Shown here: in pieces, positions 1 to 64,000 of the stretch
Numbering within the stretch: position 1 is the first letter of the stretch
Layout: each line of letters begins with the position of its first letter
Assembly: GCA_016284885.1 (NCBI GenBank)
Contig: JAEEPQ010000001.1
Span: forward strand, 1,570-65,569
Reading direction: 5' to 3'
DNA from: Desulfovibrio sp.
GTDB taxonomy: Bacteria > Desulfobacterota > Desulfovibrionia > Desulfovibrionales > Desulfovibrionaceae
Length of the DNA stretch: 64,000 bases
Notes under the pieces: generated by a model
Told to the model about the DNA's origin: nothing
Database searches by the model: none
Seen by the model: only the letters and a program-made list of their open reading frames with translations
Position numbers and translations under genes: made by a program

Positions 1-2
1 AG

Positions 3-170
3 GCCGGCGTCAGGGACAGGAAAAAGCGCAAGGCTGCCCTGGATCAGCAGGCAGCCGTGCGCATCCTTGAGAGCTATCTCCACCAGCCCGGCTGCGCCCT
101 GCCGGTGGACGTGCGCTGGAAGGGCCCGGACCAGAATAGGCTGGACCAGGAAAAACAGGATCAGGAATGA
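3..170 (+). CDS. ruvX: 3' end of a YqgF/RuvX-family gene (partial, starts outside the window)
   Basis: The frame ending at TGA 168-170 reads ...KAALDQQAAVRILESYLHQ..., like the C-terminal AAxILESYL helix of YqgF/RuvX. ruvX-mltG is a common conserved pair. It has no start in the window, so it is absent from the ORF track. Confidence 0.5.
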   Translation, partial: AGVRDRKKRKAALDQQAAVRILESYLHQPGCALPVDVRWKGPDQNRLDQEKQDQE

Positions 171-250
171 CAGGACCAGGACGGAGCGAACCAGCCGTAG
201 GCGCACAGAACAAGACGGCATCAAGAGGGAATCAAAAGGGGAGGGGAGCC

Positions 251-1294
251 ATGCTGAAACTGCTTGCCAAGGTGCTCTGCATCCTCGTCCTCATGGCGGC
301 CTGCGCCACCGGCTGGGCGGCCTGGGAGGCCAAGCGCTTTCTGGAAACGCCGCCTGCGACGCCTGGCCAGGAGGTCTACTTCGACGTGACGCCCGGCGCA
401 AACCTTGCCAGAATTGCCCGGCAGCTTGAAGAGAAGGGCATCGTGGCCGACGAGTTCAAGTTCCGCCTGCTTGCCCGCTGGAAGAAGCAGAGCGCGAGGC
501 TTCAGGCGGGGCGCTTCCTGCTCTCCACCGGCTGGACGCCGGAGAAGGTGCTGGAGAGCCTCGTCAGCGGCAAGCCCGCCTTCACCCGCGTCACCGTCCC
601 CGAGGGGCTCACCTGGTGGCAGACGGCGACGGTCATCGAAGAAAACGGGATGGCCAAGGCCGGCGACTTCGCCGAGGTAATCCGGGATCCGGAGTTCCTG
701 CGCCACTACGGCATCCCCTTCGACACGGCAGAGGGCTTCCTCATGCCCGACACCTACCTGCTGAAGACCCTGCTCGAGGACCAGCCCCTGGACAGGGACC
801 AGGCCAGGGCCGTAGCTGGACGCATGGTGGACAACTTCTGGCGCAAGGCCCAGGAAGTCTGGCCTTCCGGCAAGCCCTCCCGAGAGGAACTGAAAGCCGC
901 CGTTATCCTCGCCTCCATCGTGGAGAAGGAGACGGCCATAGCCTCGGAGCGTCAGCGGGTTGCCGGCGTCTATGCCAACCGCATGGCCAAGGGCATGCTC
1001 CTGCAGGCCGACCCCACGGTAATCTACGGCCTCGGGCAAAGCTTCAACGGCAACCTGACCAAGGCCAACCTCCAGGATCCCCGCAATCTCTATAACACCT
1101 ACAAGCTGCCGGGACTTCCGCCTGGCCCTATCTGCTCCTTCGGCGTCTCGGCCCTCAAGGCGGCAGTCCACCCTGAAAAGCACGACTACCTCTACTTCGT
1201 AGCCGTCACGGACGGCGGTTCGCACGCCTTCAGCAAGACCCTGCAGGAGCACAATCAGGCCGTCCGGAGATATCTGCAAAACAGAAAAAAGTAG
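251..1294 (+). CDS. mltG: Endolytic murein transglycosylase MltG (YceG-like)
   Basis: N-terminal TM anchor MLKLLAKVLCILVLMAA. Motifs LASIVEKET, ADPTVIYG and NTYKLPGLPPGPICSFG are typical of YceG/MltG. ATG 251 is preceded by AAGGGGAGGGGA. The 167 start in the track is an upstream extension. Confidence 0.9.
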   Translation: MLKLLAKVLCILVLMAACATGWAAWEAKRFLETPPATPGQEVYFDVTPGANLARIARQLEEKGIVADEFKFRLLARWKKQSARLQAGRFLLSTGWTPEKVLESLVSGKPAFTRVTVPEGLTWWQTATVIEENGMAKAGDFAEVIRDPEFLRHYGIPFDTAEGFLMPDTYLLKTLLEDQPLDRDQARAVAGRMVDNFWRKAQEVWPSGKPSREELKAAVILASIVEKETAIASERQRVAGVYANRMAKGMLLQADPTVIYGLGQSFNGNLTKANLQDPRNLYNTYKLPGLPPGPICSFGVSALKAAVHPEKHDYLYFVAVTDGGSHAFSKTLQEHNQAVRRYLQNRKK

Positions 1295-1517
1295 CTATGG
1301 ACAGGTCCATGTCTGGTTGCCCGTTTGGCAAAGAAAAAACCTTTTGAATTACAGCAAATTAGGCGAAACCGTCTTTACAAACCAAAAGCTTGGGCGCTAT
1401 CGTCAGCAACGCCGTCCGGGACGTGGCAAGGCGCGCCCCGGCAAAGGCCTGCCCGCAACCTGAAACCCGCAGGGACCGCGCCGCCGTGTCCGGCCTGCCT
1501 ATTTGTGGAGTTCCGCC

Positions 1518-1784
1518 ATGAAGTACTTGATCGTCGAAGACTTTTCCGGCCAGCCGGTGCCCTTCGTCTTTCCGCGCAGGGTTGACCATGCCGACATGTT
1601 CGAGCAGCTCCCCTACGGCAAGGTCATCTCAGCCGGCTACGTGGTGCTCGGCCCCAGCGGCTTCGAATGCTTCGGCGGCAACGCCGAGCTCGAGGTCAAG
1701 TCGAGGCCCCAGGAGGACGCGGCCACCCTCGCCGAGGCGCTCAGAGTGCGTCCCGCGGACGAAAAGTTCCGCTCTGAGCAGTAG
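1518..1784 (+). CDS. Small hypothetical protein (88 aa)
   Basis: ORF MKYLIVEDFSGQPVPFVFPRRVDHADMF..., followed by a hairpin. No family recognised. Confidence 0.5.
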   Translation: MKYLIVEDFSGQPVPFVFPRRVDHADMFEQLPYGKVISAGYVVLGPSGFECFGGNAELEVKSRPQEDAATLAEALRVRPADEKFRSEQ

Positions 1785-1810
1785 CGGCCCCGCAAGCCCG
1801 TGAAGTTAAA

Positions 1811-1840
1811 AAGCGCGCCTCCCAGTCGGGGGCGCGCTTT
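1811..1840. terminator. GC-rich hairpin between convergent genes
   Basis: AAGCGCGCCTCCC-agtc-GGGGGCGCGCTTT, imperfect stem followed by TTT. It lies between the 1518-1784 (+) and 1878-2918 (-) ORFs. Confidence 0.5.
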
Positions 1841-1877
1841 GCATTCGGACAAGGCCGCATATCGGCCGGTGCAGCCA

Positions 1878-2918
1878 CTACTTGGCGGGGCTTGGTTCCT
1901 CGACGATCTCCGCATCCGAGACGTCCTCGGCATCGCCAGCTGCGGGGGCGCCGTCTGCCTTGACATTGCCGCCTTCCGGAGAGGGGGGCAGGGCGGCCTG
2001 GGACCTGCCTCTTTCGATGGGCACAATCCGGCCGTCCTCCAGCTTCAGAGGCTCGCTGCCCTTGCTGGCGATGATGATGCCGGTCTTCTCCAGCACCTTG
2101 AGGCGGTAGGCATACTCCTGCTGCATCCTGTTGTGCCGGGCAATGAAGATCTGCCTGACAATGTAGCAGACGATGAGGAAAACGGTGAGGCTGCCGAGTA
2201 TCCAGGGCAGGTAGGGCAGGATGCCTCGACCCACCCTGATAAGCACGTCCATGGCGCTGTCCAGGAAGAAGAGCGCCCCGCCAAAGGCGATGAGTCCCAG
2301 CAGGACAACGACAGTCGGCGCATGCTTGACGATGGCGTAGAGCCTCTGCACGCGCTCGGGCACCTCCTCGCCGGCATCGGCTCCGCCAGCCATGCCGTCG
2401 GCCGAGGTGGCGTTCAGGGAGCGGGAGAAGTACTGCCCGGAAAGGTGGAGAATGAGCAGGAGGCCAACAGGAGAGAGAATGGCTGCGATGAGCCATCCCA
2501 CCCAGGGGAAGGTGGCCATGCGGACGCCGTCCGGCCCCATGGGCTCAGCGTGCACCACGCCGTAGAAGAAGGCCACCGCGCCGACGATGAGCTCCAGGAA
2601 GGCCACCGCGATGAGGTAGTAGACCACGATCTCCCTGTTCTGCCCATCGTACCAGTTCCGGCGCAGGGCTCTGCGGGCCTGCTCTCTGGCCTTGGAGCGG
2701 CCTTGCCCGTCTTTCGCCTGGGCCGCCTGCTTTGCATCAGTCTTGTTCACGTCGATCAACTCCAGCTTTGCCGCAGCCCTCAGAAGCCGTACGGAACTGC
2801 CCTGCCTGAGGCAATCCCTGCAGACAGGAACGGGACTGCAGTCCAAAGCTTGTTTGTATACCTTGCAAGGGGGCACTTCCGCAAGCGCAAGCACCGTCAA
2901 AATTTTCCCGTTCCGCAC
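1878..2918 (-). CDS. Multi-pass membrane protein of unknown function
   Basis: Several hydrophobic helices (IVVYYLIAVAFLELIVGAVAFFYGV, WLIAAILSPVGLLLILHL, VVVLLGLIAFGGALFFL, LPWILGSLTVFLIVCYIV) and an acidic Pro/Ala-rich tail. The true start is uncertain; the first ~55 codons may not be coding. Confidence 0.55.
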   Translation of the reverse strand: MRNGKILTVLALAEVPPCKVYKQALDCSPVPVCRDCLRQGSSVRLLRAAAKLELIDVNKTDAKQAAQAKDGQGRSKAREQARRALRRNWYDGQNREIVVYYLIAVAFLELIVGAVAFFYGVVHAEPMGPDGVRMATFPWVGWLIAAILSPVGLLLILHLSGQYFSRSLNATSADGMAGGADAGEEVPERVQRLYAIVKHAPTVVVLLGLIAFGGALFFLDSAMDVLIRVGRGILPYLPWILGSLTVFLIVCYIVRQIFIARHNRMQQEYAYRLKVLEKTGIIIASKGSEPLKLEDGRIVPIERGRSQAALPPSPEGGNVKADGAPAAGDAEDVSDAEIVEEPSPAK

Positions 2919-3047
2919 CCGTTTTGGTCCCTTCCGGCAAGTTCCTCAATGCACGCAAGCTTGCGCGATGCCAGTACTTGGCCTATTTTTCGCGCACCAA
3001 GGAACATAAGGAAACACCGGAACACCTTGATCACCAAGGAGCGCTCC

Positions 3048-4085
3048 ATGCATGCACTTGTCACAGGCGCGGCCGGCTTCATCGGCTTCCATCTCGCCAG
3101 GCTTCTGCTTAGCCAGGGCCACCGCGTCACCGGCATAGACAATCTCTGCGACTACTACAGCGTGCGCCTCAAGGAGGACCGCCTGCGCGTCCTCGAAGGC
3201 ATGGAGGGATTCTCCTTCGTTCGGGGAGATCTGGCCGACAAGGCCTGCATGGAGCTCCTCTTCGAGGAAGAGGGCTTCACCCACGTTGTCAACCTGGCTG
3301 CCCAGGCCGGCGTCAGGTACAGCCTGATCAATCCCATGGCCTACATCTCCTCCAACATCGTCGGCTTTGCCAACATTCTGGAGGGCTGCCGCAGGCACAA
3401 GGTCAGGCATCTGGTCTTCGCCTCCTCGTCCTCGGTCTACGGTCTGGACGCCGCCCAGCCCTACACGCCCCACCAGGCCGCGAACCATCCCGTCAGCCTC
3501 TACGCGGCCTCCAAGCGCAGCGACGAGCTCATGGCCCACGCCTACGCCCACCTCTACGGCATCCCCTGCACGGGCCTGCGCTTCTTCACGGTCTACGGCC
3601 CCTGGGGCAGGCCGGACATGGCGCTCAACATCTTCGCAGCGGCCATGCGCCGGGGCGAGCCCATCAAGGTCTTCAACCAGGGCCGCATGCGCCGGGACTT
3701 CACCTACATCGACGACATTGTGGAGCCCATGGCACGCCTGCTGGACATGCCGCCTCAGGCCAATCCCGGCTGGGACGCCGCGAAGGCGGACCCCGCCACC
3801 AGCTCCGCCCCCTGGCGCATCCTCAACCTCGGCCGGGGGCAGACGGTGGAGCTTGGCCGCTTCATCGAGACCCTCGAGAAAGTCATGGGCACCGTTGCCG
3901 TCAAGGAATACCTCCCCATGCAGGACGGCGACGTGCTCTCCACCTGGTCCGACACCAGCGATGCGGAAGCCCTCACGGGCTGGACGCCCCAGACCTCCCT
4001 CAAGGAGGGCATAGCCCGCTTCTACGAGTGGTTTGCCTCCTACTACGCCTCGCCAAGCCCCATCAGCAACCTTCCAAATTCCTAG
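3048..4085 (+). CDS. NAD-dependent sugar-nucleotide epimerase/dehydratase (UDP-glucuronate 4-epimerase-like, SDR family)
   Basis: MHALVTGAAGFIGFHL (GxxGxxG), YAASK (YxxxK), FFTVYGPWGRPDMAL, RDFTYIDDIV. Only the last 345 codons of track ORF 1800-4085 are used. Confidence 0.85.
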   Translation: MHALVTGAAGFIGFHLARLLLSQGHRVTGIDNLCDYYSVRLKEDRLRVLEGMEGFSFVRGDLADKACMELLFEEEGFTHVVNLAAQAGVRYSLINPMAYISSNIVGFANILEGCRRHKVRHLVFASSSSVYGLDAAQPYTPHQAANHPVSLYAASKRSDELMAHAYAHLYGIPCTGLRFFTVYGPWGRPDMALNIFAAAMRRGEPIKVFNQGRMRRDFTYIDDIVEPMARLLDMPPQANPGWDAAKADPATSSAPWRILNLGRGQTVELGRFIETLEKVMGTVAVKEYLPMQDGDVLSTWSDTSDAEALTGWTPQTSLKEGIARFYEWFASYYASPSPISNLPNS

Positions 4086-4100
4086 CGACTGGACTTTGCC

Positions 4101-6290
4101 ATGAGCCGATTCGATGGCCCCGAGCCAACCCCTGAACGCCCTGAAATCCTCGCGCCTGCGGGCGACGTCTCCTGCTTTCTGGCGGCCCTTGCCGCCGGAG
4201 CGGACAACATCTACCTCGGGCTCAAGCAGTTCTCAGCCCGCATGCAGGCGGAAAACTTCGGCCTGACCGAGCTCTCGAAGCTGACGGACCTCGCCCACGA
4301 GGCAGGCTGCCGGGTCACGGTGGCCATGAACACGCTTATCAAGCAGCAGGAGCTCGACCCGGCCTTCCGCCTCGTCAACCGTCTGGAGTCCCAGGTGGGC
4401 TGCGATGGCCTCATCGTCCAGGATCTGGCCATGATCGACGTGGCGCGCCAAGCCGGCTACACTGGCTCCATCACGCTCTCCACGCTGGCCAACCTCACCC
4501 ATCCCGAATCCCTTCAGCAGGCCAAGGCTCTGGGTGCAGACCGCGTCGTGCTCCCGAGGGAGCTTTCCATCGACGAGATACGCCAGATGGCCGAAGCCTG
4601 CCCCGACGGCGTGGTGCTCGAGTGCTTCATCCACGGCGCGCTGTGCTACTGCGTGTCAGGACGCTGCTACTGGTCCAGCTACATGGGCGGCAAGAGCGGC
4701 CTGCGCGGGCGCTGCGTTCAGCCCTGCCGGCGCATCTACTCTCAGGGAGGCAGCTCTCTTCAGGGCCTCTACCACAAGGTCCAGCGCGGCGAGTCGCAGC
4801 GCCAGGACAGGGGAGACAGGGGAAGAGGCAGGCCCGACAAGTTCAGCCGCTTCGACCGCTCGGCCGATCGCCGGGACGAGCGCCCCGGCCGCCAGGAAGG
4901 CAAGTTCCGCGGCCAGGCGCCCAAGTTCCAGAGCGGACGCTACTTCTCCTGCCAGGATCTCTCCCTCGACGTGCTCATCAAGACCGTCACCGGCATTCCC
5001 CACCTCGTCTCCTGGAAGATCGAGGGCCGCAAGAAGGGACCGCACTATGTCTACCACGCCGTCACGGCCTACAGGCTGCTTCGGGACAATCCCGGCGACC
5101 CCAAGGCGAGGAAGATGGCCGAGGACATCCTGGACCTCGCCCTCGGGCGTCCGCGCACCAGGGCCCGCTTCCTGCCCCAGCGCCCCGCCGTGCCCGTGGA
5201 TCCGGCAGGCCAGACCAGCTCCGGCCTGCTCGTCGGCAAGACGGGCATCAACCAGCAGGGCCAGCCCTACACCAAGCCCTTCATCCCCCTCCTGCCGAAG
5301 GACTACCTCAGGATAGGCATCGAGGACGAGAACTGGCACACGACCCTGCCCGTGCCCAAGTTCACGCCCAAGGGCGGCACGCTCCTCCTGCGCATTCCCA
5401 AGCACAAGACGCCCAAGGCAGGCGTTGCCGTCTACCTCATCGACCGCCGCGAGAAAGAGCTCACGCAGATTCTCGCCGACTGGCAGGCCAGGCTCGACCT
5501 CATGGAGGCCAGGCCAACCCAGATGGTGCACGCCAGGCCCCGCGCCGTCCAGCCCTGCCAGCGCGCAAAGCTTCCAGACATGATAGTGCAGGCGAGCCTG
5601 CCCGAGGGCAAGGAAACGAGGGGCGCCCGGAAGTTCCTCTCCTGCCTCTGGCTCTCCGCCAAGTCGGCGGCCATCTCCCACACGGTGATGAACCGCTTCG
5701 GCTGGTGGCTCCCGCCGGTGATCTGGCCTGACGAAGAGGAGACCTTCCAGAAGCTCGTGGGCCAGCTCTGGCGCGCCGGCGCCCGCAGATTCACCTGCAA
5801 CGCGCCCTGGCAAATAGGCTTCTTCACCGCAGAGATGCGCAAGGATCCGGACATCTCCCTGACGGCCGGCCCCTTCTGCAACATCGCCAACGCGGCTGCC
5901 GCCGGCGTGCTCAAGCAGATGGGCTTCACCTCCGCCATTGCCTCGCCGGAGCTGCCGGGCGCGGACTTCCTAGCCCTGCCCAAGGCAAGCCCGCTTCCCC
6001 TGGGCGTGGTGCTTTCCGGCTCCTGGCCCGTGGGCATGAGCCGCTTCGGCACGCTCGGCGTGCGCCTCAACGAGCCCTTCATGACGCCCCGCGGCGAGGC
6101 CTTCTGGGCTAGGCAGTACGGCGAAAACACCTGGATCTACCCCGCCTGGCAGCTCAACATCCTCGAGCACAGGCAGGAGCTGGAAAAGGCCGGCTACAGC
6201 TTCTTCGTCTCCCTCAAGGAGAACGTGCCCAAGTCCCTGCCCCAGCTGAACAGGCCAGGCCTCTTCAACTGGGAAAACCCGCTGCTCTAG
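4101..6290 (+). CDS. Peptidase-U32-family protein (RlhA/TrhP-type) with an Arg/Gly/Asp-rich insertion
   Basis: U32 signature ECFIHGALCYCVSGRCYWSSY...CVQPCR, then later SWKIEGRKKGPHYV. There is a ~65-aa low-complexity insertion between them. Confidence 0.8.
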   Translation: MSRFDGPEPTPERPEILAPAGDVSCFLAALAAGADNIYLGLKQFSARMQAENFGLTELSKLTDLAHEAGCRVTVAMNTLIKQQELDPAFRLVNRLESQVGCDGLIVQDLAMIDVARQAGYTGSITLSTLANLTHPESLQQAKALGADRVVLPRELSIDEIRQMAEACPDGVVLECFIHGALCYCVSGRCYWSSYMGGKSGLRGRCVQPCRRIYSQGGSSLQGLYHKVQRGESQRQDRGDRGRGRPDKFSRFDRSADRRDERPGRQEGKFRGQAPKFQSGRYFSCQDLSLDVLIKTVTGIPHLVSWKIEGRKKGPHYVYHAVTAYRLLRDNPGDPKARKMAEDILDLALGRPRTRARFLPQRPAVPVDPAGQTSSGLLVGKTGINQQGQPYTKPFIPLLPKDYLRIGIEDENWHTTLPVPKFTPKGGTLLLRIPKHKTPKAGVAVYLIDRREKELTQILADWQARLDLMEARPTQMVHARPRAVQPCQRAKLPDMIVQASLPEGKETRGARKFLSCLWLSAKSAAISHTVMNRFGWWLPPVIWPDEEETFQKLVGQLWRAGARRFTCNAPWQIGFFTAEMRKDPDISLTAGPFCNIANAAAAGVLKQMGFTSAIASPELPGADFLALPKASPLPLGVVLSGSWPVGMSRFGTLGVRLNEPFMTPRGEAFWARQYGENTWIYPAWQLNILEHRQELEKAGYSFFVSLKENVPKSLPQLNRPGLFNWENPLL

Positions 6291-6300
6291 GAGCTGGGCC

Positions 6301-7149
6301 GTGGAGCAGGCCCAGGCCTTTCCCACAGGGCTCGTCCAGCCCGAGGGGTCCATGCGCTTTGCCCTGGACTCCCTCCTGCTCGCCTGCTTCGCCCACCGCG
6401 AATTCGAGGACCAGGCTCCCCACGCCCTGAAAAACCCGGTGCGCGAACGCAAGCTTCCCCCCTCCCTGCAGGCTCAAAGCCCCTCCTGCCATCTGGCAGG
6501 CGAGCTTGGGGCAGGCGCAGGATCCTCGCTCATTGGCCTGCTCCTTCTCAATCCCAGACTCGCTGGCCTCGGCTTCGAGCTCGTCCCCGAACTCGTCGAG
6601 GCGGCCAGGGAAAACGCCACACGGACAGGGCTCGCCTCCCGCCTTTCCTTCCTTCAGGCCGACTGCGCCGAACTGGCGAAAGAGCAGGGCCAGCCCTACC
6701 TCGATCTGGTGCTGGCCAATCCTCCCTTCTGGGACGAAGGCATGGGCAAGGCGAGCACATCGCCCCTCGCCGAAAGGGCCAGGCGGGGCAGGGGATCGCT
6801 CGAGCTCTTCTGCCAGGCGGCCAGGCGCCTTCTCGTTGCACGCGGCCACAGCTACTTCATCTATCCTGCAGCCCAGACAGCCAGGCTTGTGCACGCCCTC
6901 GCCAAGGCGGGGCTTGGCCTGCGCCGCCTCCTCTTCGTGCGCGCATGGTCCGGCAAGCCTGCCCTGCGCGTGCTGGCCGAAGCCCGCAAGGACTGCGCCA
7001 GCGACACCCTCGTCCTGCCGGACCTCGTCCTCTACGAGTCCTCTAGCCAAGACGGACAGGAGGGGCAAGGCGATGCAACCCCGGCCTACACCCCAGACGC
7101 CACGCACTTCTGCCCCTGGCTTGAGGCCAGGACGCCCCGGAGGCACTGA
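6301..7149 (+). CDS. Class I SAM-dependent N6-adenine methyltransferase, TrmN6/YfiC-like
   Basis: FALDSLLLACFA, GELGAGAGSSLIGLLL (SAM motif I), LVLANPPFW (NPPF motif IV). GTG start. The stop overlaps the next gene's ATG (TGATG). Confidence 0.7.
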   Translation: MEQAQAFPTGLVQPEGSMRFALDSLLLACFAHREFEDQAPHALKNPVRERKLPPSLQAQSPSCHLAGELGAGAGSSLIGLLLLNPRLAGLGFELVPELVEAARENATRTGLASRLSFLQADCAELAKEQGQPYLDLVLANPPFWDEGMGKASTSPLAERARRGRGSLELFCQAARRLLVARGHSYFIYPAAQTARLVHALAKAGLGLRRLLFVRAWSGKPALRVLAEARKDCASDTLVLPDLVLYESSSQDGQEGQGDATPAYTPDATHFCPWLEARTPRRH

Positions 7150-10100
7150 TGCCGTCCTCTCCAAGCTCTCCGAACGCTCCGAACTTCCCGGCCGGCCCAA
7201 GCTTCATCGCGGACCTGCACATCCATTCCCGCTTCTCCATGGCCACCAGCAGACAGCTGAACATACCCCACCTTTCGGGCTGGGCCATGGCCAAGGGCAT
7301 CAACGTGCTCGGCACGGGCGACTTCACCCACCCAAAGTGGCGCGAGGAGCTGAGGCGGGATCTTGTCTTCGACGAGGCCTCCGGCTTCTACCGGCCCGTT
7401 CCGGCGCCGGAAAAGGTGCTGCCAGGGGTCCTGGAACCGGCTAAGCCGCCCCTCTTCTGCCTGCAGACGGAGATTAGCTCCATCTACAAGAAGCTCGGCA
7501 AGGTGCGCAAGAACCACAACGTCGTTCTCGTCCCGACCCTGGAGGACGCAGACAGGCTTTCGGCAAAACTTGCCCAGATAGGCAACATCAACGCCGACGG
7601 CAGGCCCATACTCGGCCTCGACGCCAAGGATCTGCTCGACCTCGTCCTGAACGTCTCGGACAGGGCCGTGCTCATTCCGGCCCACGTCTGGACCCCCTGG
7701 TTCTCCCTCTTCGGATCCAAGTCCGGCTTCGACGACATCCGCGACTGCTTTGGCGACCTGACGGAGCACATCTTTGCCCTCGAAACCGGCCTTTCGTCGG
7801 ATCCGGCCATGAACCGCCTCGTGAGCGCGCTCGACGGCTACGCCCTTGTTTCCAACTCCGACGCCCACTCTGGCCCCAACCTCGGCAGGGAATCCAACGT
7901 CTTCACAGGCAGCCCCAGCTACGACGGCATGATCCGCGCCCTCAGGCTGGCCGCCAGGCGCACGCCCGACATGTCCCCCGGCGCCGTGCGCTTCGAGGGC
8001 ACCCTCGAAATCTATCCCGAAGAGGGCAAGTACCATCTGGACGGCCACAGGAACTGCCATGTGGTCATGACGCCCGAAGAGGCGGAGCGCCATCACGACA
8101 TCTGCCCCGTGTGCGGCAGGAAGCTCACCATCGGCGTCATGCACAGGGTCTGGGAGCTGGCGGACAGGAAGGCGGAGCCTGAACTCGCCAACGAGCCGGC
8201 CGTGCATCCCGTCATCCCCCTGCCTTCTGTGCTTGCAGAAATCTACGGCAAGGGACAGGCCACCCAGAAGGTGCAGACGGCCTTCGCCGAGGCGCTGGCG
8301 ACGCTGGGACCGGAGTTCGGCATCCTGGCAAGCCTCCCTCTGGAGCGCATCGCCAGCTACTCGGACCGCCTTGCAGAGGCCGTCGCCCGCATCAGAGAAG
8401 GGCGTCTGGTGCGCCAGGGAGGCTACGACGGCGAGTTCGGCACGGTTGCCGTCTTCACCGACGAAGAGCGCCGCGAGATGGCAGGCGGCAGGATCCCAAG
8501 AGCCCGCCTCGGCGCATCCTCCAGGACAAAGGCCGCCCCTAAGGAGCAGGCCACGGCCGCAGGAAGCCTCCTTGCGATGGGCCGGGCGCCGTCGAAGCCC
8601 GGGAGAAAGGAAGAGCGCGGCAGGCAGGGGGAGGGCGCCTGCAGTCTGAACAAAGAGCAGGCTGTCGCCATGCGCCACCGGGGCACTCCCCTGCTGGTGC
8701 TGGCAGGTCCCGGCTCCGGCAAGACGCGCATTCTGACCGAGCGTCTGGCAAGCCTGCTTGCAGAGGGCGTCGAACCCGGCGACATCCTTGCGCTCACCTT
8801 CAGCCACAGGGCCGCCGAAGAGGTCAACGGGCGCCTGCAGTCAATGCTTCCGGGACGCATCCTTCCCGAATGCACCACCTTCCACGCCCTTGCCTGGCGC
8901 CTGATCCAGGAACGCCATCCAGACGCCGTGCTCCTCGCCGAACCCTGCGCAGCGTCCCTTGCCAGACAGGCCCTGACCTCGCTGGAGCCGGAACTGCCAT
9001 CCCCGCAGCTCAAGCGCCTGGCCGAGCGCCTGGCGTACCTGCGCGAAACCTGCGCCCTTGCATCGGATCCGCTGCTCCATGCGGCCTTCCAGGAATACCG
9101 GGCGCTTCTTCAGAAAATCCACCCCTTCTGCTTCGACTTCACGGGACTGTTGGAGTGGCTGCGCCTGGCCCTTAGGGAGGGCTCCCTCGTCCTGCGTCCC
9201 TGCGAGCTTCTGGTGGACGAGGTGCAGGACATCTCCCCACTCCAGGCAGAGGCACTCTACCGCATGCTCCCCGAAGACGGCAGGGGCTTCTTCGGCATCG
9301 GCGATCCCGATCAGGCCATCTACGGCTTCCGCGGCTCCACGCCCGACATCAGGCGGGAGCTCGAGGCGCACTGGCCCAAGCTCGAGACCATGGCCCTCTC
9401 GCAAAGCTACCGGGCAAGCCAGCAGATTCTCGAGGCAGCCGGACTTGCCATGCACTCGCATCCGGCTTCGGGTCTGCTGAAGGCCGCCCGGCCCCTGCAG
9501 GCCGAGCTCAGGTACTTCGAAGCGCCCTCGGACGCAGCTGAGGCCGTCTGGATAGCCGACCGCATCCAGGCCATGCTCGGCGCCACCTCGCACACGCTGC
9601 TGGACCAGAAGAAGGAGGCATCGGCCCCCCTCGTCCAGGATCTCGCACCCTCGGACATCGCCGTGCTCGTCCGCCTCAAGCTGCAGATGCCGGTCATCGC
9701 CCGCGCTCTCCAGGAGCGCGGCATCCCGGTCCAAAGCCCTTCGGCAGAGGCCTTCTGGCAGGACGAGACGACAGCCGCCCTGCTTGCCCTTGCAGAGCAG
9801 AGGATAACCCAAGGACTTGATGCAGGCCCCGATGGCGAAGCGGTCGTCAAGCCGGCCGGCCTTCCCCGGGAATGGACGCCTATCCTTGCCGGCGAAGGCG
9901 AGCCGCCGGCGCCCGCGCAGCTCGCGGAAAAGCTTGCCAAGACCTCCCGGCGCACGGCCCTCTACCTTGCCTCCGATCCCTGGAAGCGCCTCGCCAGGGC
10001 CTGGAGCAGGGCGGGATCATGGCGCGCTCTGCTCGACGAAGTGCGCTGGCTCGACGAAGCGGAGCTTTTGGTCTCCAAGGCGGAGGCCGTACGCCTGCTC

Positions 10101-10433
10101 ACCCTGCACGCAGCCAAGGGGCTTGAGTTCCGCGCCGTCTTCATGCCGGGCCTGGAGCAGGGCATTCTGCCGCTTGACGCCGGCACGCTCTTCGGACCAG
10201 GCACCGGCCTTGGCACAGCGGACATGGCTGAAGAGCGCAGGTTGCTCTACGTCGGCCTGACGCGCGCCTCTGAGGTGCTCTGCCTCTCAAGCGCCAAGAC
10301 GCGAAGCGTCTACGGGAGAACGGCTTCGCTCGATCCTTCGGGCTTCCTCGATGACGTACTCTCCGCCTTCAAGCGGACGCGCCTTGCCGCGCACACCCGC
10401 CAGACGGTCAGGCAGCGCGGACTCTTCTCGTAG
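7149..10433 (+). CDS. Fusion protein: N-terminal PHP/EndoQ-like nuclease (TIGR00375-type) plus C-terminal UvrD/Rep SF1 helicase
   Basis: N-terminal half: ADLHIHSRFS, GTGDFTHPKW, AHVWTPWFSLFGSKSGFD, SNSDAHS, CPVCGRKLTIGVMHRV. C-terminal half: AGPGSGKT (Walker A), LLVDEVQDISPLQ, GDPDQAIYGFRGS, SYRAS, TLHAAKGLEF, LLYVGLTRA. Confidence 0.85.
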   Translation: MPSSPSSPNAPNFPAGPSFIADLHIHSRFSMATSRQLNIPHLSGWAMAKGINVLGTGDFTHPKWREELRRDLVFDEASGFYRPVPAPEKVLPGVLEPAKPPLFCLQTEISSIYKKLGKVRKNHNVVLVPTLEDADRLSAKLAQIGNINADGRPILGLDAKDLLDLVLNVSDRAVLIPAHVWTPWFSLFGSKSGFDDIRDCFGDLTEHIFALETGLSSDPAMNRLVSALDGYALVSNSDAHSGPNLGRESNVFTGSPSYDGMIRALRLAARRTPDMSPGAVRFEGTLEIYPEEGKYHLDGHRNCHVVMTPEEAERHHDICPVCGRKLTIGVMHRVWELADRKAEPELANEPAVHPVIPLPSVLAEIYGKGQATQKVQTAFAEALATLGPEFGILASLPLERIASYSDRLAEAVARIREGRLVRQGGYDGEFGTVAVFTDEERREMAGGRIPRARLGASSRTKAAPKEQATAAGSLLAMGRAPSKPGRKEERGRQGEGACSLNKEQAVAMRHRGTPLLVLAGPGSGKTRILTERLASLLAEGVEPGDILALTFSHRAAEEVNGRLQSMLPGRILPECTTFHALAWRLIQERHPDAVLLAEPCAASLARQALTSLEPELPSPQLKRLAERLAYLRETCALASDPLLHAAFQEYRALLQKIHPFCFDFTGLLEWLRLALREGSLVLRPCELLVDEVQDISPLQAEALYRMLPEDGRGFFGIGDPDQAIYGFRGSTPDIRRELEAHWPKLETMALSQSYRASQQILEAAGLAMHSHPASGLLKAARPLQAELRYFEAPSDAAEAVWIADRIQAMLGATSHTLLDQKKEASAPLVQDLAPSDIAVLVRLKLQMPVIARALQERGIPVQSPSAEAFWQDETTAALLALAEQRITQGLDAGPDGEAVVKPAGLPREWTPILAGEGEPPAPAQLAEKLAKTSRRTALYLASDPWKRLARAWSRAGSWRALLDEVRWLDEAELLVSKAEAVRLLTLHAAKGLEFRAVFMPGLEQGILPLDAGTLFGPGTGLGTADMAEERRLLYVGLTRASEVLCLSSAKTRSVYGRTASLDPSGFLDDVLSAFKRTRLAAHTRQTVRQRGLFS

Positions 10434-10451
10434 CTTCCCGCGAAGGAGGCC

Positions 10452-10718
10452 CTAGGCCTTGTCGTCGTCCCAGCCGCCTTCCTCGTCCAGAAGACGGTAG
10501 GAGCGCACGGTCATGTACTTGATGCCGTCCTGCTCTTCGACGGTGCCAGAAGCCTCGACCTGGGCGCTCACCTCGTCGACGAGGTCGACGCCGGCGCCTC
10601 TGGTCAGCACTCTGTACTCGACTTCGTCCTGCACGATGGCAACCCGCGCCTGGCGCTCGTCCTTCTTTCTGGGAAGCGCCTCGACATAGCCTCTGACGGT
10701 GATGGATGACGTGCTCAT
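10452..10718 (-). CDS. Small acidic hypothetical protein (88 aa)
   Basis: MSTSSITVRGYVEAL...LLDEEGGWDDDKA. Trimmed from track ORF 10452-11018, whose upstream part crosses the divergent promoter region. Confidence 0.45.
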   Translation of the reverse strand: MSTSSITVRGYVEALPRKKDERQARVAIVQDEVEYRVLTRGAGVDLVDEVSAQVEASGTVEEQDGIKYMTVRSYRLLDEEGGWDDDKA

Positions 10719-10947
10719 CTGCTTACCTGGAAATGTTGAAGGGAAAAGAGGGACGAACCAGCCCGTCCCAAGCACGGTCCAGACAGGGGACCGCAATGCT
10801 GTGTAGCTGTTTTCACATATCTGTGCAACAGGCTTGCCTGCACTTAGCACGCCCCGCGACGGAAAAGGGACCCCGCCAAGGCTCAAGTTCCCGACAAAGC
10901 GGTCGATATGTCTTAGTAGAAATTCCCTCTTTTCCGAGGTTTGCCCC

Positions 10948-11418
10948 ATGTCGACCGGAACTGTATGCAGAGCGCTGGCCATAGCCTTCTTCGCTCTGAT
11001 CTTGAGCGGATGCGCCACCTACCATTCGGATTCGAACGAGCCCACGGCCCAGGCCAACGGCGCCCTGCGTAGCGCCATGAACCAGATGGGCAAGTGCTAC
11101 GCAACGGGCGGCTGCAGTCCCAGCAAGGGCTTCGACTGCTCAGGCCTCGTGTACTGGGCCTACCGCGCCAACGGAGTCAAGGTGCCCCGCGTGACCACCG
11201 ACCAGGCGCGTGCGGGACGCGAAGTCTCGACGCCCCTTGTCGGCGACATAATGGTCTTCCGCACCGGCCAGTCCGGCACCGGCCTGCACACGGGCCTCTA
11301 TGCCGGCGGAAGCAAGTTCGTGCACAGCCCCAAGCCGGGCGCCAGGATACGGCTTGACAGCGTCAAGAACAAATACTGGAAACAGCGGCTCGTGAGCGTG
11401 CGCCGGGTCTCCGGATAG
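10948..11418 (+). CDS. NlpC/P60-family peptidoglycan hydrolase lipoprotein
   Basis: Lipobox ALILSGC. Catalytic Cys context GFDCSGLVYWAY. His context GLHTGLYAGGSKFVHSP. Confidence 0.85.
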   Translation: MSTGTVCRALAIAFFALILSGCATYHSDSNEPTAQANGALRSAMNQMGKCYATGGCSPSKGFDCSGLVYWAYRANGVKVPRVTTDQARAGREVSTPLVGDIMVFRTGQSGTGLHTGLYAGGSKFVHSPKPGARIRLDSVKNKYWKQRLVSVRRVSG

Positions 11419-11442
11419 CACCGGCTGCACCAGGAATCAGAA

Positions 11443-11474
11443 AGGGCCCTCCGCCACGGCGGAAGGCCCTTTTT
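11443..11474. terminator. Hairpin plus T-run between convergent genes
   Basis: AGGGCCCTCCGCC-acg-GGCGGAAGGCCCT followed by TTTT (one mismatch in the stem). Confidence 0.55.
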
Positions 11475-11500
11475 GCTTGCTTCGCATATGCCCTGCAGGG

Positions 11501-12292
11501 CTACTTGACCCTGTTCAGCTCGATTTCGATGGCCCTGCGGAAGAGGTCCTTGGAGACGGCCCCGCGGATGACGAGGTTGTTGACCAGGAAGTAGGGCGTG
11601 CCCTCAATCTTCATGTCCTCGGCTTCCTTGAGATCCTCGGCAAGAATGGAGGCCACCTTCTTGCGCCGGCGCTCGGAGTCCATTTTGCGCATGTCCACAC
11701 CCAAGTTCTGGCACACGGAGCGCAGGTACTTCTCGCCATCGGCCAAAAGCTCGTCGCGGTGGGCAAAGAGCTCGCGGTAGAACTTCCAGGCGAGCTCCTC
11801 GCTCTGCATGGAGATGGCGACGAAGTACTGGGAGGCAAGGCCGCTCAGACCCTTGGGCTCCAGAGGCATGTTCTTGAACACGAAGGAAACCTTGCCTTCA
11901 TACTCCTGCAGGAGCTCCGCAAGCACCTTTTCCGCGCGCTGACAGTAGCCGCAGGTGAAGTCAGAGAAGGCGACAATGCGGACCTTGGCATCGGGAGCGC
12001 CCACATAGGGGCGTCCTTCCGTCTTCACGGTCTTCACGGTCTTGGCGTCCTCGGCCCACTGCTTCTCCAGATTCGCCTGACGACGAAGGTTGGACCCGGC
12101 CTGGGCAACGTCGAGCACGGCCTCGCTGTGCTCGCGCAGGAAGTCGAGCAGCACTTCGGGACGCTCGCGGAGCAACTGCTCCAGAGCGGGCTTGAGCTCA
12201 TCGGCGGTCAAGGCCAGGGCCGGCGCTGGGGCGCAGGCGGGGTACAGGAGCAGTCCTGCGAGGGCGCAGGACAAAAGCGTCTTTTTGCACAT
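11501..12292 (-). CDS. DsbA-family thiol:disulfide oxidoreductase (exported)
   Basis: Signal/lipobox-like MCKKTLLSCALAGLLLYPAC. Thioredoxin CxxC in FSDFTCGYCQRAEK. Confidence 0.8.
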   Translation of the reverse strand: MCKKTLLSCALAGLLLYPACAPAPALALTADELKPALEQLLRERPEVLLDFLREHSEAVLDVAQAGSNLRRQANLEKQWAEDAKTVKTVKTEGRPYVGAPDAKVRIVAFSDFTCGYCQRAEKVLAELLQEYEGKVSFVFKNMPLEPKGLSGLASQYFVAISMQSEELAWKFYRELFAHRDELLADGEKYLRSVCQNLGVDMRKMDSERRRKKVASILAEDLKEAEDMKIEGTPYFLVNNLVIRGAVSKDLFRRAIEIELNRVK

Positions 12293-12338
12293 GGGAATAT
12301 ATATCCTTAAAAAAAGTAGGGAAAAACGGTTGCGCCCC

Positions 12339-12737
12339 TTATTTGCGGGCTTCAAGGCGCATCTGCGTGTCCGCATCTTCTATTTTAAACAAAAGGTCAT
12401 CGAAATCAACAGGCTTCATCAGGTAGCCAAATGCCCCCTCGTCCATGGCCTGCACGGCTATCTGCATGTCGGCGTGGCCGGAGAGGAGGATGATCTGCGT
12501 GCCAGGCCAGCGCTTCAGGATGTGCTGCAGGGCCGTCAAGCCGTCCATGACCGGCATCTTGACGTCCATGACGACAATGGGACAGGACTGCTTCGCCATT
12601 TCGTCCAGGGCTTCCTGGCCATTGCCTGCCGTTTTGCAGGCATAGCCACGCCTGATAAGGCGCTTGGACAGAATGGACGTGACTTCAGATTCATCGTCCA
12701 CCAGAAGCAAGGCTGGCTTGCCGGAATCGCTCACCAT
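12339..12737 (-). CDS. Stand-alone CheY-like response-regulator receiver
   Basis: LLLVDDESEV, VVMDVKMPVMDG (phospho-Asp context), ILLSGH, GYLMKP. All canonical REC residues are present. Confidence 0.85.
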   Translation of the reverse strand: MVSDSGKPALLLVDDESEVTSILSKRLIRRGYACKTAGNGQEALDEMAKQSCPIVVMDVKMPVMDGLTALQHILKRWPGTQIILLSGHADMQIAVQAMDEGAFGYLMKPVDFDDLLFKIEDADTQMRLEARK

Positions 12738-12773
12738 AAATATACCCCCATGTTCCTCTTGCGCCCTCAGCAA

Positions 12774-12789
12774 TGTTTCACGTGAAACA
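12774..12789. promoter_or_regulatory. parS: parS centromere site (perfect 16-bp palindrome)
   Basis: TGTTTCACGTGAAACA matches the widely conserved parS consensus tGTTNCACGTGAAACa. Confidence 0.85.
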
Positions 12790-12901
12790 ATGCCGACAGC
12801 GAGGCTGAAAAGTTTTGACTGCAGCGACGTTATCCATTAAACGTTGATACGCAAAGCGCTAGACAATTTATCAACATGTTTTAAAGAACCGCTCTGCTGA
12901 T

Positions 12902-12917
12902 TGTTTCACGTGAAACA
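12902..12917. promoter_or_regulatory. parS: parS centromere site (second identical copy, 28 nt upstream of the parA ATG)
   Basis: Identical TGTTTCACGTGAAACA. Both copies share the extended form TGTTTCACGTGAAACAAT. Confidence 0.85.
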
Positions 12918-12944
12918 ATCGGTGCGTTGAGGAGCTTCCGGCAC

Positions 12945-13721
12945 ATGGCACGTATCATCTGCGTAGCTAACCAAAAAGGTGGCGTGGGCAAAACCACGAC
13001 TGCCATCAACCTCTCGGCTGCCTTGGCCGTCATGGAGCGCAAAACGCTCCTGATAGACTGCGACCCGCAGGCCAACACCACAAGCGGACTCGGCATCAAT
13101 GCGACGGATCTCAAAGCTGACCTCTACAGCATCTTCTACACGCCCGAAAGGGAGACTGTCCACAGGGCCATACTCGAAACCCGCGCCCCCTTTCTCCACC
13201 TCATCCCGTCTACCATCAGCCTAGTCGGCGTCGAAGTGGAGCTGGCTGCGGAAATAGCCAGAGAGCAGTACCTCAAGAACATTCTGTCCCATGTCAGGGA
13301 CGAGTACGAATTCATCTTGCTGGACTGTCCCCCGTCGCTGGGACTCATCACCCTCAACGCCCTCTGCGCCGGCACAGAGATCCTCATCCCCCTGCAGTGC
13401 GAGTTCTTTGCCCTGGAAGGCATAGCCAAGCTGATAGGCACCTATCAGAAGGTCAAGAAGCTACTCAATCCGGAACTCAGCATCCTGGGCGTCCTGCTGA
13501 CCATGTTCGACGGCCGCAACCGCATCGCCAACGACGTCAAGGAAGAGGTGCGGCGCACCATGCCCGATCATCTCATGAAGACGATCATTCCGAGAAACGT
13601 CAGGCTCTCGGAGGCGCCGAGCTACGGCAAGTCCATCATCCGCTACGACATCAAATCAAAGGGAGCGCAGGCCTACCTGAACCTGGCGCAGGAGGTGATT
13701 GAACGCACGCCCCGGGACTAG
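12945..13721 (+). CDS. parA: Chromosome-partitioning ATPase ParA/Soj
   Basis: MARIICVANQKGGVGKTTTAINL (deviant Walker A), LIDCDPQ, ILLDCPPSLG. Confidence 0.9.
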   Translation: MARIICVANQKGGVGKTTTAINLSAALAVMERKTLLIDCDPQANTTSGLGINATDLKADLYSIFYTPERETVHRAILETRAPFLHLIPSTISLVGVEVELAAEIAREQYLKNILSHVRDEYEFILLDCPPSLGLITLNALCAGTEILIPLQCEFFALEGIAKLIGTYQKVKKLLNPELSILGVLLTMFDGRNRIANDVKEEVRRTMPDHLMKTIIPRNVRLSEAPSYGKSIIRYDIKSKGAQAYLNLAQEVIERTPRD

Positions 13722-13731
13722 GGGCATTGGA

Positions 13732-14280
13732 CTAGGCCTTGCGCAGCTCGGGCGCGGGCGTGAACTCGGCAACCATCTTGTCCTTGAAGTGCTTCTGCCG
13801 GATGGTGGCGCCGCACTCCTGGCAGTGGAAGACGAGCAGGCCGCCGATGTTGGCATTGGCCAGCGTGAAGGGATGGAAGGGATCCGTACGCCAATCCTCT
13901 GTTTCGTTGCCGCACACGGGGCAGACGACGGCCGGGTCATATTCGTAGCTGAAGTCCCAGAAGTCCAGGAACTTCTTGAAGTCGTCCAGCGGCTCCTTGG
14001 CGACGACGCCTTCCTTGGAGCGCAGCTGGGCTTCGGCGATCTTCAGGTCCGTACGTATGGCGTTCCAGAGCTCGCGACTGAGCATGTAGGCAAAGGCCTT
14101 GCCGTCGGCGCCGTTGACGGCGCTCAAGTGGCTGGGCATGGTCTTGCACTCGCCAAGCTCGAAGAGACCGGCCTGAAGAATGTCCGCGCAGTACTGGCCG
14201 AGGGCCGCTGAAATGAGGAAGCACTCGTAGCTGGTATTGGCTTCGCGCATGTGCAACACATGCTGTCCTGGTTTAAACAT
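13732..14280 (-). CDS. Hypothetical protein with a C-terminal CxxC...CxxC zinc-ribbon-like motif, lying between parA and parB on the opposite strand
   Basis: 182-aa ORF. CPVCGNETEDW...HCQECGATI. No family recognised. Confidence 0.55.
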   Translation of the reverse strand: MFKPGQHVLHMREANTSYECFLISAALGQYCADILQAGLFELGECKTMPSHLSAVNGADGKAFAYMLSRELWNAIRTDLKIAEAQLRSKEGVVAKEPLDDFKKFLDFWDFSYEYDPAVVCPVCGNETEDWRTDPFHPFTLANANIGGLLVFHCQECGATIRQKHFKDKMVAEFTPAPELRKA

Positions 14281-14367
14281 GGTGGATCTCCCTTACGTGA
14301 AATGGTGATCAAGCGCTGATCAAGCAACTGAAAACGCAAACAGCAAATTAGTCAAGGAGGAGCAGAG

Positions 14368-15324
14368 GTGGCTTTGAAAGGACTCGGACGCGGACTGGAC
14401 GCGCTCCTGCCGGGAGGCGTCGGCACGCCTGCCGTGAACGCGGGCGACAAAGGCGCTAACGCGAGGACGCTCATGCTGGACGTGGAATGCATGGAGCCCA
14501 ATCCCAGCCAGCCGAGAAAGCGCATGGAGCGCGAAGCGCTGGAGGAGCTGGCGAGCTCCATCCGCACGGAAGGCATCATTCAGCCCCTGCTGGTGCGCAG
14601 CGCCAAGACGCCCGGTCGCTATGAAATCATAGCCGGCGAGCGGCGGTGGCGGGCCGCCAAGATGGCGGGCCTCAGGGAAGTGCCGGCCTACGTGCGCGAG
14701 ATGAGCGATCAGGATGTCATGGTGGCTGCTCTCGTCGAGAACCTGCAGCGCGAGGACCTGAATCCCGCCGAGGAGGCGAGGGCCCTACAGGAGCTGAAGG
14801 AGCGCCTCGCCCTCACCCAGGAGGAGCTCGCCCAGCGCCTTGGCAAGAGCCGCTCCATGGTGGCCAACTCCCTTCGCCTGCTCCAGCTGCCGCAAGCCGC
14901 CCTGGAAAGCCTGGAGGAGGGCGCCATCTCTGCAGGCCATGCCCGCTCCCTGCTCGCCCTAGCTCCGGACGGGGATGCCATGGCGGGCTTCCTTGCCCGC
15001 ATGCTGGCGTACAAGCTCTCCGTGCGCGACTGCGAGGACGCGGTGGCCCACTGGAAGAAGCAGGGCCGCCTTCCCTGGAGCGACGGCGGGGAAGCTCCCA
15101 AAAAGGCGCCTGCCAGACGCAGGAAGAGCCCTGAGTTCAAGCAGCTTGAAAAGAGCCTGGGCACGCTGCTTAAGGTCAAGACGAGCCTCTCCGGCACGCC
15201 TGCCAAGGGCCGGATCAGCCTCTCCTACGCCAGCGAGGACGAGCTCATGCGCCTGCTCGGGCTACTTGGCTTGAAGGATGTGAAAGAGGCCGCTGCCGAA
15301 GGGCAGGACAGCGAAGCGGAATAG
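14368..15324 (+). CDS. parB: Chromosome-partitioning protein ParB/Spo0J
   Basis: GLGRGLDALL, NPSQPRK, IIAGERRWRAAKMAGL, ENLQREDLNP. GTG start after AAGGAGG. Confidence 0.9.
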   Translation: MALKGLGRGLDALLPGGVGTPAVNAGDKGANARTLMLDVECMEPNPSQPRKRMEREALEELASSIRTEGIIQPLLVRSAKTPGRYEIIAGERRWRAAKMAGLREVPAYVREMSDQDVMVAALVENLQREDLNPAEEARALQELKERLALTQEELAQRLGKSRSMVANSLRLLQLPQAALESLEEGAISAGHARSLLALAPDGDAMAGFLARMLAYKLSVRDCEDAVAHWKKQGRLPWSDGGEAPKKAPARRRKSPEFKQLEKSLGTLLKVKTSLSGTPAKGRISLSYASEDELMRLLGLLGLKDVKEAAAEGQDSEAE

Positions 15325-15372
15325 CCGGCCTTCCGGTCTTTCCGGCTGAGACCGATCTCCAACAAGGCGGTG

Positions 15373-16710
15373 CTACCGCACCTTGAGCACGGCGCCGTAC
15401 ATGCCTTCGAGGGGCGAGTCCACGGGCGTCTGCCATTCGCGCACGATGTCCGCTCTAGCGGCAAAGGCCTCCCTGCGGACGAGGCCGGCATTCTCCTGCT
15501 CGTCCACGGTGCAGGTGAGGTAGCAGACGCTGGCGCCGGATCTGGCTTTGACCAGAGCCTGCTCTAGAATCTTCGCCTGCGTGGCCACGAATTCGGCGAA
15601 GTTCAGTTCCCTTCGCCTGATGTCCGGCCTGCGCGACAAAACGCCAAGGCCGGAGCAGGGCACGTCCAGCAGGACGTCGCCGGGAATCTCCCGGCAGGGC
15701 AGCATCGAGGCGTCGGCAAGGAAGACGGCAGGAGCATCGAGTCCGAGCCTGCGGCACTCGCCTTCAAGGTGCCTGAGACGGCCCACGGCCATGTCGGAGG
15801 CTACCTGCACCTGCCTTCCCTGCTCGAGCAGGGCCAACGTCTTGCCGCCAAAGCCCGCGCAGGCGTCCCAGAGCGGCGCCTCCTGCTCGAAGAGGCCAAG
15901 GGCGTGCAGGGCCCACATGGATCCTGCCGCCTGCAGGGAGAGGGCGCCGGAGGCAGCCAGCGTAGCCATGCGCTCCCTGCCGAGCCTGCCTGTGCCGCCT
16001 TCCCGGAAGAAAACGCAGGGCAGATCGCTGGCATCGCCAGGAAGGCGCTCTGCGCCTGCCTCCAGCAGTTCCTGCCTGACCTGCTCCCAGCCGGCTTTCG
16101 CCCTGTTGATGCGGATGCCCGCGCAGGGACGCCGGAAGGAGCGCTCCATGAGCAGAACCGACCTTTCCGATCCCAGTTCAGTGCGCCACAGCCGGACGAT
16201 GCGACGGGGCAGACTGTAGAACCTGGCATCCACGTCGATTTCGGCATCAGAGGGCTTCAGGCGGTAGAAGTCCCGCTCCAGCGGTGCTGAGCCCAGACGC
16301 TGCAGGCTTCTCAGCGCGCCGTTGGCCACGCGGTCCAGCCCCTTGCCGAAAAGGGCGCGCACGTCCTCCACGGTCTCGTGGACAAGGGCGTGAACCGGCG
16401 CGTGCTCCTCGAAGAGCATCGCCCCTGCCGCAAGGCCAAGACAGGTCTTGAAGAGGGGCGGAAGCTTCTCTGGCCGAGGCAGCAGGCGGTCCACGACGAA
16501 GGCGCAGCGCGCCTGCGTACGCAGGGCCGTGTAGGCCAGATCCGTGGCCTGACGGCGGGCGCGCTCGTCAAGCCTCCCGCAGTCGAGGACCTGCGAAAGC
16601 GCCTGCTGGACAGGCTGTCCCTCGTCGACAAGCAGGAGGGTCTCGAGGGCGGCCTTGCGGGCCGAGGGCTTGAGGCGCTGGAGGAGCCTGCGGCTGTGCT
16701 GGCCTGCCAT
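15373..16710 (-). CDS. rsmB: 16S rRNA (cytosine967-C5)-methyltransferase RsmB/Sun
   Basis: NusB-like N-terminal domain. DACAGFGGKT, DVPCSGLGVLSRRPDIR, YLTCTV. Confidence 0.85.
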   Translation of the reverse strand: MAGQHSRRLLQRLKPSARKAALETLLLVDEGQPVQQALSQVLDCGRLDERARRQATDLAYTALRTQARCAFVVDRLLPRPEKLPPLFKTCLGLAAGAMLFEEHAPVHALVHETVEDVRALFGKGLDRVANGALRSLQRLGSAPLERDFYRLKPSDAEIDVDARFYSLPRRIVRLWRTELGSERSVLLMERSFRRPCAGIRINRAKAGWEQVRQELLEAGAERLPGDASDLPCVFFREGGTGRLGRERMATLAASGALSLQAAGSMWALHALGLFEQEAPLWDACAGFGGKTLALLEQGRQVQVASDMAVGRLRHLEGECRRLGLDAPAVFLADASMLPCREIPGDVLLDVPCSGLGVLSRRPDIRRRELNFAEFVATQAKILEQALVKARSGASVCYLTCTVDEQENAGLVRREAFAARADIVREWQTPVDSPLEGMYGAVLKVR

Positions 16711-16729
16711 GGCGGAACCTTCCTCCTTC

Positions 16730-17743
16730 CTAGCGGCCTGCCGGCTCTTCGGCGATCCCGCCTATGCGCCGTCCCTGGCCAAGATCCAGGCGCAAGCCGT
16801 TGATGAAGGCACTCTGGTCCATGGATTTCTTGCCGCTGGGCCGTATGCCGCGGATGCTGAGCGCACCCTCGGCGCAGCCTATCACAAGCTTCTTGCGCGA
16901 GGCCCAGATCTCGCCTGCAGCAAGCGTCTCAGGCATGGCGCACAACTCGGCCTGCTCGAGAATGCAGGACATCTCCCTTCCATCTTCCAGACGGAAAAGG
17001 ACATGGGCGCCGGGATCGGGCGTGAGGCCGCGTAGCATGGCTTCGACCTGAACGGCAGGCCTGTCGAAGGCAATCCAGCCTTCCTGTTTGGTAACCTTGG
17101 ACGCATAGCTGGCAAGAGCCTCGTCCTGAGGATGCTCGACGGCCCGCCCCTCAGCCACGGCGCGCAGCGTCTCAAGCAGCAGGGGACCTGAAGCCTTGGC
17201 CAGCTTGACGAAGAGCGTGCCCTGGTTCTCGCCAAGGCAGGACACGGTCTGCTGAGCGTAGACAGGACCAGTGTCGAGGCCAGCCTCCATGCGCATGATG
17301 CTCACTCCCGTCTCCTCAAGGCCGTCCATGAGGGCCCGCTGGACGGGCGCGGCCCCGCGGTAGCGGGGAAGCAGGGAGGTGTGCACGTTGACGGGAGCAA
17401 ATTTCGGCACGTCCAGCACGGCCTGGGGCAGAATCATGCCGTAGGCGGCCACGACCAGAAAATCGGGCTCAAAGGACTTGAGCAGCGGGACAGCCTCGGC
17501 CTGGGCCTCGGGCGAGCGCAGGGAGGCCGGCTGGAAAACGGGGATTCCCCTTTGCAGCGCCAGCTGCTTCACGGGCGAGGGGGTGAGCTTCTTGCCGCGT
17601 CCCGCCACCTTGTCGGGCTGGGTCCAGCAGGCGGCCACCCTGACGTCCGGCGCATCCAAAAGGCTCTGCAGTATGTCCGCCGCAAAGGCCGGCGTGCCCA
17701 TGAAGACAAGGTTTAGGCTTTTTTCTGCATGCGCTTCTGCCAT
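16730..17743 (-). CDS. fmt: Methionyl-tRNA formyltransferase
   Basis: VFMGTPAFA, QPDKVAGRGKK, NVHTSLLPRYRGAAPVQ. The start overlaps the def stop by 31 nt, so a downstream start is possible. Confidence 0.9.
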   Translation of the reverse strand: MAEAHAEKSLNLVFMGTPAFAADILQSLLDAPDVRVAACWTQPDKVAGRGKKLTPSPVKQLALQRGIPVFQPASLRSPEAQAEAVPLLKSFEPDFLVVAAYGMILPQAVLDVPKFAPVNVHTSLLPRYRGAAPVQRALMDGLEETGVSIMRMEAGLDTGPVYAQQTVSCLGENQGTLFVKLAKASGPLLLETLRAVAEGRAVEHPQDEALASYASKVTKQEGWIAFDRPAVQVEAMLRGLTPDPGAHVLFRLEDGREMSCILEQAELCAMPETLAAGEIWASRKKLVIGCAEGALSIRGIRPSGKKSMDQSAFINGLRLDLGQGRRIGGIAEEPAGR

Positions 17744-18234
17744 TTGCTCACCTTTCCGTCGTAGAGGGCGCGGCGCAGGCGGCCGATCTTGTCGATGAAG
17801 AGCACACCCTTGAGATGGTCGGTTTCGTGCTGGACGATGATGGCCTCGAAGCCGTCGATGTCGCGCTCGACCACCTTGCCTTCAAGATCGAGGCACTTCA
17901 GATGCACCGAACTGGAACGCTCAACGTCGGCACGGTAGTCAAAGGGCACGGAAAGGCAGCCCTCCTGCCTGCTCGTGATCTTGTCGCCCGTCAGGGTCAC
18001 CTCGGGGTTGATGACAATCTGGGGGTTCTTGGGCTGATCCTTTTCCGCTGGGTCGTAAACAACCATGCTGATGAGCCGGCCCACCTGCGGGGCGGCCAGG
18101 CCGACGCCGGGCGCGGCGTACATGGTTTCCAGCATGTCTTCTGCCAGCTGCTTGATTTCAGGCGTGATTTCCGCAACTGGCTCGCAGGTCTTGCCAAGGC
18201 GCGGATCGGGATAGAGCACTATGTCGAGCTTCAT
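17713..18234 (-). CDS. def: Peptide deformylase
   Basis: GVGLAAPQVG, EGCLSVP, QHETDHLKG. Start trimmed to MKLDIVLYPDPRL. Confidence 0.9.
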   Translation of the reverse strand: MKLDIVLYPDPRLGKTCEPVAEITPEIKQLAEDMLETMYAAPGVGLAAPQVGRLISMVVYDPAEKDQPKNPQIVINPEVTLTGDKITSRQEGCLSVPFDYRADVERSSSVHLKCLDLEGKVVERDIDGFEAIIVQHETDHLKGVLFIDKIGRLRRALYDGKVSKWQKRMQKKA

Positions 18235-18344
18235 GAGACAATCCTCGGCAAAGGCCGGAAAACGACGAAGCAACGTCCATTTTCCGGCCTTGCCACAGAG
18301 CTGAGGCGTCAGGATTCCCCTGCGGGGCGTCCTGCGCCCTGGAA

Positions 18345-20207
18345 CTATTCAGGCTTGGCTTCCCCTTCCTGAGACTTGGCCTTGTCCTTGTCAGGCGTTT
18401 CGCGCAGGCGGATGCCAAGCTCGCGCAGCTGGGCCGAGGCAACCTCGTTGGGGGCGTCGGTCATGAGGCAGGTGGCCTTCTGGGTCTTGGGGAAGGCGAT
18501 GACGTCGCGGATACTCTGGCTTCCAGAGAGCAGCATGACAAGCCTGTCGAGGCCGAAGGCCAGGCCGCCGTGCGGCGGGGCGCCGAACTCGAGGGCGTGG
18601 AGCAGGAAGCCAAACTGGCTCTCTGCCCGCTCAGGCGTGAAGCCAAGGGCCTCGAACATGCGGCGCTGGGTCTCCGCAGAGTGGATGCGGATGGAGCCGC
18701 CGCCGACTTCGTTGCCGTTGAGGACCATGTCGTAGGCCCTGGCCTTGGCATTGGCGGGATCGGAAGTCATCAGCTCCATGTGGCCCGGCATGGGAGAGGT
18801 GAAGGGATGGTGGCATGCCACGTAGCGGCGCTCTTCCTTGTCGTACTCGAAGAGCGGGAACTCTGTCACCCAGAGGAAGTTGAAGGCGTCCTTGGGAATG
18901 AGGTCCAGCTTCTCGGCGATGTGCACGCGCAGGTTGCCGAGGGCCGCGTTGACCATCTCGGGCTCGCCGGCCTGAAAGAAGACAAGGTCGCCGACCTTGA
19001 GGTCGAGGCGGGTGCGGATGGCCTCCTTCTCCTTGTCGGAGAGGAACTTGGCAATGGGGGACTGCCATTCCGTTTCGGACTTGATCTTGATCCAGGCAAG
19101 GCCCTGGGCGCCGTAGATGCGCACGAACTCGGTATAGGCGTCTATGTCCTTGCGCGAAAGGCTCTCGCCGCCCTCGACCTTGATGGCCTTGACCATGGCC
19201 GCCTGGGCAAAGAGCTTGAAGCCTGAGCCTCTCGTGGCGTCGGTGAGCTCGACGAGCTCCATGCCGAAGCGGGTGTCGGGCTTGTCAACGCCGAAGCGGC
19301 GCATGGCCTCGTCCCAGGTCATGCGCTTGAAGGGCGTGGCGATCTCCTTGCCGAAGACGTCCCTAAAGAGGCGGGCTACCAGATTTTCGGCCAGGGTCAT
19401 GACGTCGTCCTCGCGCACGAAGCTCAGCTCCATGTCCACCTGGGTGAACTCGGGCTGGCGGTCGGCACGCAGGTCCTCGTCGCGGAAGCAGCGCACGACC
19501 TGGAAATACTTCTCAAAGCCGGAGACCATAAGCAGCTGCTTGAAAAGCTGGGGCGACTGGGGAAGGGCGTAGAACTTGCCCTGGTTCAGGCGGGAGGGCA
19601 CGAGGAAGTCGCGGGCGCCCTCAGGCGTAGACTTGGTGAGGAAGGGCGTCTCGATTTCCAGGAAGCCTTCGTCGTCCAGGAAGCGACGTATGGACTGCAC
19701 GCACCTGTGGCGCAGGATCAGGTTCTTCTGCATGCAGGGGCGGCGCAGGTCGAGGTAGCGCCAGGCCAGGCGCAGGTTCTCGCCAGCGTCGCAACGGTCC
19801 TCAATGGCGAAGGGCGGGGTCTTGGAGGTATTCAGGAGCTTCCATTCGCTGACCACGACTTCAATCTCGCCGGTCTTGAGGTTGGGATTGGTCATGCCTT
19901 CGGGACGCGGACGCACCTTGCCCTTCACGGCGACGACGTATTCGAGGCGGAGGATGCCGGCGCGCTCGTGGGCCTCGGGCGCAAAGTCGGGGGAAAAGAC
20001 GACCTGGGTCAGCCCCTCGCGGTCTCTGAGGTCGACGAAAATCAAACCGCCGTGGTCGCGACGGAACTGCACCCAGCCCATGAGGCAGACTTCGCTGCCC
20101 TGATCGGCCATGGTCAGCTGGGAGCAGGAATGAGTGCGCTTCCAGTCGCCTATCTCGGCAACGTACTGGTAGTGCTCCTGCTGAAGATCCTGAATCTGGT
20201 CAGACAT
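18345..20207 (-). CDS. aspS: Aspartate--tRNA ligase
   Basis: Class IIb motifs ([32 protein letters not shown]). The length is that of the bacterial type. Confidence 0.95.
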
Positions 20208-20209
20208 GG

Positions 20210-21454
20210 TTAATCCTTGTTAGCGATGTAGGTGGCGAGAGCGTCGGCAGGAACTTCTTCCTGCGTCCCCTGGTCCATGTTCTTGACGGCACACGCGCCG
20301 CGGGAGAGCTCGTCGGTGCCGACGATGACGGCAAAGCGGGCGCCTGACTTGCCGGCCTGGCGCATGGCGCTCTTCATGCCGGAAGAGCCGTAGCCCGTTT
20401 CGCCGGAAAGGCCCGCGTGCCGGAGATTCTGCGCGAGCTTGAAGGCAAAGGCCGTGCAGGAAGGATCCAAGGACACGACGAAGAAGTCGTGGCGCTGGAG
20501 CTGGCGTTCTCCAAGAAGCAGGGCCAAGCGCTCCATGCCGCAGGCAAAGCCTATGCCCGGGATGTCGGGGCCGCCGAGCTGCTTGACGAGCCCGTCGTAG
20601 CGGCCGCCGCCAGCCACGGCCGTCTGTGCGCCGATAGCGTCGCTCTGCAGCTCGAAGGTGGTGCGGCAGTAGTAGTCGAGGCCACGCACGAGGCGGTCGT
20701 CCTGCACGAAGGCAATGCCGGCATCCTTGAGCAGGCCCGTGACGGTCTCGTAGTGTCCGAGGCAGTCGGGACAGTTGTAGTCGAGGAGACGGGGCGCATC
20801 GAGCATGCAGGGCAGATCCCTGTCCTTCTTGCAGTCCAGCACGCGCAGGGGGTTGGCATGCAGGCGCCTCCGGCAGTCTTCGCAAAGGTCGGCTTCGTAC
20901 TTCTCGAAGTGGCTGATGAGCGCCTGGCGGTAGGTCTGGCGGCATGAGGCGCAGCCGAGACTGTTCATGCGCAGGGTGAGGCCGCCTATGCCGAGGGAGG
21001 AGACGAAGTGCACGAGCAGGGACACCACGTCGGCATCGGCCACGGGGCTGGAGGATCCCAAAAGCTCGCAGTCGATCTGGTGGAACTGGCGCATGCGGCC
21101 CTTCTGGGGACGCTCGTGGCGGAACATGGGGCCGAAGGTGTAGAGCCGGCTGACCTGCTCCTTGGCGTGGAGGCTGGCCGCGATGTAGGCCCGCATCATG
21201 CCGGCCGTGGCTTCAGGGCGCAGGGAGGTCGGCTTTCCCTTTGAATCGGGGAAGGTGTACATCTCCTTCTGCACCACGTCGGTTTCCGTGCCTATGGAGC
21301 GGGCGAAGAGGTCGGTGTACTCGAGAACGGGAAGACGCACCTCCTTGAAGCCGTAGGCCGGAAAGATTGCCCGGCACTGGGACTCCATGAAGGTGAAGGC
21401 CGTGCTTTCCGGCTCGAACATGTCGGCGAAGCCGTTGATGCGCGCAATGCTCAT
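20210..21454 (-). CDS. hisS: Histidine--tRNA ligase
   Basis: [28 protein letters not shown]-terminal anticodon-binding domain. Confidence 0.95.
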
Positions 21455-21475
21455 GGGAACCTCTGAACGATTGGG

Positions 21476-22876
21476 TTACGAACGCTTTTTTTCCAGCTGG
21501 TGCTTGCCGCATTGCTTGCAGGGGGGAACCGGATACTCCCCGTTGAAGCAGGCCAGGCAGTAGCTGTCGTTGTGCATGACCGAGCGCAGGAGCCCGTCGA
21601 TGCTCAGGTAATGAAGGGAGTCAACATCCAACTTTTTCTGAATTTCTTCAAGGGTGTAGTTGGCTGCAATGAGCTCCTTCGGCGAGGCAAAGTCGATGCC
21701 GTAGAAGCAGGGGTGGCGCACTGGGGGACAGGAGATGCGGATGTGGACTTCCTTGGCACCGAGCTCGCGCAGCTTTTTCACGCGCGTGATCATGGTGGTG
21801 CCGCGCACGATGGAGTCGTCGACGATGCAGATGCGCTTGCCGTCGATCATGGCGCGCACGGGATTGATTTTGACCCGCACGCCGAAGCTGCGCATGCCCT
21901 GGCTCGGCTGGATGAAGGTGCGCCCCACGTAGTGGTTGCGGATCATGGCGTGCTCGTAGGGCAGCTCGGCGCATTGCGCAAAGCCCACGGCGGGATAGAC
22001 GCCCGAATCCGGGAAGGGCATGACAAAGTCGACGTCGGGCGTGGACTCGTGGGCCAGCTGCCAGCCCATGTTCTTGCGACAGGTGTAGACCTGCTCGCCA
22101 TAGATGTAGGAGTCCGGGCGTGCGAAATAGATGAGCTCGAAGATGCACTGCCTCGGCCTGGCGGGGATGTCGTCCAGCATCTGAGAGCTTTCGCCCTCGG
22201 ACGAGACGATGTACATCTCGCCGGGCTTGAGGGAACGCTCGTACTCGGCGTCCATGAGGTCGAAGGCGCAGGTCTCCGAGGCCGCCACGAACGCGCCGTC
22301 AAGATGACCTATGGAAAGCGGGTGAAAGCCGAAGGGGTCGCGCACGCAAACCATGGTGCCTTCCATGAGGAAGATGAGGCAGAAGGCGCCCTTGAGCTGC
22401 ATGCAGGTGCGGCGCACGGCATCGAGCATGTCGCCTCCCCGGCAGAGCTCCGAGGCAAAGAGGTGCATGATCACCTCGGTGTCGCTCGTGCCCCGGAAGA
22501 TGGCGCCCTTGTCTTCGAGGGCGCTACGCAGCTCGAAGGTGTTCACCAGATTGCCGTTGTGGGCGATGGCGATGTCCTTGCCCTTGTAGTTGACGTGCAG
22601 GGGCTGGGCGTTGGCGAGGCTGGGACGTCCCGTGGTGGAGTAGCGCACGTGGCCCACGGCGACGTTGCCGGGCAGGGCCTGCAGGTGCTTCTCCTCGAAG
22701 ATGTCGGGCACCAGCCCCATTCCCTTGTAGGAATGGAAGGTGCCATCCTCGTCGATGCTGACAATGCCGGCGCTTTCCTGGCCGCGGTGCTGCTGGGCGT
22801 AGAGGCCGAAGTAGGTGAGGCGGGACGCGTCGGCGTGCCCATATATGCCGAAGAGGCCGCATTCGTCGTGTATCAT
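21476..22876 (-). CDS. purF: Amidophosphoribosyltransferase
   Basis: N-terminal nucleophile MIHDECGLFGIYG. PRTase motif ICIVDDSIVRGTT. Confidence 0.95.
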   Translation of the reverse strand: MIHDECGLFGIYGHADASRLTYFGLYAQQHRGQESAGIVSIDEDGTFHSYKGMGLVPDIFEEKHLQALPGNVAVGHVRYSTTGRPSLANAQPLHVNYKGKDIAIAHNGNLVNTFELRSALEDKGAIFRGTSDTEVIMHLFASELCRGGDMLDAVRRTCMQLKGAFCLIFLMEGTMVCVRDPFGFHPLSIGHLDGAFVAASETCAFDLMDAEYERSLKPGEMYIVSSEGESSQMLDDIPARPRQCIFELIYFARPDSYIYGEQVYTCRKNMGWQLAHESTPDVDFVMPFPDSGVYPAVGFAQCAELPYEHAMIRNHYVGRTFIQPSQGMRSFGVRVKINPVRAMIDGKRICIVDDSIVRGTTMITRVKKLRELGAKEVHIRISCPPVRHPCFYGIDFASPKELIAANYTLEEIQKKLDVDSLHYLSIDGLLRSVMHNDSYCLACFNGEYPVPPCKQCGKHQLEKKRS

Positions 22877-22948
22877 TCGTGTTCTCCCCGCGACGCCGGC
22901 CCTAAAGGCCAGCGCCGCTCCAGGAAGGTGTTGTCGCTAGGATTGTCG

Positions 22949-25477
22949 CTAGGATTGTTCTGCCGGGCCGGCGTCGCCGAAGCTTTCGGGTTCCTCGGCA
23001 CCGTCGAGAGCGTCGGTAATCTCGGGAGCATCAGGAGCATCGGGGCCGGTTCCGCCGTTGTCCACGCGGTCGCAGGCCACGACCGAGGCGCCCTCGTCCA
23101 GATTGACGACCTTGACGCCCATGGAGACGCGGCCACGGCTCATCACTTCGGCAACGCTGATGCGGATGATCTTGTTGTTGGAGGTCAGCATGACGAGGCC
23201 GTCGCGACCCGTCACGGGCATGGCGCCGATGACGTTGCCCGTCTTGTTGGTGACCTTGAAGTTGATGATGCCCATGCCGCCGCGCGACTGCTGGCGGTAG
23301 AGGTTCGCCTTGGTGCGCTTGCCGAAACCGTTGGCAGAGACGGACATGATGGTCGTGCTCTGGTCCGTGCCCTTGAGAACGACGCCGGCGACCACGAAGT
23401 CGCCCGCACGCAGGGAGATGCCCTTGACGCCGGTGGCCGCGCGCCCCATCTCGCGGACTTCGGCGATGGCGAAGCGTATGGCGTAGCCCTGGCTCGTGAC
23501 GAGCACGGCGTGGTCGTCCTCGCGTATGGGCCGCACCAGCACCAGCTCGTCGCCCTCGCGCAGGCTCACGGCCATGAGGCCGTTCTTGTTGGCGCGCTGG
23601 TAGAGGGCTGCGTTGGAGCGCTTGACCATGCCGTGCTTGGTGACGAAAAAGAAGCTCTTCTCCTCGGAGAACTCGCGCAGGGCCAGTATGTTGGTGACGG
23701 TCTCGCCATCGTTGAGGGGCAGGAGGTTGTTGAGGTGCACGCCCTTGGCCTGGCGGCTGCCTTCGGGGATCTGGTGCACCTTGAGCTGGTACATGCGTCC
23801 GAGGTTGGTGAAGAGGCACAGGTGCTGGTGGTTGGTGGTCGTCAGGAAGTCGAGCACGTAGTCGTTTTCCTGGGTGCACAGGGCCGCTATGCCCTTCCCG
23901 CCGCGGTGCTGCTGCTGGTAGTTTTCGAGGCTCGTGCGCTTCATGTAGCCGCGCTTGGAGAGCGTGATGACCACCTCGTCGTCGGGAATGAGATCCTCGA
24001 CGTCGATGCCCTTGAGCTCCTCGGCCACAATCTCGCTCTGGCGCGGGGTGGCGTAGGTCTGCTTGATGCGGGCAATTTCGTCGCGGATGACGCCTTTCAG
24101 CACCTCTGCGTCCGCCAGGATGGACTTGAAGTAGGCTATGTTTTTCAGAAGTTCCGCGTACTCGGCCTCGATCTCGTCGCGCTGCAGGCCGGTGAGGCGC
24201 TGCAGGCGCATGTCGAGTATGGCCTTGGCCTGCACCTCGTCGAGCTCGAAGCGCGCCATGAGACGGGCTTTGGCTTCGTCGGGGTTGGCGGAGCTCCTGA
24301 TGATGCGCACCACCTCGTCGATGTTGTCGATGGCTATGCGCAGGCCTTCCAGGATGTGCGCTCTGGCCTCGGACTTGGCCAGATCGTAGCGCGTCCTGCG
24401 GATGACCACCTCGCGCCTGTGATCGAGAAAGCACGAGAGCGCGGTCTTCAGCGTCAGGGTGACGGGCCTGTTGTCCAGCACGGCCAGCATGTTGATGCCG
24501 AAGGCCGTCTCCATGGGAGTGAACTTGTAGATCTGGTTGATAATGATGTCTGGGAGCACGCCGCGCTTCAGGTCCATGACAACGCGGATGCCGTTGCGGT
24601 CGGACTCGTCGCGCAGGTCCACGATGCCCTCGATCTTGCGGTCGTTGACGAGGGCAGCGATGCGCTCCACCAGCGAGGACTTGTTCACGCCGTAGGGAAT
24701 TTCCTTGATGACGATGGACTCAAAGCCCTTCTTGCGCTCCTCGACCACCATGCGCCCGCGGATCTTCACCGTGCCCCTGCCGGTATTGTAGGCGTCGTAG
24801 AGTCCCTGGCCGGCGAAGACGAAGCCCTTGGTCGGGAAGTCCGGCCCCTTGACGTGCTGCATGAGGCCTGCGACCGTAATCTGCGGGTCGGCCAGCAGGG
24901 CCTGCAGCGCATCGCAGAGCTCGCCCAGGTTGTGGGTGGGGATGTTGGTGGCCATGCCCACCGCGATGCCGGAGGAGCCGTTGAGCAGAAGGTTGGGCAC
25001 CTTGGCGGGCAGGATGGAAGGCTCTTCCAGTGAGCCGTCGTAGTTGGGGCGGAAGTCGACCGTGTCCTTGTCGATGTCGTCCAGGAACTCGCCGGCAAGC
25101 CTTGCCATGCGCACTTCCGTATAGCGCATGGCGGCCGGGGCGTCGCCGTCGATGGAGCCGAAGTTGCCCTGGCCGTCGACGAGGGGGTCGCGCATGCTGA
25201 AGTCCTGGGCCATGCGCACGAGGGCGTCGTAGACGGCCGAGTCGCCGTGGGGATGGTACTTGCCTATGACGTCGCCGACTACGCGGGCGGACTTCTTGTG
25301 GGCCCTGTTGTAGGTGTTGCCCAGCTCCGACATGGCGTAGAGGATGCGACGGTGCACCGGCTTCAGGCCGTCTCGGGCATCCGGAATGGCGCGTCCAATG
25401 ATGACGGAAAGGGAGTACTCCAGGTAGGACTGGCGCAGCTCCTGCGCGATGCCGACCTGGTCCTGCGACGTTGCCAT
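22949..25477 (-). CDS. gyrA: DNA gyrase subunit A
   Basis: [28 protein letters not shown] (catalytic Tyr), C-terminal beta-pinwheel repeats and an acidic tail. Alternative start at 25495. Confidence 0.95.
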
Positions 25478-25510
25478 TATTGCTTCTGTATCCACTGTTT
25501 CCTCGCCTTG

Positions 25511-29067
<3,557 letters not shown>

Positions 29068-29123
29068 GTCGGGTCTCGCTCTTTCTGGCTTTCTAAACGG
29101 TGGTAGATAGCTGGGTAGCTGAA

Positions 29124-29452
29124 TTTTGTTCCTAACTTGGGCAACTGTTTGATTTTATGCAGGATTTTTTGTTCCTAACGTGGCACATTCCAGGAACATA
29201 GGAACATGGCCTCTGGCCTTACCGCGAAGATTCCCTGAGTTGAGAACAGCTGGCGACAGCTAGTGACAGGCCACAAGGCCGTCTTGTTGTCGCTATTGTT
29301 CGTAACTTATGCTAACGTTTGAATTTATTGAAAAAATTTTGTTCCTAACCTGTCGCTTGCGTGTTCCTTTCTGTTCCTTGCCGTTCCAGGGCAGACATTT
29401 GCAGTCTGTTTCCGGGCTGTTAAAACCGATTGACCAGCGGAGCGCAGGAACA
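29124..29452. repeat. Cluster of TGTTCC/GGAACA hexamers, including three perfect 13-mers TTTTGTTCCTAAC
   Basis: TTTTGTTCCTAAC at 29124, 29167 and 29337. Variant ATTGTTCGTAAC at 29295. GGAACATAGGAACA at 29193. TGTTCC at 29362 and 29372. CGTTCC at 29382. GGAACA at 29447. Confidence 0.8.
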
Positions 29453-29470
29453 GTCCCGCCGCTGGTCAAT
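29429..29470. repeat. Perfect 12-bp inverted repeat with an 18-nt spacer
   Basis: ATTGACCAGCGG-N18-CCGCTGGTCAAT. The spacer contains GGAACA. Confidence 0.75.
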
Positions 29471-29670
29471 GCCGGGAGCACGCCGGGGGCGGACCAGTAA
29501 TCTGGCGCCGGCTCCCCGCTTTTTTGCAGAAGATCCATAGTATACCTTTTCCGCTGGGTTAACAAGTTGCAACTATTTGTTTTTATTAGCGTAATTTAAC
29601 CAAATCCCTGCCTTGGAACGGGGCTTTCTCCCCTAGACAAGCGCTGGCAGGGAGAATATCCTAACCCGTT

Positions 29671-31113
29671 ATGTTGAAAGCACTTCTCTCCTGTCCTGTC
29701 GCCTTCGCTTTTGGAATGGCTCTCGTCTGGCTTGCCCCTTCCGGCTCCTTTGCCGGCAGGGCCCAGACGCCGGGCGAGCCTCCTGTGCTGGAAAAGGCTG
29801 GTGCGGGGGCGCTGGAGCCCGTGCAGCTCGGCATGCCCGACGCCGTCGGGCGGGCAGGCGTCTTCCGCGATCCCGACGCCGACGCGCCCCTTCCCGGCTA
29901 TGATCCCTCGCACGCCGAGCCCGTGGAGCTGAGCCCCATGGACAACGAGTACCTGCGCCTCGGCGGCGACGACGAGGCCGACGAGACGGTGACGGGCCAG
30001 GGCGAGCAGGGACGCATCGTCCGGAAGGGCATGCTGCGCGAGGGCGAGGATGCGGACACCATGTTCAAGCACGCCGACAAGGGGAGCGCCAAGCACTTCC
30101 TCAAGGCCGCGCGCCGGCTCAATCCCGGCGGCTACGCGCCCGGCCGCTTCTACAGCGTCGTCTGCGACGGCAACGGCAAGGTGCTGCGCTTCGAGTACGA
30201 GCGCGACGAGAAGAAGCGCCTGGTGGTGGAGGGCGACGGGCCTGAGGCCAGGCTCGAGGACATCGCCTACGACGTGCGCCTGACGGGCGTTGTCTGCATC
30301 GTGCGCGACGACATCTTCCAGGCCGTGCAGGACGTCAAGGAATATCCAAAGCTCGCCTCCATGCTCTCCGACGTCTTCGGCACCGAGATCAACTTCCTCA
30401 AGGACGTCCGCGAGGGCGACTCCTTCGCCATCGTCGTCGAGAAGCGCTACCAGAACGGCAACTTCTACGGATACGGCCGCATCATCAGCGCAAAGTTTAC
30501 CTCCAGGGCCAAGGGGGAGACCTACGAAACCTTCCTCTTCCCAGACGCCCAGGGCGGGCCCCAGTACTACAACTACAAGGGCGAAAACACCCGCAGGGCC
30601 TACCTCTGCGCGCCGCTTGCCGTGACGCGCATCACCTCCAAGTTCACCATGTCCCGCAAGCATCCCATACTTGGCTATAGCAGGCCCCACCAGGGCGTGG
30701 ACTACGCGGCCCCCGTGGGAACGCCCGTGAAGGCCGTCAGCAACGGCGTTGTCACGGCCAGGGGCTGGGGAGGCGAGGCGGGCAACCGCATCATTCTGAA
30801 GCACCCGGACGGCATGGAGTCCCTCTATTCGCACCTCTCCGGCTTCGCCAGGGGCCTGAAGAACGGCTCCCGGGTGGAGCAGGGCCAGGTCATAGGCTAT
30901 GTGGGATCCACCGGCCTTTCCACGGGACCGCATCTGGATTTCCGCCTGCGCAAGGGCGACAAGTACCTTGACCCATCCAAGGCTCTGAATCCGCGCAACG
31001 ACCCTGTCCGCGTTGCGGACAAGAAGAACTTCGCCCGGGTGCGGGATCTCGAGATGGAGTACGTCTCGGGCAGAAAGCCTCTGGCGGAGTACGATCCCTC
31101 CCACCTGCGCTAG
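29671..31113 (+). CDS. M23-family peptidoglycan DD-metalloendopeptidase
   Basis: Signal/anchor MLKALLSCPVAFAFGMALVWLAP. HQGVDYAAPVGTPV and GSTGLSTGPHLDF (LytM/M23 zinc motifs). Confidence 0.85.
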   Translation: MLKALLSCPVAFAFGMALVWLAPSGSFAGRAQTPGEPPVLEKAGAGALEPVQLGMPDAVGRAGVFRDPDADAPLPGYDPSHAEPVELSPMDNEYLRLGGDDEADETVTGQGEQGRIVRKGMLREGEDADTMFKHADKGSAKHFLKAARRLNPGGYAPGRFYSVVCDGNGKVLRFEYERDEKKRLVVEGDGPEARLEDIAYDVRLTGVVCIVRDDIFQAVQDVKEYPKLASMLSDVFGTEINFLKDVREGDSFAIVVEKRYQNGNFYGYGRIISAKFTSRAKGETYETFLFPDAQGGPQYYNYKGENTRRAYLCAPLAVTRITSKFTMSRKHPILGYSRPHQGVDYAAPVGTPVKAVSNGVVTARGWGGEAGNRIILKHPDGMESLYSHLSGFARGLKNGSRVEQGQVIGYVGSTGLSTGPHLDFRLRKGDKYLDPSKALNPRNDPVRVADKKNFARVRDLEMEYVSGRKPLAEYDPSHLR

Positions 31114-31161
31114 CCTCCCCTCCGGCTTCCATCGCTTCTTCATCCTTCACACGGGGAAATC

Positions 31162-33075
31162 ATGCTCGATCAAATCCGTTCCAACTCCCAGTCCTTCGGC
31201 GTCAAGCTGGCCTTCGGCATCATCATTCTGGTCTTCGTGTTCTGGGGCATAGGCAGCCTCACCGACACGGGATCCATCAACGTCGTGGCCATGGTGAACA
31301 ACCAGCCCATCACCTTTCAGCAGTTCGAAATGGCCTACCGCCAGGCCGAGGAGCAGGAGAACAGCCAGAATCCCGGCCGGCGCTGGAGCGCCGAGGAGAA
31401 GCGGGATCTCGGCAGGAGCGTGTTCAGCAGCCTCCTTTACAAGGAGCTGGTGGTCCAGGAGGCCCAGAAGAACAACTTCTCCGTCTCCCCGCTGGAGCTG
31501 CGCGACTACGTGGAGACCATGCCCGCCTTCCGCAACGAGGCCGGCAAGTTCGACCCTCAGCTCTACAAGGACATCCTCGCCCGGCAGCGCATGACGCCGG
31601 CGCAGTTTGAGGAAAATCTGCGCCGCGACCTGCTTGCCCAGAAGATGATGGCCTTTGCCATGGGCGGCGTCTGGGCCGATCCCATGGAGGCCCGCAGCCG
31701 CTTCAACTTCCTCTATCAGAACAGGACAGTCGAGTACGTCTTCCTGTCCGCCGAAGAGAGCGCGGCTTCCTACAAGCCTGAGCCCGCGGAGCTGCAGAAG
31801 TTCTACGACGCCCACAAGGCCGACTACGCCATTCCCCAGAAGGCCTCCGTCCAGTACATCGCCGTCAATCCCCTCAAGCTCGTGAAGCCCGAGTCTCTCC
31901 CCGAAGCGGAGCTGCGCCAGGACTACGAGGCCCATAAGGCCCGTTTCGAGGAGCCGAGGAAGGTGCTCGCTTCCCACATTCTTGTGCAGGTCGCTCAGGA
32001 CGCCTCTCCGGAGGAGGTCAAGCAGGCCGAAGCCAAGGTCGCCCAGATCCGCGCCGAGCTTGATGCCGGCAAGCCCTTTGCCCAGGTCGCCGACGCCTAC
32101 AACGGCCCTCAGGCAGCCGGCAAGGGCGGCTCCCTCGGCTGGATTGAACCCGGCATGACCGTGCCTCCCTTCGAAAAGGCGGCATTTGCTGCCGAGAAGG
32201 GCAAGGTTGCCGGCCCCGTGCGGACGCAGTTCGGCTTCCACCTCATCCTCGTGGAGGACGTCAAGGAGGCCAGGGTGAAGCCCTTCGAGGAAGTGAAGGG
32301 CGAAATTGCCTCCCAGCTTGCCACTGCGGCCGGCAAGGCCAAGGTCAGCGACGTGCTCGACTCCCTGCTCGAGGAGAACATCCTCGGCAAGGATCTGGCC
32401 GAGGCGGCGAAGAAGTTCGGCCTCGAGGCCGAGACCTCGGGCCTTCTCTCCCGCGACGAGATGGCGGAGAAGCTTGGTCTCAAGGCCGACGGCGTGGAGA
32501 GCGTCTTCAAGACCTCCAAGGGGAGCTCCATCGACATCCCGCTCGAGGCGGGCGATGCCTACCTCGTCCTGCGCATGGACGATGCTTCGCCTGCGTCCTT
32601 CAAGCCCTTCGAGGAGGTGAAGGACGACGTTGCCAGGCGCCTGCGCGAAGAGCAGGGCGCGGCCGCGGCCGGCAAGGTCCTCATGCAGGCTCTCAAGGAC
32701 GCCAAGGACGGCGAGCTGCCTGCCGAATTCAAGGCCAAGGTCAAGACCTCGTCTCCCATGGAGCGCAGTGGCGCCCTGGACGGCTTCGAGCCTGACAAGG
32801 AGCTTTCCAAGGCCGTCTTCGCTGCCGAAAAGGGCGTCTGGATTCCCCAGATCTTCAACGTAGCTGGCAAGGCTGGCAAGGGCGTCGTCGCCTGCCGGGT
32901 GGTCAAGGTGGCCGATCCCGAAGACGAGCGCTGGCAGGGCCTTGACCGCATCATGAACAACATGCTCATGCGCGAGCGCAGCGACGGCTTCTACGGCCTC
33001 TTCATCCAGGAGCTTCTCCAGCGGGGCAAGGTGAAGATTCTCAACCAGAACACCATCGACCGCGTCAACATGTAG
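31162..33075 (+). CDS. ppiD: Periplasmic chaperone / parvulin-type PPIase, PpiD-like
   Basis: N-terminal MLDQIRSNSQSFGVKLAFGIIILVFVFWG anchor. Parvulin domain ASHILV...GGSLGWIEPGMTVPPFEKAAF...FGFHLILVEDV. Confidence 0.8.
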   Translation: MLDQIRSNSQSFGVKLAFGIIILVFVFWGIGSLTDTGSINVVAMVNNQPITFQQFEMAYRQAEEQENSQNPGRRWSAEEKRDLGRSVFSSLLYKELVVQEAQKNNFSVSPLELRDYVETMPAFRNEAGKFDPQLYKDILARQRMTPAQFEENLRRDLLAQKMMAFAMGGVWADPMEARSRFNFLYQNRTVEYVFLSAEESAASYKPEPAELQKFYDAHKADYAIPQKASVQYIAVNPLKLVKPESLPEAELRQDYEAHKARFEEPRKVLASHILVQVAQDASPEEVKQAEAKVAQIRAELDAGKPFAQVADAYNGPQAAGKGGSLGWIEPGMTVPPFEKAAFAAEKGKVAGPVRTQFGFHLILVEDVKEARVKPFEEVKGEIASQLATAAGKAKVSDVLDSLLEENILGKDLAEAAKKFGLEAETSGLLSRDEMAEKLGLKADGVESVFKTSKGSSIDIPLEAGDAYLVLRMDDASPASFKPFEEVKDDVARRLREEQGAAAAGKVLMQALKDAKDGELPAEFKAKVKTSSPMERSGALDGFEPDKELSKAVFAAEKGVWIPQIFNVAGKAGKGVVACRVVKVADPEDERWQGLDRIMNNMLMRERSDGFYGLFIQELLQRGKVKILNQNTIDRVNM

Positions 33076-33097
33076 GCATGCAGGGAGTAGAAACGCC

Positions 33098-34924
33098 ATG
33101 TGCGGCATCATAGGCTATTCCGGTCACCGTCCCGCCGTTCCCGTCGTCATAGAGGGCCTGCACCACCTGGAGTACCGCGGCTACGATTCAGCCGGCGTCG
33201 CTTCCGTGCAGAGCAGCGATTTCGAGATAGTCCGCGCCAAGGGCAAGCTTTCCGCCCTTGAGGACGAGCTGAGCAGGCGTCGCCCTTCCACCGCCACCAC
33301 AGGCATGGGGCACACGCGCTGGGCCACCCACGGCGAGCCCGCCGTGCGCAACGCCCACCCGCACGAGAGCAACGACGGCACTCTCGCCATCGTCCACAAC
33401 GGCATCATCGAGAACTATCTCGAGCTCAAGGCCGATCTCGAGGCCAAGGGCTATGCCTTCAGCTCCGAAACCGACACCGAGGTGCTGGTCAATCTTGTGC
33501 AGGAATGCCGCAAGGACGAGCCCGATCTGCTCAAGGCCTTCGCCAAGGCGCTGCGCCTGGCCAAGGGCGCCTACGCTGTCTGCCTCATGAGCCGCGAGAA
33601 GCCCGGCGAGTTCTTGGCAGCCCGCATGTCGGCTCCCCTCATCATGGGCATAGGCACGGGCGAGTTCTTCGTGGCTTCCGACATTCCCGCCTTTCTGCCC
33701 TACACCCGCCAGGTCGTCTTCCTGGAGGACGGGGAGATGGCCAGAGTGGACTGCCGGGGCTACCAGATCTATGCCATCAAAGATCTCTCCCCCGTGAGCC
33801 ACGAGGTCATGACCATCGAGTGGGACATGCAGTCCGCCCAGAAGGGTGGCTACCGCCACTTCATGCTCAAGGAGATCTTCGAGCAGCCCCGCGTTGTCGC
33901 CGACGGCCTCGCCGGTCGCGTGGCCCGGGGATCTGGCGTGGTGCGCCTGCCCGAGCTCGACGCCCTGCCCGTGCCCGAGCGGCTGCACGTCGTCGCCTGC
34001 GGCACCTCCTACCATGCCGGCCTCTGGGGCCGCTACCTCATCGAGCAGTGGGCCGGCATCCCCGTGCAGGTGGAGATAGCCTCCGAGTTCCGCTACCGCG
34101 AAAAGCTCCTGCTGGGCCCCCGCGACATGGTGCTCGTCATCAGCCAGAGCGGCGAGACGGCGGACACCCTGGCAGCGCTGCGTATTGCCAAGGAGCAGGG
34201 CGTGCCCCTGCTTGGCCTGTGCAACGTCGTCGGCTCCTCCATTGCCCGCGAGGCGGACTCCGTCGTCTTCACCCAGGCCGGCCCTGAGATCAGCGTCGCC
34301 TCCACCAAGGCCATGTGCAGCCAGATGCTCATGCTGGCCCTCATGGCCCTCTCCTGGAGCGCCCGCAAGGGCACCACGGACGAAGCCTTCAGGGCCGGCA
34401 TCGTCGACGGCCTGCTTGATCTTCCGAAGATGCTCGAAGAGGCGCTGCCCGGCATGCACGCCCGGGCACGCGAGCTCTCCCGCAAGTACTCGGGCGCCAA
34501 GAACTTCTTCTACCTCGGTCGCGGGCACTGCTTCCCGCTGGCGCTGGAGGGCGCGCTCAAGCTCAAGGAGCTCTCCTATATCCACGCCGAGGGCTACGCC
34601 TCAGGCGAGATGAAGCACGGCCCCATTGCGCTCATCGACCGCAGCTTCCCCACCTTCGCCATCGCCCTGGACGACGACCTGCTTCCCAAGGTCAAGTCCA
34701 ACATGGTTGAAATACAGGCCCGCCAGGGACGCGTCATCGCCCTCGCCAACGAGGGCTGCGATCTCGGGGCGGACGACGTCTGGACAGTCCCGGACGCCGG
34801 CAAGCCCCTCTCCGCCTTCTTCGTGCTGCCGGCGCTCCAGCTGTTCAGCTACGAGACCTCGGACTACCTGGGCAAGGATGTCGACCAGCCCAGAAACCTG
34901 GCCAAGAGCGTTACTGTCGAGTAG
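33098..34924 (+). CDS. glmS: Glutamine--fructose-6-phosphate aminotransferase
   Basis: MCGIIGY N-terminal Cys. Two SIS domains. C-terminal KSVTVE. Confidence 0.95.
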   Translation: MCGIIGYSGHRPAVPVVIEGLHHLEYRGYDSAGVASVQSSDFEIVRAKGKLSALEDELSRRRPSTATTGMGHTRWATHGEPAVRNAHPHESNDGTLAIVHNGIIENYLELKADLEAKGYAFSSETDTEVLVNLVQECRKDEPDLLKAFAKALRLAKGAYAVCLMSREKPGEFLAARMSAPLIMGIGTGEFFVASDIPAFLPYTRQVVFLEDGEMARVDCRGYQIYAIKDLSPVSHEVMTIEWDMQSAQKGGYRHFMLKEIFEQPRVVADGLAGRVARGSGVVRLPELDALPVPERLHVVACGTSYHAGLWGRYLIEQWAGIPVQVEIASEFRYREKLLLGPRDMVLVISQSGETADTLAALRIAKEQGVPLLGLCNVVGSSIAREADSVVFTQAGPEISVASTKAMCSQMLMLALMALSWSARKGTTDEAFRAGIVDGLLDLPKMLEEALPGMHARARELSRKYSGAKNFFYLGRGHCFPLALEGALKLKELSYIHAEGYASGEMKHGPIALIDRSFPTFAIALDDDLLPKVKSNMVEIQARQGRVIALANEGCDLGADDVWTVPDAGKPLSAFFVLPALQLFSYETSDYLGKDVDQPRNLAKSVTVE

Positions 34925-34937
34925 CCCGACAGGACAG

Positions 34938-34973
34938 GCGCCGCCCCTTCCGGCAACAGGGAAGGGGCGGCGC
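34938..34973. terminator. Bidirectional GC hairpin between glmS and cls
   Basis: Perfect 14-bp stem GCGCCGCCCCTTCC-ggcaacag-GGAAGGGGCGGCGC, then TCTCATTTCTG. Confidence 0.65.
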
Positions 34974-34996
34974 TCTCATTTCTGCCTCCGCGCGGG

Positions 34997-36421
34997 CTAC
35001 AGATAGGGCGAGAAGAGCCAGCAGGCTGCATTGCGCAGCTTCTGCAGGGTGCTGAAGGACTGGATCCTCTCCAGCGTCATCTCCTCGGCGTCCTTTGCCT
35101 TGCCGTCGATGTGGGCTTCCATGAGGCGAGCGAAGGAGGCGCTGAAGACTTCCGTGTTCAGCTCGAAGTTGAGCCGCAGGCTCCTCGAGTCGAGATTGGC
35201 CGAGCCTATCTGGCAGTAGTAGCCGTCGATGGCCAGCAGCTTGGTGTGGGCGAAGGGCGGCTTCTGGTGGAAGATGCGCACGCCTGCCTGGAGCAGAGTC
35301 TCCATGAGCCGCAGGCTCGCCCAGTGGACCAGCGGCATGTTGTTCTTTGCCGGGAGCACTATCCTGACGTCGATCTCCTTCTGCGCAGCGGACCGCAGGG
35401 CAGCCATGATTTCGCGCGTGGGCAGAAAGTAGGGCGTCATGATGCGCACGGACTTTTCGGCGCCCGAGATGGCTCCGGCAATGAGATCGTTGAGGGGATC
35501 CAAGCCGCCGCCCGGGCCGTCCAGCACGATGCGGCACCAGCAGGAACCGCTGGCGTCGTGGCAGATGATGGGCAGAGTCTTGTCGTAGGTGCCCGTGACG
35601 AAGCCCCAGTCCATGAGGAAGGCCCGGATCAGCTCGCCGGCGACGGGCCCCTGGCAGCGGAAGTGCATGTCCTGGACGAAAGCCTGCGGGGCGTCCTCCC
35701 GCATGACATGGTAGTCGGCGATGTTCATGCCGCCGGTGAAGCCCGTGTCGTCGCAGACGAGCACCTTGCGGTGGTTGCGCAGGTTGATGGAGAGCAGCGG
35801 CGGAAAGAGCTTGGGTGGCAGGAAGAAGGCCACCTTGACGCCTGCCTCCTTCAGCTTCTGGGCAGGCGTGGAAAGAGAGTAGGCGCGTCCCACGCCGTCG
35901 ATGATCACGCGCACGTCGCAGCCCCGGGCGTGGGCTTCCTTCAGGGCCTCAACGAAGCGGTCGGCGATGACGCCCGAGGAGAAGATGTAGGTCGAGAGGA
36001 AGACGTGGCGCTGGGCCTGGCGTATGGCGGAAAGCATGGCCGGATAGGCGGTGTTGCCGTTGACGAGGGGCGTTATGGCATTGCCTCCGGCAACGGGCTG
36101 GCCTGTGAGGTGGAGGCCTGGCTTGGCCATGCGCAGGATGCTGGCCGGAAGATTCTCAAGTTCCGACGGCCTCGGCGCGGGGTGCGCGTAGCCAGGCTCC
36201 CTTGATGCGATGGCGCGCATGAGTCTGGAGGCCCTGCTCTGCGTCCTGCCTATGCCGAAGAGGGCGTAGAGGAGGACGCCGAGCACCGGCACCATGAGGC
36301 AGATGGCGGACCAGCCGAAGGCGGATCGCGGATCGCGCTTGGTCATGAGCACATGGAAAACGGCGCCCCATGCCAGCAGATGAAAGCACAGGACGCCGAT
36401 CTGTACGGAAAGAAGGAGCAA
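34997..36421 (-). CDS. cls: Cardiolipin synthase (PLD superfamily)
   Basis: Two HKD motifs (HRKVLVCDD...GGMN and HTKLLAIDG...GSANLD) and two N-terminal TM helices. The track ORF runs to 36586 but overlaps usp. A TTG at 36421, 8 nt after the usp stop, is a plausible start but uncertain. Confidence 0.85.
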   Translation of the reverse strand: MLLLSVQIGVLCFHLLAWGAVFHVLMTKRDPRSAFGWSAICLMVPVLGVLLYALFGIGRTQSRASRLMRAIASREPGYAHPAPRPSELENLPASILRMAKPGLHLTGQPVAGGNAITPLVNGNTAYPAMLSAIRQAQRHVFLSTYIFSSGVIADRFVEALKEAHARGCDVRVIIDGVGRAYSLSTPAQKLKEAGVKVAFFLPPKLFPPLLSINLRNHRKVLVCDDTGFTGGMNIADYHVMREDAPQAFVQDMHFRCQGPVAGELIRAFLMDWGFVTGTYDKTLPIICHDASGSCWCRIVLDGPGGGLDPLNDLIAGAISGAEKSVRIMTPYFLPTREIMAALRSAAQKEIDVRIVLPAKNNMPLVHWASLRLMETLLQAGVRIFHQKPPFAHTKLLAIDGYYCQIGSANLDSRSLRLNFELNTEVFSASFARLMEAHIDGKAKDAEEMTLERIQSFSTLQKLRNAACWLFSPYL

Positions 36422-36428
36422 GGATTGC

Positions 36429-36857
36429 CTACTTGCGGACGGAGAGCAGGTCGATGTCGGTGTTCTTGAGGACGCGCTGGGTGATGGAACCGAAGACCAG
36501 CTCGGAGATGTTCTGCACGCCGTCGGTGAACATGACGATGAGGTCAGCATCCTCCTCCTGGGCAGTCTTGACGATGGTGTCGGCAATGACGCCGTTGCGC
36601 ACGAGCAGTCTGTACTTGACGTTCTTGGATTCGAGGAAGTCCTTGACCGGCTGCAGGCGGCTCTTGCCGTGCGCTTCGTCCTCTTCCTTCTGCTTCTTGC
36701 GGTCTATGCCCGCCACCAGCTGGGAGCCTTGGGCTTCAACGTGGAGCAGGAGGATTTCGCCGCCCTCGGCCAGCAGGGGCACGGCCTGGGTAGAGGAGCG
36801 GATGGCCCTCCAGGCGCCTTCACGGCCTTCGACGGGGATAAGAATCTTGTTGTACAT
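36429..36857 (-). CDS. Universal stress protein (UspA family)
   Basis: MYNKILIPVEG..., ADLIVMFTDG, GSITQRVLKNTDIDLL. Strong RBS TAAGGAGAAACCATG. Confidence 0.85.
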   Translation of the reverse strand: MYNKILIPVEGREGAWRAIRSSTQAVPLLAEGGEILLLHVEAQGSQLVAGIDRKKQKEEDEAHGKSRLQPVKDFLESKNVKYRLLVRNGVIADTIVKTAQEEDADLIVMFTDGVQNISELVFGSITQRVLKNTDIDLLSVRK

Positions 36858-36866
36858 GGTTTCTCC

Positions 36867-37166
36867 TTAGCGGTTGATCCGCAGTTCCTGGATTTTTCGC
36901 TCCACAGCGCCGCACAGCACGGGAAGCAGATCCTTGACGGCTGCGAAGTCCCTGGATCCGGCCGCCTGGCCGACCAGGAAGGCTATCTTTGCCAGCGCCC
37001 GCAGCTGCCAGGCTTTGGCGGTGCCGGAGATGGCCATGGAGGCCTCTTCGACGGCGGCGAGGTCGCCTGTGGCGAATCCTTGCCTGGCCTTGAGCGCGGC
37101 CTGGCTGAGTTCCTGTTCCAGAAGGGGGGCGTTGCCGCCTTCATCCCCGGTTAAAGTTTTTTTTTG
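36867..37166 (-). other. HPt-like coding frame (99 codons) with no start codon, in the -1 frame relative to the upstream sensor ORF
   Basis: Reads QKKTLTGDEGGNAPLLEQELSQAALKARQGFATGDLAAVEEASMAISGTAKAWQLRALAKIAFLVGQAAGSRDFAAVKDLLPVLCGAVERKIQELRINR*. It has protein-like composition. The helix pattern resembles HPt, with Met where the phospho-His sits (ASMAISGTA against AHxLKGSA). There is no ATG/GTG/TTG before the internal Met. Confidence 0.45.
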
Positions 37167-40100
37167 ACCGGCTGGCCAAAGTCCAGATCAAGGCTGAGTG
37201 AGCCGTTGTCCTGCTCCAGGGAGGCCTTGGGGGGCTGGCCCGGGGCAGGGGCTTCGCCGAAGAGGTCGGGAACGGCCTCTTCAGGCTCCGCTGGGCTCGG
37301 CGCGGCCGGGGGAAGCTTCCTTCCCAGCGCCTGCAGGGCTTCGCAGACGGTGCCGGCAAGGGCCTCCTCGTCCAGCGGCAGGGTCAGCGCGTGGGTGAAT
37401 CCGGCCTTGGCCAGTTCGTGCCACGTGCTTTCGTCCTGCGTGACGGCCAGAATGGTGGGCAGAGGCAGGCCACGGAGCCTGCATGCATTCTTGACGGCAT
37501 TCAGGGTGCCTGCAAGCTTGGGATCCGCGGAGCGTCCCTGCAGGATGAGCATGTCTGCCGGGCTGGTTTCATGCAGGTTGTAGAGGTCGCTGGCCGCCCT
37601 GGCAGTCCGCGCCTGGCATCCTAAACGGGAGAGGATGTTCTCGATTTGTACAGCAATGTTCGGATTGTCGGCAAGAAGTATTGTCTTGAGTCCATGGCTC
37701 TTGGCTTGGCCTGAGGGTCTGGCTTCAGGCGCCTGGGCAGGCTCCCTCGCCGGGGGCTGGGAGGCGTGGGGGGCCGGGTGAGGGCTGGCCTGCTGAACAG
37801 GCTGCTGGCCTGGAGCGGGCCTAGCCTGAGGCGCCTGAGACTGAGCTGCCGGGTCCGGCTGGCTGGGAGCGGGCTGGACCGCTTGGGCGGAAGGCATCGG
37901 CTCTGCGGGTCCGGCTGCCTGGCCTGTCTGGGCTGGCTGGTCTTGGGCGCTGTCGAGGCCCATGGTGAAGGTGACGCTGGTCTCGTCCTGCCGGCATTCC
38001 ATGCCGAGGCAGCCGCCTGCGGCGATGGCAAGCTCCCGTGCCTGCATGAGGGAGAGGGGATCGGGGATGCCGGCGCCCTTGCCGGAGGCAGCAATGGAGA
38101 AGAGGAGTTCGCCGGCATCGGAAGAGCCTTGCATGTGCTTGGCAGAACACCTCAGGCATCCTTTCTGCATGGCGCTGGCCGTGGTTTTGAGCAGGCTCTG
38201 GAGCACGCGCTCCAGCTCCCTGCCGTAGCCGGTGAAGTGCTGGCCGAGCGTGGGGGACATGTACCAGGAAAGCCCCACGCCGTTTCTGGCGCAGATTTCG
38301 GCAGCCGCGTCGTGGGCTTGCTGGAGCAGCTTCTGCAGTTCGAAGTCCTGCCTCGTGCGGTCGCAGGCCTTGGCTGCGCTGGCCTTGCCGTCCTTGACGA
38401 TGCCGGCAATGGCGCCTGCCGAGGAGAGGATGTCGTTGACGCGCTCCTTGGAGCTCGAGGGCAGGTTTTCAGAGGCTAGCGCCGAGGCGCTTTCCATGAT
38501 GTCCTTAACCGGCGCCTCGAGATAGGGGGCGTAGTGGGCCTTGGGATCATCCTTGGGATCAAGGGAGAGTTCTGCCGGCGCCTCGGGGGCGCTCGTTGCC
38601 TGGGCGCTCTGGAAAGGCTGCGCGGCTGCCGGCGCTGCCGGTGCGGTCGGCGCAGGCGGGATAGCGCCTTCCAGATTGAGGTCGAGGCTGCCGGCCGCTT
38701 GGCCTGTCTGGGCCGTCATGGCCGCCTGGCTGTCGAGGCTCAGGAATTCGTCTTTGGAAACGGTGGCTTGCCGTCGGGGCGCCTGGTCGAGGTTCGGCAT
38801 TGCGTCCCGGCCCCTTCGTCCTGCGCTTTCAAGCGGGGAGGGCTGGGGAAGGCCCATGACGACGAGGGCGCCGAGTGCCGTGCCCCAGAGCGGAAGGGCT
38901 GCCAGGAACTGGGGAGGATAGCCCGACTTCATGCCCACGATGCCGGCGCACACGGCAGCCGGCGGAATGATGGAGCCGAGCAGGAGCCTGAAGGAGCCGG
39001 CAAGCCCGCAGAGGCAGGCGGCCAGCGTGGTCGGAATGAAGAGGGCAAGGCCCAGGGGCCAGTATTCGGCGTAGCGGGAAACCCAGTGCATGTTGGGCAC
39101 GAGGGGCAGGAGCACCAGCGCCAGTCCCGGCAGGGAGAGGAGCAGGTACTGCCAGTCGAAGAGGCGCGAATTCTCGGCGCAGCGCATGAGCGTGCGCGCG
39201 GCCATGGGATAGAAGAAGAGAGCCAGTCCCGGCGCCACTAGGGCGCAGACGGTCTGCCAGTCCATGGGGCCGTTGACGGTGCGCACGCCAAGCCAGGCCT
39301 GGGCCAGGGCGCAGACGAGGTAGAGGAAGGCCCAGACGCGCCACTGCCCCTGCTCGCTTAAGGCGCGCAGCAGGCAGATGACGAGGACCACGGCCAGAAT
39401 GAGCATGGCGCCGGGCCGGTAGTAGCCTTCGAACGAGGTTGCGGCGTCCTGCGGGGTGCGCATCATAGGGGCGAACCAGACGCTCGGCATGCTGTCCGTG
39501 CGCAGGTAGCAGACGAGGGGGGTGGAGCCGGCTTCGGGCAGGAGCATGACGCCGCGCTTGCCGGGCAGGCTTTCCTTCCATTCGGCTGTTCCGTCGGCGC
39601 TGGGCAGGGGAGTGTAGAGCACGGCCCTGTCGTGGATGGCGTCGCCAAGGTCAAGCAGGTAGGTCTTGGGCTGTGCGCCCTCGGGCAGCTCCTGCAGGAT
39701 GAAGCGGAACCACACGGGGCCGGAGGTCGCGCCGGCAAGGCCCATCTGGCTCTTCTGCTGCAGATAGGGCTTGAAGGTGAGCTGGCCCGTGTCCTTGCCC
39801 AGATCCTCGAGCGTGGGCGCAGGCTGGGCCTGCTTGCCGGGCTGGCCCTGGACTGGCGTCTGGAGCTGCGGCTTGGGCCTGTCCACCATGGCGGCCTTGG
39901 CGATGTCCAGCCTTCCTTCGCTATCTGGCAGGATGAAGAGGTAAGGCGCGAGGTTCAGGTTCTCTTCCTTGAGCGTGCTCGGCACCATGTTCTGCAGGAA
40001 GGGATTGGCACGCGGCATGCCGGGATGGGCTGAAGCAGACTGGGCAAGCGAAGCAGGCTGGCCCGGGAGCTGGGGCGCGCCGTGGCGCTGTGCGCCTCGC

Positions 40101-40270
40101 CTGTCAGCATTGAGATCGATGAGGGGTGCAGGCTTCTGTTCGGCCTTGGCCGTCGGAGCGGGCTGGGCTGGAGGCGCCTTGGGCGCGGCCAGCGGGGCCT
40201 GCGCCGTCCATGCTAGAAGGAGAAAGGCGAGGAGGCTGAGGCTTGTACAGAGGAATTTGAGAGAGCGCAT
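37151..40270 (-). CDS. 7TM-DISM-type sensor, hybrid histidine-kinase-like (periplasmic DISMED2-like domain, 7TM, DHp/HATPase-like, REC-like)
   Basis: Signal peptide MRSLKFLCTSLSLLAFLLLAWTAQA. Periplasmic segment with WFRFILQ...VLYTP...LVCYLR. About 7 hydrophobic helices. A kinase-core-like region and a C-terminal receiver-like fold. Long Pro/Ala/Gln linkers. Confidence 0.75.
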   Translation of the reverse strand: MRSLKFLCTSLSLLAFLLLAWTAQAPLAAPKAPPAQPAPTAKAEQKPAPLIDLNADRRGAQRHGAPQLPGQPASLAQSASAHPGMPRANPFLQNMVPSTLKEENLNLAPYLFILPDSEGRLDIAKAAMVDRPKPQLQTPVQGQPGKQAQPAPTLEDLGKDTGQLTFKPYLQQKSQMGLAGATSGPVWFRFILQELPEGAQPKTYLLDLGDAIHDRAVLYTPLPSADGTAEWKESLPGKRGVMLLPEAGSTPLVCYLRTDSMPSVWFAPMMRTPQDAATSFEGYYRPGAMLILAVVLVICLLRALSEQGQWRVWAFLYLVCALAQAWLGVRTVNGPMDWQTVCALVAPGLALFFYPMAARTLMRCAENSRLFDWQYLLLSLPGLALVLLPLVPNMHWVSRYAEYWPLGLALFIPTTLAACLCGLAGSFRLLLGSIIPPAAVCAGIVGMKSGYPPQFLAALPLWGTALGALVVMGLPQPSPLESAGRRGRDAMPNLDQAPRRQATVSKDEFLSLDSQAAMTAQTGQAAGSLDLNLEGAIPPAPTAPAAPAAAQPFQSAQATSAPEAPAELSLDPKDDPKAHYAPYLEAPVKDIMESASALASENLPSSSKERVNDILSSAGAIAGIVKDGKASAAKACDRTRQDFELQKLLQQAHDAAAEICARNGVGLSWYMSPTLGQHFTGYGRELERVLQSLLKTTASAMQKGCLRCSAKHMQGSSDAGELLFSIAASGKGAGIPDPLSLMQARELAIAAGGCLGMECRQDETSVTFTMGLDSAQDQPAQTGQAAGPAEPMPSAQAVQPAPSQPDPAAQSQAPQARPAPGQQPVQQASPHPAPHASQPPAREPAQAPEARPSGQAKSHGLKTILLADNPNIAVQIENILSRLGCQARTARAASDLYNLHETSPADMLILQGRSADPKLAGTLNAVKNACRLRGLPLPTILAVTQDESTWHELAKAGFTHALTLPLDEEALAGTVCEALQALGRKLPPAAPSPAEPEEAVPDLFGEAPAPGQPPKASLEQDNGSLSLDLDFGQPVKKKL
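37157..37165 (-). repeat. A9 homopolymer (T9 on the + strand), one codon before the sensor stop codon
   Basis: Minus strand: GTC AAA AAA AAA CTT TAA, anchored on the track ORF end at 37151. Confidence 0.9.
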
Positions 40271-40348
40271 GGCTTAGTGTGTCCCTTGGCGCGCATGGCG
40301 CGCCGTGCAGCAAAAGAGGGAGAAGAGGCGTTGAAAAGGGAAGCGAGG

Positions 40349-41050
40349 CTAGGGCAGGGACTTCAGGAAGTCGGCAAGCGCCCTGCCGTCGGGCGCCCTG
40401 GCGCCGGGGCGCTGCTTGAGCAGGGCTTCCCAGACCCTGCGGCCGCCTTCCTTGTCCTTGAGATCGAAGTAGCGGACAACGCCGGCGTTGAACTGTGCGT
40501 TGGCATGGTCCGGCACCGCAGCCAGCGCCTTGTCGAAGGCCTTGAGGGCGTCGTCGTAGCGGCCGAGCGCCCTGTACATGATGCCGAGGTCGGTCCACAC
40601 GTCGGCGTTGGCGGGATCGAGGGCGAGGGCCCGTTCGTAGACCGGGACCGCCTCAGTCGGCCTGTCGGCATCAAAGTAGGCGTTGGCGAGCGCGATGAGC
40701 GCGTTCTTGTTGCTGGGATGGCTGGCTGCTTGGCTTTCCAGCGCCGCAATGGCGGAGCCGGCGTTGCGGCTGGCCTCGATCTGGGCCTGCTGGGCCTGCA
40801 GGGAGTCCCTGGTTGCGGGAGCCGCGGCCTGCGGTGCCGGCGCCTGGCTCTGCATCTGGCCCTGATCTATGGCCTGAAAGACAAGCGATCCGGCAAGCAG
40901 ACCGGCAAGGAAGGTGCAGGCTAGGATGAAGGCAAAGGCGCCGCGGCTGAGGCTGATGCGGCCTTTGCTGGCGCCGTCCTGACCTTGCGCGGGGCTGGCT
41001 GGTTCGGCATCCGCCTTGGAGAGAGGCCGCGTTCGTGGCTGCTTTGGCAT
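40349..41050 (-). CDS. Membrane-anchored TPR-repeat protein
   Basis: One TM helix (FAFILACTFLAGLLAGSLVF). TPR-like repeats (ALANAYFDADRPTEAVPVYERALALDPANADVWTDLGIMYRALGRYDDALKAFDKAL). Confidence 0.7.
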   Translation of the reverse strand: MPKQPRTRPLSKADAEPASPAQGQDGASKGRISLSRGAFAFILACTFLAGLLAGSLVFQAIDQGQMQSQAPAPQAAAPATRDSLQAQQAQIEASRNAGSAIAALESQAASHPSNKNALIALANAYFDADRPTEAVPVYERALALDPANADVWTDLGIMYRALGRYDDALKAFDKALAAVPDHANAQFNAGVVRYFDLKDKEGGRRVWEALLKQRPGARAPDGRALADFLKSLP

Positions 41051-41240
41051 GGGAACTCCGCGACGGCGGGCCGTCGAGTTGAAGCGTTTGTTGAACTTTT
41101 TTTCTACAACCCGCTATGCAAAGGATCAAGCGCCAGCGCAAGTCAAGATTCCGTCGCCGTGTCCTGGCGCGAATCTCCCTGGCAGGGCCAGAATCCTGCA
41201 GGAGCCGGGAGAGGACGGATGGCTGCGAAATCAGTGGAGC

Positions 41241-41822
41241 CTACGGCGTGGCGCCCTGCTCCTGCGCGAGCTTGGCAAGCTCCGCCTCAACGGTCTTCCG
41301 CTGTTCCGCCTCAAGGTCCGGCATCTCCAGCGCCCGCTTCCAGTGGGCCTCGGCCTTGGCATTGTCCTTGGCGTAGTAGCGGTAGACCATGCCGAGGCTG
41401 GCGCGCACGGCCGCCTGGTCCCTGATGGCAAGCGAGCGCTCCATGAGTTCGCAGGCCTCCTGCTCCCGGCCCTGCTGGTGCCTGAGGTAGCCGAGCAGAT
41501 AGGGCGGCATGGGGTTGGCGGCGTCAGCAGACATGGCTCTGCCAAGGAAGCCGGCTGCGGCGTCAGGCTGGCCCTGGGACATGAACTCCTGCGCCAGCTC
41601 GAGCAGGGCGTCCACGTTGCCCGGATTCTTCGCTGTTTCCGCCATGAGGGAGGAGATGCGGCTCTGCGCCGGGGAGATCTCGGCCTGCGCCTGCTGAGCC
41701 TGGGCCGGCAGGCGCTTCACGATGGAAGGCTGGGTGAAGCGGGCCCAGAGGGCGCAGGCCAGCATGGCGAGCACGCCCGCAAAGAGGAAGGCCAGGGCTG
41801 CCTGCTCACAGCGTCTTGTCAT
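41241..41822 (-). CDS. Membrane-anchored TPR protein, CcmI/NrfG-like (last gene of the ccm operon)
   Basis: TM helix ALAFLFAGVLAMLACALW followed by TPR repeats. The start overlaps the ccmD 3' end. Confidence 0.65.
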   Translation of the reverse strand: MTRRCEQAALAFLFAGVLAMLACALWARFTQPSIVKRLPAQAQQAQAEISPAQSRISSLMAETAKNPGNVDALLELAQEFMSQGQPDAAAGFLGRAMSADAANPMPPYLLGYLRHQQGREQEACELMERSLAIRDQAAVRASLGMVYRYYAKDNAKAEAHWKRALEMPDLEAEQRKTVEAELAKLAQEQGATP

Positions 41823-41949
41823 TGCCAAGCTCCTCCAGCAGGGAGATCTTCTTGGACAGGGCGCGCTGGCGCGCGGCGAGGAAGACGGCGTAGAGGCCTA
41901 TGCCGGCCCAGACGGCCATGCCGGCGTACATTATCCAGGATTCTGTCAT
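41806..41949 (-). CDS. ccmD: Heme exporter protein D (47 aa; below the ORF-track size cutoff)
   Basis: MTESWIMYAGMAVWAGIGLYAVFLAARQRALSKKISLLEELGNDKTL. One TM helix then a basic stretch. Its ATG overlaps the ccmC stop (ATGA). Confidence 0.6.
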   Translation of the reverse strand: MTESWIMYAGMAVWAGIGLYAVFLAARQRALSKKISLLEELGNDKTL

Positions 41950-42644
41950 TGCTTTTCTCCGCGCTCTTCCAGCCGGAAGAGCAGCCTGTCGATGTGGAGG
42001 GCCTGGTCAAGCTGGGTCTTCCTGAAGAGCAGGAGCCCCAGCCAGAAGACGCCCATGGCCAGCGTGCAGAAGATGGCCGCAAGCTTCATCTCGGGTTCGA
42101 GTCCGCCGGATTCGCTGGCGAAGACAGCCGGATGGATGGACCGCCACATGCGCGCCGAAAGGAAGACCAGGGGCACGTCCAGAAAGGCGACGATGCCCAC
42201 TGTGGAGCGCACGAGGCGCCTGCGCTCGGGCGAGGTGCCGAGGGATTCCAGAATGAGGTAGGCAACGTAGACGAACCACATGACGAGCGCAGTGGAAAGC
42301 CTGGGATCCCAGGTCCACCACACGCCCCAGGCCCTTCTGCCCCAGATCATGCCCGTCGCGAGGCAGAGCGTCGTGAACAGGACGCCTATCTCGGCCGCCG
42401 CCCGCGCCGTTCTGTCGTAGGCCGGATCCTTCTTCGCCAGGCAGGCTATGGAGCAGACGAAGACCACGAAGAAGCTGACAAGCCCCCACCAGGCCAGCGG
42501 AAGGTGGATGTAGAATATCTTCTGTATGGGTCCCATGACCTCTTCGACAGGCGCATATGCGAAGACGAGCCACTGCGAGGCCGCCAGAAGGCCTGCGCCG
42601 GCGGCAAGGAGCGCGGGCGTCCAGGGAAAGCGGGAGACGCGCAT
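41946..42644 (-). CDS. ccmC: Heme exporter protein C
   Basis: WGVWWTWDPRL (WWD motif). Start trimmed to MRVSRFPW, which overlaps the ccmB stop. Confidence 0.9.
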   Translation of the reverse strand: MRVSRFPWTPALLAAGAGLLAASQWLVFAYAPVEEVMGPIQKIFYIHLPLAWWGLVSFFVVFVCSIACLAKKDPAYDRTARAAAEIGVLFTTLCLATGMIWGRRAWGVWWTWDPRLSTALVMWFVYVAYLILESLGTSPERRRLVRSTVGIVAFLDVPLVFLSARMWRSIHPAVFASESGGLEPEMKLAAIFCTLAMGVFWLGLLLFRKTQLDQALHIDRLLFRLEERGEKQ

Positions 42645-43321
42645 TACTCTTCTCCAGTGTAGATGAAGCGGAAGAGCAGGAGGCCTGCTCCAAGGAAGAT
42701 GGCGTCGAAGGCGCCGGCAAAGCCGAGCCACGAGGCGACGCCGTCAGGCGCGGCGTCGCCGAAGACGGCCGCAAAGACCGAGATGGCAGACAGCAGGAGC
42801 GGCACCAGCAGGGGGAAGACGAGGAGGCTCAGGAGCGACTCCCTGGCCGCCTGCCCCTGGGCCAGCGCGCCGAGCAGGGAGCCCAGCGCGGCAAGGCCTG
42901 TGTCTGCCAGGACGAGCATGGCGAGGCCTTCGGCAAGGCAGTGCGAGGGCTCCTGGGCGAGGAAGACGGCCGTGGCCGGAAGAAAGACGAGCTGGCTCAG
43001 GAAGACGAGGACAAAGCCGGCCATGGCCTTGCCGAGCCAGACGGCCGCCGTGGGCGCCGGCGCCAGCAGAAGGCCGAGGCGCTGCCCTGCCGTCTCCTCG
43101 TAGGCGTAGACGGCGTTGAAGACGAGGACCTGGCAGAAGGAGGAGGCCAGCCAGAAGATGGTGGCGGCCGTCTGCGCAGAGACGCGCTCGCCCGCCTTCT
43201 GCGAAAGGGAGAACATGAAGACGAGCAGAAGCCCCAGCAGCAGGGCCTGGACGAGGCCGGCGCTGCGGAAGAGCGTGAGCCGCACGTCCTTCAGCGCCAT
43301 GGCAAGCGCAAGGCGCATCAT
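42644..43321 (-). CDS. ccmB: Heme exporter permease CcmB
   Basis: Six-helix ABC permease sitting between ccmA and ccmC with overlapping stops and starts. Confidence 0.85.
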   Translation of the reverse strand: MMRLALAMALKDVRLTLFRSAGLVQALLLGLLLVFMFSLSQKAGERVSAQTAATIFWLASSFCQVLVFNAVYAYEETAGQRLGLLLAPAPTAAVWLGKAMAGFVLVFLSQLVFLPATAVFLAQEPSHCLAEGLAMLVLADTGLAALGSLLGALAQGQAARESLLSLLVFPLLVPLLLSAISVFAAVFGDAAPDGVASWLGFAGAFDAIFLGAGLLLFRFIYTGEE

Positions 43322-43938
43322 GATCCTGCCTCCTCCAGTTCGAGACGCCGGTCCCTAATGCGCCAGACGCAGTCGGCAAGGGCGCGGGCGCGCTCCAGGT
43401 TGTGGCTGACGCACACTATGGTTGCGCCGCGCTTTCTGGCCTTGAGAATCTCTTCCTCGAGCATGGCCTGCGAGGCCTGGTCGAGGCCCGTGCCCGGCTC
43501 GTCGAGCAGGAGCACGTCGGGGCGCTGGAGCAGGACGCGGGCAAGGCTCAGGCGCTGGGCCATGCCCCGGGAAAAGACGCCGGCCCGCTCGTGGGCGTGC
43601 CGGGCGAGGTTCACGTGCTCCAGCATGCCGAGCAGCGTGGACTCGTCTGCGGGAAGGCCGTGGGCCTTCTGCCAGAAGGCAAGGTTCTCGAGGGCGGTCA
43701 GGGCCGGATAGAGAAAGGTCTGGTGGCCGAGGAAGCCGATGGAGGGATCCTCGGGCGCAAAGGAAATGTGCCCTGAGCTTGGCTGGGACAGGCCGGCAAT
43801 GATGCGCAGGAGCGTGGACTTGCCGGCGCCGTTTTCGCCTGTAAGGAGCGAAACGGTCCCTTCGTTGAACTCGGCCGTGCAGTCGCGCAGGATCAGGCGC
43901 GCGCCGAAGGTCTTGGCAACGTGCATGAGCGCAATCAT
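43318..43938 (-). CDS. ccmA: Heme exporter ATPase CcmA
   Basis: GENGAGKSTLLRI (Walker A), FSRGMAQRLSLAR (signature-like), LLLDEPGTGLD (Walker B). Only the last 206 codons of track ORF 43318-45405 are used. Confidence 0.9.
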   Translation of the reverse strand: MIALMHVAKTFGARLILRDCTAEFNEGTVSLLTGENGAGKSTLLRIIAGLSQPSSGHISFAPEDPSIGFLGHQTFLYPALTALENLAFWQKAHGLPADESTLLGMLEHVNLARHAHERAGVFSRGMAQRLSLARVLLQRPDVLLLDEPGTGLDQASQAMLEEEILKARKRGATIVCVSHNLERARALADCVWRIRDRRLELEEAGS

Positions 43939-45833
43939 TGCGCTTCCGCCTTGGTCTTTCGCCGGCGCAGGGCAAGCAGGGGCATGAGGGACATGAGGGT
44001 TCCGCCTATCCACAGCCAGTTGACCAGCGGCTCGACGCTGACCTTGGCCACGGCACGCCCCCGGCCGTCCATCCCGGAAAGGGAGGCGTAGAGCTCCTCG
44101 CCGAGGCTGGGGAGGACGTCGACTTCGGTGAAGAACATGCCGCCGAACTTGTCGTAGGCGCGCTTTTCGGGCCTGAGGATGCCGACGGCGCGACCGTCCT
44201 TCATCACCTCGATTTCGGCCAGCAGGAATTCGTAGCCCGGCTGCCGGCCCTGCTGGAGATCTTTCAGGACGAGCTCGTAGCCGCCGAGTGTCTGGGGCTC
44301 GCCCTGAACGAAGGAAAGATCGGCCTCGTTCTTGTAGGGGCCGGAGAAGGCGACGCCGAGGACGAAGAGGGCGAGGCCCAGATGGCAGCCGAGGGCGCCC
44401 AGGCTGAAGTCCGAGGAAGGCCGGCCGAGCAGCTTGAGGAGCATGAAGAGCGCAAGGCCGCCAATGGCGGCCGAGGCCGCGAAGGTCGCCGCCAGGGGGT
44501 GGGGCCGGGCGTAGCCGAGGAAGGCGCAGAGCCCTGCCGCAAGAGCGGCCAGAAGCAGGACGGGAAGGCCCCTTCTGGCATCGAAGGCGCCCTTCCAGGA
44601 GAGGAGGGGGCACAGGGCCAGCGCCAGGGCGACGAGCGTTCCCAGAGGGAGGCAGACCCTGTTGTAGAACTTGGCGTCCAGCCCCTGCGGGGCCTGGGTC
44701 CAGAGCCGGCTGACGACGGGCCACATGGTGGCGAGCAGAATGATGGCCGCCAGCGCCAGCAGGGTGCAGACGGTGAGCACGAGCAGCCCTTCGCGGCTGG
44801 CCGGATTCGTCAGGGCTCGTCCGCGGCGGGGCGACTGGAAGGCAATCCCGGCGGAGAGCAGGAGCATGGCGCAGATGAAGACGAGCAGGGGCGCGCCGAC
44901 GGGGCTCTGCCCGAAGGCGTGGACGGAGTCGATGACGCCGCTGCGCACCAGATAGGTGGCGAAGAAGCCGGCAATGGTCGTCAGGCTGATGAGAAAGACG
45001 TTGGTGCGGGCCAGAAGTCCTCTCCGGCGCTCCATGGCCAGGGTGTGGAAGGTGGCCGTGGCGACGAGCCAGGGGATGAGGGAGGCGTTCTCGACGGGAT
45101 CCCATCCCCAGTAGCCGCCCCAGCCAAGCTCCATGTAGGCCCACCAGCAGCCAAGCAGGATGCCGGCCGTGAGGAAGGTCCAGGCCGTGAGGCAGAAGGT
45201 ACGGGAAGCCCGGTGCCAGGGCTTTTCGAGGGCGCCCTGCGACGAGCAGGCTATGGCCAGCGCAAGGCAGGAGGGGACGGTGAAGCCGCCGTAGCCGAGG
45301 AAGAGCAGAGGCGGATGGATGATCATGCCGGGGTTCTGCAGGAGGGGGTTGAGTCCCCTGCCGTCGGCAGGCGCCGGCAGGGTCATGGCGAAGGGATTGC
45401 TCCACACCGTGAGGATGAGGGCAAAGAAAGCCATGACAATGTGGAAGAAGGCCCAGAACCAGAGCCTCGTCTCGGGCTGCAGCTCCCGGCAGCTCCGCGT
45501 GCAGGCAAAGATGGTGCCCATGGCCGACACGGCGAGGGCCCAGAAGAGCATGGAGCCCGGCTGCCCCGCCCAGAAAGCCGTCAGCCGGTAGAAGACGTCC
45601 AGAATGTTGTCCGTGTAGCTGGCCACGTAGTCGAGCCGGTAGTCCTTCCAGAAAAGGGCGTGCAGCAGGAGGGCCGAGGCCAGGAGCAGGCAGGCGGTGA
45701 CGGCCCAGTGTCCCTTTTCGGCAAGGGAGGCGCCCTGGATCTGGCGCTGGCGTATCTGGACGATCGCCAGGCCCGCGCAGGCAAGGGAGCAGAACTGTGC
45801 GACGAGGAGCAGGGCGTAGGCGAAGAAGTACAT
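43935..45833 (-). CDS. ccmF: Cytochrome c heme lyase subunit CcmF
   Basis: Polytopic membrane protein with WGGYWGWDPVEN (WWD motif). Start trimmed to MYFFAYALLL to avoid overlapping ccmE. Confidence 0.9.
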   Translation of the reverse strand: MYFFAYALLLVAQFCSLACAGLAIVQIRQRQIQGASLAEKGHWAVTACLLLASALLLHALFWKDYRLDYVASYTDNILDVFYRLTAFWAGQPGSMLFWALAVSAMGTIFACTRSCRELQPETRLWFWAFFHIVMAFFALILTVWSNPFAMTLPAPADGRGLNPLLQNPGMIIHPPLLFLGYGGFTVPSCLALAIACSSQGALEKPWHRASRTFCLTAWTFLTAGILLGCWWAYMELGWGGYWGWDPVENASLIPWLVATATFHTLAMERRRGLLARTNVFLISLTTIAGFFATYLVRSGVIDSVHAFGQSPVGAPLLVFICAMLLLSAGIAFQSPRRGRALTNPASREGLLVLTVCTLLALAAIILLATMWPVVSRLWTQAPQGLDAKFYNRVCLPLGTLVALALALCPLLSWKGAFDARRGLPVLLLAALAAGLCAFLGYARPHPLAATFAASAAIGGLALFMLLKLLGRPSSDFSLGALGCHLGLALFVLGVAFSGPYKNEADLSFVQGEPQTLGGYELVLKDLQQGRQPGYEFLLAEIEVMKDGRAVGILRPEKRAYDKFGGMFFTEVDVLPSLGEELYASLSGMDGRGRAVAKVSVEPLVNWLWIGGTLMSLMPLLALRRRKTKAEAQ

Positions 45834-45871
45834 GGCGCGTCCTTGAAAAGCCGTGGGGAAGGCCTGCGAAA

Positions 45872-46288
45872 CTAGAGCTTCTGGCGGTTCTGCTTCTGGT
45901 ACTTGGAGGGGCACTTGGTCATCAGCGTCTTGGCGCTGAAGGATCCGTCCTTTTCCATGCCGCCCTCGACGATGACCTCGGCGCCTTCTTTGAAGGTGTC
46001 GGGCACTGTGCCGCGGTAGCTCACCGCAACGGTGACGGCCTTGTCGTCCTTGTCCTCAAGCAGGAAGCGCAGGTCGCCTGCGCCGTCGGGGCGGGCAAGC
46101 CCGTGGGGGGCAACGGTGCCGAAGAGCCTGGCGCTGGCCAGCTTGGCGGGATCCTGGGCCTTGGCCTCGGCGACGTTGAGGAAGTAGACGCTGTTTTCGG
46201 AAAGGCCCGAAAACAGGAGCCAGGCGAGGCCTCCGGCAAAGAGGAGGGCCGCCGCGAGGTAGATGGAGGTGTTTTTTTTCTGCGCCAT
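45872..46288 (-). CDS. ccmE: Heme chaperone CcmE, Cys-variant (CxxxY)
   Basis: N-terminal anchor, OB-fold region LFGTV...FLLED, C-terminal TKCPSKY in place of the usual HxxxY heme-binding motif. Confidence 0.9.
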   Translation of the reverse strand: MAQKKNTSIYLAAALLFAGGLAWLLFSGLSENSVYFLNVAEAKAQDPAKLASARLFGTVAPHGLARPDGAGDLRFLLEDKDDKAVTVAVSYRGTVPDTFKEGAEVIVEGGMEKDGSFSAKTLMTKCPSKYQKQNRQKL

Positions 46289-46557
46289 GGGGAGACTCGC
46301 TTGGGTTGGAAGGAATGTGCGCAGGGCTAAGCCTATGGATAGTACGCGCCTTGCGTCTGCATGACAAGATAGGAATGATTCTTGATATGATAGATGGGCT
46401 GGTTTGTCCACCCTCCCGGAAGACGGAAGCTCGCTGAATGCATTTTTTTGTATTTGCAGGGAAAAGAAAGGACAAGCTCCTTCAATTGAGAGAAACTGAT
46501 TGAGTTTTTCTTTACAGGTGAGTGACTTCGACTCTACTCTTTTTTTCACAAGCTCAA

Positions 46558-46573
46558 TGTGACATATTTCACA
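46558..46573. promoter_or_regulatory. TGTGA-N6-TCACA palindrome (candidate CRP/FNR-family or Rex operator)
   Basis: aTGTGACATATTTCACAa in the AT-rich ccmE/dhcA intergenic region, ~125 nt upstream of the dhcA start. An additional TCACA half-site lies 7 nt upstream. Confidence 0.5.
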
Positions 46574-46698
46574 ATAACAAAAAAACTCCGAGTCGCAAAA
46601 ATATAGGTAGCTGACGCAGATTTTTCTTCCTAAAGGCCCCAAGTTTATGCTAAGCGTCAAAGAAGGATGTATCGTTGTGCCGAAAAACGAAGCACAGC

Positions 46699-47511
46699 AT
46701 GACGAGGAGGGTTTTCGTGTTGAACAAACGGTTTTTGCCCGCGACTATCGCTGCCTGCCTGCTGGGCGCTGTCGGCGTCCTTGGCTACCTCGTGCCGGAC
46801 GATGCCGCCGGCGTCCCGCAGAGGGTGGCTCTGCCGAACAGCGGCGGGGCCGTCGTCTTCGAGCACGCTAGGCACGAGCAGCTGGGGCTGAAGTGCGCGC
46901 AGTGCCACCACGTCCCGGTGGATCCTGCGAAAGAGACGGCGTCCTGCGACGACTGCCACGGCAAGAAGTTCGACGAGGCTTTCGTCAAGGACCATCCCCA
47001 GCGCTATGCCAAGGAGCTCTGCGTCTCCTGTCACCACTACGAGCCTGGCAAGCACGACTGGGGCCACAAGGTCCACAAGGACGACATGGGGTTGGAGTGC
47101 ACCTCCTGCCACCACAAGGACACGTCCATAGAGGATGCGCCCCAGAACTGCAGCGGATGCCATGAAGAGGGCAAGGCGCCGTCGAAGGAGAAGCCCGAGG
47201 CCGGCACGCCGCCGAGCCTTGCCGACGCCGTGCACGCCCGCTGCGCCGGCTGCCACAAGGAGTGGTTCGGCGGGAACAGGGCGCGCTCCTGCGCCAAGTG
47301 CCACAGCGTCAAGGCGCCCGAGGGCGGTCCGGCTCCCCGGCTGCACAAGAACATGGAGACCATGAAGTGCGCCGGCTGCCATGACAGGGAGCCCGCCAAG
47401 CTCGTTCCCGGCAGGATGGAAGCGAACCACAAGCTGTGCATGGACTGCCACGACGGCGGGAAGAAGGGCCCCGGCAAGAAGGCCCCCTGCACGCAGTGCC
47501 ATCTCAAGTAG
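46699..47511 (+). CDS. dhcA: Periplasmic decaheme cytochrome c
   Basis: Ten CxxCH motifs (CAQCH, CDDCH, CVSCH, CTSCH, CSGCH, CAGCH, CAKCH, CAGCH, CMDCH, CTQCH) and an N-terminal hydrophobic signal. Alternative start GTG 46717, 6 nt after AGGAGG. Confidence 0.85.
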   Translation: MTRRVFVLNKRFLPATIAACLLGAVGVLGYLVPDDAAGVPQRVALPNSGGAVVFEHARHEQLGLKCAQCHHVPVDPAKETASCDDCHGKKFDEAFVKDHPQRYAKELCVSCHHYEPGKHDWGHKVHKDDMGLECTSCHHKDTSIEDAPQNCSGCHEEGKAPSKEKPEAGTPPSLADAVHARCAGCHKEWFGGNRARSCAKCHSVKAPEGGPAPRLHKNMETMKCAGCHDREPAKLVPGRMEANHKLCMDCHDGGKKGPGKKAPCTQCHLK

Positions 47512-47568
47512 CCAACCAGCAGGGCTCCGGAAGGATCGCCTTTCCCGGGGCCGCATAGGGACGAATAC

Positions 47569-48810
47569 ATGAAAGAACACTTTACAATGCTGACAGACCC
47601 GCGGTTCTGCCTCTCCAACGGCGTTACGCAGCGCTTCGGCATGGGGCCCATGCCGAAGACGGTGCGTCTGAACCGCGAGGGCTTCGCCGTGGATGCCGCG
47701 GTCAAGAAGAAGACCTTGGTCTATCCCTACATGCACCTGGCAACGCATCCGGCGCCGGGCAAGGGCGATCTTTTCTCGCCCATCTACGGCACGGTGACCG
47801 ACATCACGGAGCGCAGCGTCTTCGTGGACGCCGTGGAGCCCGACGAGGAGCTGAAGAAGCTCGGCGAGTCCGTTGAAAAGATCGACCTGCTCGCCCGCGA
47901 GGAGCGCGGCGAGGATCTCGTGCCTGTGCTCAAGGGGCTTGGCGTCAATACCAAGTCGCTGGGGCAGAAGTGCGAAACCCTCATCGTCAACTGCCTCAAC
48001 CCCGACCCCGGCGTCACCTGGGCCGAGCCCATGCTGCTCAGCCACACCAAGACCTTCGCCCTCGGCATGGAGATGCTGCGCCGCCTCTCCCCCGCCAAGC
48101 GCATCGTTCTGGCCATCCCCAGCAACATGAAGTTCCGGCACCGCGACGTCGACATCGCGCGCGTGCCCTACCACTACCCCGCCAGCGTCAACGCCCTGGT
48201 CATCAAAAGCGTCACCGGCAGAGAAAAGCCCGAGGGCGTGGGCATCGTCGGCATCCACAACGTCTGGAGCCTCGGTCGCGTCGCCCTGACGGGCTACCCC
48301 CTGGTGGAGACGGTCATCACCATCGGCTCCCTTATCCACAGCGGCAACTACATCGTCCGCGACGGCTCCACCATCGGCGAGCTGATCGACTTTGCCAACA
48401 TCGAACTGCAGCCAGGCGACACCGTCGTCCGCGGCGGCCCCCTGCGCGGCGAGAGCCTCGACAAGATGGACCGCAGCATCACCAAGGGCGCCTCGGGCCT
48501 CTTCATCGTGGAAAGCGGAACCATTCCGCCCATGGAGGGGCACAGCCCCTGCGTGGCCTGCGGCTCCTGTTCCGCCATCTGCCCCGCTCGTCTGCGGCCC
48601 GACATGCTGAGCCGCTACGCCGAGTTCGGTCTCCACGACCGCTGCTACGACGAGTACATCACGAGCTGCCTCGAGTGCGGCCTGTGCGGCTACGTCTGCA
48701 TCGCCCGCAGGCCGGTGCTCCAGTACATCAGGCTGGCCAAGGAAAAGCTCGGCCTCAAGCTCTTGAAGACGGCCGGCGTCTACGCCGAACGCGTCAAGCA
48801 GGGAGAGTAA
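47569..48810 (+). CDS. rnfC: Rnf complex subunit C
   Basis: Two ferredoxin-type clusters (CVACGSCSAICP, CLECGLCGYVC). First gene of the rnfCDGEAB order. Confidence 0.85.
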   Translation: MKEHFTMLTDPRFCLSNGVTQRFGMGPMPKTVRLNREGFAVDAAVKKKTLVYPYMHLATHPAPGKGDLFSPIYGTVTDITERSVFVDAVEPDEELKKLGESVEKIDLLAREERGEDLVPVLKGLGVNTKSLGQKCETLIVNCLNPDPGVTWAEPMLLSHTKTFALGMEMLRRLSPAKRIVLAIPSNMKFRHRDVDIARVPYHYPASVNALVIKSVTGREKPEGVGIVGIHNVWSLGRVALTGYPLVETVITIGSLIHSGNYIVRDGSTIGELIDFANIELQPGDTVVRGGPLRGESLDKMDRSITKGASGLFIVESGTIPPMEGHSPCVACGSCSAICPARLRPDMLSRYAEFGLHDRCYDEYITSCLECGLCGYVCIARRPVLQYIRLAKEKLGLKLLKTAGVYAERVKQGE

Positions 48811-48811
48811 A

Positions 48812-49765
48812 ATGAAAGACGCTACACCAACTCTGCTTCTGAGCATGAGCGCCCCGCCGTACTGGCACTGCGGACGCACCGTGTTCAAAAGAAGCATCGA
48901 TCAGCTTATCGCCCTGCTCCCCGCGGCCGCCATGGCCGTCGTGAACTGGGGCCTGCCCGCCCTCAGGGTCATGTGCCTTGCCATGGCCGTCTGCGTGGCC
49001 GTGGAGGCCATCTGCTGCTGGGCCATGGACCGCAAGTCGACCATAGACGACTTCACAGCCGTCGTGGCCGGCCTGCTCTACGCCTTCATGCTGCCTGCCG
49101 GCGCTCCCTGGTGGATCGTGGTCATCGGCGCCGTCAGCGCCATGCTCTTTGGCAAGATGCTCTTCGGCGGCCACGGCAACAACCCCCTCTGCACCCCGCT
49201 CATCGGCTGGGCCGTGCTCTTCATCTCCTTCCCGGTCCACATGGATCCCAACATCGTGCAGACGGCGACCTCGTTCATCGACCCGCTGGCGCGGCTCAAG
49301 TACTTCGGCGTGGCCGAGGCCAACGCCATACCCGTCCTCGACCTCCTGCTGGGACACCAGATCAACGCCCTCGGCGCCGGCCAGGTCGGCGCGCTCCTGC
49401 TCGGCGGCATCTACCTGCTCGTCAGGGGCCAGATACGCTGGCAGATCGTCATCGGCGTGCTCATCGGCGCAGGCTTCCCTTTCGCCTACCTGCAGATGAC
49501 GGATCCTGCCGCCAACGCCAGTGCGGTCTTCCACATGTGCTCCGGCTCCATCCTGCTCTGCGCCTTCTTCATGGCTACCGAACCCTGCACCGCGCCTGCG
49601 GTCTCCGCGGGCATGCTGTGCTACGGCCTTACCTGCGGACTGATGATGTTCGTCATCCGCCATTTTGGAAGCTACAGCGACGGCGCCCCCTTCGCCGTCC
49701 TGGTAACCAGTCTACTTTCGCCGTATTTCGACATGATTCGGCCCAAGCCTTTCGGAGTGAAGTGA
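48812..49765 (+). CDS. rnfD: Rnf complex subunit D
   Basis: Polytopic NqrB/RnfD-like protein. FMN-attachment region FFMATEPCTAP. Confidence 0.9.
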   Translation: MKDATPTLLLSMSAPPYWHCGRTVFKRSIDQLIALLPAAAMAVVNWGLPALRVMCLAMAVCVAVEAICCWAMDRKSTIDDFTAVVAGLLYAFMLPAGAPWWIVVIGAVSAMLFGKMLFGGHGNNPLCTPLIGWAVLFISFPVHMDPNIVQTATSFIDPLARLKYFGVAEANAIPVLDLLLGHQINALGAGQVGALLLGGIYLLVRGQIRWQIVIGVLIGAGFPFAYLQMTDPAANASAVFHMCSGSILLCAFFMATEPCTAPAVSAGMLCYGLTCGLMMFVIRHFGSYSDGAPFAVLVTSLLSPYFDMIRPKPFGVK

Positions 49766-49766
49766 C

Positions 49767-50348
49767 ATGGCCGGCATACTTAAAATGATTGTGGTGCTCA
49801 CGGCACTGTGCGGATTGTCCGGCTTCGTCCTTTCCTACCTGAAGACCGTGACGGCCCCCGCCATCGAGGAGCAGGTGCTGCGCAACGTGCAGGGCCCGGC
49901 CCTCGCCTCGGTCTTCGCCAAGGGCGAGAACAACCCCATTGCGGACCGCCACGTCTTCAAGCTTGAAGACGGCAGGGAGGTCACGGCCTTTCCTAGCAAG
50001 CAGGGCGGCAAGCTCGTCGGCGTCGCCCTCGAGGAACACGGCGCCGGCTACGGCGGCCCCATCGGCGTCCTCGTCGGCTTCAACGTTGCCAACGACACCC
50101 TCGCCGGCATCGGCACGACCCAGCTCTCCGAGACGCCCGGCCTCGGCATGCGCGTGAAGGAGCCTTCCTTCCGCGAGCAGTTCGCCGGCGCCAAGCTTCC
50201 CGTGAAGCTCTCGGCCCAGGGCGGCTCCATCGACGGCATCTCGGGCGCCACCATTTCGTCCAAGGGCGTCATCGAGGCCGTGGAGAAGGCCGATGCCCTC
50301 TACAAGAAGCTCAAGCCGGAGCTCGTCCAGTTCTGGGGAGGTAAGTAA
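49767..50348 (+). CDS. rnfG: Rnf complex subunit G
   Basis: N-terminal anchor and FMN-binding motif DGISGATISS. Confidence 0.9.
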   Translation: MAGILKMIVVLTALCGLSGFVLSYLKTVTAPAIEEQVLRNVQGPALASVFAKGENNPIADRHVFKLEDGREVTAFPSKQGGKLVGVALEEHGAGYGGPIGVLVGFNVANDTLAGIGTTQLSETPGLGMRVKEPSFREQFAGAKLPVKLSAQGGSIDGISGATISSKGVIEAVEKADALYKKLKPELVQFWGGK

Positions 50349-50349
50349 C

Positions 50350-51051
50350 ATGACCTTAATGCAGGAATTCACCAAGGGCCTGTGGAAGGAAATGCCCCCC
50401 TTCCGCCTTGTCCTTGGCCTCTGTCCCACGCTGGCCGTCACCACCTCCGCTGAAAACGGCATCGGCATGGGAGTGGCCGTCGTCTTCGTGCTCACCCTGT
50501 CCAACATTCTGGTCTCCATGATGCGGCACATCATTCCCAAAGCCGTGCGCATCGCCTGCTTCATCGTCATTGCGGCCTCGCTCGTCGTCTCCCTCGAGCT
50601 GCTCATGCAGGCCTACGTCTACTCCCTCTACGAGAAGCTCGGCATCTTCGTTCCGCTTATCGTCGTCAACTGCATCATCCTCGGCCGCGCCGAGGCCTTT
50701 GCGGCCAAGAACGGCGTGGCGGCCTCCATCGCCGACGGCCTCGGCATCGGCCTCGGCTTCACCATGGCGCTGACCTTCCTCGGATCCCTGCGGGAAATCC
50801 TCGGCAACGGCACCTGGTTCGGCATGAACCTCTTCGGCGATGCCTTCGAGCCCTTCCAGATCATGGTCAAGGCGCCGGGCGCTTTCATCTGCCTCGGCCT
50901 CATCCTTGCCGGCATGAACTGCATCAACCGCTGGCAGGCCCACCGCACCGGCACCGAGCCGGTGAGCATCGGCTGTCAGGCCTGCGGCGCCAGCTGCAAG
51001 TCCTGCCAGCTGCAGATGGCCATGCCCGAAGATGCCAAGAAGGGAGTGTAA
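50350..51051 (+). CDS. rnfE: Rnf complex subunit E
   Basis: NqrD/RnfE-like (LVLGLCPTLAVT, VNCIILGRAEAFA). Start trimmed to MTLMQEF. Confidence 0.9.
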   Translation: MTLMQEFTKGLWKEMPPFRLVLGLCPTLAVTTSAENGIGMGVAVVFVLTLSNILVSMMRHIIPKAVRIACFIVIAASLVVSLELLMQAYVYSLYEKLGIFVPLIVVNCIILGRAEAFAAKNGVAASIADGLGIGLGFTMALTFLGSLREILGNGTWFGMNLFGDAFEPFQIMVKAPGAFICLGLILAGMNCINRWQAHRTGTEPVSIGCQACGASCKSCQLQMAMPEDAKKGV

Positions 51052-51054
51052 GCA

Positions 51055-51630
51055 ATGGATATTCTGACAATCTTTGTCTCGGCCATCTTCGTCAACAACA
51101 TTCTGCTCTCCCAGTTCCTCGGCAACTGCCCCTACCTTGGCTGCTCCAGGGAGAAGGGCGTTGCCGTCGGCATGGGCGCGGCCGTCATTTTCGTCACCGT
51201 CGTGGCCACCCTCTTCACCTGGCTCATGCAGCACTACGTGCTCGACCCGCTCAAGCTCGGCTACCTGCAGACCATCGTCTTCATCGTGGTCATCGCGGCC
51301 CTCGTGCAGTTCGTTGAAATGTTCCTGAAGAAGATGGTGCCTCCGCTCTACCGCTCCCTCGGCATCTACCTTCCCCTCATCACGACCAACTGCGCCGTCA
51401 TGGGCGTTGCCCTGCTCATGCAGCGCAAGGGCTACGACCTGGTCACCTCGCTCTTGTACGCGGCCGGCTACAGCTCCGGCTTCCTTCTGGCGCTCCTGCT
51501 CATGGCGGGCATACGCGAGCGCCTGGACACCTGCCGCCTGCCGAAGACCATGGCCGGAACGCCCATCGCGCTGGTGATGGCCGGCCTCATGTCCCTCGCC
51601 TTCATGGCCTTCAAGGGCATGGCCCAGTAA
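51055..51630 (+). CDS. rnfA: Rnf complex subunit A
   Basis: NqrE/RnfA-like (LLSQFLGNCPYLG, ITTNCAVMGVAL). Confidence 0.9.
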   Translation: MDILTIFVSAIFVNNILLSQFLGNCPYLGCSREKGVAVGMGAAVIFVTVVATLFTWLMQHYVLDPLKLGYLQTIVFIVVIAALVQFVEMFLKKMVPPLYRSLGIYLPLITTNCAVMGVALLMQRKGYDLVTSLLYAAGYSSGFLLALLLMAGIRERLDTCRLPKTMAGTPIALVMAGLMSLAFMAFKGMAQ

Positions 51631-51646
51631 CGGGAGGAATCAAGTT

Positions 51647-52576
51647 ATGGTTACCTATTCCATCCTTGCCATGCTTGGCCTCGGCATGGCCGCCGCCGTG
51701 CTGCTGGCCGCGGCCTCCAAAGTCTTTGCGGTCAAGGAGAACCCCAAGATCGTGGCAGCCATGGAGCTGCTTCCCGGCGCCAACTGCGGCGGCTGCGGCT
51801 TCGCCGGCTGCGAAGGCTACGCCACCGCCGTCGTCACCAACCCCGACGTGCCGGCCAACCGCTGCTGTGCGTCGTCGTCCGAAGCCATCGTCGCCCTGGC
51901 CGAACTCGTGGGCAAGACCGTTGCCGAAGCCGACCCGCTGGTCGCCATGCGACGCTGCGACGTGTACGCCGGCAACGTGGCCCAGCGCTACGAGTACCAG
52001 GGCATTCCGTCCTGCGCCGCCGCCTCCCTGCTGCGCGGCGGCACCAACACCTGCAGCCACTCCTGCCTCGGCTACGGCGACTGCGTGCGCGCCTGCCCCT
52101 TCGATGCCATGCACATCGTCGGCGGTCTCGCCTGCGTGGACATCGGTTCCTGCACCGGTTGCGGCACCTGCGTTTCCGCCTGTCCCCGCGGCGTGCTCGA
52201 GCTCATTCCAGCCCGCGCCCGCATCTGCGTCCCCTGCAATTCCAGGGACAAGGCCAAGGTCGTCACGGAAACCTGCGGCACCGGCTGCATCAAGTGCGGC
52301 AGGTGCGTGCGCACCTGCCCAGCCAAGGCCCTCAGCGTCGTGGACGGACGCATCGAGATAGACCACAAGCTCTGCCTCTCCTACGGTCGCGACTGCAGGG
52401 AGGCCTGCGTGGACGCCTGCAAGCGCCTCATCCTGCGTCGCATCGACCTGCTGAACCAGCGCGTGGAGCCGGTTCCCGCAGCCAAGCCTGAACAGGAAAA
52501 GCCCGAGGCGCCGGAAGCCCCCGCAGCCGTCATCCAGCAGGCCCAGGAAGCCAACAAGGAGCAGCCCCATGCCTAA
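51647..52576 (+). CDS. rnfB: Rnf complex subunit B (polyferredoxin)
   Basis: N-terminal anchor, CGGCGFAGC cluster and several CxxCxxCxxxCP motifs. Confidence 0.9.
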   Translation: MVTYSILAMLGLGMAAAVLLAAASKVFAVKENPKIVAAMELLPGANCGGCGFAGCEGYATAVVTNPDVPANRCCASSSEAIVALAELVGKTVAEADPLVAMRRCDVYAGNVAQRYEYQGIPSCAAASLLRGGTNTCSHSCLGYGDCVRACPFDAMHIVGGLACVDIGSCTGCGTCVSACPRGVLELIPARARICVPCNSRDKAKVVTETCGTGCIKCGRCVRTCPAKALSVVDGRIEIDHKLCLSYGRDCREACVDACKRLILRRIDLLNQRVEPVPAAKPEQEKPEAPEAPAAVIQQAQEANKEQPHA

Positions 52577-53564
52577 GCGCGCGACCAGACTGAACAGAAG
52601 AAGCTTCCTTGCGGGCATGGGCGCCCTTGCCGGCGCAGCCGTGGCGCCTGTCGCCGTCTTCGCCAAGACCTCTCCTGAGACCTACCAGCAGACCGCCCTC
52701 TTCATGGGGACTATCGTGCGCATCGACGTTGCCGGTGCCCCCGCTTCCCTTGCCGAGGACGGCGTGGCAAAGGCTTTTGCCGAAGGACGCAGGCTCGAGG
52801 CCGTGCTCACCTGCCACGATGCCTCGTCCCCGCTGGGCGTGCTCAACAGCCAGGGTTCCCTTGCCGACGTGCCCCAGGAGCTTGGCGCCGTCATGCGCCA
52901 GGCGGCCGACATCCACAGCCTCTCCCAGGGACGCTTCGATCCCACGGTCCTGCCTCTGCTCTCCCTGCTTCGGACATCGCGGGAGGAAGGCAGGCGCGTG
53001 GACGCCAAGGAGCTTGCGGAACGCCTCGAGCTCGTCGGCTTCGGCCGCGTGCGGCGCTCCGGCGGGCTTGGGATAGAGAGCGGCATGGGCGTGACCCTCG
53101 ACGGCATCGCCAAGGGCTACATCGCCCAGGCCATGGGCCGTGTCCTATCCCAGGCCGGCCTTGCCAGCTACATGGTCAACGCCGGTGGCGACATCGTGGC
53201 TTCCGGCGTCTCCTCCTCAGGCGCCCCCTGGCGCGTGGCCGTGGAGGACCCGCTCCATGCAGGCTCCTATCCCTGCGCCGTCTCCCTGACGGACAGGAGC
53301 CTTGCCACCTCCGGCGTCTACGAGCAGGTCCTGCTTGACGGAAGCAAAAGCCACCTCGTCATCCCTGCCTCGCAGGCCATGGCCGACTGCGTCAGCGCCA
53401 GCGTTGTCGCGCCCGACTGCGTCCTTGCCGATGCGCTCGCCACGGCCTTTGCCGTCATGGAACCCGCCAAGGCCGTTCAGCTTGCCGACGCCATTCCTGG
53501 CGTCGGATGCTTCCTGCTTTTGAGGAGCGGTGCCTCCCTCGCCTCCAGAGGCTGGAGCGCGTAG
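52569..53564 (+). CDS. apbE: FAD:protein FMN transferase ApbE (Tat-exported)
   Basis: Twin-arginine signal NRRSFLAGMGALAGA. MGTIVRI, TLDGIAKGY, NAGGDI, TSGVYE motifs. 8-nt overlap with rnfB. Confidence 0.9.
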   Translation: MPKRATRLNRRSFLAGMGALAGAAVAPVAVFAKTSPETYQQTALFMGTIVRIDVAGAPASLAEDGVAKAFAEGRRLEAVLTCHDASSPLGVLNSQGSLADVPQELGAVMRQAADIHSLSQGRFDPTVLPLLSLLRTSREEGRRVDAKELAERLELVGFGRVRRSGGLGIESGMGVTLDGIAKGYIAQAMGRVLSQAGLASYMVNAGGDIVASGVSSSGAPWRVAVEDPLHAGSYPCAVSLTDRSLATSGVYEQVLLDGSKSHLVIPASQAMADCVSASVVAPDCVLADALATAFAVMEPAKAVQLADAIPGVGCFLLLRSGASLASRGWSA

Positions 53565-53591
53565 GACTGCCGGTTCCTGCCAGGAAAAGCC

Positions 53592-53632
53592 AAGGCTCCA
53601 GCGGGGAAGTCTCCCCTCGCTGGAGCCTTTTG
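53592..53632 (+). terminator. Rho-independent terminator of the rnf-apbE operon
   Basis: AAGGCTCCAGCG-GGGAAGTCTCCCCT-CGCTGGAGCCTT followed by TTGG. Long perfect outer stem with an inner GGGGA/TCCCC pairing. Confidence 0.65.
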
Positions 53633-53771
53633 GTGTGCATGGCATCATATGTTTAATCTCAAGGGTTAAAGTCCCAAGAGCGGTTGGTGGCGACAAGCTC
53701 ATAGCCGAAGGCAAGATCTGCACCGTAAGGGTACCGAAAGGTTTTGGCAGGTTGATAGAAGCCCGGAGGCA

Positions 53772-53880
53772 AAATTCAGGTCCGGCGGTCAAGCTGTCTT
53801 TGACGTCGACGGTGAAGCAGAAAAAGCCGGGGCAGCATGCCTGGACGGTGGCGGATGCGTTGCCGGCGAAGCCAATCTGG
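53772..53880 (-). pseudogene. Decayed 5' fragment of the 144-aa secreted-protein family
   Basis: Minus-strand translation AGNASATVQACCPGFFCFTVDVKDSLTAGPEF aligns with AGSASAAVQEFGPDFARFTVDVKDWTPTATPNG of the intact copies. There is no intact ORF or start. Confidence 0.4.
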
Positions 53881-54030
53881 TTGCTCTGCGTTGGGGGCTA
53901 CTGAATGGCTTGCTAGTGGCCATCGCAAAAAGACAGGCGCCGAAAACCTGTGGCGGTTCATCGGCGCCTGTCGCTTCGAGTCTATGCTAGGCCGGACAGC
54001 TCAAGAGACTTGCCGGCATGCGACGAGGAA

Positions 54031-54465
54031 CTACTTCTTTTCGTCGAGGGTTTCGATGAAGGAGGCACCCTTCTGGATGTCGCCGTTGATGGAGATGCAG
54101 TAGAAATTGTCGCCTTCGACGGAAACGGAAATCAGAATGTCCTTGCCCTGGATGGTGCCCTTCATTGTGCAACTTTTGGCGTCCTTGGAAACTTCCTGGG
54201 CATTGCTGACGCCGGCCTGCTGAACAACGGCCTTGGCGATGGTTTCAGCGTTATTGCCACCGTGCTTGTCGACGGCGACAACGACATTGCAGGAACTGTC
54301 GGGGCTGAGGAAGGAGGCGCCGTTCGGAGTGGCGGTGGGGGTCCAGTCCTTGACGTCAACAGTGAAGCGGGCGAAGTCGGGGCCGAATTCCTGGACGGCG
54401 GCGGAAGCGCTGCCGGCGAAGGCGAGGCAGGCGGCGCAGAGAAGGGAGGCAAGAATCTTTTTCAT
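54031..54465 (-). CDS. Secreted 144-aa protein, paralog 1 (unknown family)
   Basis: Sec signal MKKILASLLCAACLAFAGSASA, RBS AAAGGA, mature part AVQEFGPDFARFTVDVKDW... Confidence 0.75.
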   Translation of the reverse strand: MKKILASLLCAACLAFAGSASAAVQEFGPDFARFTVDVKDWTPTATPNGASFLSPDSSCNVVVAVDKHGGNNAETIAKAVVQQAGVSNAQEVSKDAKSCTMKGTIQGKDILISVSVEGDNFYCISINGDIQKGASFIETLDEKK

Positions 54466-54600
54466 ATCGTATTCCTTTCTGATGTCGGCAGAGCCGAAGA
54501 GGGGTGGGGTGTCGCCTCATCGAGGCGGAAGAGGCGGCGCTTCGAGTCCGTGCGAGGCTGCGTCGCTTGAGGAGCAGTCTGGCAGACGATGCGCTGATAG

Positions 54601-55035
54601 CTACTTCTTTTCGTCCAAGGTGTCGATGAAGTCGGCGCCCTTCTGCAAGTCGCCGGTGATGGAAACGCAGACGAACTTCTCGCCTTCGACGGAGACGGTG
54701 ATCATGGTCTCCTTGCCCTGGATGGTGCCCTTCGTCGTGTAGGTGTCGGCATCCTTGGCGACTTCCTGAGCGTCGCTCATGCCGGCCTGCTGGGCAATGG
54801 CTTTGGCGATGGCTTCAGCATTCTGTCCGCCGTTCTTGTCAACGGCAATAACGACGTTGCATGATTTATCAGCACTGAGGAAGGAGGCACCGTTCGGCGT
54901 GGCAGTGGGGGTCCAGTCCTTCACGTCGATGACAAAGCGGGCGAAGTCGGGACCAAATTCCTGGACGGCGGCGCAGGCATTGCCGGCAAAGCCGAGGCAG
55001 GCGGCGAAAAGGAGGGAGGCAAGAATCTTTTTCAT
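54601..55035 (-). CDS. Secreted 144-aa protein, paralog 2 (unknown family)
   Basis: Same length as paralog 1. Gap-free alignment with 33 mismatches in 144 positions (hand count). Start trimmed to MKKILASLLFAACL. Confidence 0.75.
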   Translation of the reverse strand: MKKILASLLFAACLGFAGNACAAVQEFGPDFARFVIDVKDWTPTATPNGASFLSADKSCNVVIAVDKNGGQNAEAIAKAIAQQAGMSDAQEVAKDADTYTTKGTIQGKETMITVSVEGEKFVCVSITGDLQKGADFIDTLDEKK

Positions 55036-55227
55036 GGCGAGGTTCCTTTGCCCGTAGGCAGTGAAAAGTTGGTGCTGTTCTAGAAAATCGTGGCAGGCAT
55101 TCTGCCAGTCTTGTCGTTGCTTCGTCAATGACGGAACTGGCTGCGGTCATGGCGAGGGAGATGCCAGCTGCGCAAGGCAAGCCGGCCAGTATCGTGCACG
55201 GGCTGGCTTGGCTGCAGAGAAAGGAGA

Positions 55228-55566
55228 CTATTCGAGGCTGGCGGTGCCGTCACCCTTGAGGGTGATCTTGGAAACGCCAGTGAGGTCGAGGTTCTGCCAG
55301 TTCACCTGGGTGCCCTCGTTGTCAACGGCAATGAGTTCCCAGCCCTTGTCGCCACCTTGGATGTCGATGGTGAGGGTCTCGCCATTCTCGAGGACTTCCT
55401 GGCCGAGGAGGTCCTGGGCGGGGCCGCTGGCATTGGAGTCGGCGAGGCCAAGTTGCTTGATGGTGAAGCCGCAGCCGTTGACAACGGCGATTTGCCTGGC
55501 GCTGGCGGAAACGATGCCGAAGCAGAGAACGAGGAGGGCGGCAAGCAGAAGAGTGCGAAGTTTCAT
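55228..55566 (-). CDS. Secreted 112-aa hypothetical protein
   Basis: Signal MKLRTLLLAALLVLCFGIVSASA, RBS GGGAGA, beta-strand-like mature sequence. No family recognised. Confidence 0.65.
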   Translation of the reverse strand: MKLRTLLLAALLVLCFGIVSASARQIAVVNGCGFTIKQLGLADSNASGPAQDLLGQEVLENGETLTIDIQGGDKGWELIAVDNEGTQVNWQNLDLTGVSKITLKGDGTASLE

Positions 55567-55669
55567 TTGAGTCTCCCTGAAGTGGCCACATAAAGGCGGC
55601 GCTGAGTCTGCAGGAGCAGAGTGCCCAGCGCCGCATGCGTTCAATGAAAATGGCTATGAATGAGCAGAT

Positions 55670-55966
55670 CTATTCCGAAGGCAGGGCGTTCATGGCGTCC
55701 ATGATGGTCTTGTCGGGATTCTTGCCGCAGAATTCGCCCAGATGCTGGCCGAGCTTCTGCTGCCACTCTTGGCTAAAGACGGTGTTATCGGAGGCGGCGC
55801 TGAGGTAGCCGTCTATCCACATGATCAGCATAGGCATGCCGTCCTTGTCAGACAGAAGTTCCTTGCAGGTAGTTTTTGCCACGTCTTTCGTTTCGGCCTG
55901 GGCGGCCAGAGGAGCAGAAAGCAGGAACGCGGCGGCAATGGCACCAAAGATGAATTTTTTCATCAT
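55670..55966 (-). CDS. Periplasmic HdeA/HdeB-like small protein
   Basis: Signal MMKKFIFGAIAAAFLLSAPLAAQA. Mature part has TTCKELL...IMWIDGYLS...EFCGKNP. Two Cys and the W-x-x-G-[YF] pattern resemble the HdeA family. Confidence 0.5.
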   Translation of the reverse strand: MMKKFIFGAIAAAFLLSAPLAAQAETKDVAKTTCKELLSDKDGMPMLIMWIDGYLSAASDNTVFSQEWQQKLGQHLGEFCGKNPDKTIMDAMNALPSE

Positions 55967-56005
55967 TGTATTCTCCACAAAGCAAAAGAATGCGAATCAT
56001 GTAGG

Positions 56006-56293
56006 TTAATTGGAAAGAGACTGAATGGCAGCAGCGCTGGGATTCTTGGCGCAGAATTCGGCAACATGCTGAGACAGTTTCTTAATCCATTCTTCATCAA
56101 CCTGAGTGTCGTTCTTTTTCTGGCTCAGATAGCCGTCAAACCAGAAGATCATCAGTATTTTTTCCTGATCGCCCATTTTCATGAGCTCTTCGCATTTGAT
56201 CTTGCCCATGTCGAGATCCTCAGCCTGAGAGGCAGCGGGAAGGGCCATGGACATGAGACCGGCGCACAGAAGGGCAAAAAACAGTTTTTTCAT
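56006..56293 (-). CDS. Periplasmic HdeA/HdeB-like small protein (second paralog)
   Basis: Signal MKKLFFALLCAGLMSMALPAASQA. IKCEELM...IFWFDGYLS...EFCAKNP has the same pattern as 55670-55966. Confidence 0.5.
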   Translation of the reverse strand: MKKLFFALLCAGLMSMALPAASQAEDLDMGKIKCEELMKMGDQEKILMIFWFDGYLSQKKNDTQVDEEWIKKLSQHVAEFCAKNPSAAAIQSLSN

Positions 56294-56474
56294 TTCGGAC
56301 ACCTTTGTTGAAAGGGGTTGCAGTGTTGGCGGGAAGCGCCAGAGCTGGCGGCAGGGTCGCCGTTGCTTGGAACAAATATTGAGATTTTTTCCGGACAAAT
56401 CAAGCACCCAGAAGGGTGAAAGTTGCTATGGAGGCAAAAAGGGTGGCCGCGCCTTCGGCGCAGCCTGCGTGCGG

Positions 56475-56741
56475 CTACGTTTTCTCGTTCATGCTTTGAA
56501 GAATGGTCTTGGACCTTTCCTTGTCGTCGCCGATGGTGAAGCGGTGGAAGTCGGGGCCGAACTCCTGCACGGCGGCGGAGGCGATGGAGGCAAAGCAGAG
56601 GCAGGCGGCAAAGAGCAGGAACGCTGCAAGCTTGTTGAAGACTTGTTCCTCCTGGCTGGGGCGTTTTGATGCGGACGCCGTCGAGGCGGCTCGGTACGTG
56701 GTCTGGGGGGCGAATCGCGCAACGGTGCTTTGCACGTCCAC
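56475..56741 (-). pseudogene. Internally deleted copy of the 144-aa secreted-protein family
   Basis: Keeps the signal-peptide and N-terminal segment (FNKLAAFLLFAACLCFASIASAAVQEFGPDFHRFTIGDDKE) joined to a C-terminus-like tail (ILQSMNEKT against FIETLDEKK). The family ATG is lost (MKK -> FNK) and ~110 codons are missing. Confidence 0.45.
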
Positions 56742-57013
56742 CGTTTAGCCTGCAGTGGAACATGCCATGGAAGGGGTAGCCGTGCTTCCTCCTAGCTGAT
56801 GAATTTGTCCTTTTTTATCGGCCAAGGCATCCCCTAAAAGGGTGATCTCCCTGATTCTGGCTTGGCAGTGCTTGCCTTGCGTCCCTCCCGCCTCCTGCGG
56901 CTGCCCTGATGCTAGGGTCGAAAGCTGGGGCTTTCGCGCAACGGGGGCGCCGGGAAGCCATTTCTATTTGCGCGATTTGCCTGTAGACTTGGAACAGTTG
57001 GCATGGAGGGAGT

Positions 57014-58456
57014 ATGGCTGATTCCGGCAACGAGAATTCGGGAGCGCTGCCAGCGCTGGGTGCCGTGGCATGTCTGTTTGCCGCCGCCTACCTCTGCTTC
57101 ATCGAGGGCAGAGGCGTGGACGAACTCCCCTTCTCCCTGCCTGTCGCGCTGGCCCTGATGATAGCCGGCCTTCTTGCCGGGGGATGGCTGCTCGGCGTCC
57201 GGGCGGTCGATGTCGTCGGAGCGCCGGCCCTGCTCGCGCCGAGCCTGGCTTCCGCCCTGCTGTGGGCAGGTGCTGGATGGCTCGGCCTTGAGCAGCTGGT
57301 CTATGGTGCCTGCTTTGCCGGCACCATTGCCCTTCCGCCTGCCATGGGCCTGCTCTACCGGCACAGTCGCGCTGCCGGGCTGCATTTTGGCATGGCCGTG
57401 GCCATGGCTAGCTTCTTCTGGCTCTTCCTGTACTTCCTGCCCCAAAGCCCCTCCGGCGACGTCGTCATGTACGCCCTCGCAGGCCTCGAGGCCTCAGGCG
57501 GTCTCTTCGCCGTTTGGGCGCTCACGGGGCGCAGGCCCCCGGAGGAGGACGGGGCCGAGCCCGAGCATGCCGTGCGCCAGCGCATGGAGTCCCTGCGCTA
57601 CCTGACAGCGGTTGCTGCCGTCTACTTTCTCCTCAGCGCCTTCATCGACATCGCCTTCTACCGCATCCATACGGCAGCCTTTCCCGTGCCGGCGCACGTG
57701 CATCTCTACACCTGGGCCGCCTATCCGCTGGCAGGCCTGTTCATCGACAGGCGCGGCTGCGACGTGCGCCTGCTCCTCTTCGGCATTGCCGTCGTCTTTC
57801 TGGCACCCTTTCTGGTCGTTTTCAGCGACGATACGGTCTTTTTCTGGGCGCTGTACACGCTCAACATCGTGTGCCGGGGCATCGTCCTGCTCTATCTGCT
57901 CCTCGTCTTCGGCCGCGTAGGCCGTCGCTTCGACCGTCTGGGCCTTGCCATGGCGGTTCCCCTTGCCGTGGCCTTCGCTGCCTGGCTCGGCATGCTGCTC
58001 CTCATCGAGCGCGTTCCCGGCGTCATGGCCGTGATGCTCATCTGCCTCGTGCTCTCGGCGTCCTTCAGCTACGTCAGCGCGAAGGTCCAGTACGCACTGA
58101 CGCTTTCCGGCATCGGGGCCGAAGGGGCGGAGCCCGAGCCGGCCGAAGGGGGCGGTGCGGGAGGACCGGAACACCGGGACATGAAGGAGGAAAACGGGAC
58201 GGCCTCGAAGGCGCTTGCCCTGTTCTCGTCGAAGTACGGGCTCTCGGCAAGGGAGCAGGCCGTGCTTCTGCTGCTCACCGAAGGCGCCGACACGGCTTCT
58301 GTCTGCGAGCGCCTCTACATCTCGGAGAACACCCTCAAGACCCACGTGCGGCAGATCCTGCGCAAGACCGAGGCGCGCAACAGGGTCTCGCTCGTGGCCC
58401 TCTACTTCAGCGATCTGAGGAAGCTCTACGAGCAGGGCGGGGCTGGAAGATCCTGA
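57014..58456 (+). CDS. Polytopic membrane protein with a C-terminal LuxR-type HTH
   Basis: About 10 hydrophobic helices over 370 aa, then an acidic linker and LSAREQAVLLLLTEGADTASVCERLYISENTLKTHVRQILRKTEARNRVSLV (GerE/LuxR HTH). No receiver or autoinducer domain. Confidence 0.8.
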   Translation: MADSGNENSGALPALGAVACLFAAAYLCFIEGRGVDELPFSLPVALALMIAGLLAGGWLLGVRAVDVVGAPALLAPSLASALLWAGAGWLGLEQLVYGACFAGTIALPPAMGLLYRHSRAAGLHFGMAVAMASFFWLFLYFLPQSPSGDVVMYALAGLEASGGLFAVWALTGRRPPEEDGAEPEHAVRQRMESLRYLTAVAAVYFLLSAFIDIAFYRIHTAAFPVPAHVHLYTWAAYPLAGLFIDRRGCDVRLLLFGIAVVFLAPFLVVFSDDTVFFWALYTLNIVCRGIVLLYLLLVFGRVGRRFDRLGLAMAVPLAVAFAAWLGMLLLIERVPGVMAVMLICLVLSASFSYVSAKVQYALTLSGIGAEGAEPEPAEGGGAGGPEHRDMKEENGTASKALALFSSKYGLSAREQAVLLLLTEGADTASVCERLYISENTLKTHVRQILRKTEARNRVSLVALYFSDLRKLYEQGGAGRS

Positions 58457-58853
58457 AGATGGGCCCGTCGGCGTAGGCAACGTCCCCGATGTCGGGACGC
58501 AGTCGCTTGAGTAGCTTGCAGGCCTGGATGGAGCGTATGCCCTGCAGGGACACGACGAGCACGGGGCGCCCGGCGGGAAGCTTCGGGGCCAGCCTGTGGA
58601 GTTCGAAGAGGGGAGCATTGACGGAGCCTCTGAGGTGCCTGTCCTTGAATTCGCGGGGCGTGCGCACGTCGACGACGAGCAGGGAGGGCGTTGTCCTGAT
58701 GCGCTCCCAGGCTTCGGCGACCGACAGCCTTTCGTAGCTTGCCGATGGGCGGGCAGGTCTGCCGAAGAGCCCGTAGGCGGCTCCTTCGGCAAGGCAGCAG
58801 AGGGCGAGGGCGGCCGCAAGCGCTCCAGTGCGCCGTGTCCAGAATGCTGCCAT
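58407..58853 (-). CDS. Exported single-domain rhodanese-like protein lacking the catalytic Cys
   Basis: Signal-like MAAFWTRRTGALAAALALCCLAEGAA. LVVDVRTPREF...HLRGSVN. The active-site loop reads VVSLQGIRS where rhodaneses have C-x-x-G-x-R. The 3' end overlaps the LuxR gene by 50 nt. Confidence 0.6.
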   Translation of the reverse strand: MAAFWTRRTGALAAALALCCLAEGAAYGLFGRPARPSASYERLSVAEAWERIRTTPSLLVVDVRTPREFKDRHLRGSVNAPLFELHRLAPKLPAGRPVLVVSLQGIRSIQACKLLKRLRPDIGDVAYADGPIFRIFQPRPARRASSDR

Positions 58854-59062
58854 GGATCTCCTCCCGTATCGTGGCGTCAGCGCAACTATCCCGCAAGACA
58901 GGCCAAGGGTCAAACGGCAAGCCTGAACGAGCCGGTTTGGGCGGGATTTCACACTTACGGGGGATGAAAAGCGCCCGCTCCATGGGATATGCTTGCCTTG
59001 CAGCATGCTTCCCCTGGCTTGGCCTGTGGCGCGCCAAGGGAAGTCGCCTCAAGGAGGTTTAC

Positions 59063-61297
59063 GTGAAACGTCTGCTCTGCCTGCTTGCCCTCGTGCTCCT
59101 CGCCTTCCCTGCGCCTGCCGGCGCGGAGACCTGGGCCATCTACTTCTACCTGTGCGGAAGCGATCTGGAAACGAAGCACGGCGCCGCCTCGCTGGATCTC
59201 AAGGAGATTACCGAGACTGCCATGCCTTCCAATCTGACCTTCATCGTGGAGACAGGCGGGGCCAGGAAGTGGAAGTTCCCGGGCGTCAAGCACGACAAGC
59301 TGCAGCGCTGGAAGATCGAGAACGGAAAGATGACGCTTCTGGAGAGCCTGCCGAAGGCCAGCATGGCCAGGAAGGAGACGCTTGCCTCCTTCCTGAAGTT
59401 CTGCACGCAGAACTATCCGGCGGACCACCAGGTGCTCATCATGTGGGACCACGGCGGAGGCAGCGCGCTCGGCATGTTCAACGACGAGCTCTACGGCGAC
59501 GCCAGCATGAGCCTGAAGGACATGCGCGAGACCTTTGCCTCTGTCTTCGGCAGCAAGCCTGGGAAGAAGCCCTTCGACGTCGTCGGCTTCGATGCCTGCC
59601 TCATGGCCACCTTCGACACGGCCTGCGCCATGGAGCCCTTCGCCAGGTACCTGGTTGCCTCGGAGAACACGGAGCCCGGCAACGGCTGGGGCTACGACCA
59701 CCTTTTCGATGCCATGCGCAAGCAGGCGCCGGCCAGTGCCAAGGAATGCGGCAGGATGCTCTGCGACGGCTTCATGGCAGGCTGCAGGGAGTACGGAACG
59801 GACAGGGATGCAACGCTGTCGCTTGTCGATCTCAGCGAGATTCCCGACCTGAAGGTGCTCTACTACATGCTCGGCCTGGAGGCCGTTGCCTATGCGGTGG
59901 ACCACGAGAGCTTCGAGCACACCTATGCCCGCCTGGCCAAGTCGTCGGAGAACTACGTCAATTCAAAATCCGAAGGCTTTTCGAACATGGTCGACATGGG
60001 GGCCTTCTACTCCCAGATGAAGGAGCAGCTGCCGGAGTTCAGCGGCCCGTTCCTCGACCAGCTGGCCAAGGCCGTCGTCTACAAGGTGCACGGCAAGTCC
60101 AGAAAGCCTTCTGGCCTTTCCTGCTACTATCCCTATGATCCGAGCAAGACCAAGTTCAACGCCATGATGGAGTCTGGGGTCGTGACGCCCTTCCTGCTGA
60201 TGGCGGGCCTGAAGCTGGAATGTCTCAGCGAAGAGACGGTGATTCAGCGGCTCGAGGGCATAGTGGAGGAGATTGCCCGCTACGAGAAGGAACAGGAAGG
60301 GACGCAGGAAGCGGCTGTCCAGCCAGCCACGGCCGCCCCGCAGGGGCCTTCGGGCAGCCAGTCTCCGTTCGTTCCGCATGTGCCCGGCATTGCCCAGGGA
60401 CCCTCGGGGAACTCTGGCGCTTCAGGCGGCCAGTCTCCGTTCGTTCCGCATGTGCCCGGCATTGTCCAGGCTCCGTCCCCCCGCCAGGAAGGGGGCGTGG
60501 CAGCCGCGGCTGGCGCCGTCGGCGCCCTCCTGAACCGCGTCGCTCCCGCCGGCGGAGGCGCTTCTGTTGAGCGTATCGCCTCCATGCTCTCCGGCTTCAA
60601 CGTCAAGCCTGCCGAAGCCCTTGACATGGAAAAGCTCGAGGATTTCGAGGTCAGCGTCAACGCCGACGGCGACGCCGTGCTCGACCTTGGCGCCGACATC
60701 GCCCAGAAGCTGGAGAGCGTCCACTTCCGCCTCTGCTGCTACAGCGAAGAGCACGACATCATCCTGAACCTCGGCTCGGATGCCGACATGAAGGCCGACT
60801 GGGACCGCGGCGTGTTCAAGGACAATTTCCGCAACGTGTGGCCTGCGCTCAACGGTCATCTTGTCTATCTGGAGATCACCGAGGAGGGCGAGAACGTCAA
60901 TCGCTACATGGTGCCCATCCGGCTCAACGGCGAACGCTGCAACCTTGTCGTCGACTACGACTTCGGCAAGTCGGCCTACGAAATCATCGGCGTGCGTCCC
61001 TCGTCCGAGCAGAAGGGCGTGCTGGTCGAACGCTCCCTTCTCCAGCTGAAGAAGGGCGACAGGGTTCAGACGCTCCTGCAGAAGATGACCATCGAGGGCG
61101 ACGACCGCGAATTCGAGGAAGTGCCAGTAGACGATTTTGTCCTTGACGGCAAGGCCAAGATCGAGGACGAGGACATGGGCGACGGCAACTTCGTGTTCCT
61201 GTTCGAGATGACGAACCTCAAGAATGAGAGCGCCACGTCCCAGATAGTCTGCTTTGATGTCAAGGACGGCAAGATTACAACGAAGGTGCTGGACTAG
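59063..61297 (+). CDS. Secreted clostripain-family (peptidase C11) cysteine protease with a repeat linker and an unknown C-terminal domain
   Basis: GTG start 5 nt after AAGGAGG. Signal KRLLCLLALVLLAFPAPAGA. WAIYFYLCGSDLE, VLIMWDHGGG (His) and VVGFDACLMA (Cys) form the catalytic dyad context. Confidence 0.85.
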   Translation: MKRLLCLLALVLLAFPAPAGAETWAIYFYLCGSDLETKHGAASLDLKEITETAMPSNLTFIVETGGARKWKFPGVKHDKLQRWKIENGKMTLLESLPKASMARKETLASFLKFCTQNYPADHQVLIMWDHGGGSALGMFNDELYGDASMSLKDMRETFASVFGSKPGKKPFDVVGFDACLMATFDTACAMEPFARYLVASENTEPGNGWGYDHLFDAMRKQAPASAKECGRMLCDGFMAGCREYGTDRDATLSLVDLSEIPDLKVLYYMLGLEAVAYAVDHESFEHTYARLAKSSENYVNSKSEGFSNMVDMGAFYSQMKEQLPEFSGPFLDQLAKAVVYKVHGKSRKPSGLSCYYPYDPSKTKFNAMMESGVVTPFLLMAGLKLECLSEETVIQRLEGIVEEIARYEKEQEGTQEAAVQPATAAPQGPSGSQSPFVPHVPGIAQGPSGNSGASGGQSPFVPHVPGIVQAPSPRQEGGVAAAAGAVGALLNRVAPAGGGASVERIASMLSGFNVKPAEALDMEKLEDFEVSVNADGDAVLDLGADIAQKLESVHFRLCCYSEEHDIILNLGSDADMKADWDRGVFKDNFRNVWPALNGHLVYLEITEEGENVNRYMVPIRLNGERCNLVVDYDFGKSAYEIIGVRPSSEQKGVLVERSLLQLKKGDRVQTLLQKMTIEGDDREFEEVPVDDFVLDGKAKIEDEDMGDGNFVFLFEMTNLKNESATSQIVCFDVKDGKITTKVLD
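60358..60464 (+). repeat. Two perfect 35-nt copies spaced 72 nt apart, inside the C11 gene
   Basis: CCAGTCTCCGTTCGTTCCGCATGTGCCCGGCATTG at 60358 and 60430, encoding QSPFVPHVPGI twice in a Gly/Ser/Pro linker. Confidence 0.85.
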
Positions 61298-61338
61298 CGC
61301 CTGCCGGGCAGGCACCCCAGCGCAAGGAGGATAGAAGA

Positions 61339-63342
61339 GTGAAGACATTCAGCAAACTGGTCCTGCTGTGCGCAGGGCTCATGCTGGCGGGCCAGGCCGC
61401 GGCCGCGGATCTGCAGTTTGGCAGGGACGCTTCCATGAAAGACGCGACCAAGGCAAGCATGGAGAAGAACCGGCAGGAGATCGCCGTGCTCGACTTCGGG
61501 CTGCAGGACGATTTTGCCGATGCCGAGCGCGGCTTCATCGCCCCTCTCCTGAATGGGGGCAAGGTCGTCGGCAAGGATGGCAAGGTGGTCTGGGATCTGG
61601 CGGCTTGGGACTTCGACAAGGAAGGCAAGGACATGACGAGCGCCTCGCAGGCGCCTGCCACCGTCAACCCCAGCCTGTGGCGCCAGTACAAGCTCAACAT
61701 GAAGTCCGGCCTCTTCAAGGTAACGGACCGCATCTACCAGGTCAGGGGCGCCGACATCTCCAACCTGACCGTCATCGAGGGCGACACAGGCCTTATCGTT
61801 GCCGACCCCCTCATTTCCGAGGAGTGCGCGAAGGCTGCCCTTGACCTCTACTACGCCCACCGTCCCAAGAAGCCCGTCAAGTACGTCATCTACTCGCATA
61901 GCCACATCGACCACTACGGCGGCGTCAAGGGCATCGTCTCGCCCGAAGACGTCAAGGCGGGCAAGGTTCAGATCGTGGCGCCCGAAGGCTTCCTGCAGGC
62001 GGCCGTTTCGGAGAACGTCAATGCCGGCGTCGCCATGGGCCGTCGCGCGCACTACATGTACGGCGACTACCTCAAGCCCGGCCCCAAGGGCCACGTGGGC
62101 ACGGGCCTCGGCATCATGAACTCCCTCGGCACCACCGGCATCATTCCGCCCACCATCGTCATTGAGAAGGACGGCCAGACCGTCAGCATGGACGGCCTCG
62201 ACTTCGTCTTCCTGCTGGCCCCCAACACCGAAGCGCCGGCGGAGATGCACTGGTACATTCCTGCGCTCAAGGCCCTGACCTGCGCGGAGAACTGCTGCCA
62301 CACCATGCACAACCTCTACACCCTCAGGGGTGCCAAGCTGCGCGACCCCCTGAGCTGGAGCCGCAGCATCGACAAGACCATAGCCGCCTTTGGCGCCGAT
62401 GCCGAAGTCATGTACGGAATGCACCACTGGCCCGTCTGGGGTCGCGAGCGGGTCAACAAGATGCTGCACATGACGAGCGACCTCTACCGCTACATCAACG
62501 ATCAGGTCCTCCATCTCGCCAACCAGGGCAAGACCATGATCGAGATAGCCGAGGAGTTCAGGCTCCCGAAGGATCTGGCCAAGTTCTTCGCCCTGCGTGG
62601 CTACTACGGATCCCTGAACCACAACGTCAAGGCCGTGTACAACTTCTACCTCGGCTGGTTCGACGGCAATCCCGCCCATCTGCACGTCCTCACCCCCGAA
62701 GCCTCGGCAAAGAAGTACGTCGAGTACATGGGCGGCGCCAAGAACGTCATCAAGCGGGCCCGCGAGGACATGGCTAAGGGCGAGTACCGCTGGGTGGCCC
62801 AGGTGCTTGACCACGTCGTCTTCGCCGATCCCTCCAACAAGGAGGCCCGGCTGCTCGAGGCCGACGCCCTGGAGCAGCTCGGCTACCAGGCCGAAAGTGG
62901 CCCGTGGCGCAACTTCTACCTCTCTGGCGCCATGGATCTGCGCACCGTGGGGGCGACTGCCACGGCGCCCGTCGGTGGCGCGCAGGGCCGTGCCGGCATG
63001 CCGGCAGACCTCTACTTCGGCTGGCTCGGCATCCGCCTCAACAGCGCCCGTGCGGAAGGCAGGAACGACCGCGTGTTGCTGAAGCTCGGCGAGGAAGGCA
63101 CCTGGGTTCTGGAGCTTGCCAACAGCGTGCTGCATGCGTCGAAGGCCAAGGACAGCGCATCCGTCGATGCGGCTGTCACCCTTGAAGGGGCCTTGTCGCT
63201 GGTGCAGGGCGTGCTCGAAGGCGTCCTTCCTCTGGACAAGGCCAAGGAAAAGGGGCTCGCGATTTCGGACGAGGCCAAGCTTGCCAGCTTTGTCGCCCTG
63301 TTCGATAGGTTCTCCCCCAACTTCAATCTCGTCGAGCCTTAG
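61339..63342 (+). CDS. Exported MBL-fold alkyl/aryl sulfatase (SdsA1/BDS1-like)
   Basis: GTG start after AAGGAGG. Signal MKTFSKLVLLCAGLMLAGQAAAA. YSHSHIDHYGG (HxHxDH). Central dimerisation-like region and a C-terminal SCP2-like tail. Confidence 0.85.
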   Translation: MKTFSKLVLLCAGLMLAGQAAAADLQFGRDASMKDATKASMEKNRQEIAVLDFGLQDDFADAERGFIAPLLNGGKVVGKDGKVVWDLAAWDFDKEGKDMTSASQAPATVNPSLWRQYKLNMKSGLFKVTDRIYQVRGADISNLTVIEGDTGLIVADPLISEECAKAALDLYYAHRPKKPVKYVIYSHSHIDHYGGVKGIVSPEDVKAGKVQIVAPEGFLQAAVSENVNAGVAMGRRAHYMYGDYLKPGPKGHVGTGLGIMNSLGTTGIIPPTIVIEKDGQTVSMDGLDFVFLLAPNTEAPAEMHWYIPALKALTCAENCCHTMHNLYTLRGAKLRDPLSWSRSIDKTIAAFGADAEVMYGMHHWPVWGRERVNKMLHMTSDLYRYINDQVLHLANQGKTMIEIAEEFRLPKDLAKFFALRGYYGSLNHNVKAVYNFYLGWFDGNPAHLHVLTPEASAKKYVEYMGGAKNVIKRAREDMAKGEYRWVAQVLDHVVFADPSNKEARLLEADALEQLGYQAESGPWRNFYLSGAMDLRTVGATATAPVGGAQGRAGMPADLYFGWLGIRLNSARAEGRNDRVLLKLGEEGTWVLELANSVLHASKAKDSASVDAAVTLEGALSLVQGVLEGVLPLDKAKEKGLAISDEAKLASFVALFDRFSPNFNLVEP

Positions 63343-63354
63343 GACTTGCTTTTC

Positions 63355-63400
63355 ACGGCGTCTCGGTGCGCCGGTTGCAGACGGCGCACCGAGACGCCGT
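63355..63400. terminator. Perfect 18-bp hairpin after the sulfatase gene (no U-tract)
   Basis: ACGGCGTCTCGGTGCGCC-ggttgcagac-GGCGCACCGAGACGCCGT. Confidence 0.45.
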
Positions 63401-63607
63401 AGAGCCCGGGTGGCTGTCAGGCTGCGCTTCACGTCACTGGCAAAGCCTGCCGCGTCTGGAGGGGCAGGGCCTCGTGGCCCCCATCGGCTGGAGCGTCCCC
63501 GACCCTGAGGCCTGCACCAGGTCATGAAAAAGTTAGACTGCCGGAACTTCTCTGTGTATTCTGAAAGAGCATTCGTCCCTATCCATCTCTAACTCAAGGA
63601 GACTACC

Positions 63608-63826
63608 ATGGCTTTTGAAGTCTTTATGGATGCACCCGCCCTTCCGCTGAGCAGCGCCGACGTGAAATTCGTTGTTCGTGAAGACGGCGAGAAGATTGGA
63701 GAGCTCCAGATTTCCAAGGGCGCCGTGGAGTGGTTCCCCAGGGGTGCCGCCGAAGGCTACAACATCGGCTGGAAGAAGCTCGGCGAACTCATCGCAGCTA
63801 ACGGCCAGCTGGGCGCCAAGCGCTAG
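63608..63826 (+). CDS. Small hypothetical protein (72 aa)
   Basis: RBS AAGGAG 7 nt before the ATG, followed by a canonical terminator. No family recognised. Confidence 0.55.
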   Translation: MAFEVFMDAPALPLSSADVKFVVREDGEKIGELQISKGAVEWFPRGAAEGYNIGWKKLGELIAANGQLGAKR

Positions 63827-63871
63827 CTGACTGCGCCGTCCTAGGCCTTGGGCGGACCAGCTTTTCTGCTT

Positions 63872-63918
63872 GAGCGGAGGCGGAGGGAGAATCCTTCCGC
63901 TTCCGCTCCGTTTTTTTT
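63872..63918 (+). terminator. Rho-independent terminator
   Basis: GAGCGGAGGCGGA-gggagaatcct-TCCGCTTCCGCTC (one mismatch), then CG and T8. Confidence 0.75.
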
Positions 63919-63923
63919 GCCTG

Positions 63924-64000
63924 CTAGATTTCCGGCAGGAGCCTGTCCTTGCCTCCGTCGGGGGCGTCGTCAGGCCGGGATGTCGCTTCAGTATCCTCCC
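63924..64000 (-). CDS. 3' end of an unidentified minus-strand gene (partial)
   Basis: Open frame ...DDAPDGGKDRLLPEI* ending at TAG 63924-63926. Too short to assign. Confidence 0.25.
   Translation of the reverse strand, partial: EDTEATSRPDDAPDGGKDRLLPEI

Follow-up and report, generated by a model that had tools for sequence, protein, structure and literature searches.

A conserved run of nine adenines at the end of a Desulfovibrio sensor gene as a probable programmed recoding site for isoforms with and without a histidine-less, HPt-like tail

The DNA studied here is a 64-kb window from Desulfovibrio sp. (63.7% G+C), and all the features described below are read from its minus strand. Our analysis is centred on a sensor gene (37151-40270) whose zero frame codes for a protein of 1039 aa, the short isoform, which ends in ...GQPVKKKL and is closed by a TAA at 37151-37153. 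It is followed by a coding sequence in the -1 frame, which we call the tail (36870-37157), then directly by usp (36429-36857), which codes for a universal stress protein of 142 aa (Pfam Usp, E 1.1e-20), and by a gene of the PLD family (cardiolipin-synthase-like, 34997-36421), in whose 474-aa product PLDc_N and PLDc_2 are found in homologous contigs. This gene is the last one of an apparent operon. A terminator scan places a hairpin terminator after it (34937-34974) and gives no terminator-like site between the sensor gene and usp, and the synteny of these two genes is kept in homologous contigs. The sequence suggests that usp probably shares a transcript with the sensor gene and that its translation is probably coupled to the tail frame.

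The sensor starts with a signal/transmembrane N-terminus, followed by a weak match to 7TMR-DISMED2 (Pfam, E 0.0017), a region with several transmembrane segments, a kinase-like region, which is degenerate, and then, at about residues 862-985 (37316-37687), a receiver-like domain. Neither HisKA nor HATPase_c of Pfam has a match in the protein of the window, and kinases are absent among its PDB sequence matches; the phmmer matches of the kinase-like region in the PDB, which are fimbrial subunits and antibody chains, were discarded as noise. The RcsD model of NCBIfam matches residues 584-733 weakly (E 1.9e-4). Relatives with clearer domains have the succession 7TMR-DISM, HATPase_c, REC and Hpt, and HATPase_c is kept in distant relatives. 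The receiver-like domain is matched by Response_reg of Pfam at residues 868-972 with an E-value of 0.29 only (11.8 bits, the cut-off being 30.2). In the AlphaFold2 model of an in-frame homolog (P0002) this domain has the (beta-alpha)5 topology, and Foldseek gives it 218 PDB matches at E<=1e-3; among those listed, the best are receiver domains, with GacS D1 at the top. The phospho-acceptor position, at the end of beta3, is occupied by a Gln (MLILQG) which is invariant across the homolog alignment, and the position of the conserved Lys, after beta5, by a Leu (LTLPL); we take these two residues to stand at the places of the acceptor Asp and of the Lys on the basis of general features of receiver domains. 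The sequence-only reading had taken the body of the sensor for a histidine kinase followed by a receiver. This body is degenerate: it has only weak RcsD and receiver matches, and the acceptor Asp is replaced by Gln.

A run of nine A (37157-37165, T9 on the plus strand) stands just before the stop codon of the sensor, where the minus strand reads ...GGC CAG CCG GTC AAA AAA AAA CTT TAA, exactly as the sequence-only reading had reported. The heptamer A_AAA_AAA which that reading pointed out is indeed in the phase of the zero frame (GTC AAA AAA AAA CTT) and fits the pattern X_XXY_YYZ. The run codes for three Lys and is the sole homopolymer of at least nine nucleotides in the window. Over the 30 long ORFs of the window, Lys is coded by 74 AAA and 650 AAG, that is by AAA in 10% of the cases, and the probability of three consecutive AAA by chance is about 0.001. 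In an alignment of five lineages, 74% of whose columns are invariant overall, the longest invariant stretch is a 31-nt block, TTTGGCCAGCCGGTC-A9-CTTTAAC (37150-37180), which takes in a possible hairpin and the zero-frame stop along with the run, and which is bordered by indels upstream, in the linker, and by variable codons downstream. Since AAA codons are rare and since this invariant island lies inside an indel-rich linker, the comparison indicates that the A9 run is itself under selection.

We also searched the surroundings of the run for RNA structures. RNAalifold proposes a possible hairpin UUUGGCC-AGCC-GGUCAAA (37163-37180), pairing with the first three A of the run; all its pairs are invariant, and hence it carries no evidence of covariation. 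It also proposes, beginning 8 nt past the run, a possible GC-rich stem-loop GGGG..GGCG-NNAA-CGCC..CCCC (37124-37148), which has no compensatory pair and whose pairs are broken in some lineages. This stem-loop is at best a weak candidate, from its sequence and position, for a stimulator of -1 ribosomal frameshifting. The fold of the single sequence around the site is unremarkable (z = -0.71) and the consensus fold is devoid of covarying pairs, so that an RNA stimulator at A9 cannot be claimed; nor did we see any motif resembling a Shine-Dalgarno sequence upstream of the run.

The -1 frame downstream of the run codes for 96 residues (TLTGDEGG...RKIQELRINR), the first ten or so of which continue the linker while the remainder forms a four-helix bundle. 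We reproduced exactly the translation given by the sequence-only reading, as well as the closure of this frame upstream by a TGA (37188-37190). The frame ends at the TAA 36867-36869, at the ribosome binding site of usp as that reading had it; this stop overlaps the Shine-Dalgarno sequence (TAAGGAG, with AAGGAG at 36863-36868). The end of the tail and this binding site are covered by another invariant block, of 29 nt, in the alignment of the five lineages, and an outgroup in which the gene is in frame (L002) has the same arrangement of the stop and of the Shine-Dalgarno sequence of usp. The sequence-only reading had counted a single ORF starting with ATG in the gap between the sensor and usp, in the third frame. 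This ORF exists (53 aa, 36983-37144), but there is a second one, of 56 aa (36867-37037), whose start codon is that of the Met inside the -1 frame. The same reading had concluded that the domain cannot be initiated independently. The first canonical start past the junction is the ATG at codon 40 (the junction codon ACT being codon 0). Codon 12 is CTG in four of the lineages, and L021 has TTG there. Met41 of the tail is replaced by Leu in L001 and by Lys in L021. Because the lineages have no ATG, GTG or TTG in common in the stretch of this frame which could code for the domain, the sequence makes independent initiation of the tail unlikely. As for the third frame, which transcripts with A8 or A11 would open, it stops within 3-5 codons, so that their products would still be essentially the short protein.

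The run is strictly conserved. The nine other assemblies of the same species all have exactly A9 followed by the same shift, and so do six contigs of four further lineages (L001=L008, L003=L007, L006 and L021). In total, 16 independent sequences were read, drawn from many samples and at least five lineages, and none departs from A9. DNA-based scans, independent of ORF calls, gave no copy with A10 or A8. The five lineages differ at up to 51 of the 291 nt of the tail, and both A9 and the -1 tail are present in each. In the -1 frame, dN/dS over the tail is 0.17-0.48 for all ten pairs of lineages (dS 0.04-0.46), while it exceeds 1.3 in the other two frames; Fisher tests on three pairs gave p = 3e-7 (window and L001), 3e-5 and 0.009. 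Over codons 9-40, upstream of Met41, dN/dS is 0.17-0.31. No lineage has any indel or stop in the 288 nt of the tail, and the Thr codon located two codons past the junction is ACC, ACT, ACG or ACA according to the lineage, with synonymous changes only. By this pattern of substitutions, the tail is translated, and purifying selection acts on it already upstream of its only ATG. Such selection shows, within what a comparison can tell, that the tail is translated; it does not bear on the route by which this occurs.

The sequence-only reading had proposed to compare orthologous loci, asking whether the A-run is conserved and whether the HPt domain is fused in frame. The run is conserved in the five lineages, but the HPt-like tail is fused in frame only in outgroups. 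These outgroups (L002, L004, L009-L015, L018, P0013, P0014, P0015, P0017 and P0018) encode the receiver-like domain and the tail in one frame, and therefore, on phylogenetic grounds, the gene was ancestrally one uninterrupted ORF. The more distant in-frame relatives are devoid of the A-run, and L004 has ACG AAA AAA GCT at the homologous site. As the sequences group, the five A9 lineages are one clade, in which a single evolutionary event was kept over a moderate divergence, and there was no repeated invention. One distant homolog, L020, has its tail behind an in-frame TAG, with ATGs of its own; a search for a second copy of this arrangement found only the protein of L020 itself. We dropped two contigs, L016 and L017, as further truncated relatives, their 3' parts being of low quality (poly-C/G) or chimeric; L016 has an A7 run at the position matching A9.

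The sequence-only reading had described the tail as HPt-like. This label holds for the fold and the ancestry, through AlphaFold2, Foldseek and hhalign, but the tail has no His and no direct Pfam match. Its AlphaFold2 model, built on an alignment of window fragments and database proteins, is a four-helix bundle (pLDDT 89.9, pTM 0.80). The best PDB matches of this model are the HPt domains 1sr2, 1wn0, 7c1i and 3myf (Foldseek, query-normalised TM 0.55-0.78), with E-values which are all at least 0.085 because plain four-helix bundles match too. PF01627, the Pfam model against which it had been suggested to run the translation, does not match the tail directly at E<=10, either in the window or in five relatives, and the Hpt models of NCBIfam give no direct match either. 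The link in sequence with Hpt is transitive only, through the protein P0102, which has a Pfam Hpt match of 33.4 bits (cut-off 24.6) and with which the tail profile aligns at a probability of 98.2% (hhalign). When the tail profile was compared to PDB sequences, it matched TAL effectors only; we rejected these matches as spurious, since they sum a short LLPVLC-like motif over 11 repeats at about 3 bits each. At the position expected for the His of HPt domains (second helix, motif HxxKG), which was placed by the known spacing of the motif and not by structural superposition, the window has a Met, whereas L001 has Leu, P0002 and P0004 have Lys, and L004 has Ser. As there is no His at all in the 96 residues, the tail, by its sequence, cannot be a working phosphotransfer domain. 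Together with the receiver-like domain deprived of its acceptor Asp, it is a pseudo-HPt carried by a pseudo-phosphorelay sensor.

We consider it probable, from the comparative evidence, that A9 is a selected programmed recoding site which gives tail-less and tail-bearing isoforms of the sensor. Among the explanations put forward by the sequence-only reading, programmed recoding into a short and an extended isoform is the one favoured by the conservation of A9, by dN/dS and by the in-frame outgroups. Standard decoding would give the sensor of 1039 aa, whose stop lies one codon past A9; in a fraction of the expression events, a -1 shift at A9 would give a long isoform of 1135 aa with the ancestral pseudo-HPt domain. 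This shift might come from the RNA polymerase, slipping on the T9 template and adding one A or omitting two (the product of either change is 96 aa longer than that of the zero frame), or from the ribosome, slipping by -1 on A_AAA_AAA. The long protein would be the same by either route (...VKKKTLTGDE...), with a predicted junction peptide VKKKTLTGDEGG (...DFGQPVKKKTLTGDEGGNAPLLEQELSQAALK). The site falls within the disordered linker which joins the receiver-like domain to the tail, and both products should therefore fold. Of the two routes, the sequence makes that of the polymerase the more likely one, and by analogy transcriptional slippage is expected to contribute to, or to dominate, the shift on an uninterrupted A9. 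[quoted passage not shown] What Baranov et al. look for on comparative grounds is found together at this locus: a run of at least nine, a longer product, recurrence of the run and of the ORF organisation in non-identical homologs (the five lineages), single-ORF homologs and purifying selection in the new frame. We infer that slippage occurs in these bacteria at some rate, by one or both of the two machines, and that both isoforms are used; ribosomes ending on the Shine-Dalgarno sequence of usp would moreover couple the translation of usp to the shifted frame. A caveat to this reading is that the window's own sensor seems to be absent from the protein database, so that fused A10 variants of the species might be under-sampled. 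More tentatively, and with clearly less confidence than doubt, one may imagine a ratio switch: slippage would set the ratio between tail-less and tail-bearing subunits, either at a constant value or according to conditions, in a phosphorylation-dead 7TMR-DISM sensor, whose output would be set by mixed dimers or by competition, the translation of usp being gated as well.

The tail could be translated in another way, if a frameshift in the ancestor of the clade had split the gene and if the tail were now a separate protein of about 84 aa acting in trans, A9 being the scar of this mutation. HPt proteins that stand alone are frequent in two-component signalling, gene callers predict small ORFs at this locus (P0004 starting at the TTG of L021, P0007 at Met41), and the tail of L020 lies behind a TAG with its own ATGs. 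Translation would then start at a near-cognate or non-canonical codon, in principle the CTG or TTG of codon 12, or by termination and reinitiation after the stop of the sensor. Yet no canonical start is conserved, codon 12 has no suitably spaced Shine-Dalgarno sequence before it (about 17 nt separate it from the end of the closest AAGG), and a split gene would leave unexplained the three rare AAA codons, the invariance of the 31 nt and the fact that the Thr codon past the junction changes only synonymously. We judge this explanation to be improbable.

Still smaller is the probability of a phase variation at the level of DNA, in which slipped-strand mispairing would switch the tail on, with A10 or A7, or off, with A9, while the assemblies reflect the majority state. 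In other bacteria, homopolymers as long as this one are well-known contingency loci, and a tail kept under selection is what one expects if the ON variants matter. But if the locus switched, some samples should have another majority length, whereas 16 sequences out of 16 have A9, and the scans which do not depend on ORF calls detected neither A10 nor A8. The phase-variable tail suggested by the sequence-only reading is thus unsupported, as no assembly differs in the length of the run. The same reading had also considered an indel error of the assembly and a decaying tail: either the true run would be A10 and the gene intact, or the tail would be a dead fragment caught before its decay. It is true that homopolymers are error-prone on some sequencing platforms, and that the lineages of the clade are moderately diverged (dS <= 0.46). 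However, A9 comes from different studies and different assemblers (assemblies with MEGAHIT names of the k87/k141 style, with NODE-style names, and NCBI MAGs), and its recurrence in all nine assemblies of the species and in the six contigs of four other lineages effectively excludes an indel error. Decay, for its part, is contradicted by a dN/dS well under 1 in the ten pairs, by the Fisher tests (p down to 3e-7) and by the 288 nt being free of indels and stops in every lineage. This last reading, remnant or artefact, is the least probable of all and close to refuted.

Coming back to programmed recoding, its closest parallel is tssM1 of Citrobacter. In C. rodentium tssM1, and in Y. pseudotuberculosis tssM3, as in the sensor gene, a chromosomal, non-mobile gene codes for a large membrane protein. 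In tssM1 too, a premature stop follows a poly-A run by a few bases, another frame codes for the C-terminal domain, single-ORF homologs exist elsewhere, and slippage restores the full length, giving two length variants. The tssM1 shift takes place at 20-25% and both isoforms are needed, as established by mass spectrometry of cDNA and western blots (Gueguen et al. 2014, PMC4256274). The run is A11 in tssM1 and A9 in the sensor, and the former shift has been measured experimentally while the latter site is proposed from sequence comparison. Moreover, tssM1 is a T6SS component of Enterobacteria, and our gene a 7TMR-DISM sensor of Desulfovibrio; unlike tssM1, the site of the sensor is conserved across five diverged lineages. 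Slippage occurs on an A9 run in Thermus dnaX and on a run of U in the mRNA of mxiE (PMC1088944), and the slippage sites of Shigella mxiE, mxiA, spa13 and spa33 have been summarised (PMC1088944, PMC4256274). In T. thermophilus dnaX the nine A are inside the coding sequence, as here. In dnaX and mxiE the RNA polymerase makes mRNAs with runs of variable length, from which standard translation makes two proteins, and this is what we propose for the sensor. The slipped product is longer in mxiE, as in the sensor, and shorter in dnaX. Those genes code for a subunit of the clamp loader, for T3SS components and for a regulator, all proven experimentally, and none of them is a sensor.

Ribosomal -1 frameshifting on heptamers A_AAA_AAG/A is known from E. 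coli dnaX and from the IS3 and IS1 transposases (PMC5009743). Sites of this type share with the sensor a Lys-Lys site in phase, a fusion extended at the C-terminus and a zero-frame stop just downstream. The classic ones, however, have an upstream element resembling a Shine-Dalgarno sequence and/or a strong downstream stem-loop or pseudoknot, while no element resembling a Shine-Dalgarno sequence is seen upstream in the sensor gene, whose candidate hairpins have no covarying pairs. With respect to its architecture, the sensor resembles RcsD and the unorthodox hybrid kinases with an HPt domain, in which a long linker joins a receiver fold to a C-terminal four-helix bundle. The HPt domain of RcsD is the best structural match of the tail, and RcsD has a degenerate kinase-like region like that of the sensor body. 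Unlike ArcB, BvgS, GacS and RcsD, the sensor has a tail without His (Met) and no acceptor Asp, so that phosphotransfer in their manner is not possible.

If IS elements and phages are set aside, the conserved recoding sites of ordinary chromosomal genes of bacteria are few (among them dnaX, prfB, copA, mxiE/spa and tssM), and our literature search on recoding in Desulfovibrio or in histidine kinases gave nothing relevant. The sensor site would add to these few cases a signalling protein of gut or rumen Desulfovibrio, with unusually clean comparative support, and it would make a whole domain optional without a second gene. If the ratio switch were true, this would be the first domain architecture controlled by recoding in the two-component superfamily. 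As things stand, annotation pipelines split the gene into a truncated sensor and a hypothetical protein of 56 aa, and the correct product is missing from databases. This 56-aa leftover (P0007) was counted on 112 contigs, and 154 blocks of the collection list it. The site also draws attention to a broad uncharacterised family of 7TMR-DISM sensors, with receiver and HPt modules deprived of their phospho-sites; the sensor family comprises 106 representatives at 50% identity.

The sensor ORF of 1039 aa (minus strand, 37151-40270 from ORF listing and translation; C-terminus ...GQPVKKKL*) ends with GGC CAG CCG GTC AAA AAA AAA CTT TAA, the nine A's lying at 37157-37165 on the minus strand (T9 on the + strand). 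The sequence-only reading had described an open -1 frame beyond this run, and its translation was reproduced exactly, including the TGA which closes the frame upstream (37188-37190) and the TAA which ends it (36867-36869, minus strand). This frame, the tail, holds 96 codons beyond the junction and is followed by usp (36429-36857, minus strand; Pfam Usp E 1e-20). The third-frame ATG ORF reported in the gap is there (53 aa), but it is not the only one: a second, of 56 aa, has the Met inside the -1 frame as its start.

We searched a protein database with the fused C-terminus (receiver-like domain, linker and tail). The protein P0001 has 77% identity to this query and likewise ends ...GQPVKKKL, while P0002, at 39% identity, aligns over 99% of the query and hence carries the tail in frame. 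The homologous locus L001 has the A9 run, the identical stop and the -1 tail, then usp and a PLD-family (cardiolipin-synthase-like) gene; L002 is a single ORF without A-run, with usp next. Scans of genome and metagenome collections gave further loci: the A9 run with a -1 tail is found in L003 (a Desulfovibrionaceae MAG), L006, L007 and L008, and L021 is a fifth A9 lineage. The comparison of orthologs proposed earlier hence shows the A-run conserved in five lineages and the tail fused in frame in L002, L004 (uncultured Desulfovibrio sp. UMGS847), L009-L015 and L018. The run is exactly A9 in the nine contigs of the window species which were read and, in total, in 16 independent sequences of the five lineages, whose tails differ at as many as 51 of 291 nucleotides; no A8 or A10 was seen among these 16. 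This all but disposes of the assembly indel which had been envisaged. From the stranded tail, pipelines call a leftover hypothetical protein of 56 aa (P0007), a mis-annotation which is systematic, as shown by a count of 112 contigs carrying it and by its listing in 154 collection blocks. Two other predicted proteins, P0003 and P0005, are chimeras in which exact fragments of the locus are joined to unrelated sequence, probably because they come from mis-assembled contigs. A distant homolog, L020 (2600-3075; MAG Desulfovibrio sp. GCA_017613395.1), has an in-frame TAG (CGC AAT TAG GAC) between body and tail, which share one frame and are followed by usp. Here the tail may have become optional by another, independent route (readthrough or split gene), unless a single assembly is in error.

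Chance does not account for the A9 run: no other homopolymer in the window (63.7% G+C) reaches nine nucleotides, and as AAA represents only 10% of the Lys codons in 30 long ORFs of the window, three consecutive AAA have a probability of about 0.001. In the alignment of the five A9 lineages, 74% of the columns are invariant and the longest invariant stretch, of 31 nt, is TTTGGCCAGCCGGTC-A9-CTTTAAC, flanked by an indel-rich linker on one side and by variable codons on the other. The homologous site of the in-frame outgroups reads ACG AAA AAA GCT or GCA AAG AAA GCC. Hence, we concluded that a Lys-Lys spot of the linker expanded into the A9 run.

Among the A9 lineages, dN/dS (Nei-Gojobori) is 0.17-0.48 in the -1 frame, with dS 0.04-0.46, and the values exceed 1.3 in the two other frames of the tail region; Fisher tests for three lineage pairs gave p = 3e-7 (window and L001), 3e-5 and 0.009. 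No indel or stop was found in the 288 nt of the tail in these lineages, and with such dN/dS values the decaying tail suggested at first reading does not hold. Codons 9-40, upstream of Met41, have a dN/dS of 0.17-0.31. Met41 itself is replaced by Leu in L001 and by Lys in L021, and the domain-coding part of the tail frame has no ATG, GTG or TTG common to the A9 lineages. Two codons past the junction, a Thr codon is ACC, ACT, ACG or ACA according to the lineage, all four being synonymous in the -1 frame only. Judging from these substitutions, the tail is translated, starting upstream of its only ATG.

A split gene, in which the tail would be begun independently, at the CTG of codon 12 (TTG in L021) or by reinitiation, is an unlikely reading, as it leaves the conserved A9 run unexplained. 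Phase variation at the A9 tract is more doubtful still, the run being uniform across sequences, and both a sequence error and a dead remnant are all but excluded. On the comparative data, a real, conserved recoding-type site is well supported. RNA-polymerase slippage on the nine A/T would add one A or remove two and yield ...VKKK-TLTGDE...; -1 ribosomal frameshifting on A_AAA_AAA would yield the same junction. We favour transcriptional slippage, since nothing interrupts the run and none of the candidate frameshift stimulators is backed by comparison of the lineages. The literature lends weight to this route in particular: nine consecutive A or T slip efficiently in vivo, and the slippage site of Thermus dnaX is also an A9 run (PMC5009743, PMC1088944). 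In C. rodentium tssM1, where the run just upstream of the premature stop is A11 and not A9 as here, the frame shifts 20-25% of the time and both isoforms are required (PMC4256274). The third frame, entered from A8 or A11 transcripts, meets a stop after 3-5 codons, so that its products would essentially equal the short protein.

RNAalifold proposed two candidate structures: an invariant hairpin, UUUGGCC-AGCC-GGUCAAA (37163-37180, minus strand), whose 3' arm reaches three A's into the run, and, starting 8 nt past the run, a GC-rich stem-loop. Neither has covarying pairs, some pairs are broken, and the local folding energy around the run is ordinary. In a Roseiflexus IS element (IS630), a nascent-RNA hairpin beside the slippage motif promotes realignment; however, it promotes deletions, whereas an insertion is needed here and a deletion would not be productive. 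We left the likeness as a coincidence.

No terminator-like site was found between sensor, tail, usp and PLD-family gene, and a strong hairpin lies downstream of this last gene. The order sensor-usp-PLD-family (window 34997-36857) recurs in L001, L019, L020 and the window species' own contigs L022-L030, and synteny with usp and/or PLD extends to distant relatives. The gene order is a hint that the sensor has a membrane or envelope-stress role. The stop of the tail lies inside the Shine-Dalgarno sequence of usp (TAAGGAG, 36863-36869, minus strand), and a 29-nt block over the tail end and this site is invariant in the five lineages. Only ribosomes in the shifted frame would thus terminate beside the usp start, which suggests that usp translation is coupled to reading of the tail.

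The tail had been called HPt-like. Sequence-profile searches of Pfam, NCBIfam and PDB gave no HPt match, so the Pfam check suggested with that call was negative. AlphaFold2 (8-sequence alignment) models the tail as a confident four-helix bundle (pLDDT 89.9, pTM 0.80). Foldseek ranked the HPt domain of RcsD (YojN) first, then ZmHP2, HptB and a Shewanella HPt domain, with TM-scores of 0.55-0.78 normalised to the query; the E-values are poor (0.085 or worse) because generic bundles match too. An exhaustive phmmer search with P0002 gave 106 representatives, mostly of 800-1700 aa with both receiver-like part and tail, and all five inspected are single ORFs. Some distant members have the architecture 7TMR-DISMED2, 7TM, HATPase_c, Response_reg and Hpt. 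One representative, P0102, scores above the Pfam Hpt cut-off (33.4 vs 24.6 bits), and hhalign joins the tail alignment to it with 98.2% probability (E 4e-14). Fold and profile link together thus identify the tail as a divergent homolog of HPt domains. The label is good for fold and ancestry but not for chemistry: the tail has no histidine, with a Met at the position expected for the phospho-His. The receiver-like domain upstream (37316-37687, minus strand) models as a receiver fold in which an invariant Gln replaces the acceptor Asp and a Leu the conserved Lys; the kinase-like region matches only the RcsD model, weakly, and nothing in the PDB search. The protein would hence descend from an unorthodox hybrid kinase and be phosphorylation-dead; this clade appears to have lost all of the phosphorelay chemistry. 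HATPase_c, REC and Hpt matches persist in distant relatives. The linker holding the frameshift site, about 75 residues, is disordered in the P0002 model.

The PDB profile search also returned TAL-effector matches, but these are spurious and stem from a short motif that recurs. Tail residues ~70-84 (36906-36950, minus strand), AVKDLLPVLCGA, resemble the LLPVLCQA core of TAL-effector repeats (summed E ~1e-9 against TALE structures); we judged this coincidental, since the score per repeat is only some 3 bits.

The remaining long runs of the window are ordinary. The second-longest coding homopolymer is an A8 (T8 on the + strand, 46272-46279) at codons 4-6 (CAG AAA AAA AAC) of a minus-strand gene which starts near 46289 and begins ATGGCGCAG; it adjoins a stretch of AT-rich intergenic DNA (46300-46650) in which several A/T7 runs occur. 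The other T8 run is explained by a GC-rich hairpin followed by T8 (63880-63918, + strand), which resembles an ordinary intrinsic terminator.
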